Below are positions 1-64,000 of a stretch of DNA of 64,000 bases, piece by piece. Each line of letters begins with the position of its first letter. Within the stretch, counting starts at the first letter, position 1. The stretch comes from an uncultured Planctomycetaceae bacterium (GTDB lineage Bacteria > Planctomycetota > Planctomycetia > Planctomycetales > Planctomycetaceae): the NCBI GenBank assembly GCA_963976765.1, contig CAXBME010000009.1, positions 62,001 through 126,000 on the forward strand, read 5' to 3'. Under the pieces are notes generated by a model. The model saw only the letters and a list, made by a program, of their open reading frames with translations. It searched no databases and was not told the DNA's origin. Position numbers and translations under genes: made by a program.

Positions 1-852
1 CGAAACTGCACGCTCGACATCGAAGACGGCGACGAAAAATGGCGATGGTTCCGACCGTGCCTGCTGGCAAGCATCAATCAGTGCACCGCTCCGTGCAACC
101 TGCGGATCAGCAAGGAAGACTACAAACGCGACATACGCCGTCTGCGCATGTTTCTCGACGGGAAGAAGGACCGCCTGTTTAAAGAGCTTCGTGCCGAAAT
201 GGAATTCGCATCGCAGGAACTGAAGTTCGAACGTGCCGCCAGAATTCGCGACGAGATCAAAGCACTCGAAGCCTTGAACCTCAGTGGAAGCCTCGACGAA
301 GACGTTCAGCCGGAAGTCTTTTACATCGACCCGAAGAAGGGCGTCGAAGGGTTGCGGCGAACGTTCAAGCTGCCGCACGCACCGCGCCGGATTGAGGGTG
401 TCGACATCGCTCATCTCCAGGGTGGCGAAACCGTCGCGAGCCTCGTTCAATTCATCGACGGGCTCCCGTTCAAACACGGTTATAAGCGATTCAGGATTCG
501 AACCGTGGCCGGCGTCGACGACTTCGCCTCGATTCACGAAGTCATTTCCCGCCGCTTCCGTCGGCTCAAGCAGGACGGCGAACCATTTCCGGATCTGCTT
601 TTAATCGATGGTGGCAAAGGACAGCTCAACGCGGCCATGGACGCCATGCGGGCACTGGGTGTTGATCCGCCCTTCACGCTCGGCCTGGCGAAACGCGAGG
701 AAGAAGTTTTTCTGCCGGGGATCTCCGAACCAAAAATTCTCAGCCGCCATTCATTCGGCCTGAGACTTCTGCAGTACGTCCGCGACGAAGCTCACCGCTT
801 CGCTCAGCACTACCACCATATCCTCCGCAACAAATCAACATTCGACGAATAA
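1..852 (+). CDS. uvrC: Excinuclease ABC subunit C (3' part; 5' end lies outside the window)
   Basis: Frame 1 is open from base 1 (RNCTLDI...RPCLLASINQCTAPC Cys-rich region). It contains the UVR motif LKFERAARIRD and RNase H-like motifs RIEGVDIAH, DLLLIDGGKGQL and RDEAHRFA. Confidence 0.93.
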   Translation, partial: RNCTLDIEDGDEKWRWFRPCLLASINQCTAPCNLRISKEDYKRDIRRLRMFLDGKKDRLFKELRAEMEFASQELKFERAARIRDEIKALEALNLSGSLDEDVQPEVFYIDPKKGVEGLRRTFKLPHAPRRIEGVDIAHLQGGETVASLVQFIDGLPFKHGYKRFRIRTVAGVDDFASIHEVISRRFRRLKQDGEPFPDLLLIDGGKGQLNAAMDAMRALGVDPPFTLGLAKREEEVFLPGISEPKILSRHSFGLRLLQYVRDEAHRFAQHYHHILRNKSTFDE

Positions 853-1853
853 TGGATCCCAGAATGTCAGTAATCATCGTCTCGGAAAACATCACCGGCG
901 AAGCGATGAATCGGCTGCGTGAAACTCACGAGGTCGTGTTTGAACCGGACCTCTGGCAGCACATCGATCGGCTGGCTGAGCTTCTACCAGCCGCTCGCGC
1001 GATCATCGTCCGAAACCAGACGAAGGTGACTCGTGAATTGATTTCCGCCGCTCCGAACCTGCAGATCATCGGCCGAGCCGGCGCGGGCCTCGATAACATC
1101 GATACCGACGCCGCCAGCGAAACGGGCATCGTCATCAGCTACACACCGAACGAGAATTCGATTTCCGTTGCAGAGCTGGTTCTGAGTTTCATGCTGACCG
1201 CCGTTCGTCGAATTCCCGCCGCCTGGGAAGATACGCGAAGCGGTGGCTGGAACCGGATGCAGTTTGTCGGCGGCGAGCTGTTCGGTAAGACACTCGGCAT
1301 CGTTGGTCTGGGGCGAATTGGACGTCTTGTCGCAGAGCGTGCTCGCGCATTCGGCATGACGATTATTGCTCACGATGAGTTCATCGATCCCGATTCGCCT
1401 TTCGTCGATGAACTGGGCGCTCGCCTGACCTCAATGGATGATCTGTTGACGCGAGCCGACTTCGTCTCCCTGCACGTTCCGCTGACGTCAGAAACAAGAA
1501 ACAGCTTTTCGCACGGCGCTTTTCAGAGGATGAAGTCGTCAGCCTGGTTCATGAATGCGTCCCGCGGCGAAGTCGTTGACGAAGCCGCTCTTCTTCAAGC
1601 TTTGAGCGGCAACCTGATCGCTGGTGCCGCACTCGATGTACGATCTCAAGAGCCGCCCGCAGATACGGAACTGGCAAAGCTGGAAAACGTGATTCTGACC
1701 CCGCACATCGGAGCGTTCACACATGAAGCCCAGGAACGCGTCGGCGCCGCGGTCTGCAACGACGTCGTCGCCGTCCTGGCCGGAAACTCGGCAACCAATG
1801 CTTTCAACTTTCCGACGCCACAGAGGCAGGGCGGGCACCGCCCACCAGTTTGA
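852..1853 (+). CDS. D-isomer-specific 2-hydroxyacid dehydrogenase (short SerA-like, no ACT domain)
   Basis: Motifs RAGAGLDNID, GLGRIG (Rossmann), NASRGEVVDE and TPHIGA. The start overlaps the uvrC stop (TAATG). Confidence 0.88.
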   Translation: MDPRMSVIIVSENITGEAMNRLRETHEVVFEPDLWQHIDRLAELLPAARAIIVRNQTKVTRELISAAPNLQIIGRAGAGLDNIDTDAASETGIVISYTPNENSISVAELVLSFMLTAVRRIPAAWEDTRSGGWNRMQFVGGELFGKTLGIVGLGRIGRLVAERARAFGMTIIAHDEFIDPDSPFVDELGARLTSMDDLLTRADFVSLHVPLTSETRNSFSHGAFQRMKSSAWFMNASRGEVVDEAALLQALSGNLIAGAALDVRSQEPPADTELAKLENVILTPHIGAFTHEAQERVGAAVCNDVVAVLAGNSATNAFNFPTPQRQGGHRPPV

Positions 1854-1888
1854 ATTCCTTGCTGGTGGCAATGGCCACCGTACTGCTT

Positions 1889-4309
1889 CTATTGCTCGGC
1901 CGTCGCGAGCTTCTGCTCAACATTCAGGATCTGACGTGTTGCTTTGCCGTCCTGAGCAAGTAGCCGTTTTGATTCTTTCAGCAGGAACTCCGGATCCATG
2001 AACGGTTCGTGACCGATATCCTGCCAGCGGACGAGACCGGCTTTGTCGACCAGGAATGTCCCATGCAGCGGAGCCTGTTCGAAGTCGTCGAATGCCCGCC
2101 ATGCTTTGAACACGTCCAGCTTTTCGTCGGACACAAGCGGGAACGGCATTCCACCTTTGTAATTGTCGATCGACTGCTTGAGATCCTTCTGCGAGTCTGT
2201 GCTGATGCCGATTAACTGGATACCGGCGTCAGCATACTTCTGCGCTGCCGGCGCGAATTTCTGAAGCTGCTCGGCGCAGTGCAGGCAGCCATAACCCAGA
2301 TAAAAGATCACGATTACCGGCTTGCCCTGATAACTGGTCAGTGAAAACGACTTTCCATTCGTGTCATTGAGAGTCCACCCGGCAGCGGGCATCGGTTGCC
2401 AGCGAAACGGTCCCAGTGAATCCAGCTCCGGGCGATCGCCAAAGTCATCAGGCCGCTCCTTCCTGATTCGCCAGTCCTCCGGGTAACCCAGCTCTTTCGC
2501 GATCGGCGTCAACCGACTGAAAACTGGTGAGCCGAACTGGACGTCACCCGAAATTTCCCGCAATTCGTCGAAGGTCTTGCGGGCCTCGTCCGTCTTGCCA
2601 GCCTGCCAGAGGATTTCGACCTTTCCCGCCAGTGGCTGAACGCGTTCCTCTTTCGACTTCAAGTAAGACTCCAAGGTCTTCTCAGCGTCTTTGGAATGTC
2701 CAGCCTTACTTTGAGCCACTGCCTGGACGAGTCCATCAGCAGCGGCTTCTTTCAATTGATTGACGGCGACTTCGAACTGACCATTCGTGATTGCCTGGTG
2801 TCCCTTGATTTCCGCGATGGCCTGCTTCACCGGAGTGCGAGGGTCCGATTTGCTTTTGGGTTGAGCGGGTGGTCCTTCGGGTTCTGGCGGCGGTTCCGGA
2901 ATGTGATCCTGCTCGGCTTTGAGACGTCGCTTTTCAGCCTCGGCTTTTTCCTTCTTCAACTGCTCGGCGGCCTTCTTCTTCGCCTCGGCTTCATTCTTCT
3001 GATGCTCCTTTTCCGCCGCCTTCAGACGCTCGTCGAGCTGCGACAAGACATCGTTTACTTCGTCGTCGACACTCAGTCGAGCCGCTGCGATGCCGAGATA
3101 ACGCAACCGTTTCAACTGTTCTTTGTCGACGTCAGTTTCTTCGAGATAAGGTTGTTTGCTGAGGCTCGCGAGAAGTTCCCACTGCTCGTACCGAAACAAC
3201 TCATCAAACAATCGCAGCCGTCCGTAGTACGCGCTGCCTTTCTTGTCGAACGTGTTGTAGCTCGGGTGGCGAGGCAGCTCAGTCATATTCATGGCGAGGT
3301 CGACGGCGTCTCGCCACCGACCAATGTGCCCCATGTTTCGAATCAGCCATTCATTGTTGTGAGCAAAGTTGTGAATCTGATCCGGCATGACTCGATCGCG
3401 CATCATGTGCGCGTGGTCGACCCGGGCAGACGCTTCCTGTTGCCAGACGGCGTCCGAGTAGCGTTTCTCTCGCGAGTAAATGTGCCCCGGCATGTGCCAC
3501 ATGTGAGCAATGCCCGGCGCGGCAGCTCCGCACAGCGCTGCCGAGTTCAACGCCTTCGCGGAATCTTTATAGTCCCAGAGATGAATTCGGAAATGGTGCA
3601 CCGGATGCAGCGGCTCAATCGCCAGGACTTCGTTCAGCGCGTCGTTCGCATCGTCGTACGACAGCTTGAGGTCGGTGCGGTACTTGTACATTGCGAACGC
3701 TCGCTCGGCTTTTACTTCGAGGTTGTCCGGAAACTCCTTCGCCATCTTTTCCACAGCCGCGAAGTAGGGTTTTGTTTTGTCGGCCTTCTTCTTCGACTTG
3801 TTGTTGAGGTAAGCGTTCCATGCGTCAATCATCATCCCTTCGAGCTTGCCGGCGCTGCTTTTTCGTTTCACCGCTTCTTCGATAAACGACTTTGCCCGCT
3901 TCTCGTTTTTCTCGTTGGCGCGGGCCATTCCCCAGTAAGCGATGGCGCAGTCGGGATCGAGCATCGCCGCCTGACGAAATGACCGCTCGGCTTCGAAGTA
4001 CCAGTAGCCGTAAAGCTGCCCCATTCCCTGCCGCACAAAATCGGCCGCTTCCGGGCTTGTCGTCGTCACGTCGAACTTGACCCTGCCAGTGCCTTCCATC
4101 AGGTAGGCTTTCTGCCGAGGTCCTTCGTTAAACGCTTCTCCATGAAACGAATGCCCGGCCAGGACTCCTGACTGCGATTCGTCAGCAGACGGGATCTCTG
4201 GATTCGACGGGTCGGCATCCGCAGCAAGTCCTGCTGCCGGGCGGACGAACATTCCGAAGACGATTCCGCAAACACATACACCGTTAAGTAACCAATTCAT
4301 CGACGTCAT
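1889..4309 (-). CDS. Secreted TPR-rich protein with C-terminal redoxin (AhpC/TSA) domain
   Basis: Signal-like N-terminus, TPR-like helices (EAERSFRQAAMLDPDCAIAYWG), HMWHMPGHIY motif, and a C-terminal thioredoxin fold with YLGYGCLHCAEQL (CxxC). Confidence 0.8.
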   Translation of the reverse strand: MTSMNWLLNGVCVCGIVFGMFVRPAAGLAADADPSNPEIPSADESQSGVLAGHSFHGEAFNEGPRQKAYLMEGTGRVKFDVTTTSPEAADFVRQGMGQLYGYWYFEAERSFRQAAMLDPDCAIAYWGMARANEKNEKRAKSFIEEAVKRKSSAGKLEGMMIDAWNAYLNNKSKKKADKTKPYFAAVEKMAKEFPDNLEVKAERAFAMYKYRTDLKLSYDDANDALNEVLAIEPLHPVHHFRIHLWDYKDSAKALNSAALCGAAAPGIAHMWHMPGHIYSREKRYSDAVWQQEASARVDHAHMMRDRVMPDQIHNFAHNNEWLIRNMGHIGRWRDAVDLAMNMTELPRHPSYNTFDKKGSAYYGRLRLFDELFRYEQWELLASLSKQPYLEETDVDKEQLKRLRYLGIAAARLSVDDEVNDVLSQLDERLKAAEKEHQKNEAEAKKKAAEQLKKEKAEAEKRRLKAEQDHIPEPPPEPEGPPAQPKSKSDPRTPVKQAIAEIKGHQAITNGQFEVAVNQLKEAAADGLVQAVAQSKAGHSKDAEKTLESYLKSKEERVQPLAGKVEILWQAGKTDEARKTFDELREISGDVQFGSPVFSRLTPIAKELGYPEDWRIRKERPDDFGDRPELDSLGPFRWQPMPAAGWTLNDTNGKSFSLTSYQGKPVIVIFYLGYGCLHCAEQLQKFAPAAQKYADAGIQLIGISTDSQKDLKQSIDNYKGGMPFPLVSDEKLDVFKAWRAFDDFEQAPLHGTFLVDKAGLVRWQDIGHEPFMDPEFLLKESKRLLAQDGKATRQILNVEQKLATAEQ

Positions 4310-4420
4310 TCCTGTGAGTAACCTGTCGGTGGCGATGCGAAATTCGAAGACCCGTTCAGCGCTGCGAATGAGCCGTCCGCAGGCTCAACAAGTAACGGTA
4401 CACCGTAACGATCACGAGAG

Positions 4421-7400
4421 CTACTTTCGCTGCATCAGGTACTCGACGAGGTCCAGTAGATGCTGCTTCGACATTGTCCGCTCCAGGCCGCTCGGCATAA
4501 ACGATCTGGTTAGCGGTTTTCGAACTTCAATGTCGTCAGTGAAAACTTCAACGATCCCCTTAGTCGCCGTCTGAAGGGTAACGACATCGTCAGCAGCCGC
4601 GACGATGAACCCGCTAAACACCTGCCCGTCGGACGTGACGATCATCTCTCCATGATATTTTTTATCGACGACGGCATCCGGATTGAGGATCGACTGTAGA
4701 ATCTGCAACCTGTTCAATCTTGTCGCGACTTTCGAAAGGTCCGGCCCGAAGTTCGTGCCCGTTCCGTCAACCTGGTGACATTGCACGCAGATTTTCCTGA
4801 ATACGGAACGCCCTGATGCCGCCTCACCGGGCAGCTTCACCAGTTCCTCGACAGGCGGCAGCGGGCCTTCATCCTCGTTGGGTTCCGAAACGGCCGGCTC
4901 GCCGGGAACGCCATGAATTTTCAAATCGCTGATTGACCAGCGATGATGTGAATCGGAACCAGTCTGGACAATGCGGAAGAACCGCCCGAATGTCGGCTCG
5001 AACGAGATGACGTTGATGGCTCCTTCGCCTTTGCCAGTCGCGACGGGCTGGCTCCATGTTCTACCGTCAGGTGACGACAGGATCTGATATTCGCGTGGGT
5101 AGCGATCCGGCGTTGACGAAGTCAGCACGAGCGACGTTACGGTATGTGCTTCCGGCAGATCGACCTGAAACCAGCGTCCCGGCTCGTTGGAATTATCGCA
5201 GGAGTCCGACTTTCCGTTGATCGCCCGAGCAGCCACTTCCGGGCCGCCATTGGTGTCGACTTTCCATGTTGATCGGTTCGTCAGTTCGGGCAGATTGAAT
5301 CGTGACAGTTCGTCGAGTGACCATGCACGGTATCGCCCAGCACTTGCGGACCGAATTCCTGCCACATCGTCCGGACGAATGACCGATGCCAGGTTGCCCC
5401 ACTCCTGCCGAACGTAACTCATGACAGAAGCAATCCATTCATCGTCGTTCTTATCCGATGGAGCCATGACTTCGCGGTAATCTTTGCCATCAACCGGGCC
5501 GGTCAGCCCATGCAGAATGATTCTCCCCAGAACTTCCTTCTGGCCGATGACTCGAAGCGACCCGGCGAGCGGCGGAGCTTTGGGAGGTTGACCAGGAAGC
5601 TGAACTCCTTTGCCGTCCTGCCCGTGGCAGTTGATGCAGAGTTGTGAATAAATCTGGTAGCCATTTTCGACCAGCTTCACGGCTTCGGCATCCAAAGGTC
5701 GCACGGGAGCACTTTGCCGCTTCCAGTTTGCGATGCCCAGGTTCCAGCGTCGTTGAGTATTGATGCGAACTGACGGGTCTTTGATGGTCCGAAACGCGAC
5801 GCCATTTAACATCCGTTTGATCATCGGCGTTTGCGTATCAAACAGGGCGGTCATCGCCGACAGATAGACAACTTCGTTTGTGATGTGCTTTTCGATAGTG
5901 AGGTCGATCAACTCGATCGCTGCGGGAGTCAGTTTCCAGCCGAGCGATAATATCAGCTGCCGAGCGACATTCGGATCGTCGTCTGCGGTCAGTTCCGGCA
6001 AGGCATTCCAGATACTGGAATCTTCTTTCGCGATCAGCGGCTCGCTGATCCGAATCGCGGCTTCACGAACTCGCCAGTCCGAATCCTCAAACGCACTAAC
6101 AAGCAGTTCTGCATCAGCCTGACCGAGTCCATCAAGTGTCCATAAGGCGTGAAGCCTGGCCAGAGGATTCCTGTGAGATCGCAGTTTTTCGATCAAAGCT
6201 GGCGTAACGGATGATCGATCGTCGCGAAGCAGGATCAGCTCTTGAGCCATATCGCGAACCCAGCCGTTGTCGCTGGCAAGTTGCTCGGCCAGTTCGGCGG
6301 TGGGCATCTCGAGCAATTTCAGAGGCGTTGACGGTTGGCGAGCTTCATGAACAACCCGGTAAACGCGACCGTGCTGAATGTTGAAGTTCAAACCCGTTCG
6401 GCGCATGAAAGCCTTTGCGGCATCGTTAACCCACGGCGCATCCTGAATCATTCCGCGGTACATATCGACAACGTAGAGGCACCCGTCAGGCCCGCTGTGA
6501 GTGCTGACGGGCCGAAAGTTGATATCGTCCGAAACGATGAATTCTGACTTCTCCGCTTCGTAAGCATTCGCAAAAGTGATCTTACCGTCACAACGCTCGA
6601 CCTTCGCTCGGCGTACGACGTGACCGGTCGGATCGCAAATGAAATAATCACCTCGAACGTCCTGCGGAAAAACATCGCCCCGGTAAACACTGCCGCCGGT
6701 TGCTGACGTGAAACTTTCATAAGAATGCTTCTCGCCCCGGTCACCGAAATCGCACGTCGAGTGCATCGTTAGAAAATCGGGATTGTAGTCTGAGCCGATC
6801 TCCGGTTTTCGCCATCGACCGTTTGCTTTCGACGCAATCTGAGTCCAGTAAATCGGATGCTGCTGAAAACTTTTGACCGGCTCGCTGTTGGCGTTGAAGT
6901 AGAGCCTTCCCGTGTCGTCCTGGTCGAGCCCCCACTGGTTCCAGTCGAACTCGATCGAATCGACTTCGAACTCGCCGTCGACAAAGCGGTACCGTTCACG
7001 GCCGCGACTCAGGTAGATCCAGTTGTCAATCGCCCAGAACAAGCCGCTGTCCTGATGCTCGACGCTGCGTGACGCATCAATCTTGCGGCTGCCTTCGTAG
7101 ATCAGTTTTTTTTCATCGGCCACGCCGTCTCCATCGGTGTCGCGATAGGTGTGGATGTCTGTGGAGTCGGTTTCGACAACCGCCAGGCGATCATCAAGCG
7201 GCAGCATCATGCGCGGCAGATTCAGGTTGTCGAGAAAGACAGTATGACGATCCAGCTTGCCGTCGCCGGTCGTGTCTTCGTGCCGGGAGATTCGACCGTT
7301 CTTCAGAGTCTTCGTGCCGGTCCCGTATTCATCCTGCATGTAGCTGCGCATTTCCGCGACGAACATCCGCCCGTTGCCATCCCACGCGGCCAGCACCGGT

Positions 7401-8620
7401 TCTCGAATGACGGGTTCGCTCAGCACCAGCTCCAGCCGATACCCGTCGGGCAGCTGAATTGATTCCATCGACTCAGCAGGCGTCAACAACGAATACGGAT
7501 TGCGAGCCTTCTTCATCTTCACTCGCTGAGCGACATCGGCAACAGCTTGCGGCGCCAGTGGCAGCGTCTTGTCGGCAGCGGTCCAGTGCATGTCCTCAGG
7601 ATGGACGATTGAAACGACGTCCGGAGAAGGAAACTCGACCGGTACATCGATCGTGACATCCCGACCGGCCGCCCACTGGCAGCTACGAGCCAGCAAAGTC
7701 TGAAAACCTACGCAATGCAACGAGTGTCGCATCGTTGGACCTTCTCCGCCGGTCCACCAGTAGTGCCCCATCGTGCTGGTAACGACTCGTCCTTTGCCGA
7801 ACTGAGTTGTCCAGACGACAGGCTCGTGCAGGTTGGTACCTCGCAGTTTCTCATCAGAGAAAGCAGTGGCGAGTATTTCGACTCCTTCCGCCGGTCCACG
7901 CATCGCGTGATAAAGTTCGTCTTTCCCGTGCAGCCACTCGACCGGCAGACCTTTCATAATCGGATGCTCGACCGCCCGCGTCGTTACCACAAACGGATGT
8001 CTGGAACCGTGTCCGGAATTCGGACCATCGCCGACCGGCTGCGTCACAGGCTGGCCCGTCGTCGGATCAATCGCGACGCGAATCCCCTGATGACTCTTTC
8101 GCCAGCCCAGTCCGAGCATCTGGTTGAATTCGTCCCAGTCCGGAAAGCAGTTGTTCGCAGCGTGCAGAACAATGACCCCGCCACCGCTTCGAACGAAATC
8201 GACAAAGTCCTTTTTAACTGCCGGTGGCCAGTTCGGTCCGTTGTAATTATCAACGACGACATCGTAGTCAGAAAAAGCCGGTCGCCAGTTATCCCATGCG
8301 TCTGCGATCGAAGCTTCGTACTTCTTTTCTTCTGACCGCCAGACAGCGACTGCCGCGTCGTACTCAGCCTGCTGCTGTGCAGTAGGACTGCTTAACCGTG
8401 TCGGATACGGCTTCGGGTATCGAATCGGCGATGTCGACACGTCAACCTCGCAAGCTCCCGTTTGCAGCAGCGTTTGACGAACGGAAGTCGTCGTTCCTTC
8501 CCAGGCGTGGTTGTTCCGCCCGTCGATGATGAGAACGCGAATCGGTTCTTCGCCAGATGCGCAAACGAAGCGGGAAGAAGCAAGGAGGCAACAAACAATC
8601 AAACAGAATCGACGTGTCAT
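4421..8620 (-). CDS. Multidomain PVC-type heme protein: ThuA-like, dehydrogenase-like beta-propeller, HEAT, cytochrome c, discoidin (F5/8 type C), second cytochrome c
   Basis: Likely start MTRRFCLIVCC (signal peptide). ThuA-like segment VLIIDGRNNHAW...DELYH, two CxxCH motifs (CINCH, CVQCH), discoidin-like WFQVDL...RFFRI, and the GPDLS motif. Confidence 0.82.
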   Translation of the reverse strand: MTRRFCLIVCCLLASSRFVCASGEEPIRVLIIDGRNNHAWEGTTTSVRQTLLQTGACEVDVSTSPIRYPKPYPTRLSSPTAQQQAEYDAAVAVWRSEEKKYEASIADAWDNWRPAFSDYDVVVDNYNGPNWPPAVKKDFVDFVRSGGGVIVLHAANNCFPDWDEFNQMLGLGWRKSHQGIRVAIDPTTGQPVTQPVGDGPNSGHGSRHPFVVTTRAVEHPIMKGLPVEWLHGKDELYHAMRGPAEGVEILATAFSDEKLRGTNLHEPVVWTTQFGKGRVVTSTMGHYWWTGGEGPTMRHSLHCVGFQTLLARSCQWAAGRDVTIDVPVEFPSPDVVSIVHPEDMHWTAADKTLPLAPQAVADVAQRVKMKKARNPYSLLTPAESMESIQLPDGYRLELVLSEPVIREPVLAAWDGNGRMFVAEMRSYMQDEYGTGTKTLKNGRISRHEDTTGDGKLDRHTVFLDNLNLPRMMLPLDDRLAVVETDSTDIHTYRDTDGDGVADEKKLIYEGSRKIDASRSVEHQDSGLFWAIDNWIYLSRGRERYRFVDGEFEVDSIEFDWNQWGLDQDDTGRLYFNANSEPVKSFQQHPIYWTQIASKANGRWRKPEIGSDYNPDFLTMHSTCDFGDRGEKHSYESFTSATGGSVYRGDVFPQDVRGDYFICDPTGHVVRRAKVERCDGKITFANAYEAEKSEFIVSDDINFRPVSTHSGPDGCLYVVDMYRGMIQDAPWVNDAAKAFMRRTGLNFNIQHGRVYRVVHEARQPSTPLKLLEMPTAELAEQLASDNGWVRDMAQELILLRDDRSSVTPALIEKLRSHRNPLARLHALWTLDGLGQADAELLVSAFEDSDWRVREAAIRISEPLIAKEDSSIWNALPELTADDDPNVARQLILSLGWKLTPAAIELIDLTIEKHITNEVVYLSAMTALFDTQTPMIKRMLNGVAFRTIKDPSVRINTQRRWNLGIANWKRQSAPVRPLDAEAVKLVENGYQIYSQLCINCHGQDGKGVQLPGQPPKAPPLAGSLRVIGQKEVLGRIILHGLTGPVDGKDYREVMAPSDKNDDEWIASVMSYVRQEWGNLASVIRPDDVAGIRSASAGRYRAWSLDELSRFNLPELTNRSTWKVDTNGGPEVAARAINGKSDSCDNSNEPGRWFQVDLPEAHTVTSLVLTSSTPDRYPREYQILSSPDGRTWSQPVATGKGEGAINVISFEPTFGRFFRIVQTGSDSHHRWSISDLKIHGVPGEPAVSEPNEDEGPLPPVEELVKLPGEAASGRSVFRKICVQCHQVDGTGTNFGPDLSKVATRLNRLQILQSILNPDAVVDKKYHGEMIVTSDGQVFSGFIVAAADDVVTLQTATKGIVEVFTDDIEVRKPLTRSFMPSGLERTMSKQHLLDLVEYLMQRK

Positions 8621-8669
8621 TCGAAACGTGCCCGGGTAGCAGGACAGAAAGTGCAGCGTGAATCGAGGG

Positions 8670-9953
8670 TCAGTGAAGAAGTGGCACGTGTCGTAAAGCG
8701 ACGCCGGACTTCGAAATTCCGCCCTGCATGACAGTGATAAACCGGCTACGGTCCTGCAGGATGGCAATGTCTGCAACGACATCGCCGTCGACGACCAGAA
8801 CATCCGCAAGCTTGCCGGCTTCCAGAGTACCAATCTCGTTGCTCCGCCCGAGTATTTCGGACCCGGTCTTTGTTGCGCACGTGATGACGTCGAGCGGTTT
8901 CAGTCCGACGTACTTCACAAAGAAATCCAGTTCTTTGGCGTAGTCGCCGTGCGGATTCCACGCAAAACCGTAGTCACCACCCATGCCGAGTCTTCCGCCA
9001 GCTGCAAGAATTCGCCTCGCACTTTCGGCTCCGCCTTCAAGTGTTTCCTGATGACCATCAATAACCGCCTGAGACATGCCAAATTCCGGCCCACGTTCAA
9101 TGCTCATCTGCTCGAAATACAAAGCCGGAACGACGGGCACGTCGCGTTCGAGCAGCAGGTCGAGAGTCTCATCGTCGATAAACGTTCCATGCTCCAGCGC
9201 GTCGTACCCGGCAAGCAGAGCGTTTTTGATGCCTTCGGTGGCTCGACAGTGGCCGGTTACTTTCAGTTTGTGATTGTGAGCGGTCTGCACGACCGCGTGC
9301 ATTTCTTCAAACGTCATGCACAGCGTGTGATGGTCGTTGGTGTCGGGTGCGGCGGCGTCGCCGGTGGGGTATGTCTTGACCCATTCCACGCCGTCCTTCA
9401 CCAGTTTGCGAACGGCCGCTCGAGCTTCGTCTGCCCCGCTGACCAGCAGGATTAACCCTTCCATACCGATCTTCCGGAACTCGGGGTTCCAGTCCATCAG
9501 CCCGCCAGCTCCACAGATCTCCCGACCACTGGCCGCCAGACGAGGCCCCGGTACCAGATCATTCTCAATGGCCTTCTTCAGCCAGACGTCAATGTTAAAC
9601 AGACTGCCGCCGCTGCGAGCCGACGTGTAGCCACACTCCAGCGCCAGCTTCGCGTTGCAGGCCGCGAGGATCGTGACGTACTCAACCGGGTACTTGATGT
9701 CGAGATCTTCCAGCGCCGCGACGTTGAAATATGTCGGATGAAAATGAGCCTCGACCAGCCCTGGCATGATCGTCCCACCGTTGGCATCAATCAACTTCGC
9801 CTCAGTCGGAACGTTTGGAGCGTTGGCAGCGGAACCGGCATAAGTGATGAACCCATCCTCGATCACCAGCAGCCCGTCAGAAACCGGACCCGCTCCTGTC
9901 CCATCCACAAGCTGCCCGTTTCGAATAACTGTTCTGCCGGTTGCAGTTTTCAT
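8670..9953 (-). CDS. Metal-dependent amidohydrolase (Xaa-Pro dipeptidase-like family)
   Basis: Motifs MPGLVEAHFH (HxH), VKTY, HCRATEG, EHG, GGDYG and GTLEAGKLADVLVVDGD. Confidence 0.88.
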   Translation of the reverse strand: MKTATGRTVIRNGQLVDGTGAGPVSDGLLVIEDGFITYAGSAANAPNVPTEAKLIDANGGTIMPGLVEAHFHPTYFNVAALEDLDIKYPVEYVTILAACNAKLALECGYTSARSGGSLFNIDVWLKKAIENDLVPGPRLAASGREICGAGGLMDWNPEFRKIGMEGLILLVSGADEARAAVRKLVKDGVEWVKTYPTGDAAAPDTNDHHTLCMTFEEMHAVVQTAHNHKLKVTGHCRATEGIKNALLAGYDALEHGTFIDDETLDLLLERDVPVVPALYFEQMSIERGPEFGMSQAVIDGHQETLEGGAESARRILAAGGRLGMGGDYGFAWNPHGDYAKELDFFVKYVGLKPLDVITCATKTGSEILGRSNEIGTLEAGKLADVLVVDGDVVADIAILQDRSRFITVMQGGISKSGVALRHVPLLH

Positions 9954-10096
9954 AGTGACGTCTCGAAATGATGCCAGAGTCAGCCGGGAAGCAAATTCCC
10001 CGAGACTGTCATTGGAACATCCCGGCACTCAAACGGCTACCGAGCCGTCGCCGATCGGACTCAAACGTGCAACTGACTTTCCGGCAAGACGCCAGG

Positions 10097-11008
10097 CTAC
10101 GCGGTCAGAACAAGTCGATAGAGCTGGTTCTGGATCCACTCATTCGATTGCCTTGGCTCCAGACCGGTTACACGACGTTGCAGCTCCTGACAGACTTCCG
10201 CATCATCGTCACAGGTCGGCTCCGGCAGTCGCTCGTAAATCTCTCTGGCTTCGTCGAGCTTCTGTTCCTTTTCCAGAATGTGCGTCAGCAGGACATTTTT
10301 CGTTTTGTCGAAGCGGCTGTATGTAAGTTGTTCGGCCAGTTCGCGGGCGGATTCCAACTCTCCCTCAGCGACCATCATCTGCGCCAGCGTCGCTCGAAAA
10401 TAATCACGTTGTTCCGACTCGGGGCAGTTCACAGCTCCGTTACTCAGGATTGATCTGGCCGCGTCCCTGCGCTTTGTTCGCAAATAGACGACGGCACGAA
10501 TGTGCTGAGCGATCCAGTCTGCGCCTCGCCCTTGTTCTGCCAGATCCAGTTCGGCAAGAGCGGCCTCCCATCGCTGCATCAATACAAGCAGGCTGGCCCG
10601 TCCGCAAATCGCAACCACGTTCTCAGGATGCTGACGGCGGACCGCGTCGTAAGCCGACAGCGCTTCGCCCAGCTGGCCCTGAGCCTTCAGCACCTCCGCA
10701 CGTCCGTTCTGAGCAACCACGTCGCCACCAAATTCCAACGCAGAGTCATACGCCTCGAGGGCATTCGAAAGTTCACCAACGTTGAGCAGCGATTTTCCGT
10801 GTTGAGTCCATGACCAGGCATCATCCGGCTTCAGGCGAACGGCTCGTGCTGTCAGCATTTCCTGAACTGTGAATAAGCTCTGTCGCTGCGCGACGATTGC
10901 CAGGTCACAAAGTGACATGCAGCAGAAGCCCGGATCCCCCGTTTGTGTCTGAAAATTGATCAGTTCGTCTACTTTGCTGCTGACACCACGAGAGTCACCA
11001 GTCTGCAT
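10097..11008 (-). CDS. Tetratricopeptide-repeat protein (3' half of a gene split by an in-frame TGA)
   Basis: Tandem TPRs (AQNGRAEVLKAQGQLGEALSAYD; AICGRASLLVLMQRWEAAL). The frame stays open up to the TGA at 11081-11083. Confidence 0.75.
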   Translation of the reverse strand: MQTGDSRGVSSKVDELINFQTQTGDPGFCCMSLCDLAIVAQRQSLFTVQEMLTARAVRLKPDDAWSWTQHGKSLLNVGELSNALEAYDSALEFGGDVVAQNGRAEVLKAQGQLGEALSAYDAVRRQHPENVVAICGRASLLVLMQRWEAALAELDLAEQGRGADWIAQHIRAVVYLRTKRRDAARSILSNGAVNCPESEQRDYFRATLAQMMVAEGELESARELAEQLTYSRFDKTKNVLLTHILEKEQKLDEAREIYERLPEPTCDDDAEVCQELQRRVTGLEPRQSNEWIQNQLYRLVLTA

Positions 11009-11080
11009 TACCTCAATGACTTCGCGCTTGATTTCAGCGACTCGGCTCTGAACCTGCGAGAGTGAAAGCAGTATCCTGCC

Positions 11081-11863
11081 TCAGCGTCTGGAACCGGCGT
11101 CGACAAACTCCTTTTCCTGCGGCTCGGCACTCTGATCTTCGTGAGTTGTCGCGCTGCTGATTTTTCGAAACGGTTCCGTCCAGTCGTTCAGGATTCCGAT
11201 GATGCCGGGCACGGCTCGTTTCAGTGACGCTTCACCGGCGTACTTGAACTGGACCTCGTTGAAGCCGCCGGGTTCCAGACAGTGATGAGCCATTTCGCGA
11301 AAGACGCCGTGGCGAATCGACTGGCCCTGGATTCTGTTTCGATCTTCGGCCTCACCAAAACGGTGTTCGGGAATCTGCCGCCAGGCCAGACAGGATTCGG
11401 TAACGGCTGCCTGCAGATCGAGCCAGCTATCCAGCAGCGCCAGCGTTCCCTGCCAATTCGTGCGTCGGCAGGCGGCGATGGCTCCGGCTGAGTCAATCTG
11501 TTCGGGCAGCGGACTGGCCAGCAGCACGTTTTCGACACGTTCAACCACGGCCTCTTCGACAGCCAGTTCGTCAAGTTCGAATGCTGACGCATCGCGGGTT
11601 TCATCTGACAGGCGACCATCCAGCAGGTGAAAGACCAGACTTAACGCTTCGCTGGAGTCGACGGCGTCTTCCAGTTGATTCCGAACTTCGTCGAGCGAAG
11701 TGTCTTCCAGCCAGACGAGATCGTTGGACTGCTGACACAAACGTACAAAGTCCTCTTCCCGCTGTGGCAGCAGGGTCTCCAGATCTTCGTAGCGGATTGA
11801 GTGCCAGTCTTCGCCGTCATTGACCAGGGCGACAGCAGCACTTCCTGAAAGAAAAGCTCGCAT
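11081..11863 (-). CDS. Hypothetical protein (5' half of the split TPR gene)
   Basis: Protein-like acidic helical ORF from MRAFLSG. Same frame as the downstream TPR ORF, separated only by one TGA. Confidence 0.6.
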   Translation of the reverse strand: MRAFLSGSAAVALVNDGEDWHSIRYEDLETLLPQREEDFVRLCQQSNDLVWLEDTSLDEVRNQLEDAVDSSEALSLVFHLLDGRLSDETRDASAFELDELAVEEAVVERVENVLLASPLPEQIDSAGAIAACRRTNWQGTLALLDSWLDLQAAVTESCLAWRQIPEHRFGEAEDRNRIQGQSIRHGVFREMAHHCLEPGGFNEVQFKYAGEASLKRAVPGIIGILNDWTEPFRKISSATTHEDQSAEPQEKEFVDAGSRR

Positions 11864-12114
11864 CAGACGATTTCGCAGGGAACGTTGTCTTTCTGCGTCG
11901 CGCTGTACGGCTAAATTCCCAACGCACCAGCCATCAACAAAAACGGCGTCGATGCGGCAAACCATGCAGCGTACGAGTGTACCGAAGTGGCAGAAGCAAA
12001 TGCAGTCCTCGACGATCCGATTGGACATTCGAACTGGAACCGCTGATTTGACCTCCTGGCATCAGAGCGAAACACTGAGCCGCAGTTATCATCTAAAACC
12101 GACGGAGTCGCTCG

Positions 12115-15100
12115 ATGCTGATTCGAAACTGTGGCGTTACGCTGTTTGTTACCTGGTACATTCTCAATCTGCTGAGTGCCGTGTCACTCGCTCAGGAGAT
12201 TCTGCCGGACGGTTCCAAGGCAGCAGAACTTGCAATCTCTGGATTCAGAATTCCGAACGGCATGAAGATGGAAGTCTTCGCCGCAGAACCACAGGTTGCC
12301 AGCCCGGTTGCCATTTGCATCGACGAAAAGGGCCGAGTCTACGCCGCCGAAGAATACCGCTTTAACCGAGGCACTCCTGAAAACCGCACACAGGATTTCT
12401 TTCTGGAAGACGACCTGCAGATCGATTCGCTCGAAGACCGACTGGCTCTCTACAAAAAGTTCGAAGACCGCTTCGAAGGCGGCCTGGACTGGTTCACAAA
12501 GGTCAGCGATCAGGTACGAATTCTGGAAGACCGTGACGGCGATGGCAAAGCTGACTTCTCGAAGATCTTTGCCGGCGGATTCAACGAACCGCTCGACGGA
12601 CTGGCGGCCGGACTCATCGCACGAGACGGCGACGTTTACCTGACGAATATCCCGAATCTCTGGCTGCTGCGGGACACGGACGGCGACGGCGAGGCCGACG
12701 TTCGAAAGTCACTGCACCGAGGCTTCGGGGTGAACTGCGGATTCCTCGGGCATGACCTGCATGGCCTTGTCTGGGGACCCGATGGCCGTTTGTATTTTTC
12801 GGTTGGTGACCGCGGCTTCAATTTAAAGACTCCGGAAGGTCGGCATCTTTACGGACCCCGACGCGGTGCCGTCTTCCGTTGCGAAGCAGACGGTTCCGAT
12901 CTCCAGGTCGTGCATGTTGGACTGCGAAACCCTCAGGAGCTGGCGTTTGATGAATTCGGCAACCTCTTCGCCGCCGACAACAACTGCGATAAGGGAGATC
13001 TTTCGCGATTGGTTTACGTCGTCGAAGGAGGAGACTCCGGCTGGAACATGGCTTACCAGACGATTCCCGAGCCTTATCAAACCGGCCCGTGGCACGCCGA
13101 GAAAATGTGGCACGTCAATGCTCCCGATCAACCGGCGTGGTTGATTCCGCCGGTTGGTGCCCTGGGAGCCGGCCCGTCCGGCTTTTCGTACTACCCCGGT
13201 ACCGGTTTGAGCGACCGATATCGAGGCCACTTTTTTCTCTGCAACTACACCGGCAACGGAGGCATCGAGTCTTTCGCGGTCGAGCCAGAAGGTGCGGCAT
13301 TCCAGATTGTCGATGAGCACGATTTTCTGAAACCGATCAAAGCCACCGACGTCGACTTCGGCTACGACGGAAAGATGTACGTCGCCGATTTCGTCAACCT
13401 CGAATGGAGCGGCAGAAGTCTCGGCGGAAGAATTTACACGCTGTTTGATCCTGCTCGTGTCGCCAGTCCCGAAGCCGCCGAGGTCCGCACGCGATTCGCG
13501 AAGGGATTCAAAGATCTGACTGAAAGCGAACTGGCAACAGGTCTTAAACATCCTGACATGCGAATTCGTCAGCGTTGCCAGTTTGAGCTGGCCAGTCGAG
13601 AGTCAGACGCCGCCGTCAGCGCGACATTACAGTCGGCAGCCACGGCTCGAAAAACAAACGGCAACGCTCGACTTGAACAGCTCGGACGTCTGCACGCAAT
13701 CTGGGCAATCGGCCAAAGGCTCCGTCGCGGACAGAACAGGCAGCTTCTGCCGTTGCTCCGCAAGCTTCTCAGCAACGATCCGGATCCGGAAGTTCGATCG
13801 CAGTGTGCAAAGATTCTGGGCGAGATTCGTGATTCTGCTGCCGTACCGTTGCTGGCCGGACTGCTGAACGATGATTCGGCACGCCTGCGTTTCTTTGCGG
13901 CGGAAGCTCTCGGCAGGATCGGTGACACAACGGCAGTTGATCCTCTGTTTGAAATGCTGGCGACGAACGCTGACTCCGATTTGTACGTCAGGCATGCTGG
14001 TGTCGTCGCTCTGGCTTCCATTGCAGACGTCCAGTCTCTTCTGAACCGAGTGAATGTAAAGTCGGATGCCGTGCGTCTTGCCGCTTTACTGGCGCTTCGC
14101 CGGGCAGCTCCGGAAAATGTTTCACAGTTCCTGCTTGATCCGGATCTGAGAATCGTCACGGAAGCCGCGCGCGCCATCAACGACCTGCATCTCGACGAAC
14201 AAACTTCGGCTCTCGCCAACTTTGCCGACAGAATTACTGGAGCCGAAGAGCCACTTCCCGACGCTCTGGTCCGGCGAGTGATCAATGCAAACTTCCGACT
14301 CGGCGACGCATCAAATGCCGCAGCTGTCGTCAAAATTGCAACGAATGACAGAATGAACTCCGTCATACAGGCCGAAGCTGTCTCGTGCCTCGCTGACTGG
14401 AATTCTCCCGGCAAGCGTGACCGAGTCACCGGCTTCTGGCGACCAGTTGCCGCTCGGCCTGCGGCCTTCATTCGAGGAGTAATCGAGACGTCAGCCGCTC
14501 AACTATTGAGTTCTGCGAATGGAACGTTGCTCCCGTCGGTGCTCGCCCTGGTTGGCAAGTACAACATCCAGGTCAACGATGATGATCTCGCCGAATGGGC
14601 CGTTGATGAGGGGCGGTCGACGGAAACTCGCGCGGCAGTGCTGCAACTTCTGGCTTCACGAAAGGCCACACAAACGCCATCGCTGATTCAGGGCTTCCTG
14701 TCTTCAAAAGACGCCGGACTTCGAACCGTCGCCAGGCAGGTGCTCGCGATCGATGATCCCCAGGCAGCCGTCGCCTCCGTCGAGCAGTTAAGGAACACCA
14801 CAGCCGGGACGACGCCCGAACTTCAAGACGGCATCCGACTCCTGAGCGAATCTGCCCGCTCGGATGCGGACCGCCTGATCGCCGCTGCTCTTGAGCAACT
14901 GATCAATGGAAACAATGTCTCCGCAGTGAAGTGGCCTCACATCAACAAGCTGGAACTGGACATTGTCGAGGCGGGTACAAAACGGAACAGCGGACGCATC
15001 GCGGAATTGCTCGCTCAGTACCGGCAGACCTTGGAAGCAGCATCGCAGAGCGACCCACTCGCGAAATTCAGACCTGCAATGTCTGGAGGCAGCGCCGAAA

Positions 15101-15507
15101 ACGGTCGGTCTATCTTTGCCGGGCATCGCAAAGCTCAGTGTCTGCGATGTCACAAAGTCAATGGCCGCGGCGGCGATGCCGGGCCGGACTTATCGAAAGT
15201 TGCCGAGCGGTCCAAAGGTGATCGCGAGTTCCTGCTGGAGTCGTTGATCAACCCGCACGCCAAACTGGCGAAAGGCTACGGCACGGTCACCGTCGTACTC
15301 GAAGATGGAAAAGTCTTCACCGGAACCGTCGCTTCCGAAACAGAGGCGACTCTGGTTCTTCGCAACTCCGAAGGAAAGTTGCGAGACATCCAGGTTTCTG
15401 ACATCGAGCAACGCGTTAAACCGCAATCTCCCATGCCGCCGGTTGGTGACGTGCTGACTCTCCGAGAGTTACGGGACATCATCGAGTACCTTTCCACCTT
15501 GAGGTAA
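12115..15507 (+). CDS. PVC-type membrane-bound dehydrogenase-like protein with HEAT repeats and cytochrome c
   Basis: Signal peptide, VFAAEPQVASPVAI and GLRNPQELAFD propeller motifs, HEAT repeats, and C-terminal CLRCH...GPDLS. Confidence 0.87.
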   Translation: MLIRNCGVTLFVTWYILNLLSAVSLAQEILPDGSKAAELAISGFRIPNGMKMEVFAAEPQVASPVAICIDEKGRVYAAEEYRFNRGTPENRTQDFFLEDDLQIDSLEDRLALYKKFEDRFEGGLDWFTKVSDQVRILEDRDGDGKADFSKIFAGGFNEPLDGLAAGLIARDGDVYLTNIPNLWLLRDTDGDGEADVRKSLHRGFGVNCGFLGHDLHGLVWGPDGRLYFSVGDRGFNLKTPEGRHLYGPRRGAVFRCEADGSDLQVVHVGLRNPQELAFDEFGNLFAADNNCDKGDLSRLVYVVEGGDSGWNMAYQTIPEPYQTGPWHAEKMWHVNAPDQPAWLIPPVGALGAGPSGFSYYPGTGLSDRYRGHFFLCNYTGNGGIESFAVEPEGAAFQIVDEHDFLKPIKATDVDFGYDGKMYVADFVNLEWSGRSLGGRIYTLFDPARVASPEAAEVRTRFAKGFKDLTESELATGLKHPDMRIRQRCQFELASRESDAAVSATLQSAATARKTNGNARLEQLGRLHAIWAIGQRLRRGQNRQLLPLLRKLLSNDPDPEVRSQCAKILGEIRDSAAVPLLAGLLNDDSARLRFFAAEALGRIGDTTAVDPLFEMLATNADSDLYVRHAGVVALASIADVQSLLNRVNVKSDAVRLAALLALRRAAPENVSQFLLDPDLRIVTEAARAINDLHLDEQTSALANFADRITGAEEPLPDALVRRVINANFRLGDASNAAAVVKIATNDRMNSVIQAEAVSCLADWNSPGKRDRVTGFWRPVAARPAAFIRGVIETSAAQLLSSANGTLLPSVLALVGKYNIQVNDDDLAEWAVDEGRSTETRAAVLQLLASRKATQTPSLIQGFLSSKDAGLRTVARQVLAIDDPQAAVASVEQLRNTTAGTTPELQDGIRLLSESARSDADRLIAAALEQLINGNNVSAVKWPHINKLELDIVEAGTKRNSGRIAELLAQYRQTLEAASQSDPLAKFRPAMSGGSAENGRSIFAGHRKAQCLRCHKVNGRGGDAGPDLSKVAERSKGDREFLLESLINPHAKLAKGYGTVTVVLEDGKVFTGTVASETEATLVLRNSEGKLRDIQVSDIEQRVKPQSPMPPVGDVLTLRELRDIIEYLSTLR

Positions 15508-15546
15508 TTGCGTTGCAAAGACCGTCTCTGCCCGTTCGATCGGTTT

Positions 15547-16464
15547 TCAGCAGCGAAGCCAGCCGGTGCCTTCGTGGCCGAAGTTAATAGCTGGGCCGTG
15601 AAAAAGTTCGGCGAAGATTTCAGCGGAGTCGACAACCCGAGGGCCAGGGCGATTGAAGTATTGGTGCCCGTCGGTCAGGAAGACGTTTCTTTTTTTAACT
15701 GCTTTCAGGTCGGCCCACTTTGGGTGACCGGTCAACAGATGCAGCTCCTGTTTCGTGCGCTCGATGCCAAACCCGCACGGCATGATCACAATGAAGTCGG
15801 GGTCGGCTTTCGTAAGGTCGTCCCAGGTTATCCAGGGCGAGTGTTTTCCGGCCTCGCTGAGCAAAGACGTTCCGCCCGCCAGTTCGACAAGTTCGGGAAT
15901 CCAGTTGCCGGCGGGCATCAACGGCTCAAGCCACTCGATACAGACCACGGTTGGTCGGTCGGTCGACTCTGGCTGTTTCGTCGCGAGGTTCTCCAGTCGT
16001 TTCTCAAGTGACTCGACAAGTCGCCGGCCAGCGTCCGAGTCGTCCAGAGCGTCCGCTACCGATTGAATATCCAACCAGATGTCTGACAAAGCCATCGGTT
16101 CCAGCGAGACGATTTCCGGCTGCGATCCAATCATGTCGCAGACTGCGGCCTGAACGTCTTCCAGGTTGACCGCGCACACGTCGCATTGCGACTGTGTAAT
16201 GACGAGCGTCGGTTTCAACCGCTCCAGCTCGTCTCGGAACACCGTGTAAATGGACAGAGCATCGCGTAACGAAGCTTTGACCTGTTGATCAATCTCATTA
16301 CTACTGCCGGAAACGTCGATGCGCGGTTCCGAGCAAACCGGCAACTGTTCAACCCCCGGTGGGAAGTCACACTCGTGAGACCGACCCACCAGCGACTCTT
16401 CATAGCCAAGTGCCGCGACGATTTCCGTGGCGCTGGCAATCAGCGAGACGATGCGATGTTCCAT
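15547..16464 (-). CDS. Cobalamin/Fe-siderophore-type substrate-binding protein (BtuF-like), no signal peptide
   Basis: Motifs RIVSLIASATEIV, GRSHECDFP, EWLEPLMPAGNW and YFNRPGPRV. Confidence 0.82.
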   Translation of the reverse strand: MEHRIVSLIASATEIVAALGYEESLVGRSHECDFPPGVEQLPVCSEPRIDVSGSSNEIDQQVKASLRDALSIYTVFRDELERLKPTLVITQSQCDVCAVNLEDVQAAVCDMIGSQPEIVSLEPMALSDIWLDIQSVADALDDSDAGRRLVESLEKRLENLATKQPESTDRPTVVCIEWLEPLMPAGNWIPELVELAGGTSLLSEAGKHSPWITWDDLTKADPDFIVIMPCGFGIERTKQELHLLTGHPKWADLKAVKKRNVFLTDGHQYFNRPGPRVVDSAEIFAELFHGPAINFGHEGTGWLRC

Positions 16465-16556
16465 GAATTAATTACTACCGCCCAGGATGATGATTTGAAC
16501 GCGGAGGTTGCTGAAAAACGTAAAGAAACAACGCGACAAAGTCGCAGTCATTTTTA

Positions 16557-16638
16557 AACAACGGATAATCATGGATTAACGCGGATTGTTATGAATGCTT
16601 CAGGAGACCATCCGATTTTTCCCGTGCAATCCGTGGTT
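16557..16638. repeat. Degenerate palindromic element built of CACGGAT/ATCCGTG-like units
   Basis: Left arm aacaacggat..atggat..gcggat faces right arm atccga..cccgtgcaatccgtggtt as an imperfect inverted repeat. Confidence 0.5.
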
Positions 16639-16829
16639 CTTCAATCTGGTCGTTTGTCAGAAAACAGGATGTTGCAGATGCACAACGTCGACAGATTAGC
16701 AGGCCATCAAAATCGTGTGCCACTGGCTTTGCCATTGCATCAGGCGTCCTTGCATCGCTGGGCAGCTTTCTGGAGACTCGCCAGCCTGCAACTTTCATCC
16801 TCCTGATACGAACTCCTTGAGAACGCCTC

Positions 16830-19241
16830 ATGATTCAAGTACGTCCGCTGATCACATTGGCCATCTGCGCAAGCTTCGTGTTCTCGGTCAAAGCTGCCGA
16901 CAGTGGCAACCTTGAGAGTGTCATCCGCGAAATCGAATTCGCGAAACCGGACGGGCATTCGCTGAAGCTCGATCTGTACCTGCCTGCAGATCGTTCGGAG
17001 CCAGTCCCGGTCGTGGTGTTTGTTCACGGCGGCGGCTGGAAGAACGGCAGTCGTGAGTCTGGCGAGAAGACGGCGGCATGGTTGACCGAACACGGCATCG
17101 CAGTTGCGTCGATCGATTACCGTTTGATTGACGTCGCACAGTGGCCCGCTCAGATCAACGATTGTTACGCGGCCGTTCGATGGGTGAGAGATCATGCGGA
17201 CAAGTACGGCCTGGACGGCGACCACATCGGAGCGTGGGGAACGTCGGCAGGCGGACATCTGGTCGCGCTGATGGGAACTCGAGCGTTTCCCGGCAAAGAA
17301 GCAACGTCCAGCCGGGTGCAGGCTGTCTGTGACTGGTTCGGCCCATCCGAGCTGATGACGATGCCGCCAAACAACGTCGGTAACGGCCGGACCGCCGAAG
17401 ATGTGGCGAAGTCAAACGGTGCGAAACTGCTGGGCGCGACCGTTCGCGACGTTCCGAAACTCGCCGCCGATGCCAGCGGCATTGACCATGTAACTTCCGA
17501 CGATCCACCGTTTCTGATCATGCACGGCGACAAGGATCCCGGAGTACCGCTCGAACAAAGTCAGAAGCTGCACGCTCGGTTGGTGAATGCCGGAGTCAGT
17601 TCGCGGCTGCACGTTGTGGAAGGCGCCGGACACGGCGGGAAGCAGTTTTCAACGGACGAGTCTCGATCCATCGTCGCCCACTTCTTCAAGCGGACTCTCA
17701 AACCTGCATGGACTCAGGGGCCCGGCCCTAACTCCGGCTTTGCAGTTCGCGATGCCAAACCGCCGACAACCTGGAGTGTTGTTCGAAAAGAAAACGTACT
17801 CTGGCAAAAAACACTTCCGGAGACAGGGCAAAGCACGGTTGTCACCAGCGGCGATCGAGTTTTCTTCACGACGCTGAAGGAAGTCAACGAGGACTCATCT
17901 CTCGGCAGCGACATCATCGCCTGGTGCTGCAACGCGGCGACGGGCGAGACAATCTGGACTCGCGAGATTCCCGCGAAGCATCCGCTGAGACTTTCCGGCT
18001 GCTTCAGCGACAGCTCGTCGCCTCCACCAGTGACGGATGGTGAACGCGTCTGCTTCTTCAATGCCTCGGGTCGGATTTCGTGTTTCGATTTTAGAGGGAA
18101 CGAATTGTGGACTCGCGAAGTCATGCCGGTCGGTCGAACAAACGCGTTTCAGATCGACGGGCAGGTCGCCTTCATCCGGCAAACCTATCTGCCGGATGAT
18201 CAGGGAAATTTCACGCACGAGCACAAGAACGCGCCGCTCGATCAATGGACGCAGCTCGAAGCCTTCAGCCTGAAGACTGGCGAGCCGAAATGGGAAACGA
18301 AATGCGGTTCCAACATGGGCTGTATTCCGCTGCTGCAAACGCTCAGCGATGGCCGACGAGTCATCGTCATCGGACGAGGCGGCGGACACTCGCCTCCGGA
18401 GACGCCGGAAGGCATTTCGCTCGTCAACGCCGCAGACGGCAGCACAATCTGGACGCTTCCGCTGCCCGGTTTCATGAGCACCATGACGTTGAACGTTCTG
18501 CGTGACGAAGTTCTGGTGTTTCACGGCGGCGAGCATTTGTGGGTCGATGCGATGACCGGTGAGATCGCTCGCCGCGTTTCAATCATCGAGAACGTTCCCG
18601 TGCGGGTTCGATCGGACGACTCGTGGACGACGGAAGCTCGGTCGTTGACGGCGAACAAGAGCAAACGCGAGATCATCCAGCAGTCAAACATGCTGGCCGG
18701 CTCGTACCACTACTTCCGCAGTTACACGCAGCCGTGGCTGGGCCGAGTTCAGACACAAACCGGCAAGGTCGAATATCTGCAATTGCCCGTTCAATCGAAA
18801 CCCGGCCCGACGCGAGCCGAAGATCAGTTGCTGTGGTCGCCGGATGACCTCTCCGCCGAGCAACTTGCCAAATTGACGAAGGGCGATAATCAGAAGAGAG
18901 CCAAGAAAGCACTGTCTATCACGAAGTGGGCGTTCGCGCTGAACGACATGAAAAATTCGCGAGGTCACGTGGTCATGGGCGATGCTCGCTCGATGGGCAA
19001 CGGTTGGGGACACCAGGCATCGGCCATTCCAACGGCGATCGGCGACTACCTTTTCGTGCCAGTCATGAGCGGCAACGTCTACGTCCTGCGTCACGCTGCA
19101 GAAACGCTTGACGAGAACGCGCTGATCTCGATCAACGACCTCGGCCCCATTGGTCAATCGTGGACACGAGCCAGCATCAGCTACTCGAACGGAAAACTCT
19201 ACGCCCACACCATCAGCAAACTGATCTGCATCGGCGAATGA
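16830..19241 (+). CDS. Secreted alpha/beta-hydrolase (esterase, BD-FAE-like) fused to a PQQ/BamB-like beta-propeller
   Basis: HGGGW, GTSAGG nucleophile, HGDKD and GAGHG triad motifs, then WSVVRKENVLWQKTLP and propeller blades. Confidence 0.82.
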   Translation: MIQVRPLITLAICASFVFSVKAADSGNLESVIREIEFAKPDGHSLKLDLYLPADRSEPVPVVVFVHGGGWKNGSRESGEKTAAWLTEHGIAVASIDYRLIDVAQWPAQINDCYAAVRWVRDHADKYGLDGDHIGAWGTSAGGHLVALMGTRAFPGKEATSSRVQAVCDWFGPSELMTMPPNNVGNGRTAEDVAKSNGAKLLGATVRDVPKLAADASGIDHVTSDDPPFLIMHGDKDPGVPLEQSQKLHARLVNAGVSSRLHVVEGAGHGGKQFSTDESRSIVAHFFKRTLKPAWTQGPGPNSGFAVRDAKPPTTWSVVRKENVLWQKTLPETGQSTVVTSGDRVFFTTLKEVNEDSSLGSDIIAWCCNAATGETIWTREIPAKHPLRLSGCFSDSSSPPPVTDGERVCFFNASGRISCFDFRGNELWTREVMPVGRTNAFQIDGQVAFIRQTYLPDDQGNFTHEHKNAPLDQWTQLEAFSLKTGEPKWETKCGSNMGCIPLLQTLSDGRRVIVIGRGGGHSPPETPEGISLVNAADGSTIWTLPLPGFMSTMTLNVLRDEVLVFHGGEHLWVDAMTGEIARRVSIIENVPVRVRSDDSWTTEARSLTANKSKREIIQQSNMLAGSYHYFRSYTQPWLGRVQTQTGKVEYLQLPVQSKPGPTRAEDQLLWSPDDLSAEQLAKLTKGDNQKRAKKALSITKWAFALNDMKNSRGHVVMGDARSMGNGWGHQASAIPTAIGDYLFVPVMSGNVYVLRHAAETLDENALISINDLGPIGQSWTRASISYSNGKLYAHTISKLICIGE

Positions 19242-19357
19242 AACTCCCGAGCGACACCTTTGACAGTTTTCACAAGGTCTGAGGATTCTCCGCGTGAGCT
19301 TGAGAAGCCGACCAGCGGCTTGATTGCTGGCTGTTTGGGAATCGGTAATCTCCGCGC

Positions 19358-22126
19358 ATGAGTATTCGCCCTGTTATTACGCCCGCCGGTCACCTGATTG
19401 TCGAATCCGTTGAGAATTCCGACGGTGGCCGTACAACGTCTAAAACAGAATCGTTGAGGGAGCTGCTGGCGGCGTTTGAAGTTTCGGGTGCGGCGGGGTT
19501 GCTGAGTCTGGCGTCGGGAAATCTGCGGACGGAATTGCCGGCGGAGTTTGTCTTCTGGCGCGAGTTTGCTCAGCAGTTCTTTCACGGGTTGTGCGGGCTG
19601 GGCGAAGAGGAACTGCGGCAGGCGGTCTCCTCCAGTAGAGCCCAATCGGCAGGAACGGTTCAGCCTCCGCACGAGCTGACTCTGATCGGCCTGATCGAGA
19701 ACGCTCCGCCGATGCGCGGGCTGGAGTATCTCACACCGGATGTGCTGCGAAGTTTGTGGAACGACCTTCAGTCGATGGTGCTCAAACAGGCGGCGGCTCA
19801 CAGCGAAGGCCCGGTCGCTTATGTCCAGCGTCTTAATCCATTGTGGAATCTGCTCGGTCGAGTGACGTTTCATCTGGCCGAAAACAAACGAGACCCCAAT
19901 CGACCGTTCGCCTTCCTGGCAACGTACACACATCGGATGTCGGCCAAAGCGAAGCTGCAGCACCTGCCGCTGGCCGAAGCTCTGAAGCAGTACGCCGGTG
20001 AGAAAAATCAGGCAAAGCTGGTCGCACTGCTGGAACCGGTGCAGAAAGCCGCCGCGAAGAGCGAGCTGGTTCGCGAGATGCTGGACTCGCGGCAACTTTT
20101 TCAGCCGCAGGCTCTGACAATCCGTCAGGCTCACCGCTTTCTGACCAGTGTTCCGCAGATGGAAGAGGCCGGCCTTGTCGTGCGAGTTCCCGACTGGTGG
20201 AAAGCTCGGCAATCAACGCGGCCGGAAGTGCAGGTGCGCATCGGTCAGAAGGAGTCGAGTCAGGTTGGCATGGACAGTCTGCTGGACTTTAGGAGCGAAC
20301 TGGTACTCGACGGCGAGCCACTGACTGACGAAGAGCGGCAGCAGATTCTGAACGTGACGGATGGTCTGTCGTGGTTGCGTGGCAAATGGGTCGAGGTCGA
20401 TCAGGAGAAACTTCAGCAGGCACTCGAACACTGGAGCCAGGTCGAGCAACAGTTTGCGAACGGCGTCGACTTCATTCAGGGAATGCGGATGCTGGCCGGC
20501 GTGCGGCTCGGCAAGGACGCAGCCGATGACGCGACGATCGGCTGGACGCGAGTGACCGCCGGCGACTGGCTGAACGACACGCTGCAACAGTTGCGCGACC
20601 CCTCGGGTGTCGTCGGCTGCGAACCCGGTCGCGACCTGAACGCCACGCTGCGACCCTACCAGGTCGACGGAGTCCGCTGGCTGTGGTTCATGACTCGGCT
20701 GGGTCTGGGCGCGTGCCTGGCCGACGACATGGGACTCGGGAAAACGATTCAGATCATCGATCTGCTGCTGACACTGAAGAGCGAAGATCGCCCGTCATAC
20801 GGCGAGAACACCCAGCAACAGCTTACACAAACGAGTCTGCTGATCGTGCCGGCGTCGCTGGTCGGCAACTGGAAAAGTGAGTTCGAACGCTTCGCTCCGA
20901 CGCTGCGCGTTCTGTACGCACACCGCTCCGAATGTGACGCCGACACGCTGACAAAGATCGCAAAGTCGCCCGACAAAGAACTGGCCAACTGCGACGTCGT
21001 TCTCACAACGTACGGACTGGCTCGGCGACTGGACTGGCTGTCGAAACTCGACTGGCGACTGATCGTGCTGGACGAAGCGCAAGCAATCAAGAACGCGTCG
21101 TCGGCTCAGGCAAAGTCGATCCGCAAACTGAAATCGTCAGGCCGGATCGCGCTGTCGGGGACGCCGGTCGAAAACCATCTCGGAGAACTGTGGTCGCTGT
21201 TCGATTTCTGCTGTCCGGGTCTGCTGGGCAACGCGACGCAGTTCAGAAACTTTGTGAAAGCTCAGAACAAGCGACAGGACACGCAGGCGTACGGAGCGTT
21301 GCGGAAGCTGGTGCGACCTTACCTGCTGCGGAGACTGAAGACCGATCCGGGCATCGTTCCGGACCTGCCTGAGAAAACCGAGATGCGAGTGGAATGCGGA
21401 CTTTCGAAAAAGCAGGTCGCGCTTTACGAAAAGACATTGAAGGATCTGGAAAAGCAACTTGAGTCAAAAGACGGCATGGAGCGTCGCGGCCTGGTTCTCA
21501 CGACACTGATGCAGCTCAAACAAATCTGTAATCACGCGTCGCAGTTCCTTCGGCAGGACGACTACGATCTGAAAGACAGCGGAAAGTTTCAGAGACTGCA
21601 GCAAATCTGCCAGCCAATTATTGAGCGGCAGGAACGCGTGCTGATCTTCACGCAGTTTCAGTCAATGACCGAGCCCCTGGCGGAGTTTCTGTCGGGAGTT
21701 TTCGGCCGAACGGGACTGGTGCTGCACGGCGGTGTCGCGGTCAAAAACCGCAAACAACTGGTCGCTGAATTCCAGACGGACGACGGGCCGCCGTTCTTTG
21801 TGATCTCGGTCAAAGCCGGCGGAACGGGACTCAACCTGACAGCCGCGTCGCACGTCGTCCACTTTGATCGCTGGTGGAATCCGGCGGTCGAAAATCAAGC
21901 CACCGACCGAGCCTTCCGCATCGGCCAGAAAAAGAACGTGCTGGTGCACAAGTTTGTCTGCCGAGGCACCGTCGAAGAACGCATCGATCAAATGATTCGA
22001 GACAAGCAGGAGCTGGCTGATGAAATTCTCAGCGGCGGCGGCGAGACGCAACTCACCGAAATGAGCGACCGTGAGTTGCTCGATTTCGTATCGATTGATC
22101 TGTCGCGAGCGTCAAGCGAGGACTGA
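19358..22126 (+). CDS. SNF2-family helicase-like ATPase
   Basis: Motifs LRPYQ, LADDMGLGKT, LDEAQAIKN, SGTPVEN, GGTGLNLT and WWNPAVENQATDRAFRIGQ. Confidence 0.95.
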   Translation: MSIRPVITPAGHLIVESVENSDGGRTTSKTESLRELLAAFEVSGAAGLLSLASGNLRTELPAEFVFWREFAQQFFHGLCGLGEEELRQAVSSSRAQSAGTVQPPHELTLIGLIENAPPMRGLEYLTPDVLRSLWNDLQSMVLKQAAAHSEGPVAYVQRLNPLWNLLGRVTFHLAENKRDPNRPFAFLATYTHRMSAKAKLQHLPLAEALKQYAGEKNQAKLVALLEPVQKAAAKSELVREMLDSRQLFQPQALTIRQAHRFLTSVPQMEEAGLVVRVPDWWKARQSTRPEVQVRIGQKESSQVGMDSLLDFRSELVLDGEPLTDEERQQILNVTDGLSWLRGKWVEVDQEKLQQALEHWSQVEQQFANGVDFIQGMRMLAGVRLGKDAADDATIGWTRVTAGDWLNDTLQQLRDPSGVVGCEPGRDLNATLRPYQVDGVRWLWFMTRLGLGACLADDMGLGKTIQIIDLLLTLKSEDRPSYGENTQQQLTQTSLLIVPASLVGNWKSEFERFAPTLRVLYAHRSECDADTLTKIAKSPDKELANCDVVLTTYGLARRLDWLSKLDWRLIVLDEAQAIKNASSAQAKSIRKLKSSGRIALSGTPVENHLGELWSLFDFCCPGLLGNATQFRNFVKAQNKRQDTQAYGALRKLVRPYLLRRLKTDPGIVPDLPEKTEMRVECGLSKKQVALYEKTLKDLEKQLESKDGMERRGLVLTTLMQLKQICNHASQFLRQDDYDLKDSGKFQRLQQICQPIIERQERVLIFTQFQSMTEPLAEFLSGVFGRTGLVLHGGVAVKNRKQLVAEFQTDDGPPFFVISVKAGGTGLNLTAASHVVHFDRWWNPAVENQATDRAFRIGQKKNVLVHKFVCRGTVEERIDQMIRDKQELADEILSGGGETQLTEMSDRELLDFVSIDLSRASSED

Positions 22127-22158
22127 TCATTGAGCTTTCATCAGCAAGGAAGGCAAAC

Positions 22159-23115
22159 ATGTCGTGGGATTATGGATATCGCGAATACGTGCCGGTTGAC
22201 GTGCGGAAAGCTCAGGCGCACCGAGTCGCATCAGAGCGAGCAAGACGGCAGAGTCGGGACGTTCAGCCGGTAGCGATCAACGGAAAGAAGATTGCCACCA
22301 CGTTCTGGGGCAAGGCTTGGTGCGACCATCTGGAAAGTTACAGCGATTACGCCAACCGATTGCCTCGAGGCCGCACTTACGCCCGGAATGGCTCGGTCGT
22401 TGATCTTGATATTCAGGCCGGTCGAGTGGACGCGATCGTTGCCGGTTCGGAAGCCTACCGAGTCAAAATTCAGATCGATCGTTTGAAAGCCGCCGACTGG
22501 AAGAAGATCCGCAACGATTGTTCGGCATCGATTGACTCGTTGCTCGACCTGCTTGGCGGGCGGTTTTCTGACGGAGTCATGAAGCGTTTAACTCGTCGCC
22601 CGGATGGACTGTTTCCAGACTTCGAAGAAATCAAGATGGAATGCAGTTGCCCGGACTGGGCAGGACTGTGCAAGCATCTGGCCGCCGTGTTGTACGGAAT
22701 CGGCGCTCACCTGGATAAACGGCCCGAGCTGCTGTTCCTGCTGCGCGACGTCGATCACACCGAACTGGTCAGCGAGGCGGTTTCTACAGACAACCTGTCG
22801 ACGGCGTTCGGCGAACCTGCTTCCACTCTTGTCGGTGAAGATCTGGGAGCGATGTTCGGCATCGATCTGGACGTCTCCTCTGCCGCGACAGAGTCAGGAG
22901 CCTCACCAAAAAAGCGTCGTTCACCGGTGAAGAAAAAGGCCGTAAAAAAGAAAGCGGCTACGAAGAAAGCATCCAGGAAGAAATCGGCAAAGAAGAACTC
23001 CGCTACGGAAAAGTCCACGACCAAAGCAGCGAAGAAAAAAACTGCAAAGAAAAAAACTACCCGGAAGAAAGTCGCTCGAACCAGAGTGGCGAAGAAAAAT
23101 CAGCCGCTGAACTGA
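22159..23115 (+). CDS. SWIM zinc-finger protein with Lys/Ala-rich C-terminal tail
   Basis: RLPRGRTYARNGSV and the SWIM motif CSCPDWAGLCKH, followed by a KKKAVKKKAATKK tail. Confidence 0.9.
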   Translation: MSWDYGYREYVPVDVRKAQAHRVASERARRQSRDVQPVAINGKKIATTFWGKAWCDHLESYSDYANRLPRGRTYARNGSVVDLDIQAGRVDAIVAGSEAYRVKIQIDRLKAADWKKIRNDCSASIDSLLDLLGGRFSDGVMKRLTRRPDGLFPDFEEIKMECSCPDWAGLCKHLAAVLYGIGAHLDKRPELLFLLRDVDHTELVSEAVSTDNLSTAFGEPASTLVGEDLGAMFGIDLDVSSAATESGASPKKRRSPVKKKAVKKKAATKKASRKKSAKKNSATEKSTTKAAKKKTAKKKTTRKKVARTRVAKKNQPLN

Positions 23116-23220
23116 TGCGCTTTCGGAATTCGTTTTCAGCGCCCGGCAGGATGGCCACCAGGGAAACAATGGCTATCCCTGGGACCGACTCCTGCGCAGA
23201 AACCATGAAGATGGTCTAGT
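23112..23220. mobile_element. MITE-like dispersed repeat, copy A
   Basis: Ungapped match to 34706-34808 (19 mismatches in 103 nt by manual alignment), an internal hairpin, and a GAAGATGGTCTAG end. Confidence 0.7.
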
Positions 23221-23542
23221 TGCCTCGAAAGATGCCAAGAACAAACCCGCGATCCAGCAGCCCCATACTTTCCGCAATCTGAGCACCCGGACTGAGGTCC
23301 ATGTAAAGCTCGGCCACGTTGCCAGCCGTTTCGCGAACGGGCTGCAAGAGGCCGCCCTGACGTTGAACAGGTTGCTGGTACGTGTAGACCTGCTGCTGCG
23401 GAGCCGGCGCGTAGTAAGCTGGCTGCGAGTACGAATAGTCATCTTCGAAATGGAAGAACAGGAAGTCCCCGGCGGACGCATTCTGATCAGTCGTCAGAAC
23501 CAGTCCCGCAACGAGGGCCAGCAAAGCAGTCATTTTTTTCAT
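23216..23542 (-). CDS. Small secreted hypothetical protein
   Basis: Signal peptide MKKMTALLALVAGLVL...ASA followed by a Tyr/Gln/Pro-rich region. Confidence 0.65.
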   Translation of the reverse strand: MKKMTALLALVAGLVLTTDQNASAGDFLFFHFEDDYSYSQPAYYAPAPQQQVYTYQQPVQRQGGLLQPVRETAGNVAELYMDLSPGAQIAESMGLLDRGFVLGIFRGN

Positions 23543-23773
23543 GATCGAGTCTCCAGAACAGGCGAACGGTTGAACGCGTCCATCCTTTCCTTCGTGCGTG
23601 ACTCTTTGCCAAACATGTTTCGACACAAGCCTGCGTTAACGGCAACAAAGTGCCAGTCCGAACTGACTGGCAGTTAGCAACGACTGTGCGACATCTGCTG
23701 AGTAGTGGTGTTCTCGATTCGGTCGCTCCAGTCTCGATCGCCTGGACCCATCACAATCCCGAAGTTTTTGAAT

Positions 23774-24931
23774 TCACAAGCCGATAATGGTCGGCGCTTC
23801 GCGCCAGTCGGCGGCGGGGCGACCAAAGTAGAAGCCTTGAGCCAGCTCGAAGCCAAGATGCAGGCAGGTTTCGGATTCCGCTGATGTTTCGATACCTTCG
23901 GCGAGTGGTGAAATTCCGAAATCACGAACCATTTCGACCAGCGTACGAACCATCGTGTGCCTCTTGGGTGAAGCGCTGTCAATGTTTCGGACGAGCGAGA
24001 TGTCGAACTTCAAAACGTCCGGCGGCACTTCGACGAGATCAAGCATTCGAGCCTGTCCAGCGCCGAAGTCGTCGTAGGCAAGTTCTATGTTGAGATCGTT
24101 GAGCTGACAGCGGAGTTCAGCCATGGCATTCAGGTCGGTGACTGCGGCTTCGTGAATCTCGAGACTGATTGACTGCTCAGGAGCTGAAGCACGGAGTTCC
24201 TCAAGAGACCGAATCAGTCGATCGCCCTGCAGTTCCATGGGATGAGTGTTGAGGTACAGCGTCTGATCGCGTGGCATGTCGACGCAATTCTGCACTCCAG
24301 CAACTCGGCTGGCTTCGCTGAGATCGTGTTCTCGATCGAGCTGTGCGGCTGTGTCAAACATCTCGCGTGGCGTCGGAAACTCGGGTAACTGACTTCTTGC
24401 CAGAACTTCGAAGCCGACTGTTGAAACATCTGACAGTTTTACAATTGGCTGGTAGTGAGGAATCAGACCATTTCCGCTAACGAGTGATTCAAATGCCAGC
24501 AATCGTGACGTTAACTCGCGACCGCTCCAATGGACCGTACCGCGACCGTCCTCTTCGACACGGCAACGGACGCGAAACTCGGCGCCACCAAACTGAATCA
24601 CGTCACCCTCAGAGAGAACGACATCTGATCTGATTTGTCGACCATTGACGAAAGTACCGTTTGTGCTGCCAAGGTCGCGAAGGAACAAAGCGCTGGTTGT
24701 CTTGACGAATTCAGCATGGGCTCCTGAAACGGTTGGCCAGGCAACTCGCAGGTCACAGGTAGATCGGCGACCGACGCGAAATTGTGGCTTGCTGATCACC
24801 GTTTCACGAGTTCGGTCACCTTCGGCAATCGCCCCGCAAAGATACCATTCCACATCTTCCAGACAGGTATCTCGCGGGCGTTCGATGTCGGCAATCATCT
24901 GCATCTCAGAACTTCTCACTGAGCGGTCCAC
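23774..24931 (-). CDS. FHA domain + EAL c-di-GMP phosphodiesterase
   Basis: FHA motifs VGRR, VSGAHA and DLGSTNGTFVNG. EAL motifs YQPIV, FEVLAR, YDDFGAG, KFD, AEGIET and QGFYF. Confidence 0.92.
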   Translation of the reverse strand: MDRSVRSSEMQMIADIERPRDTCLEDVEWYLCGAIAEGDRTRETVISKPQFRVGRRSTCDLRVAWPTVSGAHAEFVKTTSALFLRDLGSTNGTFVNGRQIRSDVVLSEGDVIQFGGAEFRVRCRVEEDGRGTVHWSGRELTSRLLAFESLVSGNGLIPHYQPIVKLSDVSTVGFEVLARSQLPEFPTPREMFDTAAQLDREHDLSEASRVAGVQNCVDMPRDQTLYLNTHPMELQGDRLIRSLEELRASAPEQSISLEIHEAAVTDLNAMAELRCQLNDLNIELAYDDFGAGQARMLDLVEVPPDVLKFDISLVRNIDSASPKRHTMVRTLVEMVRDFGISPLAEGIETSAESETCLHLGFELAQGFYFGRPAADWREAPTIIGL

Positions 24932-25225
24932 CGCAACACTGAAGTGCCCTCCTGCAAGTGCTGCCAGCCTTTACCTTAGGTCAGCGATTCCATCAGTCAA
25001 ACGCGAATCGGGTTGCTTAGTAACGAGTCGAGAATTGCTTCCCGAAAGTCAATTCAGAATTTGTTCCAACCTACTGTTCGAAATCGGGAATTTGCTTCCG
25101 AGACGCTGCTTGCCGAATCAAATGAAATAAATAGTGTGACGAATTTACGCCTCAGGGCGTGGCTTGTGACAAACTGAAATAACCACGGTGCCGTGTTTTT
25201 GAACGGCCACCAGGAACACTACTGT

Positions 25226-27445
25226 TTACTCATGACTCAGAAAGTCGGGCAGGTAGCTGTTCGGGGCCGAATCCTGTGTCTGCTCAGTGGACTCAGCATG
25301 ACGGAGTTCAATATATGAACCGCGTAGAAGCCGGTCTTCGTGGTCGTTGCCAGCTTCGATGATGATGGCTGATTTTTCGAGCAGGCCTTTCGCGGCGACG
25401 TTGATGCCGTGGCATCTGGTCTGGCAGAGTCCACAGCCGACGCACTTGTCGGAAATCAGCAGTGGAGCCAGTTGACCCGTGCCTTCAATCGGTTGGCCGA
25501 ATTCGTCAACTTCGGTACCAACCGCAACGAACTCCAGCGCGTCGTAGCCAGCAGCCGTGCATTCGTCGACGCAGAGCTGACAGGCTTCGCCATTAAACGG
25601 AAGGCAGGTTGACTCGTTGATGATCGCAAGTCCCATTCTCGCGTGACGTTTTTCTTCGAGCGGCAGCGCACGGATGGCTCCGGTCGGACAAACCTGCCCG
25701 CACGCGTTGCAGCTCGATGCACAGCCAGCCCAGTCAGCGACAACGTGCGGAGTCCACAATCCCTCCAGCCCCTGCTGAAAGCCGAGCGGCTGCAGCACGT
25801 CACTCGGGCATGACTGGAAACACTCACCACAGCGAATGCACATTTGAAGGAACTCAGCCTCGGGGACGCTGCCCGGAGGTCGAACCGGTCGCGGTCCATC
25901 GCCGTCAAGATTCGCACCGAGCGACTTCGTTCCGCCGGCAGCGAACAGGCCGCCAATAATTCCGGACGCCGTACCGACTGATGCAGACAGAAAGCCGCGA
26001 CGTCCGAGAGTCGTTTCGTTCGTTGGTGGATCGTTCTCGATCTTCAGCCCGGACACTTCCCAACGATCGACGAATTTGATGGCATGAGTCGGGCAGACTC
26101 CGCCACACGACTGACAGAAAGTGCAGTCGGTCGTGCGTGTTGTAAAGTCGGGTTTGATCGCGTCGAACGGGCAGATTTCGATGCACTTGTTGCAGTTGAT
26201 GCACGACGATTCGACCTTTCGCTCGGTCGCTCGTAACAGATTACCGAATGAAAAAACGGCACCGCTCGGGCAGACGTACTTGCACCAGAATCTCGGACGC
26301 AGCAGACCCAGACTCAACACCGCAAAGAACAGCACAACGCTGAGCACATGCCCGACACTCATTGGCGGCATCTGGTGCCAGCCAGTGGCCGCTCCGGTTT
26401 GAAGCGGACTCAAAGTGAAAAGCAGCCCGCGAGTGATCACCGGGATCGCCGAGAAGAGTCCACTTAACAACACGCCGCCAAAAGCCGCAACGATGATTCC
26501 CAGCAGAAGGTAATACTTAATGTGAACCCACCAGCCGTCGCCGGAAACTCGAAACCGCGTGACGCGCTTTCCGATCACCCAGTCGAAGAGGTCGATCAAC
26601 GTCCCGAGCGGGCACAGGTATCCGCAGAAGCCTCGCGGCACCATGACACACGCCGCGAGAATCATCCCAGCGCAGCCAAGCGACCACACCCACGACCGCG
26701 ACGCAATTCCTGTCGAAAGACTGACCAGCGGGTCAATCACGAGAAACAGTTCAGCCGCAATCGTTTCCTTGCGAGACAGATTGTCGGCGTAGTGCGACGG
26801 CCACGCGGCGGGATCCGCTTCGTGAATCGACCACGGACCAGGGCTGAGGGAGAGAACTTCAAACTGTGAACGTCCAACATTCACCATCGAACTTTGAACG
26901 TCGTCTGCCTGACGTTCGATGTTCGATATTGAACGTTCAATGTTGGACGTTCTCTTGAGCTGCAACCGTACTTCGCGATCGCTGACCGCCAGGACCTCGA
27001 ACCTCGAAATTGCCGGTTCACCAACCAGGCCTGCTGAGTCGTCTCGAACGAAGACGCCCTGCCCTGCTTCGAAAACAAAGTTCGCAGTAGCTTCTTCGTT
27101 GGCGATGACGAGAACAGAATCGGTTTCAAAGTCGAATTCGGCAGGAATCCATCCAGCAGAATTTCGCGCTGGCGTCGCGCTGTACGGCCAGCACGTTACA
27201 AAGAACAGCCAGAGGAATGTCACGAAACAAAGGCTCTGCACAATGCGACGGCCTGGAGCGGCCAGCCAGACGGGACCAAGCCGTCGCAGGAATCGTCGAA
27301 ACCATCCTCGTTGTTTCGTGACGTGGTTTGAGAAGAACGCCGCCGGCAGAACCTTACGAGCGGCGCGGGCGAGGCATCCAATCGGACGATCCGGGACGTC
27401 CGGCTTTGGCGAACGAAGAACGGGCAGGAACCAGTCGGCTCGCAT
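25226..27445 (-). CDS. Membrane-bound polyferredoxin (NapH/MauN-like fused to NapG/MauM-like)
   Basis: TM helices, two CxxxCP motifs (CGYLCPLG, CKYVCPSG), several CxxCxxCxxxCP clusters, and internal RRGFL and RPPG motifs. Confidence 0.88.
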   Translation of the reverse strand: MRADWFLPVLRSPKPDVPDRPIGCLARAARKVLPAAFFSNHVTKQRGWFRRFLRRLGPVWLAAPGRRIVQSLCFVTFLWLFFVTCWPYSATPARNSAGWIPAEFDFETDSVLVIANEEATANFVFEAGQGVFVRDDSAGLVGEPAISRFEVLAVSDREVRLQLKRTSNIERSISNIERQADDVQSSMVNVGRSQFEVLSLSPGPWSIHEADPAAWPSHYADNLSRKETIAAELFLVIDPLVSLSTGIASRSWVWSLGCAGMILAACVMVPRGFCGYLCPLGTLIDLFDWVIGKRVTRFRVSGDGWWVHIKYYLLLGIIVAAFGGVLLSGLFSAIPVITRGLLFTLSPLQTGAATGWHQMPPMSVGHVLSVVLFFAVLSLGLLRPRFWCKYVCPSGAVFSFGNLLRATERKVESSCINCNKCIEICPFDAIKPDFTTRTTDCTFCQSCGGVCPTHAIKFVDRWEVSGLKIENDPPTNETTLGRRGFLSASVGTASGIIGGLFAAGGTKSLGANLDGDGPRPVRPPGSVPEAEFLQMCIRCGECFQSCPSDVLQPLGFQQGLEGLWTPHVVADWAGCASSCNACGQVCPTGAIRALPLEEKRHARMGLAIINESTCLPFNGEACQLCVDECTAAGYDALEFVAVGTEVDEFGQPIEGTGQLAPLLISDKCVGCGLCQTRCHGINVAAKGLLEKSAIIIEAGNDHEDRLLRGSYIELRHAESTEQTQDSAPNSYLPDFLSHE
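26868..26952. repeat. 85-bp imperfect palindrome inside the 4Fe-4S gene
   Basis: GAACGTCCAACATT ... AATGTTGGACGTTC (14-bp perfect arms) with inner ATCGAAC/GTTCGAT and GAACGTC/GACGTTC pairs. Confidence 0.8.
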
Positions 27446-28731
27446 TATTTCAACCCGTCTGCAAGAGCTTTGGCCGTTGCGTTGATGATCGCTTCCGACG
27501 TGATCGTCGCGTTACTGGTGGCGTCGATGCCGGAAACCCTCTGTCTGGCAAGAATCTTTCGCGGAGTATCCGTCAGCGACGAGTAGTACTGCTTCTCCCG
27601 GTGCTGAGTGACGTTGACGGATTCGATGGTTCCCGATTTGACGACAACCTCGACATGAACCGGCGCTTCATAGCCGATGCTGTTGGCCGAGTATTTTCCG
27701 TCACGAACATTCTTCGGATCGAGCGTGTAGAACCTGATGGCTGCGAGACTGGCTTCGGCGCGAGCTTTGTCGCGTTTGCGATGCGGTTTGTCCGCTTCTG
27801 CGCTGGGGATGCCAGCGATGGCTCGACGATAATACTTTTCGGCATCGTCCAGTCTGCCCGCCACACGACAGGCGTCACCGGCGTAGAGAAACGACGTCGA
27901 TGCCTGACCGCTTTTCGCAAACGCTTCACCAAGTTTGACAGCAGCATCAGTCTCACCCAGGTCGCCAAGCAGCTTGATCGCCGAGTACGGTTTCCGTTTC
28001 ATCTTTGCGAGCACTTCCAGAGCCATCCTTTTGCTGCCGAGTTGCCAGTAACAATCGGCCAGAACGATCCCCTGTTGCGGTGCGTCGTCAAGTTGATTCT
28101 CAAGTCCCGAGAGGCGAAACCAGAATGCCGAGCGAGCGTAATCCTGCAGCAGGTTATGGTACATCGCGCCGAGAGTTCTCATCGCGCGCTGCCTCACGTC
28201 GTTGTCTTTGGTCGTGCTCAGAATGTGATGGATAAACTTCACACCCTCTTGCCACTTGTTTGCGTTCGGGTTGATCCGGTCCCAGATAAACTGCCCGACA
28301 TTCCGACTGCTGTTCCAGCCCTTCGGTGGTGGTTGTGGCCAGCTCAGATCCAAAGTCTTCGGGTAATTCAGAGGCGTCGTCTCGTACCAGTCTGGCGGTG
28401 CTTTACCCTGCTGATCGATTTCGGCGAGGATTTCTTCACGCGATCGTTCGATGCGACCGTCTGTTGCGGATTTGGTCGTCTGACCAGTCCGCATGTCAAT
28501 TCGTTTTCCGTCAACAACGATCGCCGTCACATCGCCTTTCGAGTATCGCCGCTGAATCGTCCGAGTGCCGATCTTCACCTCGACAATCACAACGTCACTC
28601 GAGTACGACTTGATCGTCCCCGTTGCTTTGGCTCCGGTCTTCAACTCAACCGTATCGATCGCACAGGTGATGGCAGGAAACGCGGCGACAACTACTGTCA
28701 CATAGACGAGACATCGGAACGTTGAGATCAT
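27445..28731 (-). CDS. Secreted TPR-like protein with C-terminal FMN-binding domain
   Basis: Signal peptide and C-terminal DGKYSANSIGYEAPVHVEVVVKSGTI...IDATSNATITSEAI flavinylation-type motif. The stop overlaps the next start (TAATG). Confidence 0.82.
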   Translation of the reverse strand: MISTFRCLVYVTVVVAAFPAITCAIDTVELKTGAKATGTIKSYSSDVVIVEVKIGTRTIQRRYSKGDVTAIVVDGKRIDMRTGQTTKSATDGRIERSREEILAEIDQQGKAPPDWYETTPLNYPKTLDLSWPQPPPKGWNSSRNVGQFIWDRINPNANKWQEGVKFIHHILSTTKDNDVRQRAMRTLGAMYHNLLQDYARSAFWFRLSGLENQLDDAPQQGIVLADCYWQLGSKRMALEVLAKMKRKPYSAIKLLGDLGETDAAVKLGEAFAKSGQASTSFLYAGDACRVAGRLDDAEKYYRRAIAGIPSAEADKPHRKRDKARAEASLAAIRFYTLDPKNVRDGKYSANSIGYEAPVHVEVVVKSGTIESVNVTQHREKQYYSSLTDTPRKILARQRVSGIDATSNATITSEAIINATAKALADGLK

Positions 28732-28836
28732 GGCGAAACTCCAGACGGGATGAACTCATGAGCGAGTCAGATGATACCCCGCTGCCGCCAGAAAAACTTC
28801 TTCACCTTCATTGCCTCACGTCCAGAATTGCACGCC

Positions 28837-29742
28837 ATGTTTGATTGCCGGGTTCACGGAAAGCCTGTTCCGACAGACATTGTCGGAGTGTTTCGTGACA
28901 GCACGGACGTCATGGCCGACTCGGCAGCTTTGCAGGCCAGAATGTGTGATGACGGTTACGTTTTTCTGCGAGGCGTGGTCGGGCCGTCGTCGATCGCGAT
29001 GGCACGCCATGAAGTTTTTGGGCGACTCGCTGATGTAGGAGAAATCGCGGAGCCACCGGTTGAGGGAATTTTCACAGGGCAAAGTCAGCGGCCAGCTAAG
29101 CCGTCAGAACGCGGAGCGTTCTGGCAGTCGGTGAGCGAAGGTCCGGCGCTGCGACGAGTCACTCACGGGCCGGAGATGCATTACGTCCTGGACACACTCT
29201 TTGGTGAGCCATCGCGCGGCTACAACTTCATCTTCCTTCGTCCCGGTGTTCCGGGACGTTTTACGTTTCTCCACTACGACCTGCCGTTCTTTTCTCGCGG
29301 AACAAAGAACGTCGTCACTGCATGGACGGCGATCGGCGACATTCCAACCACGGAAGGACCGCTGTTTGTTCTGGAGAATTCGCACCGCTTCGACGATCTG
29401 ATCAAGCCAATTCAGACCATCGATTACAACTCGAAAGACTCGCCGCAGGTACAGATGATGGACGACGCGGTCGAGTTTGCCCGGAGTCGCGGTTCGCGGC
29501 TGCTGACAGCGAACTTCGAACCCGGCGACGTCATTCTGTTCGGCATGACGACCATGCACGGATCGTTCGATAACTGCTCGCCGATCAACCGGACTCGATT
29601 GTCGGTAGACGTCCGCTGGCAGCCGGCTTCGGAACCAATCGACGAACGCTACTTTGGCGCCAATCCCGCCGGCACAACAGGCATAGGCTATGCCGAACTG
29701 AACGGCGCCAAACCCCTGACCGAACCCTGGCATACTCGATAA
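28837..29742 (+). CDS. Phytanoyl-CoA dioxygenase (PhyH) family 2OG-Fe(II) oxygenase
   Basis: DGYVFLRG, HYD (HxD), TAWTAIGD, GDVILF..TMHGS and RLSVDVRWQ. The ORF is open from 28771. Confidence 0.87.
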   Translation: MFDCRVHGKPVPTDIVGVFRDSTDVMADSAALQARMCDDGYVFLRGVVGPSSIAMARHEVFGRLADVGEIAEPPVEGIFTGQSQRPAKPSERGAFWQSVSEGPALRRVTHGPEMHYVLDTLFGEPSRGYNFIFLRPGVPGRFTFLHYDLPFFSRGTKNVVTAWTAIGDIPTTEGPLFVLENSHRFDDLIKPIQTIDYNSKDSPQVQMMDDAVEFARSRGSRLLTANFEPGDVILFGMTTMHGSFDNCSPINRTRLSVDVRWQPASEPIDERYFGANPAGTTGIGYAELNGAKPLTEPWHTR

Positions 29743-29792
29743 CTGGCATTGGAAGCGCGACCGAGCGTGTCTGCTGCTTTATGAAATGGCTG

Positions 29793-30896
29793 CTAAGACA
29801 CATCGACGAGTGGATCGCCCAGGATCTCGAAACGTGGTTGTACTCCGAGGCCGGGAGCTGTCGATGCTGACATGCGACCGTTGATTCGCTGTGGAGCGCC
29901 GGCGGCGTTACTGACGGTGACGTAGCTGTTAAAGTCGGTCGATGTGAACAGGAAATCGGTCGGTGTGCTGTGAGCCAGGTGGGCGATCGCCGCGGTGGTG
30001 ATGTCGCCTCCCCAGCTGTCTTCGATCGTCATCGCAATGCCCAGCGAAACGCACAGGTCACGCGCCTGACGAGCTCTGGTCAGACCTCCGAACTTGCTGA
30101 TCTTAATGTTGACGACGTCAGCGGCCCGGTCGGAATGCAGCTTCAACAGAGCATCCACACCGTCAATCACCTCGTCCATCACAAACGGGTGATCGGTTCG
30201 CTCGCGAATGGAGAGGCACTCTTCATAGCTCACGCACGGTTGTTCGATGTAAACGTCGACGTCTTTGACGCCTCGTACCACCCGAGCGGCTTCGTGCATC
30301 AGCCAGCCGGTGTTGGCATCGGCGACCAGTTTGTCACCGGGCTGCAGAACTTCAGCCACAGCATGAATTCGAGCGATGTCTTCGTTGGGATCTCCGCCGA
30401 CTTTCAACTGGAATCGGCGATACCCTTCTTCCCGGTACGAGGCAACATTCTTTGCCATCTCTTCCGGAGACTGCTGAGAGATCGCGCGGTAAAGAACAAA
30501 GTCGTCTCCCCAACGACCTCCAAGCAGCGTGCAAACAGGAACACCGGCCACCTGACCGAGGATATCCCAACAGGCGATGTCGATTCCCGACTTCACGTAG
30601 GGATGGCCCTTCATGGCAGCGTCCATGAGCTGGTTCAGCTTGCCAAGTTCCGTCGCCTCCTGACCAATCAGATGCGGAGCCAGTTCGGCGATTCCCGCTC
30701 GGACTCCAGCCGCGTAAGCCGGCAGGTAAAACGGACCAAGCGGGCAGACTTCACCGTGACCAACGACGCCGTCGTCGGTCTCAACCCGCACGATCGTACT
30801 GTCGAAAACGTCGACCGATTTTCCGCCCGACCATTTGTAGCTGCCTTCGTGCAGCGGAAGTTCGACTCGGTAGGCGGCAATGCGTGTAATCTTCAT
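29793..30896 (-). CDS. Enolase-superfamily (MR/MLE) enzyme, cis-3-hydroxy-L-proline dehydratase-like
   Basis: Motifs [41 protein letters not shown] and EDSWGGD. The specific activity is inferred from remembered similarity only. Confidence 0.75.
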
Positions 30897-31006
30897 AGCT
30901 CAGCGACGTCCTGCTTCGACTACGGTGAATGCTTGACGAACGAGTTCGTCGACGCGGCATTCTGTCACGCTCGGACGCCGGCGCGAAGCCGCTCGAAACC
31001 GCTCAC

Positions 31007-32263
31007 TCAGAACGGAACCGGCAGCAACAGGGCGTGATGTTCGAAAAGAATGCGCTTGCCGTGCTCACCGATCAGCGGCGTGAAGAAGAGCAGGAAGACG
31101 TACAGAGCCAGCAGCGGCACGGTCAGCGTTCGACTCAGCCAGCGCCAGCCGAACCACGACTCGGTTTCGCGATGCGTCGCCCGGTAAACGACCCAGCCAG
31201 TCAGGACTCGAGCGGGGTAGATCGTCACGATAAAGACGATTGTCACCAGCCACATGGCATCGCTGGGGAGCAGATAAACTTTAGGCAGATAGAGCGGCAG
31301 AGCCATCACGTACACGGTCGCCAGGGCGATGAACCAGGCCAGCGGAGTTCTGCGATACAGTTGCCTGATGGATTTCCGGTCGAACATGTCCCGCCATTCG
31401 CCCGTCATCGCAAACCGAGCCTGCAAAAACGGTAGCCAACTGAAAACAACAATCAGCCCCAACCCGCCTGCAATCGAGAGAAAAATTGTTCCACCATTGT
31501 CGGGTCTCGCCGCCGCGAACAAAGCCGTCGGAATCGCCAGCCAGATGAATGCCCCAGCGAAGCCACGGACTCCCAGCCAGAAGTGGTGCCGCAGTCTCAG
31601 CCTTAAGAGAATGTCCTGCACACCGGCTGTCGCGTGAGCCATGTAGTCGCCCGAGTGCCAACGTTTCAACAGCCAGCGGGCGTTCTTGATTGGTCGAAAG
31701 AAACAACTGAGACTGCCTCCCCGAGCCAATGCCAGACACAGATGCGTTGCCACCAGCGCGGCGAAGAACGGCGAGAAGGCATTGAGAAACCGTTCGGCAT
31801 TTCCGCCTGGATCAAGAAACGCGACGTCTCCCCGCATGGTTGAGATCAGCCTGAGCGGAATCACCCACAACCAGATGCCCAGCGTGATCGCACCAAACCG
31901 AGGTGCCACATCCAGCAGCAGGAACGCATTTCGAAGCTTGCCCGTGCGAGCGACTCGGCCTTCGACTTCGAGCAGGTACCCAAGGGCCAGAAAGTTAACA
32001 ACAGGAATCGCCGCAATGACGGCCAGCAGCAGGACCAGGCTGACAATGCCGAAACCGGCTCTCACGAACCAGAAGAATGCACGAATCGGATGCTTCAAAA
32101 TCGCCGGGCGAGGCGGCAGGCGATACGACGTGACATCGACTCCATCGTGTTCGGCAATCAGTTCCGGTGGAGCTTCTTCGAACGATATTTCCGAACTGCC
32201 ATCGTCCGGCGGATCATCGGGATTGGCAGGTGGGACTGTCTGCAACATTTCAGATTGCGCCAC
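31007..32263 (-). CDS. Integral membrane hypothetical protein
   Basis: About 8 hydrophobic segments. GTG at 32263 follows GGGAG; the ORF is open to 32341. Confidence 0.7.
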   Translation of the reverse strand: MAQSEMLQTVPPANPDDPPDDGSSEISFEEAPPELIAEHDGVDVTSYRLPPRPAILKHPIRAFFWFVRAGFGIVSLVLLLAVIAAIPVVNFLALGYLLEVEGRVARTGKLRNAFLLLDVAPRFGAITLGIWLWVIPLRLISTMRGDVAFLDPGGNAERFLNAFSPFFAALVATHLCLALARGGSLSCFFRPIKNARWLLKRWHSGDYMAHATAGVQDILLRLRLRHHFWLGVRGFAGAFIWLAIPTALFAAARPDNGGTIFLSIAGGLGLIVVFSWLPFLQARFAMTGEWRDMFDRKSIRQLYRRTPLAWFIALATVYVMALPLYLPKVYLLPSDAMWLVTIVFIVTIYPARVLTGWVVYRATHRETESWFGWRWLSRTLTVPLLALYVFLLFFTPLIGEHGKRILFEHHALLLPVPF

Positions 32264-32386
32264 AACTTCGCTCCCGAGGGGCCACCGATTCTGATACCGC
32301 GAACCAGACACGATCCGCTCAGCAGAACAACGTACCCACATCGGGAGAACCAGGTTTCAGTCGTCACCCAATAAACACGCGACGGA

Positions 32387-34531
32387 TTAAACAAGACCGC
32401 TGTGCCTCAGCAGCGGAATCGGGTCTGGTTCGCGGCCACGGAAATCCCGGAAAACGTCCATCGGATGCCGGCTGCCGCCAAGGGCCAGCACGGTATCACG
32501 GAATCGACGTCCCACTTTCGCAACCGCTTCTTCGTCGTCAAGTCCCGCTTCTTCAAAGGCACTGAACGCGTCGGCACTCAGAACTTCCGCCCATTTGTAA
32601 CTGTAGTAACCGGCTGCGTATCCGCCGGAAAAAATGTGCGAGAACGAGCACAGCATGCGGTCTTCTTTGAGCATCGGCAGCACTGATGTTTTCTCGACAA
32701 CTTTGCTCTGAACGTCGAAAACCGTTTCACCGGATGTGTCTCCGTCCTGAGGCGGCGCGAAGCCACCGTGCAGCAGCATGTCTGTTATTCCAAACGTGAG
32801 CTGCCTCAGCGTTGTTGAACCGGCTCGGAACGTTCGCGACGCTTTCAGTTTTTCGAACAGTTCATCAGGTAACGGTTCGCCTGTTTCGTAATGGCCGGAA
32901 ATGCTCGCGACGGTCGGACGATGATAGCACCAGTTTTCCATGAACTGACTGGGCAACTCGACAGCATCCCACTCGACACCGCTGATTCCCGCCGCGTCGG
33001 CTTCGTCGATCGTCGTCAGCATGTGCTGCAATCCGTGGCCAAATTCATGGAACAACGTTTCGACTTCTCGAAACGTCATCAGTGATGGCTTGTCTCCAAC
33101 GGGCGGCGTGCTGTTGCAAACGAGGTGAGCGACAGGAAGCTGCACATTGCCGGCGATCAGTTTTCGACCGAGGCAATCGTCCATCCAGGCACCGCCGCGT
33201 TTGTTCTCCGGGCGTGAGTACGGATCGAGATAAAACGCCGCGATGCTGGAGCCGTCGCTGTCGAGCACTTCGAAATAGCGAACGTCCTTGTGCCAGACCG
33301 GAGCGTCTTCTGCCTGTCGAACTTTGATCCCAAAAATTCGTTCGACCAGATCGAACATCCCCGCCAGAGCTTTCTCCAGCGGAAAGTACGGTCGCAATTC
33401 TTCGTCAGTATAGTCGAACTTCTTTTCACGCAGCCGTTCTGCCCAGAAGGCAACGTCCCAGTGTTTCAACTCGTCGGTGCAACCTTCTGACTTCGCCAAC
33501 TCGCGGATCTCTTCCATGTCGGCGGCGGCGGCTTCCCAGGATGCCGAACGCAGCGTTTCGAACATCTCTTCAACGGCAGCGATACTCGGCGCCATTTTCT
33601 TTGCGAGGCTCATCTCCGCATAGTTTTCAAACCCAAGCAGTTCGGCTTTTTCCTGACGCAGCGTCAGGATGCGATTGATGTTCGATTCGTTGCTGAACTC
33701 ACCTTCCGACGCGCGGGTGATAAACGCTCGATAAAGTTTCTCGCGAAGGTCGCTGCGGCGGCAGTGCTGCATGAACGGCAGAAAGCTCGGGCCATCGAGC
33801 GTAAATCGCCACGGCCCGGACGCCGCCGTTGCCTCGTCCACCGACTCCGGATCGCCACCGGTTTCTGCAAGACGTTCCGCCTGTTTCTGATTGAACGACT
33901 GAGCCGCCATCGCGAGTGCGCTATCGGGCAAACCATCGACGTCGCCTTTTTCGGTGAGAACCAGCTCGAACAGCTTCGTTGCGTCGAGCACGTTGTTCGA
34001 AAACGTCGTGCTTAACTTTGAGAGTTCCTGTGCAATCTCGTTGAAGCGTTCCCGCTGCGGACCTTCGAGACCGATGCCAGACAGCTCGACTGACTGGATC
34101 TTCTTTTCGACGATCCGTTGCCGAGTCGGCGAAAGTTTGTCCCAGTCGCTTCCGTCTCGAAGGGCAATACACGCCTCGTAGATCGGTCGACTTTGCGAAG
34201 CTCGCAACCCGAACTGAACGACGTCATCCAGCACTGCTTCGTAGGCTTCGCGAAGCTCGGGGCAATTTTTCACACCAAACAGGTGCGACACCGGACCCCA
34301 ACCATATTCGAACGGACGGTCGATCTCTTCGAGCTTCGCGAAACAACCTTCCCATGTTGGCTCGATTGACCCTTCGAGTTCCGATAACGCCTGCTCGGCA
34401 TCCGCCAGCAACTTGTTTACGGCAGGAACTACGTGCTCGGGTTTGATCTGGTCGAACTTTGGCAGCCCCTCCATGCACAGCAGAGGGTTATCGGTGAGGT
34501 CGGCAGTTGTTGCTTCACGCTGATCCGTCAT
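32387..34531 (-). CDS. prlC: Oligopeptidase A (peptidase M3A)
   Basis: NPLL start, KRGGAWMD, HEFGH zinc motif, VEWDAVELPSQFMENW and GGYAAGYYSYKWAEVL. Confidence 0.93.
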   Translation of the reverse strand: MTDQREATTADLTDNPLLCMEGLPKFDQIKPEHVVPAVNKLLADAEQALSELEGSIEPTWEGCFAKLEEIDRPFEYGWGPVSHLFGVKNCPELREAYEAVLDDVVQFGLRASQSRPIYEACIALRDGSDWDKLSPTRQRIVEKKIQSVELSGIGLEGPQRERFNEIAQELSKLSTTFSNNVLDATKLFELVLTEKGDVDGLPDSALAMAAQSFNQKQAERLAETGGDPESVDEATAASGPWRFTLDGPSFLPFMQHCRRSDLREKLYRAFITRASEGEFSNESNINRILTLRQEKAELLGFENYAEMSLAKKMAPSIAAVEEMFETLRSASWEAAAADMEEIRELAKSEGCTDELKHWDVAFWAERLREKKFDYTDEELRPYFPLEKALAGMFDLVERIFGIKVRQAEDAPVWHKDVRYFEVLDSDGSSIAAFYLDPYSRPENKRGGAWMDDCLGRKLIAGNVQLPVAHLVCNSTPPVGDKPSLMTFREVETLFHEFGHGLQHMLTTIDEADAAGISGVEWDAVELPSQFMENWCYHRPTVASISGHYETGEPLPDELFEKLKASRTFRAGSTTLRQLTFGITDMLLHGGFAPPQDGDTSGETVFDVQSKVVEKTSVLPMLKEDRMLCSFSHIFSGGYAAGYYSYKWAEVLSADAFSAFEEAGLDDEEAVAKVGRRFRDTVLALGGSRHPMDVFRDFRGREPDPIPLLRHSGLV

Positions 34532-34602
34532 GTTTGAGCATCCTTTTCTCGAAATTCACAATCCACTGATGGATTGAGTAGTCGGTGTTTACAAACTATT
34601 TG

Positions 34603-34666
34603 GCAGGGTGCGTCTCGACACACCACAACATCCCGCAAATTGCTGGTGCGTCAAGACGCACCCTAC
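34603..34666. repeat. REP doublet (REPIN-like) of the GTAGGGTGCGTC type
   Basis: GCAGGGTGCGTCTCGACACACC ... GGTGCGTCAAGACGCACCCTAC inverted pair, each arm internally palindromic. A partial arm recurs at 63093-63111. Confidence 0.75.
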
Positions 34667-34699
34667 GGCAAGTTTGCGAGAGAGACATCGAACAACAAG

Positions 34700-34808
34700 C
34701 TGGATCGCTTTCCGAATTCGTTTTCAGTGTTCTGCAGGAGGGCCACAAAGGAAACAATGGCGATTCCGAGGGTCGGCTCCTGCACAGAAACTATGAAAAT
34801 GGTTTAGT
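34700..34808. mobile_element. MITE-like dispersed repeat, copy B
   Basis: Matches 23118-23220. Imperfect terminal inverted repeats CTGGATCGCTTTC / GAAAATGGTTTAG. Confidence 0.7.
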
Positions 34809-35976
34809 CGCGAAAGACGGCGATACTGGCTGTGTAACCGTGAATGTAATTCTTACCGCCGACCGGGCCGAGCTCTCCCTGAGCAAAGAAGCCGGTCAGC
34901 GGCACCTTGTCCAGTCGTTTCTGAATCGACCCGGCGTCGTGGTTCGCGCCGGGGAACAGCCGAGTGCCGCGTCCGTTGCAGCTGAACAGGAGCGCCGCTC
35001 CGGGTGCGACTTCAGAATTCTCGACGGACCTCGTCAAGAGCGCGTGCAGTTCTTCGTGAGCGGTTTGAGCATCCCGAACGTGAAACCGGACGGTCTGGCC
35101 GACTCGGACCCGATTGCCAATCGCGACCGCGCCGGATTCTTTGTCGACGCCAACGACGTTTGAGATGAGAAAATCACCCAGCTCGAACTTCTCCTGATAC
35201 TCGTTCATGACGATGCCCAGGTGCGGACCCTGTTGAACAAGTTCCTGATCGCGTTCCGGCAGTTCGGCAAAGATTTCCTGCAGACGTTGCATCGCTGGCT
35301 TGCCGCCGAGTTCCTGCACGAGGTTGTCTTCTGCCTTTGTAACAATGAAGTTTGGCCCAATCGGTCGGCAACCTTGAGACACCACGGACTCGATTTGTGG
35401 CCCGCCCTGCACCATCACGCCAACGGCTCCGAAGCCGACGTGTTCGTTGTTCAGGAACAATCCATTTTCGCCTGGACCACGACCGCCACTGGCCATGCCC
35501 CCGATCAATGGCGTGCCGGGAAGATCGACACCCAGTCGCTCGATAATCGGCTCGATAGCCGTTGAAAATGGCTCACCGAGCAGGAAGACCGCTCGCACGT
35601 CGTCCTGCGGCGTTTCAAACGCCGGCGGCCAGCCGGACGAGACAATGCCATCCGGAGTTCGCTCAAACTCCAGATGAAACGGCAGCAGACTGGCACCCGG
35701 CAGAACCGCCGACCAGAGACTCATCGCCGGTTCGTTTTCGATTTCGAATTCACCACCGGCAACCGATTCAGCCGCGCAACCGAGCAGCACTTTCGAGTTC
35801 AGTCGCTGCTGGATTTTCTCTGCGAGTTCGTGGAACGAGCCTCGGTGGTGATGCGAAACAAAAACGAACGACAGGTCCGGAGTTTCACCGTTGAGTTGTT
35901 CAAGAACTTCCGAGCAGACGGATTCGATAGCGTCGGCGGTGGGTCCAAGTTGCGAGAGACTTGCGGCGTAAGGCAT
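34804..35976 (-). CDS. FIST (N + C domain) signal-transduction protein
   Basis: Motifs LIGGMASG, VSQGCRPIG, VRFHVRD, FSCNGRG and GFFAQGELGP. Confidence 0.9.
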   Translation of the reverse strand: MPYAASLSQLGPTADAIESVCSEVLEQLNGETPDLSFVFVSHHHRGSFHELAEKIQQRLNSKVLLGCAAESVAGGEFEIENEPAMSLWSAVLPGASLLPFHLEFERTPDGIVSSGWPPAFETPQDDVRAVFLLGEPFSTAIEPIIERLGVDLPGTPLIGGMASGGRGPGENGLFLNNEHVGFGAVGVMVQGGPQIESVVSQGCRPIGPNFIVTKAEDNLVQELGGKPAMQRLQEIFAELPERDQELVQQGPHLGIVMNEYQEKFELGDFLISNVVGVDKESGAVAIGNRVRVGQTVRFHVRDAQTAHEELHALLTRSVENSEVAPGAALLFSCNGRGTRLFPGANHDAGSIQKRLDKVPLTGFFAQGELGPVGGKNYIHGYTASIAVFRD

Positions 35977-36012
35977 GAAAAGGCCGTTCGTGGTTCTGGA
36001 TTTCGGAGATTA

Positions 36013-36115
36013 GCCACAGAGTTCACAGAGGGCACGGAGCATTGAAATCTTCTTATCTCCTGACTCAGTGTTTCCTGTGAATACGATCTGTTTCTGACTC
36101 GGTGTTTTCCGTGGA
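36013..36115. repeat. Degenerate CACAGAG/CTCTGTG-type palindromic element
   Basis: gccacagagttcacagagggcacggag ... ctcagtgtttcctgtg ... ctcggtgttttccgtgg. Confidence 0.5.
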
Positions 36116-36212
36116 GAGCATGCAAAGCGGATTGGTCACTGTCAGCACCGTCGTCAGACGGTTAGCAGCCTGTTGAAAAACGGACGAGAAACCCGTCGTC
36201 GAGCGAATTCAC

Positions 36213-37007
36213 TCATGCATCGACGTTGCCGACATGAGCGTGGTCGCGGAGGTGGTTTTCGCAATAGCACAAGGCACCTTCGCACTTGCTGCAGTATCGA
36301 AATTCGATCGTCGGGTCCGACTTGTCGGTGACCCCGCAAACGGTGCATTCGTGTTTGGGCTTCTTCGATTCTGCAGCGACCTTCGCCTTGTGTTGAATGC
36401 GGCGTCCCTTCGAATGCGTCCGCTGAATGATTTCCTGACCGAAGAACAGCAGAAAATTCGCGACCCCGGCCAGCACGAAAAGTCGCGTTTGCATATTCCC
36501 GACAATCAACGCGTAGATCAGACCAATCCATGTCAGCAGGGCCAGCCAGCGAACTTTCACTGGCAGAACAAACATGATGTAAAAGACGTAGTCGGGATAA
36601 AGCCAGGCAAACGCCAGAAAAACCGACGTGCCGATGAACATGTTTGTCGCCATCTGGTCCGGATAGACGAACGCAACGCCGACAGTTGCCAGATAGCCGC
36701 TGATCAGGAAGAGGTTGTAACGAACAGTGCCCCAGGTCTGCTCCAGAGCCGAACCCATCATGTGGAAAATCATCATCGCAAAAAAGAAGAACAGCAGATT
36801 CGTCATTGGAGGGACAAAACAGAAACTGCCCAGCCGCCAGACTTCACCTTCCATGACCAGTCGAGGGACCAGAACCATGCGTTCCAGAACCTGTGGATTC
36901 GACTGGTTGACGATATACGCCAGCACCTGCCCCATGATGATGACCAGGGTCAGATTTGGAACGGCATAGGGTCTCAGTTTCCGTTCCAGACGGTCCAGCA
37001 GTCGCAT
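36213..37007 (-). CDS. Rhomboid/derlin-like membrane protein with C-terminal Cys/His zinc finger
   Basis: GEVWRL motif, about 6 TM helices, and CTVC..CSKC..CENH..HAH. Confidence 0.72.
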   Translation of the reverse strand: MRLLDRLERKLRPYAVPNLTLVIIMGQVLAYIVNQSNPQVLERMVLVPRLVMEGEVWRLGSFCFVPPMTNLLFFFFAMMIFHMMGSALEQTWGTVRYNLFLISGYLATVGVAFVYPDQMATNMFIGTSVFLAFAWLYPDYVFYIMFVLPVKVRWLALLTWIGLIYALIVGNMQTRLFVLAGVANFLLFFGQEIIQRTHSKGRRIQHKAKVAAESKKPKHECTVCGVTDKSDPTIEFRYCSKCEGALCYCENHLRDHAHVGNVDA

Positions 37008-37051
37008 GGTTGAGCCTTGTTCTCAGACAGTTTCAGTCGACTGACTATCCT

Positions 37052-37987
37052 TCAATCAACCGTGATCAGTCGCAGTTCTTTGGGCAGCGGAAAGCTGACG
37101 TGCTCTTCCCGGACGACGATGCTTTCTACTTCAGCCCCGTATTTCTCAACCAGAGCGTCAACACAACCCTGCACGACAACTTCGGGAGCGCTGGCGCCGG
37201 CCGAAATCAGCACGGTGTCGTCCGCCGATAACGCGTCGTCGGGCAGTTCGTGGATTCCGTCGATCAGAAACGCCTTCGCTCCGTGCGACGCTCCGAGTTC
37301 CATCAGACGACGACTGTTCGAACTGTTCTGACTGCCCAGCACGATCACGGCATCCGCGTTCGTGGCGAGGGTGTCGATCGCTTCCTGCCGGTTGGTCGTG
37401 GCGTAGCAGATGTCGTCCTTCGGAGGGCAATGAATGTTCGGGAACCGTTGACGAAGTCTTTCGATGATGGCTTCGGCTTCGGAGACGCTCAGCGTCGTCT
37501 GAGTCAGGTAAGCGATCTTCGCATCGCCAGAAAACGGCAACTCGTCGACTGCGTCGGGAGTTTCGATCAGCGTGATGCTTTCCGGAGCCTCGCCCATTGT
37601 GCCGATCACTTCGTCGTGCCCTTCATGACCGATCAGCACGATGTTGTAGCCCTCTCTGGCATACTTGATCGCTTCGAGATGCACCTTTGTGACCAGCGGG
37701 CAGGTGGCATCGATCGTGTGCAGCTTTCGTTCTTTCGACTGCTGACGGACTTCCGGCGAGACACCGTGAGCACTGTAAAGCAGGATCGAACCTTCCGGCA
37801 CTTCCTGAATCGTGTCGACAAAGGTGACTCCCTGCCGAGTGAATCGATCGACGACGTACCGGTTGTGGACGATTTCGTGGTACACGTAAATTTTCGTGCC
37901 GAACCGCTTGATCGCTTCGTCCAGACACTCAATCGCCATGTTCACGCCGGCACAGAATCCGCGAGGGTTGGCCAGGAGAATCTTCAT
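37052..37987 (-). CDS. ispH: 4-hydroxy-3-methylbut-2-enyl diphosphate reductase
   Basis: Motifs PRGFCAGV, SAHGV, DATCPLVTKVH, TQTTLS, ICYATTNRQ, SSNS and AGASAPE. Confidence 0.97.
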   Translation of the reverse strand: MKILLANPRGFCAGVNMAIECLDEAIKRFGTKIYVYHEIVHNRYVVDRFTRQGVTFVDTIQEVPEGSILLYSAHGVSPEVRQQSKERKLHTIDATCPLVTKVHLEAIKYAREGYNIVLIGHEGHDEVIGTMGEAPESITLIETPDAVDELPFSGDAKIAYLTQTTLSVSEAEAIIERLRQRFPNIHCPPKDDICYATTNRQEAIDTLATNADAVIVLGSQNSSNSRRLMELGASHGAKAFLIDGIHELPDDALSADDTVLISAGASAPEVVVQGCVDALVEKYGAEVESIVVREEHVSFPLPKELRLITVD

Positions 37988-37999
37988 GTTTGTGCCGCC

Positions 38000-38917
38000 T
38001 TATTCCCTGGGCGTTTCGTCTTGAGCAGCTTCGACTTTAGAAGTTTCCGGTTTGATCCGGGTCGCGTAAAAGCCAAGCTTCCGATCGGCCATCACCATAA
38101 AGCCAGCCATCGCCGATTTGTCTTTGGTCCATAAAAACGCGTCAATGGTCTGTGACGCGTTGGCAAGTTCGATATTCAACTTCGCGTTGTGAGGCAATGC
38201 GGCGATCTTCCCGGCGATCTCGTAAACACTTTTCGTTTCGTCTGAAATGAACCGACCGAAGATCCGGCGTTCTTCGACGTCAAGCTCCCAGACACCTTCC
38301 CAACGGCCGTCAATTCTGACTTTCCATGAGCCGGCAAAGTCGGTTGGAATCACTCCCGTGTGCGACGTCGGATCGGGACGTTCGGCCGGGTCGGGTTCTG
38401 GAGTCGCCGGACCGTCCAGGGCGAACAGTTTCGACTTCGCCGCAGGTTTGAGTACTCCATCATCAACGCAAACGATGTCTTCACCCTGCCCGGCAGGAAC
38501 CACCTGACCAATGTCAAAGTTGAATCCAAAACCTGGAAACAGCATGACGTCCTTGCCGGCGGCCGTCGTGAGCGTCTGTCGGTCTCCGCGGTAGTTCACA
38601 AAGCGTTCGATCAGGACGACTGGAACCCGCTCGCCGTCGGTGCCTTTGCGGAATCCCCACGTGACCAGCGCCTTCGTCCAGTTGTCATCGTCCGTGTGAA
38701 CGACAATGCACGGCGAACCGATGCCGCGACCGATCGACTTCAGCGAAAGTGAATCGCGCATCGCCAGCGATTCAAGCGGCTTCATTTCTGAAACACTTCG
38801 CCTCAGCCAGTACGACGTGTGATCATCAAAAACGTCGGCGCGTGCAGTGCACGTCACCGCGCAGGCGACCAGGACAACGACATGAAACGGGAGCCGAAAA
38901 CCGTGCTGACAATACAT
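38000..38917 (-). CDS. Secreted hypothetical protein
   Basis: Signal peptide ending ARA-D, then a beta-rich body. Confidence 0.7.
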   Translation of the reverse strand: MYCQHGFRLPFHVVVLVACAVTCTARADVFDDHTSYWLRRSVSEMKPLESLAMRDSLSLKSIGRGIGSPCIVVHTDDDNWTKALVTWGFRKGTDGERVPVVLIERFVNYRGDRQTLTTAAGKDVMLFPGFGFNFDIGQVVPAGQGEDIVCVDDGVLKPAAKSKLFALDGPATPEPDPAERPDPTSHTGVIPTDFAGSWKVRIDGRWEGVWELDVEERRIFGRFISDETKSVYEIAGKIAALPHNAKLNIELANASQTIDAFLWTKDKSAMAGFMVMADRKLGFYATRIKPETSKVEAAQDETPRE

Positions 38918-39190
38918 CGGAATTTTCCTCGCAGTAGGAACAGTGCAGCGGGAATGCTAGCAAACGAGCCACCGCTTCACGACGACACCAGATTTCGAAG
39001 CGAGTATCTGCGTCTCTTCAGAAATCTGATGACCTGTCGGTGGCGAGAATGTTCGATGATTTCTTCCGCCGCCCGGCTGAAATACTGCACCTTTCCTGGC
39101 AATCGGTCGATCGATTTAAGTGACGCCGACGGAGTCGGTTGTCGGATCGTGCGGAAAAACGACTGAAATGCTCACGAAGAAATCGCCATA

Positions 39191-39220
39191 TTGACACATT
39201 TTCCTGGCTGGTCGTAAATT
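39191..39220 (+). promoter_or_regulatory. Putative sigma70 promoter of the DegT gene
   Basis: TTGACA-N18-TAAATT about 30 nt before the ATG. Confidence 0.45.
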
Positions 39221-39248
39221 CCCGCACCACTACATCACCCTGTCGCGA

Positions 39249-40472
39249 ATGGAGTCGCTGATGGCCGGGGTCAATCCGTCGTCCTCAAACAAACCCGAAC
39301 CTGTCCCATTTATCGATCTGAAAGCTCAGTTTCAGACGATTCGGCCCGAGATTAATGCCGCGGTCGAGCAGGTTTTCGAAAATCAGGCTTTCGTCCTTGG
39401 CGACGAAGTCGCCGAACTGGAATTCGAAATCGCCGAGTACTGCGACTCGCGAGACGCCATCGGATGCGCGTCCGGGTCGGACGCTCTGCTGCTTTCGCTG
39501 CTCGGAATGGACATCGGTCCGGGCGATGAAGTCATTACTTCGCCGTTCACATTCTTCGCAACGGCCGGAGCGATCTGCCGAACCGGGGCGACTCCCGTTT
39601 TTGTCGACATCCTGCCCGACACGTACAACATCGATCCGGCAGCCATCGAAGCGGCGATTACTCCAAAAACGCGAGCGATCATGCCGGTCCACATTTTCGG
39701 CCAGTGCGCCGACATGGACCCCATCTGGCGACTCGCCTTCAAGCACAACCTATTCGTCTTCGAAGACGCCTGCCAGGCCATCGGAGCGACCTACAATGGC
39801 CGCAAAGCAGGGGTCCTGGGCAGAACAGGCAGCTTCAGCTTCTTCCCAACCAAGAACCTGGGAGCCGCTGGCGATGGTGGAATCATCACGACTGACGATT
39901 CCGACCTTGCTGGCAAAATACGAAGACTGCGTGTCCACGGTGATCTCGGCGGGTATTCTCACAAAGAAATCGGCTTCAACAGCCGCCTCGATGCGCTGCA
40001 AGCGGCTGTTCTCCGAGTGAAACTTCGCCACCTTGAAAATTGGACAGAAGCCCGCATCGCCAACGCCGCTCGCTATGCAGAGTTGTGCGAGGCACAGAAA
40101 CTGACTGACCAGATCGACATCCCGGTCTCGGATCCTGAGAATCGGCACGTTTACAACCAGTACACCATCCGAGTCGGCGATGGCCGCCGTGACGAAATTC
40201 TGAATTCGATGCGTGAGCAACAGATCGGCGCGGCGATCTACTACCCGACGCCGCTGCACCTCCAGGAATGCTTCGCCGGACTCGGTTACAAACAGGGCCA
40301 GTTGCCCGAAGCCGAACGAGCGTCTGCCGAAGTCCTGTCTCTGCCGATCTTTGCCGAACTGACCGAGGCTCAGCAGGACCGAGTCGTCGAGGGACTGGCA
40401 ACCGCCCTCAACGTCGGCAACCCGGCCACCGTGTCCTACCCTTTCGGCATGCCTGATTCGAAAGCGGCCTGA
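39249..40472 (+). CDS. DegT/DnrJ/EryC1/StrS PLP-dependent sugar aminotransferase
   Basis: Motifs [30 protein letters not shown] and [10 protein letters not shown]. Confidence 0.93.
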
Positions 40473-40523
40473 CGGGCCAGTTCGTGTACGAAGTCGAAGA
40501 TTTCGAAAGCTCTCTAATTCCAT

Positions 40524-40563
40524 CGGGCGTCGTTGCTACAACTGGCAGCGACGCCCGTTTTTT
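40524..40563 (+). terminator. Rho-independent terminator
   Basis: CGGGCGTCGTTGC-loop-GCAGCGACGCCCG followed by T6. Confidence 0.75.
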
Positions 40564-40798
40564 GGTGGCGAGCATCAATCAGGTAGAAGACTGAACCGAA
40601 ATCATCACCGTCGCGTCATGATTTCCGACACTGACCTGGCCGGCTGAGACCAATTTCGGTCGAATCGCGGGTCTGTCCCTTTTGTTCGCCGGGTACTGCG
40701 ATTATGACTCGCGCAGGGCGATTGAGGGGCAATTTGCCAGTTACGCATGTCCCGATGTCCACTTCACTCACCCAGTTAGATCAACAGTTTTCAGCACC

Positions 40799-42448
40799 AT
40801 GAGCGATTCCAGACTCCGAGTTCTCATCACCGATAATCTGTCCGAAGCCGGCCTGGCCATCCTGCGGGAATCTCCGCAGCTGGAAATCGTGATGGGCTCG
40901 CCGGAAAACGTCCGCGAGCAACTGCAGGCCGTCGACGGCGTCATCATCCGCAGCGCGACCAAGCTGACTGCCGAAGTGCTGGCTGGTCAGCCTCGGCTGA
41001 AAGTCATCGTGCGTGCGGGAGTTGGCGTCGACAATGTCGACCTCGACGCAGCAACTCGCGAAGGCATCATCGTGATGAACACGCCGGCTGGAAACACCAC
41101 CAGTACGGCGGAACTCGCTTTCGCTCTGATGGCTGCTTTGTCACGAAACATCCCTCAGGCCGCAGCCACGATGAAGGCTGGCGGCTGGGACCGCAAGAAG
41201 TTCACCGGCTCGCAGCTGGCGGGAAAAACGCTCGCCGTGATCGGTCTGGGACGAATCGGCCTGACACTGGCGAAGAGGGCACTCGCCTTCGAAATGAAGG
41301 TCATCGGCTACGACCCGTTCCTTTCCGAAGAACGCGCGCGTGAATTTGGCATCGAGCTGTTTCGCGAAGTCGACGACGTCATCGACAAGTGCGACTACAT
41401 CTCCGTCCACACGCCGCTGACTCCCGAAACCAAAGGTCTGATCAACGCCGAGCGGATGAAAAAAATGCGACCGGGAGCACGCATCATCAACTGTGCTCGC
41501 GGCGGCATCGTTGACGAAGCTGACCTTGTCGAAGCCGTGAAAAACGGAACGATCGCCGGCGCCGGCCTGGACGTTTATCCGCAGGAACCTCCCGCCAAAG
41601 ACGATCCAATCCGAGGCGTTGAGAACATCATCACGACTCCTCATCTGGGAGCGTCTACCGAAGAAGCTCAGGAAGCAGTCGCCGTCGAAGCGGCCGACAT
41701 CATCACCGCATTTCTGGTCAACAACGAAGTTCGACACGCCATCAACATGGCACCGATTTCCGGCACGGAACTTCAGGAATCAAAAGCGTACCTCGATCTG
41801 GGATACCGGCTCGGCCTGCTGCAGACTCAGCTCCTGAAACAACGATTCAAATCGGCAGGAATTCAGGAAGCAAAGATCACATACCGTGGAGAAGTTTCGG
41901 AAAAGAAAACGCGGCTGATCACGTCAGCGTTCGTTGCCGGACTACTCAGTTCCGGAGCCGAAGAACCGGCCAACATCATCAACGCCGAATCAATCGCTCG
42001 CGAACGAGGCATCCAGATCACCGAGTCATCATCGCGAGAAGGCGGCGACTTCACCTCGCTCGTCAGCACGACGCTGGTCACCGACAACGGCGAGTTCAGC
42101 GTTTCCGGCACGATCTTCGGCGACCGCTTCCTGCGACTGGTCCGGCTAGACGGCTTCCACCTGGACGCTTACCTGGACGGCCAGCTTCTGATCTTCCGGC
42201 ATGAAGACAAGCCTGGCCTGATCGGTTTCATCGGAACCGTCTGCGGTCAGCACGGCGTGAATATTTCACACATGTCTCTCGGCCGTGAAGACAACGGCGG
42301 AGACGCCCTGGCTGTGTTGAATCTCGACAGCGTTCCTTCTGAAGAGGCCGCCGCCGAAGTACTGACCCACGCCGCCGTCACTGGAGTCGACCTCGTAGCC
42401 CTCCCCCCCGCCGGCGAACCACTCCCGTGGCTGGACAGCGCGACGTAG
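40799..42448 (+). CDS. serA: D-3-phosphoglycerate dehydrogenase (long form with ASB and ACT domains)
   Basis: Motifs RAGVGVDNVD, NTPAGNT, NCARGGIVDE and TPHLGASTEEAQ, and C-terminal HEDKPGLIG..NISHMSLGR (ACT). Confidence 0.93.
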   Translation: MSDSRLRVLITDNLSEAGLAILRESPQLEIVMGSPENVREQLQAVDGVIIRSATKLTAEVLAGQPRLKVIVRAGVGVDNVDLDAATREGIIVMNTPAGNTTSTAELAFALMAALSRNIPQAAATMKAGGWDRKKFTGSQLAGKTLAVIGLGRIGLTLAKRALAFEMKVIGYDPFLSEERAREFGIELFREVDDVIDKCDYISVHTPLTPETKGLINAERMKKMRPGARIINCARGGIVDEADLVEAVKNGTIAGAGLDVYPQEPPAKDDPIRGVENIITTPHLGASTEEAQEAVAVEAADIITAFLVNNEVRHAINMAPISGTELQESKAYLDLGYRLGLLQTQLLKQRFKSAGIQEAKITYRGEVSEKKTRLITSAFVAGLLSSGAEEPANIINAESIARERGIQITESSSREGGDFTSLVSTTLVTDNGEFSVSGTIFGDRFLRLVRLDGFHLDAYLDGQLLIFRHEDKPGLIGFIGTVCGQHGVNISHMSLGREDNGGDALAVLNLDSVPSEEAAAEVLTHAAVTGVDLVALPPAGEPLPWLDSAT

Positions 42449-42664
42449 AACCAATTTTGAAGACAGATTTCATTACCGGGTGGTCCGTCCCGAATGAGTG
42501 GGTCGCGGAGAGGCCGCTTTATCGTTCAGAAACGCTTTAGCTGAAATCGTTGTTTTCACCGTAAGCTGCGGTCGCGGCATACTGGACATGCGGCACCCGG
42601 TCATTCTGGTTGGGCCAACCTGTGAAGTCTCAATCTGAAACTGAACTCAAGTCAAAGCATCAAG

Positions 42665-43249
42665 ATGGTAAACACTGAAGCTGGTGAGCGACTTTTGCAG
42701 ACGGAAATGGGTTCGTCGGATCGAGCTTGTCAGTTTTATGATCGCCAGATGCGGAGTTCGCTGACCGAGAAAATGGTTTCGCTGATTTGTCGGCAGGAAA
42801 TGGTTTTTGTGGCGACGGCTGATGCGAGTGGGAATTGCGACTGCTCGCCTCGGTTTGGAAATGCTGGCTTCGTGCTTGTGCTGGACGAAGCAACTCTGGC
42901 GTGGCCGGAGTACCGAGGGAACGGGGTTTACGCGAGCCTCGGGAACATCCTGGAAAATCCGCATGTGGGCCTGGTGTTTCTCGACATGTTCGACACGACC
43001 GTCGGCCTGCACGTCAACGGCGAAGCGCACAGCTATCCTGAATCAGAACTTCCCGAAATCCTCGCCGACCATATTGAGCAGCATGATCCGTCGATCGTCG
43101 CAACGGTCGAACGATGGGTTGTCGTAAAAATCGAGGAAGCCTACATCCATTGCTCGAAGCACGTTCCACGCGTGCAGCGAACGGCGAAGCAAATCGACTG
43201 GGGAACAGACGATCCCGCAGCCAAATCCAGCGAATTCTTCGTCGAATGA
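42665..43249 (+). CDS. Pyridoxamine 5'-phosphate oxidase-like FMN-binding protein
   Basis: Motifs ATADASGNCDCSPR.G..GFV, PEYRGNG..ASLGNILENPHVGL and EEAYIHCSKH. Confidence 0.88.
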   Translation: MVNTEAGERLLQTEMGSSDRACQFYDRQMRSSLTEKMVSLICRQEMVFVATADASGNCDCSPRFGNAGFVLVLDEATLAWPEYRGNGVYASLGNILENPHVGLVFLDMFDTTVGLHVNGEAHSYPESELPEILADHIEQHDPSIVATVERWVVVKIEEAYIHCSKHVPRVQRTAKQIDWGTDDPAAKSSEFFVE

Positions 43250-43272
43250 GGCAGGCTGCTCACGATTTTTCG

Positions 43273-43338
43273 CTGAATGACTCCGCCTGAATGACTCCGC
43301 CTGAATGACTCCGCCTGAATGACTCCGCCTGAATGACT
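43273..43338. repeat. Tandem repeat, 14-bp unit CTGAATGACTCCGC x4.7
   Basis: Four perfect copies plus a 10-bp partial copy. Confidence 0.95.
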
Positions 43339-43528
43339 GAAATGCAGAGCGCTTCATCGTCAGCTGAGGGCGGACCATCCTGCGCCTGCGGCACCCGACT
43401 CTTCTGGACGGACGACTCTGGTAGCCATTGTCGCCATGGTGACCGGTTATTGAATGGTCGGATCGAGCAAAGCGGCACTGGCCAACTGCGTCGTTACCAT
43501 GCTGCAGCGATAAATCTACTGTCACCGA

Positions 43529-43570
43529 GAACGCCCCTGACCCGGGAAACCGAATCAGGGGCGTTTCTTC
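43529..43570. terminator. Hairpin between convergent genes (probable terminator)
   Basis: AACGCCCCTGA ... TCAGGGGCGTT stem. Confidence 0.55.
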
Positions 43571-43599
43571 ATTTTGAACGACAGTCGTCGTCGGCCAGG

Positions 43600-44022
43600 T
43601 CAGCTCAGTCGAGACACGACCTGAAACATCAGCCGCGGTGTTTTCTTTCGAGTAATCGCCGCCGCGACTTCAGCCCGCAACCGGCCGGACACATTTTCCA
43701 GCTTCTGCAGGATGAAACCGTTTTCGACGGCGTTCCCACCACTGCCCTCAGCACTGACAGTCACCAGAAGCTGTGACGCATTCGGCGCCGGCACGACCGA
43801 CTCAACCAAAAGCGACTGTAACAGCTCGTCTGCAAAATCGCCGCTGAGAACCAGACTGAGCGTCTGTTCGACCTGTCGGCAAAGTTGCTGAGCTTTCCGG
43901 TCCCGCTTGCTGCTCACCCTGGACTGGCTATCGTAGAATCGACGCGGATCAAGACCGTCGTCTCCCTGAATCTCACCACAACACGCGAGCATTTGCTTGC
44001 GCTGACGTTGATTGAATGGCAT
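43600..44022 (-). CDS. Ribosome-binding factor A-like protein (divergent RbfA paralog)
   Basis: RbfA-like layout: N-terminal helix RKAQQLCRQVEQTLS, strand VESVVPAPNASQLLVTV, and C-terminal GRLRAEVAAAITRKKTPRLMF. It has an extra CCGEIQGDDGLDPR extension. Confidence 0.8.
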   Translation of the reverse strand: MPFNQRQRKQMLACCGEIQGDDGLDPRRFYDSQSRVSSKRDRKAQQLCRQVEQTLSLVLSGDFADELLQSLLVESVVPAPNASQLLVTVSAEGSGGNAVENGFILQKLENVSGRLRAEVAAAITRKKTPRLMFQVVSRLS

Positions 44023-44114
44023 GTTGCTCTCACGAAGAAATGGCGTTTTCTGACATCAGAAAAAGTGGGTGAGGCCCCGCCGCAAGAGCTGTGTCTGTCG
44101 CACGAAGGCGACGT

Positions 44115-44180
44115 TCAGAACTCCTCAACACAGAGATTTCCGCAACGCGGCGAAGCCAGAGAGAAATCGGAATATGTCAT
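44115..44180 (-). CDS. Putative leader peptide MTYSDFSLASPRCGNLCVEEF (21 aa)
   Basis: Perfect SD GAAAGGAGGT 5 nt before the ATG; the ORF ends 92 nt upstream of the RbfA-like start. Confidence 0.65.
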   Translation of the reverse strand: MTYSDFSLASPRCGNLCVEEF

Positions 44181-44632
44181 TGTCGACCTCCTTTCGTGGG
44201 GGAACAGTCTTTGAAAACGCTTCACTTTGAACGCGTGCTCCCATCGACATGGATTCCCACGAGACGGTTCGCGATTCCCGATATGCAGCTCTTTCCGCAA
44301 CAGCGACTGGCATTTTTGCCTGTGCTACTCGAACATTGAGCCGGACCTCGATTCGAATTCGGGTTCACATGCGTCATGCTTTTAGCTGGCTGGTGATGAC
44401 CGATTGACTGTCGACAGGATGGAGTCCGAAACAGCGGCTGCAATCGACATGTTGAGTCAGGTTTCCTGGTACGACGATTCACTCGCTCGCGCCTCGTACC
44501 GGCATCAGACTTTCCTGAACACAAACTCCGAAACGTTAAATGTTCTACCAGGCTACTGGCGGATTGACAGACGAATCACAAATTGAAACTGCCGACCATC
44601 GAGAGCCTGTTTTGACACAAAGTGCTACCACC

Positions 44633-47041
44633 ATGATCCACCGCTTTTCCACCTTTGTTTTTCTGGCCGCTCTACTGAGTTCGGGGATTGCGCTGGCCGA
44701 GCCTTCCTTCGACAAGGATCTGCAACCCTATCTTCAGGCTCATTGCATCCGGTGCCATGGCGCACAGACGCAGGAGGGAGACTTCCGGATCGACACGTTA
44801 TCGCGCGAAGTCGGGCTCAACGACACCTCGCACTGGGCCGAGGTCATCGAGCGCATCAACTCCGGCGAGATGCCTCCCGAAGAGGTGAAGCAGCGACCGT
44901 CGGCGGACGAGAGCGCGACGATCGTCGAATGGCTGGCGGCCCGCATCAAAGAGGGCGAAGCGATTCGGATGGCGCGGAGGGATCGAGTGTCGTACCACCG
45001 ACTGACGCGTGACGAGTATGTCAATTCGGTGCGGGATCTCATCGGTGTCGAGTACGACGCAGCCGATCCTGGTGGCTTGCTCGAAGACCCCGAGTGGAAC
45101 GGCTTCGAGCGACTGGGTTCGGTGCTGACACTGTCCGCAACACATATCGAAAAGTACATGACAGCTGCCGAAGTCGTTCTCGACGAGGCTTACCCGGAAA
45201 AGAAGGTCGAGTATCTCGACCTCAGCCGGCGAGCCGTCGAAATGCGGCCGGGACAGCCTCATTACGAGCGACTTGAGAAGGCAGGACTGCTTGACAAAGT
45301 GCGTTACCCGATGACAACCGCAGGTGAACTCTTTCGCGCATCGAGCCCCTTCCGCGGCCCAGGCCGCAGCTTTCCCGGACCTGGAGTTTATGAGATCAGT
45401 TACACCGTCTGCGGCTTACAACCCGAGGGACAGCGACCGCCTCGAATGCAGGTGTACGAGCACAAGCTGGATCGCGTTCTGTTCGAAAAGGACATCATCG
45501 CGCCCGAAGACAAGCCGATGACCGTGACGTTTCGAACCCATCTCGTGCGTCACCCCGAAATCCATGTCATCAACATCGCCGGTGGGCCCAGGCATCCGCG
45601 AAACAACTCGTCGAGCCGAATTCCCTTCATCACGACGGCGCATCCTCGCGCACCGTGGCAGATGAAAATCACCGATGAAGAGGGCTTCCCCAGAGTTCCC
45701 GTCCTGATCATCGATTCGATTTCCATGCGGGGCCCGATCGTGACCGAAGAAGAACACCGTCGCCGCGATGAATACATGGCAACAGACGAAGGCAACATGG
45801 ATCAGGTCCGCACCGGTCTGGAGGCCATGGCAAAACGCGCATTTCGGCGACCGCTCAAGGCCGGGGAACTGGAGACGTACCTGAAAATCGTTGAAGGAGA
45901 AGTCGCCGCCGGTGAGAAGTTCGTTGACGCAGTCAAGTCGGCGATGACTGCCATCCTGTGCTCGAAGAGTTTTCTCTTTCTCGCGGAAGGCGACCAGAAC
46001 GCGGACCGGCACACGTTGAACGATTGGGAGATCGCGTCGCGCTTGTCGTATCTCCTGTGGAGCACGATGCCGGACGACGAACTGCTCAACGCAGCGGAGC
46101 AGGGCCGGTTACACAACAAGCCCGAACTGCAGCGCCAACTGGCGCGAATGCTGGCCGATCCCCGATCAGATCGCTTCATCAGATCGTTCCCGACTCAATG
46201 GCTGCGGCTGCGGAAGGTCGGCATGTTCGCTCCGGACAGGAACATCTATCCCAATTACGACAGCCATCTTGAACAGAGCATGATTGAGGAACCGCTGGCA
46301 TTCTTTGGTGAAGTGTTGAAAAAGGGCTTAACACTGCGTGAGTTCATCGATTCAGACTGGACGATGGTGAATCCTCGACTGGCCGGGTTTTATGGCCTGC
46401 CTGAATTTTCAGTCGACGAGTTTCAGCGAGTCTCACTCAAGCCCGAACATCATCGTGGAGGCCTGTTGACGCACGCAGCGATTCTCTCACTCACTTCGGA
46501 CGGCACTCGGCATCGACCGGTCCATCGCGGCGTGTGGATGTCAGAATCAATCTTTGGCAGGACTCCACCGCCTCCACCGGCCAACGTAGACCCGATCGAG
46601 CCGAACCCGGTCGATGCTCCCAAAGCGACCATTCGGATGAAACTGCAGGCTCACATCCATGACCCGCGATGTGCGTCGTGCCACAGAAATATTGATCCGC
46701 TGGGCATGGCGTTCGACAATTACAACGCGATTGGCGAATGGCGAACTCACGAAAAAGTCGAAGGGACGGGAGACGATCCAGCGGTTGATGCCAGCGGTGT
46801 TCTGCCGGACGGAAGAAAATTCGCTGACGCCCGAGAGCTGAAACAGTTACTGATGTCGGACCTCGACCAGTTCAACAGGACGTTCATCGAAAAGCTGGCA
46901 ACTTTTGGATTACGCCGCACAATGACATTTGAAGATCGGGAAGATTTAGACGAAATCGCCCGAGTCAGCCGGGAAAAGAATTACGCGGTGCGAGACATCG
47001 TCGAAGCGTTTGTGCTTTCAGACCTGTTTCAAATGAGGTGA
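44633..47041 (+). CDS. DUF1592-containing planctomycete cytochrome c protein (PSCyt/PSD domains)
   Basis: CIRCH, HRLTRDEYVNSVRDL, ASRLSYLLWSTMPD, RPVHRGVW and CASCH..IDPLG. Confidence 0.9.
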   Translation: MIHRFSTFVFLAALLSSGIALAEPSFDKDLQPYLQAHCIRCHGAQTQEGDFRIDTLSREVGLNDTSHWAEVIERINSGEMPPEEVKQRPSADESATIVEWLAARIKEGEAIRMARRDRVSYHRLTRDEYVNSVRDLIGVEYDAADPGGLLEDPEWNGFERLGSVLTLSATHIEKYMTAAEVVLDEAYPEKKVEYLDLSRRAVEMRPGQPHYERLEKAGLLDKVRYPMTTAGELFRASSPFRGPGRSFPGPGVYEISYTVCGLQPEGQRPPRMQVYEHKLDRVLFEKDIIAPEDKPMTVTFRTHLVRHPEIHVINIAGGPRHPRNNSSSRIPFITTAHPRAPWQMKITDEEGFPRVPVLIIDSISMRGPIVTEEEHRRRDEYMATDEGNMDQVRTGLEAMAKRAFRRPLKAGELETYLKIVEGEVAAGEKFVDAVKSAMTAILCSKSFLFLAEGDQNADRHTLNDWEIASRLSYLLWSTMPDDELLNAAEQGRLHNKPELQRQLARMLADPRSDRFIRSFPTQWLRLRKVGMFAPDRNIYPNYDSHLEQSMIEEPLAFFGEVLKKGLTLREFIDSDWTMVNPRLAGFYGLPEFSVDEFQRVSLKPEHHRGGLLTHAAILSLTSDGTRHRPVHRGVWMSESIFGRTPPPPPANVDPIEPNPVDAPKATIRMKLQAHIHDPRCASCHRNIDPLGMAFDNYNAIGEWRTHEKVEGTGDDPAVDASGVLPDGRKFADARELKQLLMSDLDQFNRTFIEKLATFGLRRTMTFEDREDLDEIARVSREKNYAVRDIVEAFVLSDLFQMR

Positions 47042-47057
47042 CGTTGATACTCCACGG

Positions 47058-47110
47058 GTAGCAAAACTCATCAAGTGTTTTGGCCGGTCCGATCTGACGA
47101 CTTTCGCTAC
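47058..47110. repeat. Degenerate GTAG-type REP doublet
   Basis: GTAGCAAAACTCATCA ... TGACGACTTTCGCTAC imperfect inverted repeat. Confidence 0.55.
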
Positions 47111-47169
47111 TACTGAATTTCAAACCCTGGCACTCGCTTCGTGCTCTTGAACGCTAAAGGCTCTTACCT

Positions 47170-48549
47170 GTGAATATTCAATCCAATAAATGGCTGCTAA
47201 ACCGTCGTCACGTTCTAAGAGGGCTTGGTGCCAGCATCGCTCTACCAATGCTCAACTGCATGCAGTTGCCTGGCTTTGGTGCGACGGGTCTGCCCAGATC
47301 GACAACACCGAAACGCAGCGTATTTCTCTACATTCCGAATGGTGTTAACACTCTGACCTGGCAGATTGAAAAGGCGGGAGCTGATTATGAATTCAGCGCC
47401 CCGCTGCAGTCGCTCGAACGGCACCGCCACGAAGTGACACCTGTCAGTGGACTGCATCACCCGATGGTGATCGGCAAGGCTCATAACTGCGATCAGGTCT
47501 GGCTGACCGGCGCGAACGTTCCCAGCAGTGGTGGAGCCTTTCGAAACACAGTCTCGGCGGACCAGTTGATCGCCGAAGTGCAGGGCGAGTTCACTCGCTT
47601 CCCGTCGCTGGAGATGGCGATCGACGGTTTCTCGCTGGCCTGGTCCCGCGACGGAATTCAGATCCCGGCTGAACGAAATGTGAAGTCTATCTTTGAGCGA
47701 ATGTTCGGCGAGGAAAGAGGTGGCAAAGAGGCAGTTCGTCGCCGCCTGAATCGACGCGGAAGCATTCTTGACGCCGTGCTCAGCGACGCACAAAGCGTGA
47801 ACCGAAATCTGGGTTCTGAAGACCGCAACAAGCTGGACGAATATCTGACGGCGGTCCGTCAGGTCGAGCTGCGCACCGAAAAGGCTGAAGCCTGGCTCGA
47901 TGTGCCGCGACCCTCGCTCGATGGTTCGGTGGTCGGTCGATTCACCCGACAGATGAATCGGGATCAGGTCCGCGAGTATCACCGACTGTTTTATGACCTG
48001 ATGGTTCTGGCACTTCGCACCGACACGACGCGAGTCATCACCTGCATGATCGGCAGTGAAGCGAACGGCGGAGCGATTCCGGACATTGGTATCTCGCAGA
48101 CTCGACACGGACTTTCCCACCACAACGGCGACCCGGAACAACTGCGTCGACTCACCCAAACCGACACGTTCCATGTCGAGCAGTTAAGTTACTTCCTCGA
48201 CCAGCTTAAGGCCCATCAAGAGGACGATGGCAACCTGCTCGATACGACACAGGTGCTCTGGGGCAGCGGCATGTCCTACGGTCACAGCCACGGGAACGCA
48301 AACCTGCCAATCCTGTATGCCGGCGGAAAGAAACTCGGTGTGAAGCACGGTCGGCACGTCGACTTCAATCTACCAAAGATCGGAAAATACAACGTCGCCG
48401 CAGCCAGTGATCACTATAAAATCTGCGGTCGCCCGGTCGACGATCATGCACGACTCAGCAATCTGCTGCTGACAATGATGCATCGATGCGGTGTGGAAAC
48501 CGAACAGTTCCAGGACAGCCTGGGCGTAATCTCAGAAGTGGTGGCGTAA
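47170..48549 (+). CDS. DUF1552 (HxxSHH) protein
   Basis: Tat-like [26 protein letters not shown] and [13 protein letters not shown]. Confidence 0.9.
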
Positions 48550-48551
48550 CC

Positions 48552-49763
48552 ATGCAGAACATTGTCCCCTTGCTGTTCACCGTTGCTCTTGGTGCGTGTC
48601 TTGCAACTGCCGAATCAGCGGAACCTGAGTTCCGCACCGATGATGGTGTGGATCAGAAACTGCCCTGGTTCAAGCTCGTGAGTGGGCAGTTTCCACCGGA
48701 AGGATCCGCGCACTCGATCCAGGGTGAACTCATCCGGATGGATCATACCGAACGGCAATTGGTGATCCGCGTTGATCGCAACGATTCTCAGCAGCGAGGC
48801 GTCTGGGATCTGCCGCTGCCTCTGGACATGCTGCCTTACGGTTCCATCTACTACAACGGCGCTCCGGCTGCGTTGTGCGATATCCCGTTGGGCACTCATC
48901 TACACACCTGGTGCTACCTGAAAGACGACTCGGACGAACGTCCGCCGCTGGCCGTGTTCCACGATCGCATTTCGCCGGAAGCAGCGTTCCGGCGCTGCAT
49001 CCGCGTTGAAGACGATTTCAGTTACCACACAAGGCAGCAGCAGATCTGGAAAATCGACAGCGTCGACCTGAAGACGATGAAGCTGACAGCCAGCCTTCTG
49101 CAGAACGGTAAAACGCTTGGAGAACCAAAGTCGTTCGATCTCCTGGGCCGCACGCGAGTCTTCAAAGAGCAGGGGTTCGGCACGCTCGAATCGCTGGCGA
49201 AGGATCAACGAGTGCAGTTCAACCTGACGTGGGTTGGGTTGTTTGGTCCCGGTCGAATCCTTGAGATCTATATTGACGAAGCCAGCCGCGAACTGGCGAC
49301 CGATCAGCAGATGGCGCGTCACCAGTTGCACATTCGTGAACGCGGACTGCCCGCCTGGGTAGACGCTGTCGACGACAAAAAGCAGATCGTGACGTTCACG
49401 TTTTTTGACGGCGTCGATCCCGCTCTGTTCGACGAATTGACGATCATCAATCCCGAACCGCTCGGCTGGCCGGCCGCATTGTTCGGTAAAGGCGGCGCAA
49501 AAAATGATCTGGCACCCAAAGGTACGATTGCGGTCGCGCATGAGTCGCTCATGACTTACGACCCGACCAACGATCGCAAAGGGGGCAACATCCTGAAAAT
49601 CAGTAAAGTGCCCGTCGCTCCTGGCTGCAGTGGCGTCCAGATCCAACTGGAATGCGGCATGCTTCTGGAAGGCTTCCGACCCACAAAGATCGTCCGCTTC
49701 TACCCGGCTTCCTGGGAGTTCGTGACACTGCCACGCGAAGAAAGCTACTTCGGTCGGGAATAG
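48552..49763 (+). CDS. Secreted hypothetical protein (paralog of the next gene)
   Basis: Signal peptide, 2-nt gap after DUF1552, and repeated beta-barrel-like units. Confidence 0.75.
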   Translation: MQNIVPLLFTVALGACLATAESAEPEFRTDDGVDQKLPWFKLVSGQFPPEGSAHSIQGELIRMDHTERQLVIRVDRNDSQQRGVWDLPLPLDMLPYGSIYYNGAPAALCDIPLGTHLHTWCYLKDDSDERPPLAVFHDRISPEAAFRRCIRVEDDFSYHTRQQQIWKIDSVDLKTMKLTASLLQNGKTLGEPKSFDLLGRTRVFKEQGFGTLESLAKDQRVQFNLTWVGLFGPGRILEIYIDEASRELATDQQMARHQLHIRERGLPAWVDAVDDKKQIVTFTFFDGVDPALFDELTIINPEPLGWPAALFGKGGAKNDLAPKGTIAVAHESLMTYDPTNDRKGGNILKISKVPVAPGCSGVQIQLECGMLLEGFRPTKIVRFYPASWEFVTLPREESYFGRE

Positions 49764-49916
49764 TCGTACGCCAATCGCGATTCCCCCCCAGCGCCGCTTG
49801 CGAGAGCATCGGACCAAACCGATTTCGCCATCCACAGCCTGGCGACGTTGGCTGCGGCAGGATCATTAACGACCAGTCAGTTTCGAAATGCTGAAACAAA
49901 CCTCGAAAGTTTAACT

Positions 49917-50912
49917 ATGAAGACAACTGTTTGTTCCCTGTCGATTGTCGCGATTCTGGCTGTATTGGCATTGCCGAATGCATTCGCGGATGACCAGAAG
50001 CCGAAAAAGGCCGTCCGTAAGATCACACCGGGACAGGTCATCGTTCCGTTCGAACGGATGAGGCGTATCTGGGGCGAGTTGCTAAGTGTCGATCTCGATA
50101 CACGGAAAGGGACGTTTCGCGCTGAACACAATGATGAGGTCTTCCATTTCACGGCCATGCCGTACGCCGAGATGCTGCACCACGCAACGTTTGGCGATCT
50201 GAGTGATTTCAGGATTGGCGAACGGGCCATCTTCCGAATGCACGAAAACGAAGCTGGCGAGTGGGTCTGGCTGACGTACATTCAGGACGAGATGAATATG
50301 CTCAACGGTCACAAGGAGTACTACTTTGTGGACGCCATTGACGCAGAGAATCGCTCGCTGTCATTCACCTGGGCCAAAGGCGATAGAACCTTCACCCGGG
50401 AAACTGGTCTGATCCTGCAGACTGACAAGGACACTCAGTTCTGGGAGGCAGGCAAGCCCGCGACGTTTGCAGACATTAAAGTCGGCGACAGGCTGCGGGC
50501 CAGGACACGGAGTACAGGGAAAGGCCGCGGGCGAATCGCATGGCATGTGTTTCTGGATGACGAAAGTCTGCTGAAGTTTCAGACTGAACAAATGGCGATT
50601 CATCAGAAGAAGATGACGGTCGAAGGGCTGCCAGGCTATGTCGATGTCGTCACGGACAACAGCCTTGAACTCACTCTCTTTCAAGAGGCCAGTGTTCTTG
50701 CAGAGGATCTCAAACCTGGCCGAAAGATTCGAGCTGCCGCTGCCGGAGTGAACCGCAAATCGAAAGGCAACCCGATAGAGGCTGAACTGGTGAGTTGCAA
50801 TCGAATCGGCAAGATCTACAAGGTTGCTTTGAAGACAAAAACTCGACCGGAAGACTTTGAGGTAACCGGTCTCGCTCGGGTCTGGACTATCGGGGAGCCA
50901 GCGGGCGACTGA
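49917..50912 (+). CDS. Secreted hypothetical protein (paralog of the preceding gene)
   Basis: Signal peptide ending AFA-D; shares GEL..D, MxPY and GLP..VD motifs with 48552-49763. Confidence 0.72.
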   Translation: MKTTVCSLSIVAILAVLALPNAFADDQKPKKAVRKITPGQVIVPFERMRRIWGELLSVDLDTRKGTFRAEHNDEVFHFTAMPYAEMLHHATFGDLSDFRIGERAIFRMHENEAGEWVWLTYIQDEMNMLNGHKEYYFVDAIDAENRSLSFTWAKGDRTFTRETGLILQTDKDTQFWEAGKPATFADIKVGDRLRARTRSTGKGRGRIAWHVFLDDESLLKFQTEQMAIHQKKMTVEGLPGYVDVVTDNSLELTLFQEASVLAEDLKPGRKIRAAAAGVNRKSKGNPIEAELVSCNRIGKIYKVALKTKTRPEDFEVTGLARVWTIGEPAGD

Positions 50913-53685
50913 TGAGCATTCTGAGTTTTGACCTGGGACTGACCGGCTTCGTCGCAAGGACATCATCTTCGGTGAAGCGGGCCAGCAGAATTTCGCCGTC
51001 GGTCGATCGGTTGCGATCATACGAGATGTAGATCATGCCGTCGGGAGCCTGGAAACCGTCCGGGTACGAAATCCCTTTCCGTTCGTCGAGCACCAATCCA
51101 CCGTTCCAGGACTTTCCGTCATCGTCGGACAACCACGCACTGAGCTGCACTCGCCCGGAGTGGCCGTCAATTCGGTCGCCGTGTTTAATCAAAAGCAACC
51201 GGCCCGAGGTGAGACGACGGATGTGAAACCGCGCGTTCGGGTGTTTGATCGCCGAGTCAGCGGGCATCGACCACGTCCGGCCATGGTCGGTCGACGTGCA
51301 TTCCATGATCCCCTTCCTCGTACGAGCCAGCATCCAGAGCGAACCGTTCTGGCGTTCGACAATCATGTGCTCGTGCCAGTCGGGATTCGGAAACGTCGCC
51401 ATGCCGCGTCGCTGCCACGTTGCTCCTTTGTCGACCGAGATGAACACGTTGGCTCCCCGCAGCGGATCAAGTTCGCCGAAGCAACCTTTGAACGGCCCAA
51501 ACCCGCCGCGTTGATCCAGTGAGACAGGCAGCATCCACTCGCCAGTCGAAAGTACAGTCGGCTTGTTGAGCGTGACACCATGCCAGATGCGTCGCGGTGC
51601 TGACCACTCAGGCTGATCGGAATCCGGGTTTTCACAGATGGCAGCCCAGACTCCGGCGCGACCATCAAACATATCCATCGACTGGTCGAAGATCAGCCAT
51701 AATCGCCCGAGCGGGTCCGTCCACAGATTGCCAACAAGAATGCTGCGGGGCCGAGGCAATTCGCTGGAGTGCGTATCGATAACCAGTCGCGGTGATGACC
51801 AGCTCTCTCCATCGTCATCACTTGTAGCCAGCACAAAGAATGCTTCCGGGCTATCACCACCGGCCACCCAGCAGGCCCACAAGCGACCGTTGGGTGTGCG
51901 TTCAATCCCGATCGTCATACCGTAGTCGAGCTTGTCGTAGTCGTAGTCCGGCAGCGGCGATGTGTTGAGCTTTGGCGGCACCATTGCGAAGTCCGCGATC
52001 TTCTCCATCTGCCGAATTCGTGCAGCTGTTTCCTCAGGCGACTCGGTCACGGGCTTGACCACTGCCACTTCTGTCCCTTCGCCAGGCACCATAAAGGCCA
52101 GCTTTCGGACACGTAGCCGCTCCCCCTTTTTGAGCATTTTCCGCCACGCGAAGACGCGGTTGATTTCCCCTGGAAAGAGCTGAAATTCAGGCGTGTCCAC
52201 CTTCTCGAAACCCTGCTTCTGCAGCGTCTCACTCTGGTTGGCCGAGTGCGCCTTGCTGAGCGTCATGACAAAGACTTCGCCCGACTTCTGACACTCAACT
52301 TCGTAGCCCTCGATGCTGGTCCGTACGAAATGGCGCCCCATTAGAAAGGCGGGGGCTTCGGTCAGTGTGTAGTCACGATCGGTGAAGAGTTTAACGCCGA
52401 CTTTCATTTCAGCTGCCTGTTGAGGTGGCTTCGGAATCGGCTGGCGTTGCCTGCCGGTTTGCGATGCGAACTCGCCCACCTGTTCCAGGCGGCCGAACGT
52501 GATCGACTCCTTGCGACTGGAAGAGGTGTCACCTTGAGTCACGCAGAGCCAGATCACTCCGCGGTGTTCGCGGAACGTCGGATACTGAAACGACCGAGTT
52601 GATTCGAAGCGATACTTCCTCTCCCAGCTCTTGCCGTCGCGTGAGACGTCAATGTTGAACACGCTCCGGTTGACGCCATGAATTCTGGTCGCCTCCTGCC
52701 AGCCGAGGTAGTACAGGTCACCAAACCGGTCGAACGTCGGCTTGGAATTCACACCGTTTGAAACAAACGGGAGCTCTTTGCCAACAGTCCAGGTTTTGCC
52801 GTCGCGGCTGGTTGTAAAGTGATAGTTGCCGCCATCGTTGCGGCAGATTGCCATCCAGGTTCCATCCGGCAGGCGATTAACGGCCGACTCACTCAAAGCT
52901 GCAGTTTGTGGCTCGTTGTAATGACCGAGAACTTCGAAAGTCACGAAGTCGTCATGCACAAGCGCCAGCGCATTCTGTTTGCCAGGAAAGTTGTTGATCG
53001 CCACATACGTCTGGCCATCGAATCGCTTGAATGAATCAAACAGGTAAAGCCCAAAGTCCCTTGCCGGCTTCGTAAACCCTCGAGCCACAGCGTCGCTGTG
53101 AAAGTGGCGAGGCTGCATGTCGAACGTTCCAGCGGACGTCTTCAGTCTGGCCTTGTGAATTGTCGTTGCGAACGTCTGTGTCGCGATGTTGAAGTCGCGA
53201 TACCATGTTTGTGACTGCCGTTTTCCAGGCTGCTCGCTGGCGAAGTAGCACCGCAAAGTTTTTGTGTCGACCTGAAGAATCCTTGGCACAAAACAGGCTC
53301 CGATCGGCAGCGTTTCATTCTCAAACACCTGCTCAGACCGCGCGAACGGAATGACCTTCTCCACTTCCAGGGTGTCGAGGTTGACGATCGACATCGCGCA
53401 GTAAATCTCGGGCCATGCTGCGCTTTCGCCACCTTTCACATCGTTCACTTCGGCGACGACAAAGGCTTGTTTGTCGACGAATTCCATCTCCGCATCGTGA
53501 GCACCTTTGATCTGCGGAGCGGTAACCGTCACCAGCCGACTCATTACCTCATCACCAGCCAGAGCGGCGTCCCAATCTGGCGGCAGCAGACTTTGAGATT
53601 CGCTTGCCGCACAGATATCTGGCCCAATTTCCGGCAGGCTGATGACACAACCGACGAACACGGCAACCTGAGTCCATTTGAGCAT
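50887..53685 (-). CDS. Secreted double BNR/sialidase-like beta-propeller protein
   Basis: Asp-boxes SRDGKTW, SDDDGESW, STDHGRTW and SDDDGKSW, plus the SYPDG motif. Confidence 0.85.
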   Translation of the reverse strand: MLKWTQVAVFVGCVISLPEIGPDICAASESQSLLPPDWDAALAGDEVMSRLVTVTAPQIKGAHDAEMEFVDKQAFVVAEVNDVKGGESAAWPEIYCAMSIVNLDTLEVEKVIPFARSEQVFENETLPIGACFVPRILQVDTKTLRCYFASEQPGKRQSQTWYRDFNIATQTFATTIHKARLKTSAGTFDMQPRHFHSDAVARGFTKPARDFGLYLFDSFKRFDGQTYVAINNFPGKQNALALVHDDFVTFEVLGHYNEPQTAALSESAVNRLPDGTWMAICRNDGGNYHFTTSRDGKTWTVGKELPFVSNGVNSKPTFDRFGDLYYLGWQEATRIHGVNRSVFNIDVSRDGKSWERKYRFESTRSFQYPTFREHRGVIWLCVTQGDTSSSRKESITFGRLEQVGEFASQTGRQRQPIPKPPQQAAEMKVGVKLFTDRDYTLTEAPAFLMGRHFVRTSIEGYEVECQKSGEVFVMTLSKAHSANQSETLQKQGFEKVDTPEFQLFPGEINRVFAWRKMLKKGERLRVRKLAFMVPGEGTEVAVVKPVTESPEETAARIRQMEKIADFAMVPPKLNTSPLPDYDYDKLDYGMTIGIERTPNGRLWACWVAGGDSPEAFFVLATSDDDGESWSSPRLVIDTHSSELPRPRSILVGNLWTDPLGRLWLIFDQSMDMFDGRAGVWAAICENPDSDQPEWSAPRRIWHGVTLNKPTVLSTGEWMLPVSLDQRGGFGPFKGCFGELDPLRGANVFISVDKGATWQRRGMATFPNPDWHEHMIVERQNGSLWMLARTRKGIMECTSTDHGRTWSMPADSAIKHPNARFHIRRLTSGRLLLIKHGDRIDGHSGRVQLSAWLSDDDGKSWNGGLVLDERKGISYPDGFQAPDGMIYISYDRNRSTDGEILLARFTEDDVLATKPVSPRSKLRMLISRPLAPR

Positions 53686-53851
53686 TGTTCTCTCTTCCTT
53701 TGAGCAGTCTCATTCGGTTTGCGGGCATGGAGGTGGTAACCTTATCCAGACTCGCCCGCGTCGTCGAACTTCGCAACCTTGTATGTCGTATAGCCTGACT
53801 GCTCTATTGTCTGACTGAACGTGTCAACTTTGCTTTTGGAATGAATCCGGG

Positions 53852-56098
<2,247 letters not shown>

Positions 56099-56110
56099 GC
56101 TGGAGCGGTC

Positions 56111-56316
56111 ATGCGGCGACGTGAACTTCTTCAGTCCAGCCTGGCAACTTCGTTATCGGTACCGGGCGTGGAAGCCGCTGCGGGGAAGAAGCCTCCAACA
56201 CTGCTGCGGGCTTTGTGGCAGTGGTCAACATCGGCGATATCACGCGCTCATCTGGTGTGCTGGCACTGGTCAAGAATCATCTTCCTGCTGCACAAATCGG
56301 GACCATCGCTGGTTGA
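56111..56316 (+). pseudogene. Frameshifted 5' remnant of a polysaccharide pyruvyl transferase-like gene
   Basis: Tat signal MRRRELL..., then LLRALWQ. A frame change at about 56221 gives VVNIGDITRSSGVLALVKNHLP, which then stops. Confidence 0.65.
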
Positions 56317-56403
56317 ACTGAAAAGTTGCCTCTTGAACCATCGTTTCTAAGAGCTACGAACGGTGAGTACTGTCAACCTGAACTGATTGCTGCGAGGTTT
56401 GTC

Positions 56404-56814
56404 ATGGCGAGTCGAAAGCGAACTCAGATTACGGTCAACCCCCGAGCCAAGGTCTGGTTCGAGGTTGACGGCAACTATGTCTTCGGGTTGGGTATCTGTT
56501 CCATTCTGGAAGCTGTTGCGGAATCAGGATCAATCAAGGCGTCTGCCGAACTTGTTGGCAAGAGCTATCGGCATGTCTGGTCGCGAATTAAAGAGGCGGA
56601 AGAAGCGCTGGGAATCTCACTGGTCGAAACACAGGTTGGTGGCCCCGACGCACGACGCAGCTCCATAACCGAGGCAGCGGCCCAACTGGTGAAACGCTAC
56701 CGACGACTCCGCGAGCAGGTCTTCTCTGTCGTGGAAAAAAAGTTCGCTGACGACATCCAGACGATTGTCAATGAAGCTGCAAACGCTCCGCACCCGACCG
56801 CACCCGACAATTGA
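56404..56814 (+). CDS. ModE-type winged-helix transcriptional regulator (N-terminal domain only)
   Basis: KVWFE..FG.G..ILEAVAESGSIKASAELVGKSYRHVWSRIKEAEEALGISLVETQVGG; no TOBE/mop domains. Confidence 0.85.
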   Translation: MASRKRTQITVNPRAKVWFEVDGNYVFGLGICSILEAVAESGSIKASAELVGKSYRHVWSRIKEAEEALGISLVETQVGGPDARRSSITEAAAQLVKRYRRLREQVFSVVEKKFADDIQTIVNEAANAPHPTAPDN

Positions 56815-56886
56815 CACTCAACTTACGGTCGCTACGATCTCACACCAAATGGCACAGCCATGCAACCGGCACTGATATGCTATCAG
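56811..56886 (+). promoter_or_regulatory. Putative sigma70 promoter and downstream operator-like palindrome
   Basis: TTGACA-N16-TACGAT (56811-56838) and CTGATA-TGC-TATCAG (56872-56886). Confidence 0.5.
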
Positions 56887-56907
56887 GGGTGGATCGTGAT
56901 CACTGGA

Positions 56908-57519
56908 ATGAAATTAAACCCTGGGTTGCGGGGCGCATCGCGACTGCATGGTCTGACGCATGACAGCGACTCTGTAACGATGATGGAGTTGCTGACGCTG
57001 GTCGGAACAGGTGTGCTGGCCGCCGCCCTTTCGACACTCGTCGACCTGCATCTTCGAGTCCCCGGGCACGCGATCCTGAAAGTCGTCTTCCCGATTTCGG
57101 CAGGATTTGCACTGGTCCCTCGTCGTGGAGCAGGGACAGTCCTGTGCGGGTCGGCCCTGGCAACCGCTCTCTGTCTACGGGGTCTGGGGCTGGGTGGCTC
57201 AGGTCTGGGATTTGGAGCGTTGACCAGCCTCACAGCAATCGGCCCCCTTCTCGACTGGACACTCCGTCGTGCGAAGCCTGGGCGATCTGTCTACATCAGC
57301 GTCATGATTGCTGGATTGCTCGCCAATCTTGCCGCTTTAATCGTGAAGGCGTCGCAGAAAGGATTTGGTCTGGAACCCGCTGGTGGTCGGCCACTGTCAG
57401 TGTGGCTCAGCCAGGCCATTGTGACGTACACGGTGTGCGGACTCGTCGCGGGACTACTGAGCGCCCTGGTCTGGTTCGTGTCGCGTGCAAACAGTGTCGA
57501 TGGAGATGTGCCGCAGTGA
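56908..57519 (+). CDS. Small multi-pass membrane protein, ECF S-component-like
   Basis: About 200 aa with 5-6 TM helices and LHLRVPGHAIL...LVPRRGAGT. Alternative start at 56860. Confidence 0.6.
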   Translation: MKLNPGLRGASRLHGLTHDSDSVTMMELLTLVGTGVLAAALSTLVDLHLRVPGHAILKVVFPISAGFALVPRRGAGTVLCGSALATALCLRGLGLGGSGLGFGALTSLTAIGPLLDWTLRRAKPGRSVYISVMIAGLLANLAALIVKASQKGFGLEPAGGRPLSVWLSQAIVTYTVCGLVAGLLSALVWFVSRANSVDGDVPQ

Positions 57520-58277
57520 TTCTAATCGGCATCGACGACACTGACGTCGCCGGCTCGCGAGGAACTAATCAGCTGGCCCGCCACATCGTGCGGTCGGTTG
57601 CCGCAGACTGGCAATGCCTGTGGATCGTGCGGCATCAGTTGCTTGATGATCCGCGTGTTCCCTGCACGACAAAGAACGGTTCTGCATCAATCGCGCTGGA
57701 ACGTCGTTCCACATCAGACTCGTCTGGACCGGACACCCAGACTGAATCGGGCAAAGACATTACGCCCACTCAAATCAATGCGCTGCTGGCCAGCTGCCGG
57801 GATCTGATGCGTACCGAGTTTATTGATGGCAGCGATCCTGGACTCTGCCTTCTTTCCGGTACCTGCCCGCAAGAGGTGATGGACTGGGGAGTAAGGTGTC
57901 AGCACGAATTTGTCTCACGCGACGTTGCCTATCAGATCGCCAGAGACAACGACGTCCATCTGGAATCACTCGGTGGCACTGAGGATGGAGTGATCGGTGC
58001 CCTCGCCGCTGTGGGTCTTGCGTCATTAAGGAACGATGGCCGAATCGTTCAATGGCGTGAATGGCCGGATGACCTGTCGCACGAACAGAACGTCCAGGCT
58101 CTGGTGGAACGCGATGTGTGGATCTGCCATCGGAGCAGCGGCAACAAGATCAAACGCGGCACGGTCGATGTGGGCAAGCACCTCCGCCCCAACCTGCGAA
58201 GCGGTGCAGCGGTCCTGACCGTCGAGCCAGTCGAGAGCGCGACTCCGCACCATTATCGAGCCCTGAAACTTCCGTAG
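57516..58277 (+). CDS. Stand-alone TiaS N-terminal (kinase-like) domain protein
   Basis: IGIDDTD...GT, RHQLL.DPRVPCTTKNGSAS, SDPGLC and GVIGALAAVG. The GTG start overlaps the upstream stop (GTGA). Confidence 0.8.
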   Translation: MILIGIDDTDVAGSRGTNQLARHIVRSVAADWQCLWIVRHQLLDDPRVPCTTKNGSASIALERRSTSDSSGPDTQTESGKDITPTQINALLASCRDLMRTEFIDGSDPGLCLLSGTCPQEVMDWGVRCQHEFVSRDVAYQIARDNDVHLESLGGTEDGVIGALAAVGLASLRNDGRIVQWREWPDDLSHEQNVQALVERDVWICHRSSGNKIKRGTVDVGKHLRPNLRSGAAVLTVEPVESATPHHYRALKLP

Positions 58278-58289
58278 TGAGCGTCAGTG

Positions 58290-59180
58290 ATGCAACTTTC
58301 TAAACGACAATCGGACCGACGTATTCGAAATGCTTTCACGTTGATCGAATTGCTGGTGGTTATCGCGATCATCGCCATTCTGGTGGCATTGCTTTTGCCG
58401 GCTGTTCAACAGGCGCGCGAGGCCGCGCGTCGCGCTCAGTGTAAAAGCAATATGCGACAGATTGGTCTGGCGCTGCACAACTACCAGGAAGCTCACACCG
58501 TATTTCCTTTCGGCGTCCTGGGAACACAGGGCGGCGGTTCTGCAGGGCATCTCCTGACCACGTGGGAAACGTTGATCCTGCCGTTTGTCGAGCAGGCAAC
58601 GCTGCATTCTCAGTACGACTTTAATGTTCGTTTTGACCATAGCAACAACAGTGACACAGTGGAGCAGCCATTGGCCGTCTACATGTGTCCGACCCAGCCC
58701 GAAACGTCACCTGTCGACAACCTGTATGGCATCAGTCATTACGCCGCGAATGCAGGAACGACTCCGGGAGCCGACGACGGCATGCTGTTTCCACTGTCGG
58801 CGACGCGATTTCGGGATATTACAGACGGCACATCCAACACGATCGCTGCAGGAGAGATCGCGTTTGAATTCGGCGGCTGGGCTCGTGGTGCGATTAACTC
58901 CGGAGGTGGTGGAGGCGGTGGTGGCGGTCAGGGATTTGCGCGAGGTGTAATTCGCTGGTGGAAAGCGTCTCCCAACTGTGCTCAACCCGGAATGAATCTG
59001 CCTGCGACAAGCTGTTCGAACAGTAGCGAGCGACGATTCCAGTTCTCCAGCCCGCACGTTGGCGGCGCGCATTTTTCGCTGGGGGACGGAAGTGGGCGGT
59101 TCATCAGTGAGAATATCGACATCGACGTTTTTCGTGGCCTGGCGACGAGAAACGGCAGTGAAGTTTCGACTGACTACTGA
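58290..59180 (+). CDS. DUF1559 prepilin-type protein
   Basis: [43 protein letters not shown] and [15 protein letters not shown] (H-X9-DG). Confidence 0.95.
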
Positions 59181-59454
59181 TTCCCAGTGAAAGGCTACGC
59201 AAGCGAAAGCCCCGCGTAACCGACCAGGAACGCCCGACGCCGCAGAACTGGATATCGTCGAGCCTGGGTCCGGTCCGAAGCCCCGCCGTCCAGAAGTCGA
59301 CCACTGCGTCTGATGCTGTCTCGCTGCGCGAATCCTGGGCCGTGTTAATGAATACTTGCCGCACAACGGCTAATCTGGTGACGTCCTCAAGGACGCATTC
59401 AGTGGCCAGCCCACACCTCCTGCCGGGACGGCGATGAGCCTTCAGGAGGCAACT

Positions 59455-59487
59455 ATGACAACAACAGAAAATGAGGCCGCGACGTGA
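59455..59487 (+). other. 10-codon uORF (MTTTENEAAT), or frameshifted 5' end of doxX
   Basis: AGGAGG SD 5 nt before the ATG; the TGA overlaps the doxX GTG (GTGA). Confidence 0.5.
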
Positions 59488-59888
59488 AGGTTTCAAAATC
59501 AAGCATCGCAGGGTGGGTTCTGAGCAGTCTCCTCGCTGCGCTCCTCATCGTTGGAAGCGCCAGTGGAAAGTTCACCGAATGGGAAGGCAAGGCGGACATG
59601 TTTGCGAAGCTCGGCTGGTCCGCCGAAGTCATGTTCAGGATCGGTCTCGTCGAGGTCGCCTGCGCAATCCTGTTTCTGATCCCGCGGACGTCGTTCGTTG
59701 CGGCAATTCTATTGACAGGTTATCTGGGCGGAGCGACGGCGACTCATATTCGAGTCGGCGACCCATTCCATATGCCCGTCATCATTGGAGTCGTTGTCTG
59801 GACTTCCCTGGGCCTGAGAGATCCTCGCATATTTTCTGCGGCGTTTCAGAAACAACCGAGCCGCCGCACTACAAGTTCTGAGGAGTGA
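59484..59888 (+). CDS. DoxX-family membrane protein
   Basis: IGLVEVACAILFLIPRTSFVAAILLTGYLGGATATHIR. Confidence 0.88.
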   Translation: MKVSKSSIAGWVLSSLLAALLIVGSASGKFTEWEGKADMFAKLGWSAEVMFRIGLVEVACAILFLIPRTSFVAAILLTGYLGGATATHIRVGDPFHMPVIIGVVVWTSLGLRDPRIFSAAFQKQPSRRTTSSEE

Positions 59889-60229
59889 TCGCGAGGATTT
59901 GCCATGATGCTTGAACTGCGCAGTGCAATTGATTCTCGGCGCGAAAAAGTGCGGCATCAACCGAAAATACCTGCCCAAGGTTACGCTGGGTGGTCGGTTC
60001 ATCGAAGCGGAATCCGGCACGATCATCAACGTCGAACAACGCTGCTACGACATCAAATGGAGTGACAATGGCGTCCATTGGCGAGCCGTTTTCACCGTTC
60101 CGAAAGACGACGTGGGGCGGGACACGGCGGTCGTGGTCTATGAGAAAGTCAACGCTGTTCGTCAGTGATCAACTCCGCGTTTTACTTCATCACGATTCTG
60201 AATCTATTCTTCACAGGACTCGTCACAGC

Positions 60230-62833
60230 ATGCAGATTCATCCGATCCGACTCATACTTCTGACACTCACCGTCACTGGAATTGCCTGGTGCGATGCGAC
60301 CGTTGCCTCCGATCTGCCGCGAGCCACACCAGAGTCGCAGGGCATCTCGTCGGCCTCGATTCGGACGTTTGTCGAAGCGACCGACGAGCAGGTTCAGTCG
60401 ATGCACAGCTTCATGCTGGTCCGACATGGCAAGGTCGTTGCCGAAGGCTGGTGGGCTCCGGAAGCCGCTGATAAGCCGCACATTCTGTGGTCGCTCAGCA
60501 AGAGCTTTACATCGACGGCGGTCGGGCTGGCCGTTGCCGAAGGGAAACTCGACATTGACGACAAGGTGCTCAGCTTCTTTCCGGAAGACGCTCCTGCCGA
60601 GCCGTCCGAAAACCTGAAGTCGATGCGCGTTCGCGATCTGCTGACCATGTCTGCCGGGCACGCTGCTGAACCGTGGTGGAGCGGCGATGACGTCTGGACG
60701 CAGCGGTTTCTCGCCGAGCCGGTCGTTCACCAGCCGGGCTCGACCTTCCGTTACAACACACCCGCGACGTACATGCAGTCGGCGATCGTGCAGAAGGTTT
60801 CTGGTCAAACGGTCGTCGATTATCTGACGCCACGACTGTTCAAGCCGCTGGGCATCGACAAGCCGACCTGGGACCAGAGTCCGCAGGGCATTTCGATCGG
60901 TGGCTATGGGCTGTATCTCAAGACCGAAGACATCGCGAAGTTCGGGCAGCTCTACCTACAGAAGGGGCAATGGAACGGGAAGCAGCTCATCCCGGCCGAA
61001 TGGGTCGCCCTCGCCACCAGCAAACAGGTCGAGAACGACAAAGCTCCCAGTGCCGGCAATCCCGACTGGCGGCAGGGTTATGGTTTCCAGTTCTGGCAGT
61101 GCCGTCACGGAGCCTTTCGAGGCGACGGTAAGGACGGCCAGTTCTGCATCGTGCTGCCGAAACAGGACGCCGTCATCGCCATCACCGCAAAGACCGGAAA
61201 CATGCAGAAGCAACTCGACCTCGTGTGGGAGCACCTGCTGCCCGCGTTCCAGGACGAACCTCTCGCTGAGGACGCCGCCGAAGCCGGCAAGCTGCACAGT
61301 ACTCTGTCGAATCTGAAACTGGCCAACGCTTTTCTGGAAGCACCCGCTTACGTCGGCCCGCCAAAGTCGCCCGATCACGCAACGACGAACCGAGCGTTTC
61401 AGGGCATCCCAAGCATGGCCGTCTCACCGGGTGGGCGGCTGTGGGCGAACTGGTATGCCGGCGTGACTCCGGGCGAGGATCACAACAACTACGTCGCCGT
61501 TTCGACGAGCGACGATGACGGAAAGACGTGGCGAGAAGTGCTGGTCGTCGATCCCGACGGCCCCGGTCCGATCCGGACGTTCGACCCGGAACTGTGGGTT
61601 GCTCCGACGGGAAGACTGTTCGTTTTCTGGGCTCAGTCGCAAGGGCACGATGGCTCGGTCGCCGGAGTCTGGTGCGTCCACACCGACAACCCGGACGATG
61701 AAACGCCCGAATGGAGCCAGCCGCGCCGGCTCACCGACGGCATCATGATGTGCAAGCCGGTGGTGCTCAGTTCAGGCGAGTGGATTCTGCCCGCGTCGAC
61801 CTGGCGGGCGACGGACAACAGCGCGAGGATGATTGTCTCGACGACGCTCGGTCGGAGCTGGTCACTGCGAGGAGCCTGTAACGTGCCGAAAGACGACCGG
61901 GCATTTGACGAACACCTCATCACCGAACGTCAGGACGGCTCGCTGTGGCTGCTCGCTCGCACAAAGTATGGCATCGGCGAGAGTATCTCGACCGACCGGG
62001 GCAAGACGTGGCCGGAACTGACACCGTCGAAGATCCCTCATCCAAGTGCCCGCTTTTTTATCCGGCGACTGAACTCCGGGAACCTGCTGCTGGTCAAACA
62101 TGGCGGCATGGATCAGAAAACCGGTCGTTCGCACCTGACCGCGTTTGTCTCGAAAGACGACGGCCAGACCTGGACTGGAGGCCTGCTGCTGGACGAACGC
62201 AGCGGCGTGTCCTACCCCGACGGCCAGCAGACCGACGATGGCACAATCCGGATCATCTACGACTTCAGCCGTACGGGTTCACGGCACATCCTGATGGCGA
62301 CGTTTCGCGAGGAAGATGCCGCCGCCGGGAAGCCTGTCAGCAACAACGTTAAACGGCGACAGCTCGTCGGCGAAGCCTCGGGCGGTCAGGAAAAGAAACC
62401 TGAACCCGTCCGCGACAACGCCGACGGTGAAGCACTGCGTCGAGCCAATACCGGCTCGTTCAGCTCCGTAAACTTTCAGGCGGACAAGTTCAGCAAAGAC
62501 GCGAAGCTCTTTACTGACCGTCCCTACGTCGTCGAGGACGACCTCCCAGCCTTACGCGGCGCGAGCTTTCTCCGAATCCCGCTCGACGGCCGCAAGACGC
62601 TCACGTGTGAACGAGCCGGTACGGTCTGGTTCCTCACACCGGTTCCCGACCGCAACAAGGACTCGTGCAGCCAGGAGCTGACAAAACAGGGCTTCAAAAC
62701 AGTCAGCGTTCCCGAAGTCCGACTGTTCAACCCAATGTCGACCGCCAACTTCTGCACGCTCTACCAGAAGGACTGCAAAGCCGGCGAAACCATCACCGTC
62801 GGTAAGTGGGCCGTCCCGCTGTTCATGCCGTGA
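60230..62833 (+). CDS. Serine hydrolase (beta-lactamase class C-like) fused to a BNR/sialidase domain and an LFTDR module
   Basis: SLSK (SxxK), FRYNT and YGFQFW, then Asp-boxes SDDDGKTW, STDRGKTW and SKDDGQTW, and SYPDG. Confidence 0.87.
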   Translation: MQIHPIRLILLTLTVTGIAWCDATVASDLPRATPESQGISSASIRTFVEATDEQVQSMHSFMLVRHGKVVAEGWWAPEAADKPHILWSLSKSFTSTAVGLAVAEGKLDIDDKVLSFFPEDAPAEPSENLKSMRVRDLLTMSAGHAAEPWWSGDDVWTQRFLAEPVVHQPGSTFRYNTPATYMQSAIVQKVSGQTVVDYLTPRLFKPLGIDKPTWDQSPQGISIGGYGLYLKTEDIAKFGQLYLQKGQWNGKQLIPAEWVALATSKQVENDKAPSAGNPDWRQGYGFQFWQCRHGAFRGDGKDGQFCIVLPKQDAVIAITAKTGNMQKQLDLVWEHLLPAFQDEPLAEDAAEAGKLHSTLSNLKLANAFLEAPAYVGPPKSPDHATTNRAFQGIPSMAVSPGGRLWANWYAGVTPGEDHNNYVAVSTSDDDGKTWREVLVVDPDGPGPIRTFDPELWVAPTGRLFVFWAQSQGHDGSVAGVWCVHTDNPDDETPEWSQPRRLTDGIMMCKPVVLSSGEWILPASTWRATDNSARMIVSTTLGRSWSLRGACNVPKDDRAFDEHLITERQDGSLWLLARTKYGIGESISTDRGKTWPELTPSKIPHPSARFFIRRLNSGNLLLVKHGGMDQKTGRSHLTAFVSKDDGQTWTGGLLLDERSGVSYPDGQQTDDGTIRIIYDFSRTGSRHILMATFREEDAAAGKPVSNNVKRRQLVGEASGGQEKKPEPVRDNADGEALRRANTGSFSSVNFQADKFSKDAKLFTDRPYVVEDDLPALRGASFLRIPLDGRKTLTCERAGTVWFLTPVPDRNKDSCSQELTKQGFKTVSVPEVRLFNPMSTANFCTLYQKDCKAGETITVGKWAVPLFMP

Positions 62834-63035
62834 CTGCCCTCACTCAGAAAGCTGGCCCCGATGCCGCAATATTCCCAAGTGCAAGCGGCCATCGTCGTGA
62901 AGACGACTTTCTCATTGGATTTCGCCCCTCCCCCGCCTTTTTCTGTTGTGGCTCACGCCGAACATGAGCTCGATCACACTCTGCTGGCCCCTGTTTACCA
63001 GCCAGCCCCTGGGAAAAACTCGTGCGGCTACGCCG

Positions 63036-63057
63036 CCCCGGTTGCAAGCAACCGGGG
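63036..63057. repeat. Perfect REP-like palindrome
   Basis: CCCCGGTTGC-AA-GCAACCGGGG between convergent genes. Confidence 0.7.
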
Positions 63058-63141
63058 ATACCCTCAATTTCGGCAATCAACCGGCGTCATCCGTGCCAAG
63101 ATGCACCCTACGTCACTTCACATTAGTTCCTTCGATGTTTT

Positions 63142-63525
63142 TCACGGTTGTCTCGACAGCGAAGCAACAGTACGCATACCGGATGCCATTCCTATGCGGA
63201 TCGCAATTCGGGGTGATAGCCCAATTACGAGTACAACTTGTGGGGCATCCTTTGTCACAACCACGAGCCATTCTTCTTCGTCACACCTGCGAACTTGAAC
63301 ATACTCCACCGTGGTCAATTCCAAGTTGACTGCGGAACCGGTTGGATCTTCGGAAACGAATTGGACGTAATCGTCGCCTGGCTCAAGCGTTAAGGATACT
63401 CGTCCCGATGGCATTTCTGTTTGGAATAACACTCGGTTGTAACACCAAGGTGCTTCAGGATCGGTCAAGATCGGCTCGACGCAAAACAACGAGATTAACT
63501 CCCAGTTTTCCGATCGAATCTCCAT
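63142..63525 (-). CDS. Hypothetical protein, possibly an orphan immunity-type protein
   Basis: Small acidic beta-rich protein (ELISLFCVEP..D...PWCYN) in visibly more AT-rich DNA. Confidence 0.55.
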   Translation of the reverse strand: MEIRSENWELISLFCVEPILTDPEAPWCYNRVLFQTEMPSGRVSLTLEPGDDYVQFVSEDPTGSAVNLELTTVEYVQVRRCDEEEWLVVVTKDAPQVVLVIGLSPRIAIRIGMASGMRTVASLSRQP

Positions 63526-63637
63526 GGTCCGGTCCTTATTTGCTCGCAGGTACTCTTGGTCCGCCATCGACTGCAAGTGGGCTTAGCTTGCCTTAAACAC
63601 GAAATGCCCGATCTTCAGGCTCGTATCGAATACCAAT

Positions 63638-63910
63638 TCAGGCGACCTGTTCGGAGCGGTCGCGGAACTCTTCCAGGATACTTTCCGAAGAGCGAGCGGG
63701 TTCGGCATCGCCTCCCATCCCGTTGGTGATATCGGCCAAAGCCAGGGTGGTGGTTTCTGACGTGCTGGTATTCGGCGGGGCGTTTTCGTAGCCGGTGTAA
63801 GTGGTCGAGCCGGTGCTCACGGTGATGGTGCATCCGCTACGACCGTCCGGCAGAGTGATCAGCGTTTCGGTGACCGAAATTGTGAACGTCACGGTGGTGA
63901 ACGTCGCCAT
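63638..63910 (-). CDS. Small Thr-rich hypothetical protein
   Basis: 90-aa ORF with GC-rich third positions; no recognisable family. Confidence 0.45.
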   Translation of the reverse strand: MATFTTVTFTISVTETLITLPDGRSGCTITVSTGSTTYTGYENAPPNTSTSETTTLALADITNGMGGDAEPARSSESILEEFRDRSEQVA

Positions 63911-64000
63911 GCCGCTCGACAGGACACTGTGAAGATCATCCAGATGCGCAGACTGGACCGACAGTGGAAAAATACTGGCGGACTTCGATTCGTGAAGTCT

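Follow-up and report, generated by a model that had tools for sequence, protein, structure and literature searches.

The window, by which we mean the whole 64,000-nucleotide stretch analysed, carries on its minus strand a conserved regulatory leader and, behind it, an uncharacterised RbfA paralog of a family tied to rtcB, the gene of an RNA-repair ligase. The leaders of this family contain four segments that can pair, not three: the Shine-Dalgarno (SD) sequence of a short upstream ORF (uORF), an anti-anti-SD inside that ORF, an anti-SD and the SD of the downstream gene. An earlier note on this DNA had laid out three, missing the pairing of the leader SD with the in-ORF segment. Attenuation of some form by the leader ORF is very likely. 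The reading that we favour, with a probability of roughly 0.55, is that the ribosome-binding site (RBS) of the paralog is opened when a ribosome initiates on the leader and cannot pass its first few codons.

Locus and leader elements

The elements are listed below in the order in which they are read on the minus strand.

44266..44272, minus strand: predicted -35 element GCGAACC of a presumed ECF-type promoter; a family-wide motif with a putative promoter role
44246..44249, minus strand: predicted -10 element TGTC, 17 nt past the -35 element
44193..44206, minus strand: stretch predicted to pair with the RBS of the rbfA-like gene in ribosome-free RNA (minimum-energy fold, full leader)
44186..44195, minus strand: strong SD of the leader ORF, GAAAGGAGGT, read from the sequence
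44190-44184, minus strand: segment 1, which can pair with 44158-44152 (7 bp)
44115..44180, minus strand: leader ORF of 21 codons, MTYSDFSLASPRCGNLCVEEF, read from the sequence
44146..44158, minus strand: segment 2, the anti-anti-SD within the leader ORF and 5' arm of helix A
44157-44146 with 44084-44073, minus strand: helix A, 12 bp, 3 of them G-U
44097..44112, minus strand: small hairpin (GUCGC/GCGAC stem) between leader stop and anti-SD, predicted fold
44073..44089, minus strand: segment 3, the anti-SD (44089-44081) plus the overlapping 3' arm of helix A (44084-44073)
44089-44081 with 44034-44026, minus strand: helix B, 9 bp, 2 of them G-U
44026..44034, minus strand: segment 4, weak GAGAG-type SD of the rbfA-like gene
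43600..44022, minus strand: paralog of RbfA (140 aa) with the RbfA fold and, at its N terminus, ~35 additional residues that carry DDGxDP
43530..43565, no strand assigned: G+C-rich hairpin with 11-bp perfect arms between the paralog and a convergent PPOX-type gene, read from the sequence

The SD, the 21-codon ORF, helices A and B and the rbfA-like gene that the earlier note described all lie on the minus strand exactly where it had placed them, and its GUCGC/GCGAC stem is present at 44112-44097 in the predicted fold. Its CUGUGU/ACACAG stem appears in an alternative fold but not in the naked minimum-energy fold. The overlap from which it derived the mutual exclusion of A and B is real, at only 4 nt (44084-44081); the other 5 nt of the 5' arm of helix B sit, in the predicted fold, inside the loop of helix A and paired with the end of the leader ORF, so that the exclusion is also topological. 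Downstream, the PPOX-type flavoprotein gene (42665-43249) converges on the paralog and is separated from it by the strong hairpin at 43530-43565, which is possibly a terminator; a terminator scan did not call it.

When the leader region was folded, as had been proposed, helix A was recovered, with a stability no better than chance (z = -1.5; 15 of 200 shuffles were as good). The case that the structure is more than chance therefore comes from conservation and covariation in relatives, not from the single-sequence fold. Rfam covariance models gave no match up to E = 1 in 43000-45500. By folding, this copy forms helix A in naked RNA, and does so as early as the synthesis of segment 3. A long-range pairing is also predicted to cover the RBS unless a ribosome stands on codon 1; the stretch responsible (44193..44206) is found in this copy only, has no counterpart in the consensus fold of the five closest leaders (which covers the stretch in part), and its pairing may be due to chance. 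Forced-ON folds of this copy are 2-3 kcal/mol less stable than forced-OFF folds, both in naked RNA and with the ribosome at codons 1-3.

A separate family of RbfA paralogs

The paralog scored 29.8 bits with Pfam RBFA (PF02033), below the cut-off of 34.7, and 17.2 bits with NCBIfam TIGR00082, whose cut-off of 51.15 was likewise not reached. Its AlphaFold2 model (mean pLDDT 80.5; 55-64 across the first 40 residues) retrieved RbfA structures as all of the top eight Foldseek matches (best E 6e-6), indicating an RbfA-type KH fold. The genome encodes a canonical rbfA after infB in addition to three paralogs; the separate canonical copy expected by the earlier note is thus present, and this gene is not the only rbfA. 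All three paralogs have the leader and two have rtcB, this copy standing alone, and 21-codon ORFs occupy the same place before both other paralogs and in two relatives. Canonical rbfA was also detected above cut-off in 22 of 25 other genomes, picked because they carry a paralog. A quick tree of 147 proteins separated the 21 canonical sequences from the 126 paralogs with a support of 100, and infB, absent at this locus, adjoins 19 of 23 canonical rbfA loci.

RbfA binds the 16S 3' region during late assembly (PMC10582724). Compared with canonical RbfA (PF02033, TIGR00082), the paralogs share the fold and retain G113 and the C-terminal PxLxF, and differ in forming a separate clade, scoring below the cut-offs, having no adjoining infB and coexisting with a canonical copy in the genome. 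They gain an N-terminal extension, a basic N-terminal stretch and the DDGxDP motif, and also an invariant-like RKxxQLCxQV, and they have lost the canonical DPR motif, whose P and R are found in 100% of the 21 canonical proteins and are replaced in 94 paralogs; 30S binding by the paralog is therefore not assured. The family comprises 430 proteins, and 1,570 clusters at E up to 1e-10. It is patchy, being present in 30 of 301 sampled genomes of the phylum; the named records and atlas clusters belong to Planctomycetota, and no relative was found in viral contigs. Close homologues of this copy (72-79% identity) occur in other samples. One well-supported clade (L038, L041, L045, L048, L049, L052, L054 and L055), several members of which have only 92-99 aa, is without the DDGxDP extension, the leader and rtcB.

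Conservation of the leader and its putative promoter motif

After removal of exact duplicates, weak matches and loci with less than 340 nt upstream, 135 loci were kept, 128 of them non-redundant at 90%; the set included 80 of 228 confirmed metagenome matches. A uORF was accepted if it started 90-330 nt upstream, had 8-30 codons and formed an SD duplex of -6.5 kcal/mol or better, computed against a generic anti-SD; the controls were 400 ORFs of this genome, read from the first Met of long ORFs and not from curated starts. A strong-SD uORF was detected in 92 of the 128 loci, as against 54 of the 400 control genes, so that the conserved SD and uORF which the earlier note proposed to look for upstream of planctomycete RbfA paralogs were indeed seen; 36 loci had no detected leader. 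The leader was found in 60 of the 63 loci with rtcB downstream. Most uORFs of the family have 16-21 codons, and nearly all loci combine a strong leader SD with a weak gene SD. A search for the same leader before other genes of this genome gave nothing significant, and a strict four-segment pattern had 0 matches in this genome, missing the three true copies too, so that its blank result says nothing either way. A search of open literature, at the level of titles and opening lines of abstracts, returned no description of the RbfA paralog and rtcB pair or of its leader.

A GAACY-N16/18-GTC motif lies upstream in 72 of the 128 family loci (25 of 400 controls), with a spacer of 16 or 17 in 71 of the 72; uORF and motif occur together in 63 of 128 loci and in only 3 of 400 controls. 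We read this motif, GCGAACC-N16/17-GTC, as a putative 'ECF-type' promoter. The site of this copy ranks sixth-best in the genome under a matrix built without this genome's loci. No matching motif was found in the main-text passages covered from the ECF classification paper PMC7826278. A stress-specific regulon was considered and rejected: besides the three paralogs, the top sites, often intergenic, precede mixed genes, many of them apparently housekeeping by names judged by eye, and the motif may represent a widely used planctomycete promoter class. The second-best site (C24:101034, L173) is located ~340 nt upstream of rsgA (Pfam RsgA). RsgA is the GTPase that releases RbfA from the 30S subunit, and co-regulation of rsgA with the RbfA paralogs is possible. 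Scans revealed neither a sigma-70 promoter nor an intrinsic terminator in the leader, a T5 run being present in only 13 of 81 leaders, and no intrinsic terminator was called in the window.

Four pairing segments

Of the 92 leaders, the 81 whose uORF lies no more than 260 nt away were folded, and an alignment was built from 55 that have 15-23 codons and a spacing of 140-200 nt. In the alignment, segment 1 corresponds to the leader SD and its spacer, segment 2 to GAGCCU within the ORF, segment 3 to AGGCUCUC and segment 4 to GAGAG. Helix 2:3 is the best documented, with 90.3% of cells paired in the 55 leaders (slid controls reached at most 54%) and 20 double changes compared with 4.9 in shuffles; the shuffles ignore relatedness and kin are not independent, so covariation counts and p-values are overstated, and double-change counts are to be read as support, not as probabilities. 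Helix 3:4 is 77% paired, and helix 1:2 is 82% paired in its core and 63% in its extension. The cognate duplex was better than shuffled ones in 53 of 55 leaders for 3:4, in 51 for 2:3 and in 36 for 1:2. For the last, cognate beat non-cognate partners in 33 of 55, the same as for a control segment pair; 1:2 is the least supported of the pairings, and these figures hint at it weakly. Many members of the family have a hairpin placed between leader stop and anti-SD.

In the subfamily of this copy (five leaders), segment 2 is shifted ~9 nt towards the start, and its pairing partner is a 3' extension of segment 3; this pairing is helix A. This helix is 91.7% paired in the five closest leaders, with one double change, not beyond shuffles, and the leader of this copy is the most divergent of the subfamily. 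Equivalents of helices A and B are conserved in orthologous leaders; their lack, the earlier note had said, would count against it. Two hallmarks of leader-ORF attenuators are present: a translatable, conserved uORF with a strong SD, and an anti-SD helix facing a competing helix that has one arm in the uORF.

Segment 2 stands at a fixed distance from the start. In 46 of 81 leaders its pattern begins 32 nt beyond the start codon's A; no other tested offset accounts for more than seven. Where codon 12 is of the Ser type (52 cases), the triplet is AGC 45 times, whereas TCN makes up 87 of the 98 Ser codons at positions 2-9. Among three related leaders of 10 codons, two retain the pattern in the same position past their stop, and the third has it 1 nt earlier. 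Judged from these sequence patterns, segment 2 is conserved at the nucleotide level and not as peptide. A fixed distance between segment 2 and the AUG would be expected if the footprint of a ribosome is what is measured. Leader codons 4-8 are not conserved. Codon 2 is CGA or CAA in 36 of 81 leaders and begins with C in most, a bias that might slow the first decoding step.

Ribosome position and predicted opening of the RBS

Opening energies of the RBS were predicted for the 55 leaders by folding only the RNA ahead of the ribosome. The mean cost was 7.8, 7.5 and 6.7 kcal/mol with the ribosome at codons 1, 3 and 5, and 8.4-9.7 kcal/mol at codons 7-15; it was more than 1 kcal/mol lower at codon 5 than at codon 12 in 33 leaders and higher in 11. 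With segment 2 shuffled, the cost rose to 9.1 kcal/mol. For this copy, the values were 3.6-4.9 early and 5.0-6.4 late. The step was smaller when upstream RNA was included (8.6 naked, 7.6 at codon 5, 9.1-9.8 late), and codon 1 was then no lower than naked RNA (19 of 55 lower, 18 higher). In 46 leaders, the predicted SD accessibility was 0.20 naked, 0.22-0.24 early and 0.18-0.19 late, and neither accessibility profiles nor pair probabilities gave a clear switch between states; for both paralogs of this genome, helix B stayed near 100% formed whatever the state. These predictions point, to a modest degree, to early stalling as the ON state and elongation as the OFF state. The proposal of the earlier note that efficient leader translation is OFF and an early stall ON agrees with the predicted opening energy, a step of ~2 kcal/mol. 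Its further claim that scarce ribosomes also mean ON is doubtful for the family, because with 1:2 paired, RNA free of ribosomes would stay OFF; for this copy, helix A does form in naked RNA, but a separate long-range pairing is predicted to hide the RBS.

According to our favoured reading, free RNA would fold into 1:2 plus 3:4 and be OFF, and an elongating ribosome would melt segment 2, allow 3:4 to form and again leave the gene OFF. A ribosome parked at about codons 1-5 would cover segment 1 and leave segment 2 free, and the resulting 2:3 helix would release the SD (ON). In this copy the parking range would be codons 1-3, segment 2 being ~9 nt nearer the start. The signal would be a general early arrest, caused by a cut 16S rRNA decoding centre, a cut tRNA or drugs acting on initiation or early elongation, and not a specific arrest peptide. 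As output, the family would supply an RbfA-like protein together with RtcB, both acting on damaged small subunits; with no rtcB of its own, this copy would rely on the two RtcBs encoded next to its paralogs.

Two other ways of working the leader have to be weighed against this. In a three-segment logic, ribosome-free RNA would be ON through helix A and busy leader translation OFF, and the switch would read the supply of active ribosomes (cold, starvation, slow assembly). The folding of helix A in this copy, naked or once segment 3 is made, fits such a scheme, as do the low standing of 1:2 and the 46 naked leaders, which average 6 bp of 2:3 and 3.9 bp of 1:2. Yet the consensus of the five-leader subfamily and both paralogs of this genome fold into 1:2 plus 3:4 when naked, the naked opening energy of 8.6 lies between the early (7.6) and late (9.1-9.8) values, and the further predicted pairing noted above covers the RBS in the naked RNA of this copy; we regard this scheme as unlikely. 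An erm- or cat-like arrest peptide, with an S/P-L-S-L-R-like motif stalling the ribosome together with a drug or metabolite, would account for the Ser12-Leu13 and the codon-2 Arg/Gln common to many leader peptides. We give it little credence, however: the motif tracks the nucleotides of segment 2, AGC dominating at codon 12, and the pattern persists past the stop of short leaders and in another frame. Moreover, codons 4-8 vary, the peptide of this copy is without the motif, and predicted energies for stalls at codons 8-15 favour OFF.

Linkage to rtcB and a possible role in RNA repair

The rtcB gene lies directly downstream of the paralog in 63 of 128 loci and upstream in 3. It is absent from 49 loci with at least 600 nt downstream (many with a flank of ~1.5 kb), and 13 were too short; 24 of the 49, among which is the present locus, have a leader. 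In L073, L080 and L083, rtcB is upstream and no leader precedes the paralog, the pair being kept with its order reversed. The paralog stop and the rtcB start overlap by 4 nt in 45 of 56 rtcB loci, so control of the first gene would likely carry to the second. Among 50 long loci, any other neighbour recurs in at most 3. The linked RtcBs are short (~385 aa), and the five motifs that we take to be catalytic are each kept in 50-52 of 52 full-length proteins. Their best NCBIfam equivalog score is to PRK09588, and RtcB family scores fall under the cut-offs (193.9 vs 407; 148.6 vs 271.8). PrfH was not found above cut-off in this genome. An anti-correlation with PrfH was discarded, since prfH occurs in 1 of 25 paralog genomes but also in only 3 of 201 sampled in the phylum.

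This genome has a third, canonical-type rtcB (C2:190102-191409) unlinked to the paralogs. An SPFH/Band 7 gene converges on rtcB at C5:88414-89703 and, judged by likeness, at C74:4137-5387, and both leaders have a DUF1016-like gene upstream; the C5 and C74 paralog-rtcB loci look like a duplicated cassette.

A complex predicted for the C5 paralog, not for this copy, with its RtcB scored 0.48, the best control reaching 0.01, with runs agreeing in at least 81% of contacts and a partner pLDDT of at least 67. Of solved pairs, 116 of 157 reach the mark for a complex, as do 2 of 215 mismatched ones; scores of up to 0.60 comprise only 18 solved pairs and both mismatches, and the prediction is thus a weak hint that the RbfA paralog may bind RtcB. 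Ribosomes cut by colicin E3 in the 16S rRNA decoding centre are described as halting on the start codon, and RtcB2 as repairing cut 30S and 70S particles (PMC13166195), and repair of cut 30S by RtcB2 is also reported in PMC9223846. A start-codon stall of cut ribosomes and their repair by RtcB2 would fit an early-arrest switch placed before rtcB. In proposing a stress- or antibiotic-inducible 30S factor, the earlier note missed rtcB as the usual partner of the family, which points to RNA repair and not only to a generic stress factor for the 30S subunit. We tentatively suggest, at odds clearly below even, that the paralog is an adaptor dedicated to one task: it would bind RtcB and offer it the cut 16S rRNA of damaged 30S subunits to ligate.

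The leader might instead be a real attenuator with a non-repair output, either an autoregulating RNA-binding protein or an alternative factor for 30S maturation or hibernation, with rtcB a passenger. The 49 of 128 loci without nearby rtcB, 24 of them with the leader, would be explained in this way, as would the short leaderless clade and the changed canonical residues; the position of rtcB directly downstream in 63 loci and upstream in 3, the stop/start overlap, the lack of any comparable neighbour and the weak predicted complex all speak against it and make it rather improbable. For this window alone, the copy could be a decaying duplicate that inherited its leader and, because rtcB is gone, no longer switches. 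Its missing rtcB and its divergence within the subfamily agree with decay, but the copy retains the promoter motif, the SD, the ORF length, helix B and an intact gene, its 12-bp helix A is maintained with a compensatory change, and homologues at 72-79% identity occur in other samples, so that we consider decay very improbable.

Relation to known systems and significance

In ermC-type attenuation, four segments form 1:2 plus 3:4 in the OFF state and 2:3 in the ON state. The planctomycete leader has the same layout, but the leader's own SD serves as its segment 1, and there is no evident drug-specific arrest peptide. As described in PMC12057347, the leader ORF PA5471.1 of the PA5471.1-armZ-PA5470/prfH system of Pseudomonas aeruginosa responds to impaired ribosomes by inducing an RtcB-like gene together with a ribosome-related partner. 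There, transcription attenuation is proposed and the partner is PrfH, whereas here an anti-SD is used, no leader terminator was found and the partner is an RbfA paralog. As in the RtcB2-PrfH module, RtcB appears to be co-translated with a ribosome-factor-like gene, but there is no linked prfH and the RtcB scores below the RtcB2 family cut-off. In Escherichia coli toiL-topAI and in vmlR/cplR/vga(A), a uORF senses general ribosome arrest, start-codon arrest included, and unmasks the downstream RBS (PMC12121999). The toiL uORF itself pairs with the RBS and any stall opens it; in the planctomycete leader the anti-anti-SD is part of the uORF, and the RBS is therefore predicted to open on an early stall only. 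The leader would work like leader-ORF attenuators and is a member of none of these groups, having no terminator, arrest peptide or PrfH.

The analysis defines a conserved planctomycete regulatory leader without an Rfam match and ties an uncharacterised family of RbfA paralogs to RNA repair. If the adaptor reading were true, the pair would be a second kind of ribosome-repair module, using an assembly-factor paralog where RtcB2 uses PrfH, and the leader would sense the very defect that is repaired, a ribosome that initiates but is unable to decode. An assembly-factor fold would then have been reused for ribosome repair, and the leader would be a compact reporter of ribosomes that have initiated but are not elongating.

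Follow-up and report, generated by a model that had tools for sequence, protein, structure and literature searches.

A conserved planctomycete operon pairing an S-component-fold membrane protein with a stand-alone TiaS kinase domain, a probable undescribed route of tungsten or molybdenum acquisition

What is the role of a four-gene operon that places a ModE-type regulator ahead of a membrane protein, a TiaS-like kinase domain and a pilin-like DUF1559 protein? The operon lies near the end of the window, the stretch of 64,000 nucleotides from an uncultured Planctomycetaceae bacterium that was analysed as a whole. How cells acquire tungsten (W) at trace levels and discriminate it from molybdenum (Mo) is an open question, and many of the AOR-bearing Planctomycetes considered here have no match to a Tup transporter. 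The preferred reading is that the module serves W/Mo acquisition, with a probability of roughly 80%. The operon probably marks a route that has yet to be described, and a literature search found no paper describing the module.

Four open reading frames share one orientation, on the forward strand, at 56404-56814, 56860-57519 (the open frame), 57516-58277 and 58290-59180. The first-pass annotation had described four co-oriented genes, a GTGA overlap between the membrane and kinase genes and a 12-nt gap ahead of the DUF1559 gene; all are present, the overlap at 57516-57519 and the gap at 58278-58289. The kinase-domain gene begins with GTG, and the overlap couples it translationally to the S-component gene. 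The membrane-gene frame is open from 56860, where an ATG falls within the predicted operator, and alignment with homologues suggests that the start is most likely GTG 56896, giving a predicted protein of 207 amino acids (56896-57519). The four genes are a real, conserved module. Their expected co-occurrence in other genomes is borne out by the kinase and S-component genes, which are adjacent in 72 of 80 close loci, with a dedicated DUF1559 subfamily following; no fusion of the two was found in 80 loci. In one metatranscriptome, two contigs (202 and 226 nt) match the membrane and kinase genes with 1 and 0 differences, respectively, and are not used as RNA evidence because contigs do not prove that genes are transcribed, singly or together. 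Among viral contigs there was just one weak, fragmentary match.

The membrane protein belongs to an unnamed family, with no match in Pfam or NCBIfam, and its description as an S-component comes from an AF2 model, structure comparison and operon context. The model (pLDDT 89) has six transmembrane helices, a PGH loop and a conserved Asp, and the protein has the size and fold of an S-component (about 20 kDa, six helices). At the level of this model the S-component fold proposed earlier holds: the top 15 matches in the VIA comparison are all S-components or ECF complexes, led by RibU (Z 11.7, rmsd 3.2, 160 aligned), and the first unrelated chain has a Z of 6.6. Foldseek returned an E of only 0.05. 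The small-xxx-small motif of S-component helix 1 is present as G51 and A55, each kept by at least 90% of 61 homologues. Among named families, PF09819 (the YkoE-type S-component of group I ECF transporters) comes closest (TM 0.60), and the member from locus L160 matches it with an E of 8e-6. Relatives are found with ATPase and EcfT genes of their own, whereas the window member is solitary. The reported absence of ECF A/T genes extends genome-wide, as there is no dedicated ECF module and the sole EcfT/CbiQ match sits in a cbiM-cbiQ operon. Elsewhere in the membrane-protein family, full ECF A/T modules or an adjacent EcfT occur in 8 of 80 distant loci. Organic vitamins are the ligands of most S-components with solved structures, and the literature searched yielded none specific for W/Mo.

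The 253-aa product of the third gene (57516-58277, forward strand) is a stand-alone TiaS kinase-domain (TCKD) protein. Its best NCBIfam match, over the kinase domain, is methanogenesis marker protein 11 (TIGR03280, E 1e-14), and it also matches Pfam TiaS_TCKD (E 5e-4), both below cut-off. The TIGR03280 match is confined to positions 135-285 of the model and scores 54 bits, below the 255.8 required, and marker protein 11, unlike the window protein, has an extra N-terminal part. TAL-effector and protease entries in the similarity listing are chance matches. TiaS 3amt superimposes with Z 20.4 and rmsd 2.2 over 154 aligned residues, and other alignments stop near residue 170, in agreement with the proposed TiaS kinase-domain fold without tRNA-binding domains. 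The DDTD, following Thr (T17), P..T..NG.S and GVIGALAAVG motifs read from the translation are all present, and D7, D8, T9, D10, G16 and T17 occur in 160 of 160 homologues. TiaS (PDB 3amt, 3amu, 3u02, 4rvz, 5xob) is the archaeal tRNA(Ile2) agmatidine synthetase, which phosphorylates C34 of the tRNA, and a Thr of its own, at the expense of ATP. With it the protein shares the N-terminal kinase fold, GIDDTD, T17 as the equivalent of Thr18, and the P..T..NG and GxIGALAAVG motifs. However, the C-terminal tRNA-binding domains of TiaS are replaced by a family-specific beta domain (about residues 172-253), for which comparison of the larger model containing it found no named fold, and the family has new invariant RHQ, GSDPG, DGR and RP motifs. 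The positions matching TiaS H133 and R140 are not conserved among homologues, so ATP binding must differ from that of TiaS.

A bacterial TiaS-like enzyme that modifies tRNA or another nucleic acid, with unrelated neighbours, would account for a fold and motifs that match the N-terminal part of TiaS, and one source does annotate close homologues as TiaS. Such an enzyme is nonetheless highly improbable. The protein has 253 residues against about 420, only about 150-170 of which can be aligned, and it gives 26 bits with NF040849 against a cut-off of 600. Furthermore, it stands in a transport operon in constant partnership with the S-component (the 72 loci above), and the genome encodes TilS, which supports the earlier view that this is not the tRNA-Ile2 enzyme.

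The last gene (58290-59180, forward strand) encodes a DUF1559 prepilin-type protein (PF07596, E 3e-53, with an N_methyl match) that has the prepilin cleavage motif and the H-X9-DG C-terminus. It belongs to a subfamily specific to the operon and marked by a Gly-rich loop bordered by Trp/Arg: 30 of 35 operon-linked copies share 50-76% identity with it, whereas the next of 40 paralogues in its own genome reaches at most 38%. It is a candidate surface capture component.

Control of the operon points towards Mo or W. The 136-aa regulator (56404-56814, forward strand) is a ModE-type winged HTH protein that matches TIGR00637 (E 9e-15, below cut-off), PDB 2ijl (E 7.5e-7) and ModE 1o7l (E 4e-4); a profile search found no TOBE/MOP match, and the protein has no C-terminal molybdate-binding domains. 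A promoter and a palindrome had been reported just 3' of this gene. The promoter match stands, but two palindromes lie there and the perfect one is not the operator. The sigma70-like promoter (TTGACA, 16 nt, TACGAT; 56811-56838, forward strand) is a match to consensus only and is not significant alone, since one match was found against 1.7 expected by chance; by eye, many homologous loci have -10-like hexamers immediately before the operator. The perfect palindrome (CTGATA-N3-TATCAG, 56872-56886) was rejected, as a comparison of 71 upstream regions did not return it as a recurrent dyad. The predicted operator is the imperfect 24-bp dyad at 56846-56869, a copy with a degenerate right arm of the consensus CAAATnGCAC-N4-GTGCnATTTG, placed after the -10 box and over the inferred transcription start. 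Scores of at least 18.7 occur in 36 of 70 homologous upstream regions and 0 of 1420 shuffles reach 12; the window site scores 19.4 with a final matrix from which it was left out, and second copies precede the DUF1559 gene in five loci. The ModE-type protein would presumably be the repressor. Across the genome, 19 sites score at least 11; seven other top-scoring sites were inspected and none lies ahead of a Mo/W gene, for which reason a larger regulon is not claimed. Matches to a degenerate pattern in 151 genomes are about as frequent as those to a reversed control and serve as leads only, and 12 Phycisphaerae-like loci showed no copy of the operator. Compared by eye, it differs from the ModE boxes of E. 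coli (ATCGNTATATA-N6-TATATANCGAT) and Desulfovibrio (CGGTCACG-N14-CGTGACCG) (PMC545781). Known ModE regulons share with these loci the HTH type, an operator over the promoter and co-location with ModABC, TupABC, WtpABC or MoSto genes, whereas in the window the regulator has no MOP domains and the transporter is of another kind than the ABC systems that rely on an SBP.

According to PMC545781 it is unclear how ModE proteins made up of the DNA-binding part only detect Mo, and this would suit a sensing system where an S-component-fold receptor and a Thr-autophosphorylating TCKD signal kinase supply the metal signal to the MOP-less HTH protein. Some sensor kinases contain an S-component fold (PMC11109136), TiaS phosphorylates both protein and RNA (PMC11938285) and T17 is invariant. 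The probability of such a system is low, however. The HTH occurs without the kinase in genomes G509, G501, G469 and G418, with close homologues adjoining modA in the first three, and a close homologue is missing from most kinase genomes (3/19 have one). Moreover, ArsR-PBP regulators or riboswitches take the place of the ModE-type HTH in other lineages, and the ECF A/T modules found with some family members are as in transporters.

Sequence and genome comparisons show that the module preferentially accompanies the tungsten enzyme AOR and genes for Mo/W uptake, and the suspected Mo/W link gains support from both. AOR is encoded in 17/19 kinase-bearing genomes and 29/132 other Planctomycetia genomes; within families, the figures with and without the kinase are 12/13 against 3/23 and 5/5 against 2/25. 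Fisher values for this association are overstated because the genomes are related. Unlike AOR, two control families are not tracked by the kinase: NiFe hydrogenase (0/19 against 9/132) and B12 mutase (1/19 against 29/132). The kinase is missing from 29 of 46 AOR genomes and AOR from 2 of the 19 kinase genomes. A TupA match is absent in 13 of the 17 genomes with both kinase and AOR, and five have neither a TupA nor a ModA match. Canonical ModA looked scarcer in kinase genomes (3/19 against 66/132, E<1e-30), but this was discounted, as the difference vanishes within the module's own family (3/13 against 7/23). A methanofuran-pathway role was likewise set aside, since the kinase is matched more closely by AOR (17/19) than by FwdB (13/19); in one genus, four genomes encode both kinase and AOR but no close FwdB.

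These profiles also bear on whether the substrate is another micronutrient, such as cobalamin, a thiamine precursor or a methanofuran/methanopterin precursor, with the Mo/W neighbours reflecting a shared lifestyle. The kinship with YkoE-type S-components would fit, as would single loci adjoining MetE or RACo, Fwd/Ftr neighbours and the kinase domain of the marker-11 family. The chance of this is slim given the B12 mutase count, the kinase and AOR genomes without close FwdB, the ModE-type control, the Tup, MoSto and MOT1 neighbours, and an Rfam scan of 50 loci that found no cobalamin or TPP riboswitch. A pyrimidine or vitamin substrate is unlikely.

Neighbouring genes help to define what W/Mo acquisition might involve. 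A Mo/W marker lies at most 5 kb from the kinase in 38 of 80 distant loci. Neighbours of the kinase in distant loci are Tup/Wtp transporters, Mo-storage protein, formate dehydrogenase, full ECF modules or TonB receptors; among scanned neighbours in most close loci, a Mo/W enzyme or transporter is absent. In four loci the pair sits inside a moaD-AOR-S-TCKD-(DUF1559)-fwdDBA operon. Tandem Moco/Wco riboswitches lie between the kinase and a TonB receptor in locus L190, the Moco riboswitch being found in only 1 of the 50 loci scanned. TonB receptors or FecCD-type ABC partners in L190 and L098 imply a bulky substrate, which a metal-pterin cofactor fits equally well.

Cofactor salvage would take a W/Mo-pyranopterin, or a dephosphorylated or precursor form, through the S-component, and the TCKD protein would re-phosphorylate or activate the pterin, much as imported vitamins are trapped by kinases. 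Points in favour are the action of TiaS on the carbonyl of a heterocycle, the vitamin-binding relatives of the S-component fold, the L190 riboswitches, the FecCD-type partners and the ModABC-like and TupABC-like transporters already present in the source genome. A TonB receptor with a solitary S-component is also the cobalamin layout of BtuB and BtuM (PMC6072759), which shares with the window family the S-component fold, conserved His and Asp, a host without an ECF module and, in other phyla, an outer-membrane partner. BtuM, however, is a different family (Z 6.9 only) under B12 rather than ModE-type or Moco control, the window module has a coupled cytoplasmic ATP enzyme (predicted), and in Planctomycetes DUF1559/PEP-CTERM proteins stand in place of the TonB receptor. 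Salvage by a needy organism, as the first-pass annotation had it, is unsupported: MoaC is encoded in 19/19 kinase-bearing genomes, so none is a pterin auxotroph, and the source genome encodes MoeA, MogA, MobA and MoaD. In 9 of 80 distant loci the kinase accompanies a homologue of Mo-storage protein (E 4e-64); most of these loci also have TupA/B or MOT1, and none has an S-component. This combination points to the metal rather than to a heterocycle. G509 has no kinase, and there modA is followed by an HTH gene of the same type, two operator sites, a DUF1559 gene, modB and modC, so that modBC is fronted by the same repressor and operator. Salvage is, on this evidence, rather unlikely, although a pterin or cofactor substrate is a serious alternative.

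Within the W/Mo acquisition reading, a metal-centred mechanism, with import of complexed metal and an ATP-dependent release or activation step, is favoured tentatively, at somewhat less than even odds. When W/Mo runs short, the repressor would leave the operator. The DUF1559 protein would capture a complexed W/Mo species at the cell surface, replacing the TonB receptor of other phyla, and the S-component, unaided by an ECF ATPase module, would carry it across the inner membrane. The TCKD protein would bind Mg-ATP via D7/D8/D10, and TiaS-type phosphoryl transfer via T17 would free or activate the metal oxyanion, which would be trapped in the cytoplasm for cofactor insertion in AOR, Fwd or FDH. 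A bolder form, which is doubtful, is a third W entry route besides the Tup, Wtp and Mod ABC transporters: a W/Mo S-component energised by a TiaS-fold "tungstate kinase" instead of EcfAA'T, the kinase stripping or activating the metal with ATP, and DUF1559 proteins acting as substrate-specific surface receptors.

With four small proteins and one operator identified, the module is open to direct testing. It offers a handle on the role of planctomycete DUF1559 proteins, which are very numerous, one subfamily being under a Mo/W-type operator and another in a modBC operon, and on whether the TiaS kinase fold acts outside tRNA modification. If true, the third W route would link a DUF1559 subfamily to a class of substrate for the first time and would give the TiaS kinase fold a second function in biology, common to bacteria and archaea.

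The window sequence bears out what the first-pass annotation reported here: four open reading frames, a GTGA overlap, a 12-nt gap and a promoter-like site. Taken alone, the promoter-like site is at chance level (1 found vs 1.7 expected). From alignment with 60 homologues, the membrane gene most likely starts at GTG 56896. The genes flanking the module (50887-56098 and 59484-62833) look unrelated to it. Among them are genes for a GH5 protein at 53852-56098 and for a DoxX protein at 59484-59888, as well as for two large proteins labelled by eye as BNR/sialidase-like.

The 253-aa protein, hereafter the kinase, had been assigned a TiaS kinase domain, and this is upheld by both profile (E 4e-12) and fold (TiaS structure 3amt: Z 20.4, rmsd 2.2, 154 aligned). 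Its D7, D8, T9, D10, G16 and T17 are found in 160/160 homologues, and R39, Q41, T51 and N54 in 159/160. T17 aligns with TiaS Thr18; the positions equivalent to TiaS His133 and Arg140 are not conserved. The family numbers 3893 proteins, the best relatives of the window's member are nearly all from Planctomycetota, and the source genome encodes TilS. A 3.8-kb Pimelobacter plasmid record (L099:733-3254) carries nothing but the kinase, a Gly-rich protein and a PGH-type membrane gene.

The membrane protein has no match in Pfam or NCBIfam, and its AF2 model has a pLDDT of 89. When this model was searched against 48,161 chains, 15 S-components or ECF complexes ranked first (RibU: Z 11.7, rmsd 3.2, 160 aligned), and unrelated chains begin at Z 6.6, with the caveat that Z below 13 is modest for helical bundles. 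Foldseek returned the same ranking, yet with an E of only 0.05. Support independent of the fold score comes from EcfT genes adjoining relatives of the protein in 8 of 80 distant loci and from PF09819 as the nearest named family. The S-component fold proposed earlier is supported by structure ranking and EcfT-adjacent relatives. Among 73 aligned members, the P, G and H of a loop-1 motif are kept in 95, 100 and 89%, and one Asp in 99%. Some S-components (L140:8677-10275, P0269, P0294, P0309, P0314) have long C-terminal extensions; in the four that were read, the extension comprises one additional helix plus a soluble domain.

Conservation of the pair was assessed in close loci, the best 80 of 551 relatives in GTDB-type genomes, a set that leans to close kin. 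The membrane gene lies immediately 5' of the kinase in 72/80, confirming that the pair co-occurs in other genomes, and 54 of these 72 share a 4-nt NTGA start/stop overlap. For three of the other eight, less than 500 nt of sequence precedes the kinase; the remaining five gave no match. Four loci place the pair inside a moaD-AOR-...-fwdDBA operon with moeA genes adjacent, and others adjoin FDH, MobA, MogA or an FdhF/YdeP enzyme; in most, no Mo/W-type neighbour is visible. PEP-CTERM DNRLRE proteins join the module in seven loci. The position held by the DUF1559 protein in Planctomycetes is occupied by a TonB receptor in Gemmatimonadota and Acidobacteriota. This layout resembles BtuB/BtuM as presented in PMC6072759, although the membrane protein itself is not BtuM. 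Three acidobacterial loci (L091:3067-4272, L092, L096) also hold GEGP-motif diheme proteins (NF041762) and TonB receptors, divergent from or near the pair.

The last gene of the module encodes a DUF1559 prepilin. By strict motif count the source genome has 40 prepilin ORFs, which, with the planctomycete relatives of the kinase, points to a planctomycete host. PMC2754498 classes DUF1559 proteins as solute-binding and counts 74 of them in Rhodopirellula. A DUF1559 gene lies at most 700 nt downstream of the kinase in 35/80 close loci. Since 30 of these 35 proteins share 50-76% identity with the window's protein, while the next of 40 paralogues reaches at most 38% to the linked proteins, they form a dedicated subfamily; five fall outside it. 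In the subfamily consensus, Trp and Arg lie on either side of an extended stretch of Gly, and one might speculate that this could bind an oxyanion.

The regulator has matches to the ModE repressor domain (E 9e-15, below cut-off) and to ModE structures, and the window protein contains no molybdate-binding domain. The module is neither BtuM, TiaS nor full ModE. A ModE-like gene occurs in 26/80 close loci. Upstream regions of module loci have in common a dyad, CAAATnGCAC-N4-GTGCnATTTG, just 3' of a -10-like hexamer. With a matrix trained on the same 36 regions, 36/70 score at least 18.7, and all 1420 shuffles stay below 12; the window operator (56846-56869) scores 19.4 with the final matrix built without that site. 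The operator accompanies 22/26 loci with a ModE-like gene vs 14/44 without, and a second copy stands immediately 5' of a DUF1559 gene in five loci. An independent test used five regions chosen because each encodes a protein closely homologous to the HTH: three have a site right after the HTH and before a DUF1559 gene (scores 21.5 to 30.3), and two have no site. Genome G509, which lacks the kinase, has the order modA, HTH, two operator sites, DUF1559, modB, modC. Genomes G501 and G469 have the HTH after modA, and in both a pattern search placed a strong site (31.8, 30.2) before a DUF1559 gene elsewhere. These operator-fronted DUF1559 proteins belong to other subfamilies than the window's. At the G509 locus (L233:1320-6040, G509:C170), the molybdate ABC operon thus includes a DUF1559 gene, and its ModE is MOP-less. 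At L229:2300-7181 (G470:C85), an HTH plus PBP-like regulator precedes modABC; a DUF1559 gene there is divergent, and one operator-like site scores 25.2. The HTH is predicted to bind the 24-bp operator, a new element unlike the ModE boxes that PMC545781 gives for E. coli and Desulfovibrio; the same paper calls Mo sensing by DNA-binding-only ModE proteins unclear.

The phylogenetic profile rests on one sample of 151 Planctomycetia genomes. The kinase occurs in 19 and AOR, a tungsten-type enzyme family, in 46; AOR is present in 17/19 kinase genomes vs 29/132 others. The link recurs within two families (12/13 vs 3/23; 5/5 vs 2/25), and one genus pair agrees (G482 with both, G396 with neither), though Fisher values are overstated because related genomes are not independent. 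Neither control tracks the kinase: NiFe hydrogenase, 0/19 vs 9/132; methylmalonyl-CoA mutase, 1/19 vs 29/132. A close FwdB clade is found in 13/19 kinase genomes. TupA matches occur in 12/151 genomes (4/19 with the kinase), and five kinase- and AOR-bearing genomes match neither TupA nor ModA at the thresholds used. The source genome encodes ModABC-like and TupABC-like transporters, AOR, FwdDBA, FDH and Moco genes. Separately, 16/42 FwdB-like matches in Planctomycetia contain one in-frame TGA, probably selenocysteine (G514, G456, G407, G440, G403, G479 and ten more genomes); nearly all form a clade at 54-58% identity, apart from the AOR-linked clade, whose 27 genomes are all AOR-positive. A tandem-domain ModA-like protein (568 aa) lies with permease, ATPase, MoaD-like and MoeB-like genes at G000:C5:188198-192774, and this long, weak-scoring type is common in the family.

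Salvage of a metal-pterin is a less likely but live alternative. Cofactor salvage by an organism in need of the cofactor is not supported, since MoaC, present in 148/151 genomes, is encoded in all 19 kinase genomes, which are thus not pterin auxotrophs.

An S-component is present in 57 of the distant loci (80 kept of the 427 that a distant alignment picked up in metagenomes), a TonB receptor in 20 and EcfT in 8. A Mo/W marker lies within 5 kb in 38/80; among loci of at least 4 kb the count is 26/51, or 19/51 without counting ModE-like genes. The markers comprise ArsR-PBP regulators, TupA/B, WtpA, MOT1, FDH subunits and Mo-storage protein; for Tup, Wtp and FDH, the assignment rests partly on reading of cluster representatives. 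In nine loci that lack an S-component, a Mo-storage homologue (E 4e-64) adjoins the kinase. Such homologues (one gene seen) sit beside Tup and MOT1 genes in L152, L161, L166, L172, L173, L194, L203, L210 and L211, and several of these contigs may be methanogen-like. Two lipoprotein-like families, of about 300 aa (L175:5774-6682 and 12 other distant loci) and about 145-170 aa (L169:2878-3309 and 13 others), gave no Pfam match for the members scanned. A riboswitch scan of 50 of the 160 loci detected one riboswitch-bearing locus, L190, with two Moco/Wco riboswitches between kinase and TonB receptor, downstream of a FecCD-type ABC set; no cobalamin or TPP riboswitch was found in those 50. Uptake of another vitamin is unlikely.

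Across loci, the transporter (solitary S, full ECF, FecCD ABC, Tup), the outer component (TonB receptor, DUF1559/PEP-CTERM, lipoproteins) and the regulator (ModE-HTH, ArsR-PBP, riboswitch) differ, while the kinase and the W/Mo theme are constant. On the simplest reading, the target of the kinase would be what all these loci share, namely the incoming metal species; a sensing role for the module is unlikely. TonB receptors or S-components argue that the metal arrives complexed, and the Tup, MoSto and MOT1 loci argue for an oxyanion as end product. Together they favor a route in which W (or Mo) is imported as a complex and then released or activated at the expense of ATP, a tentative reading to which we give a probability of about 0.45. 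The complex would enter through the varying transporter, and the kinase would use ATP to free or activate the metal species, yielding the oxyanion; we infer all of these chemical steps. MoSto is a precedent for ATP-driven oxyanion activation. The module is undescribed in the mainly open-access full texts searched, where neither short TiaS homologues of bacteria nor an S-component for W/Mo nor the 24-bp operator is the subject of any paper found. The module is real and conserved, and its regulation, gene context and phylogenetic profile tie it firmly to W/Mo.
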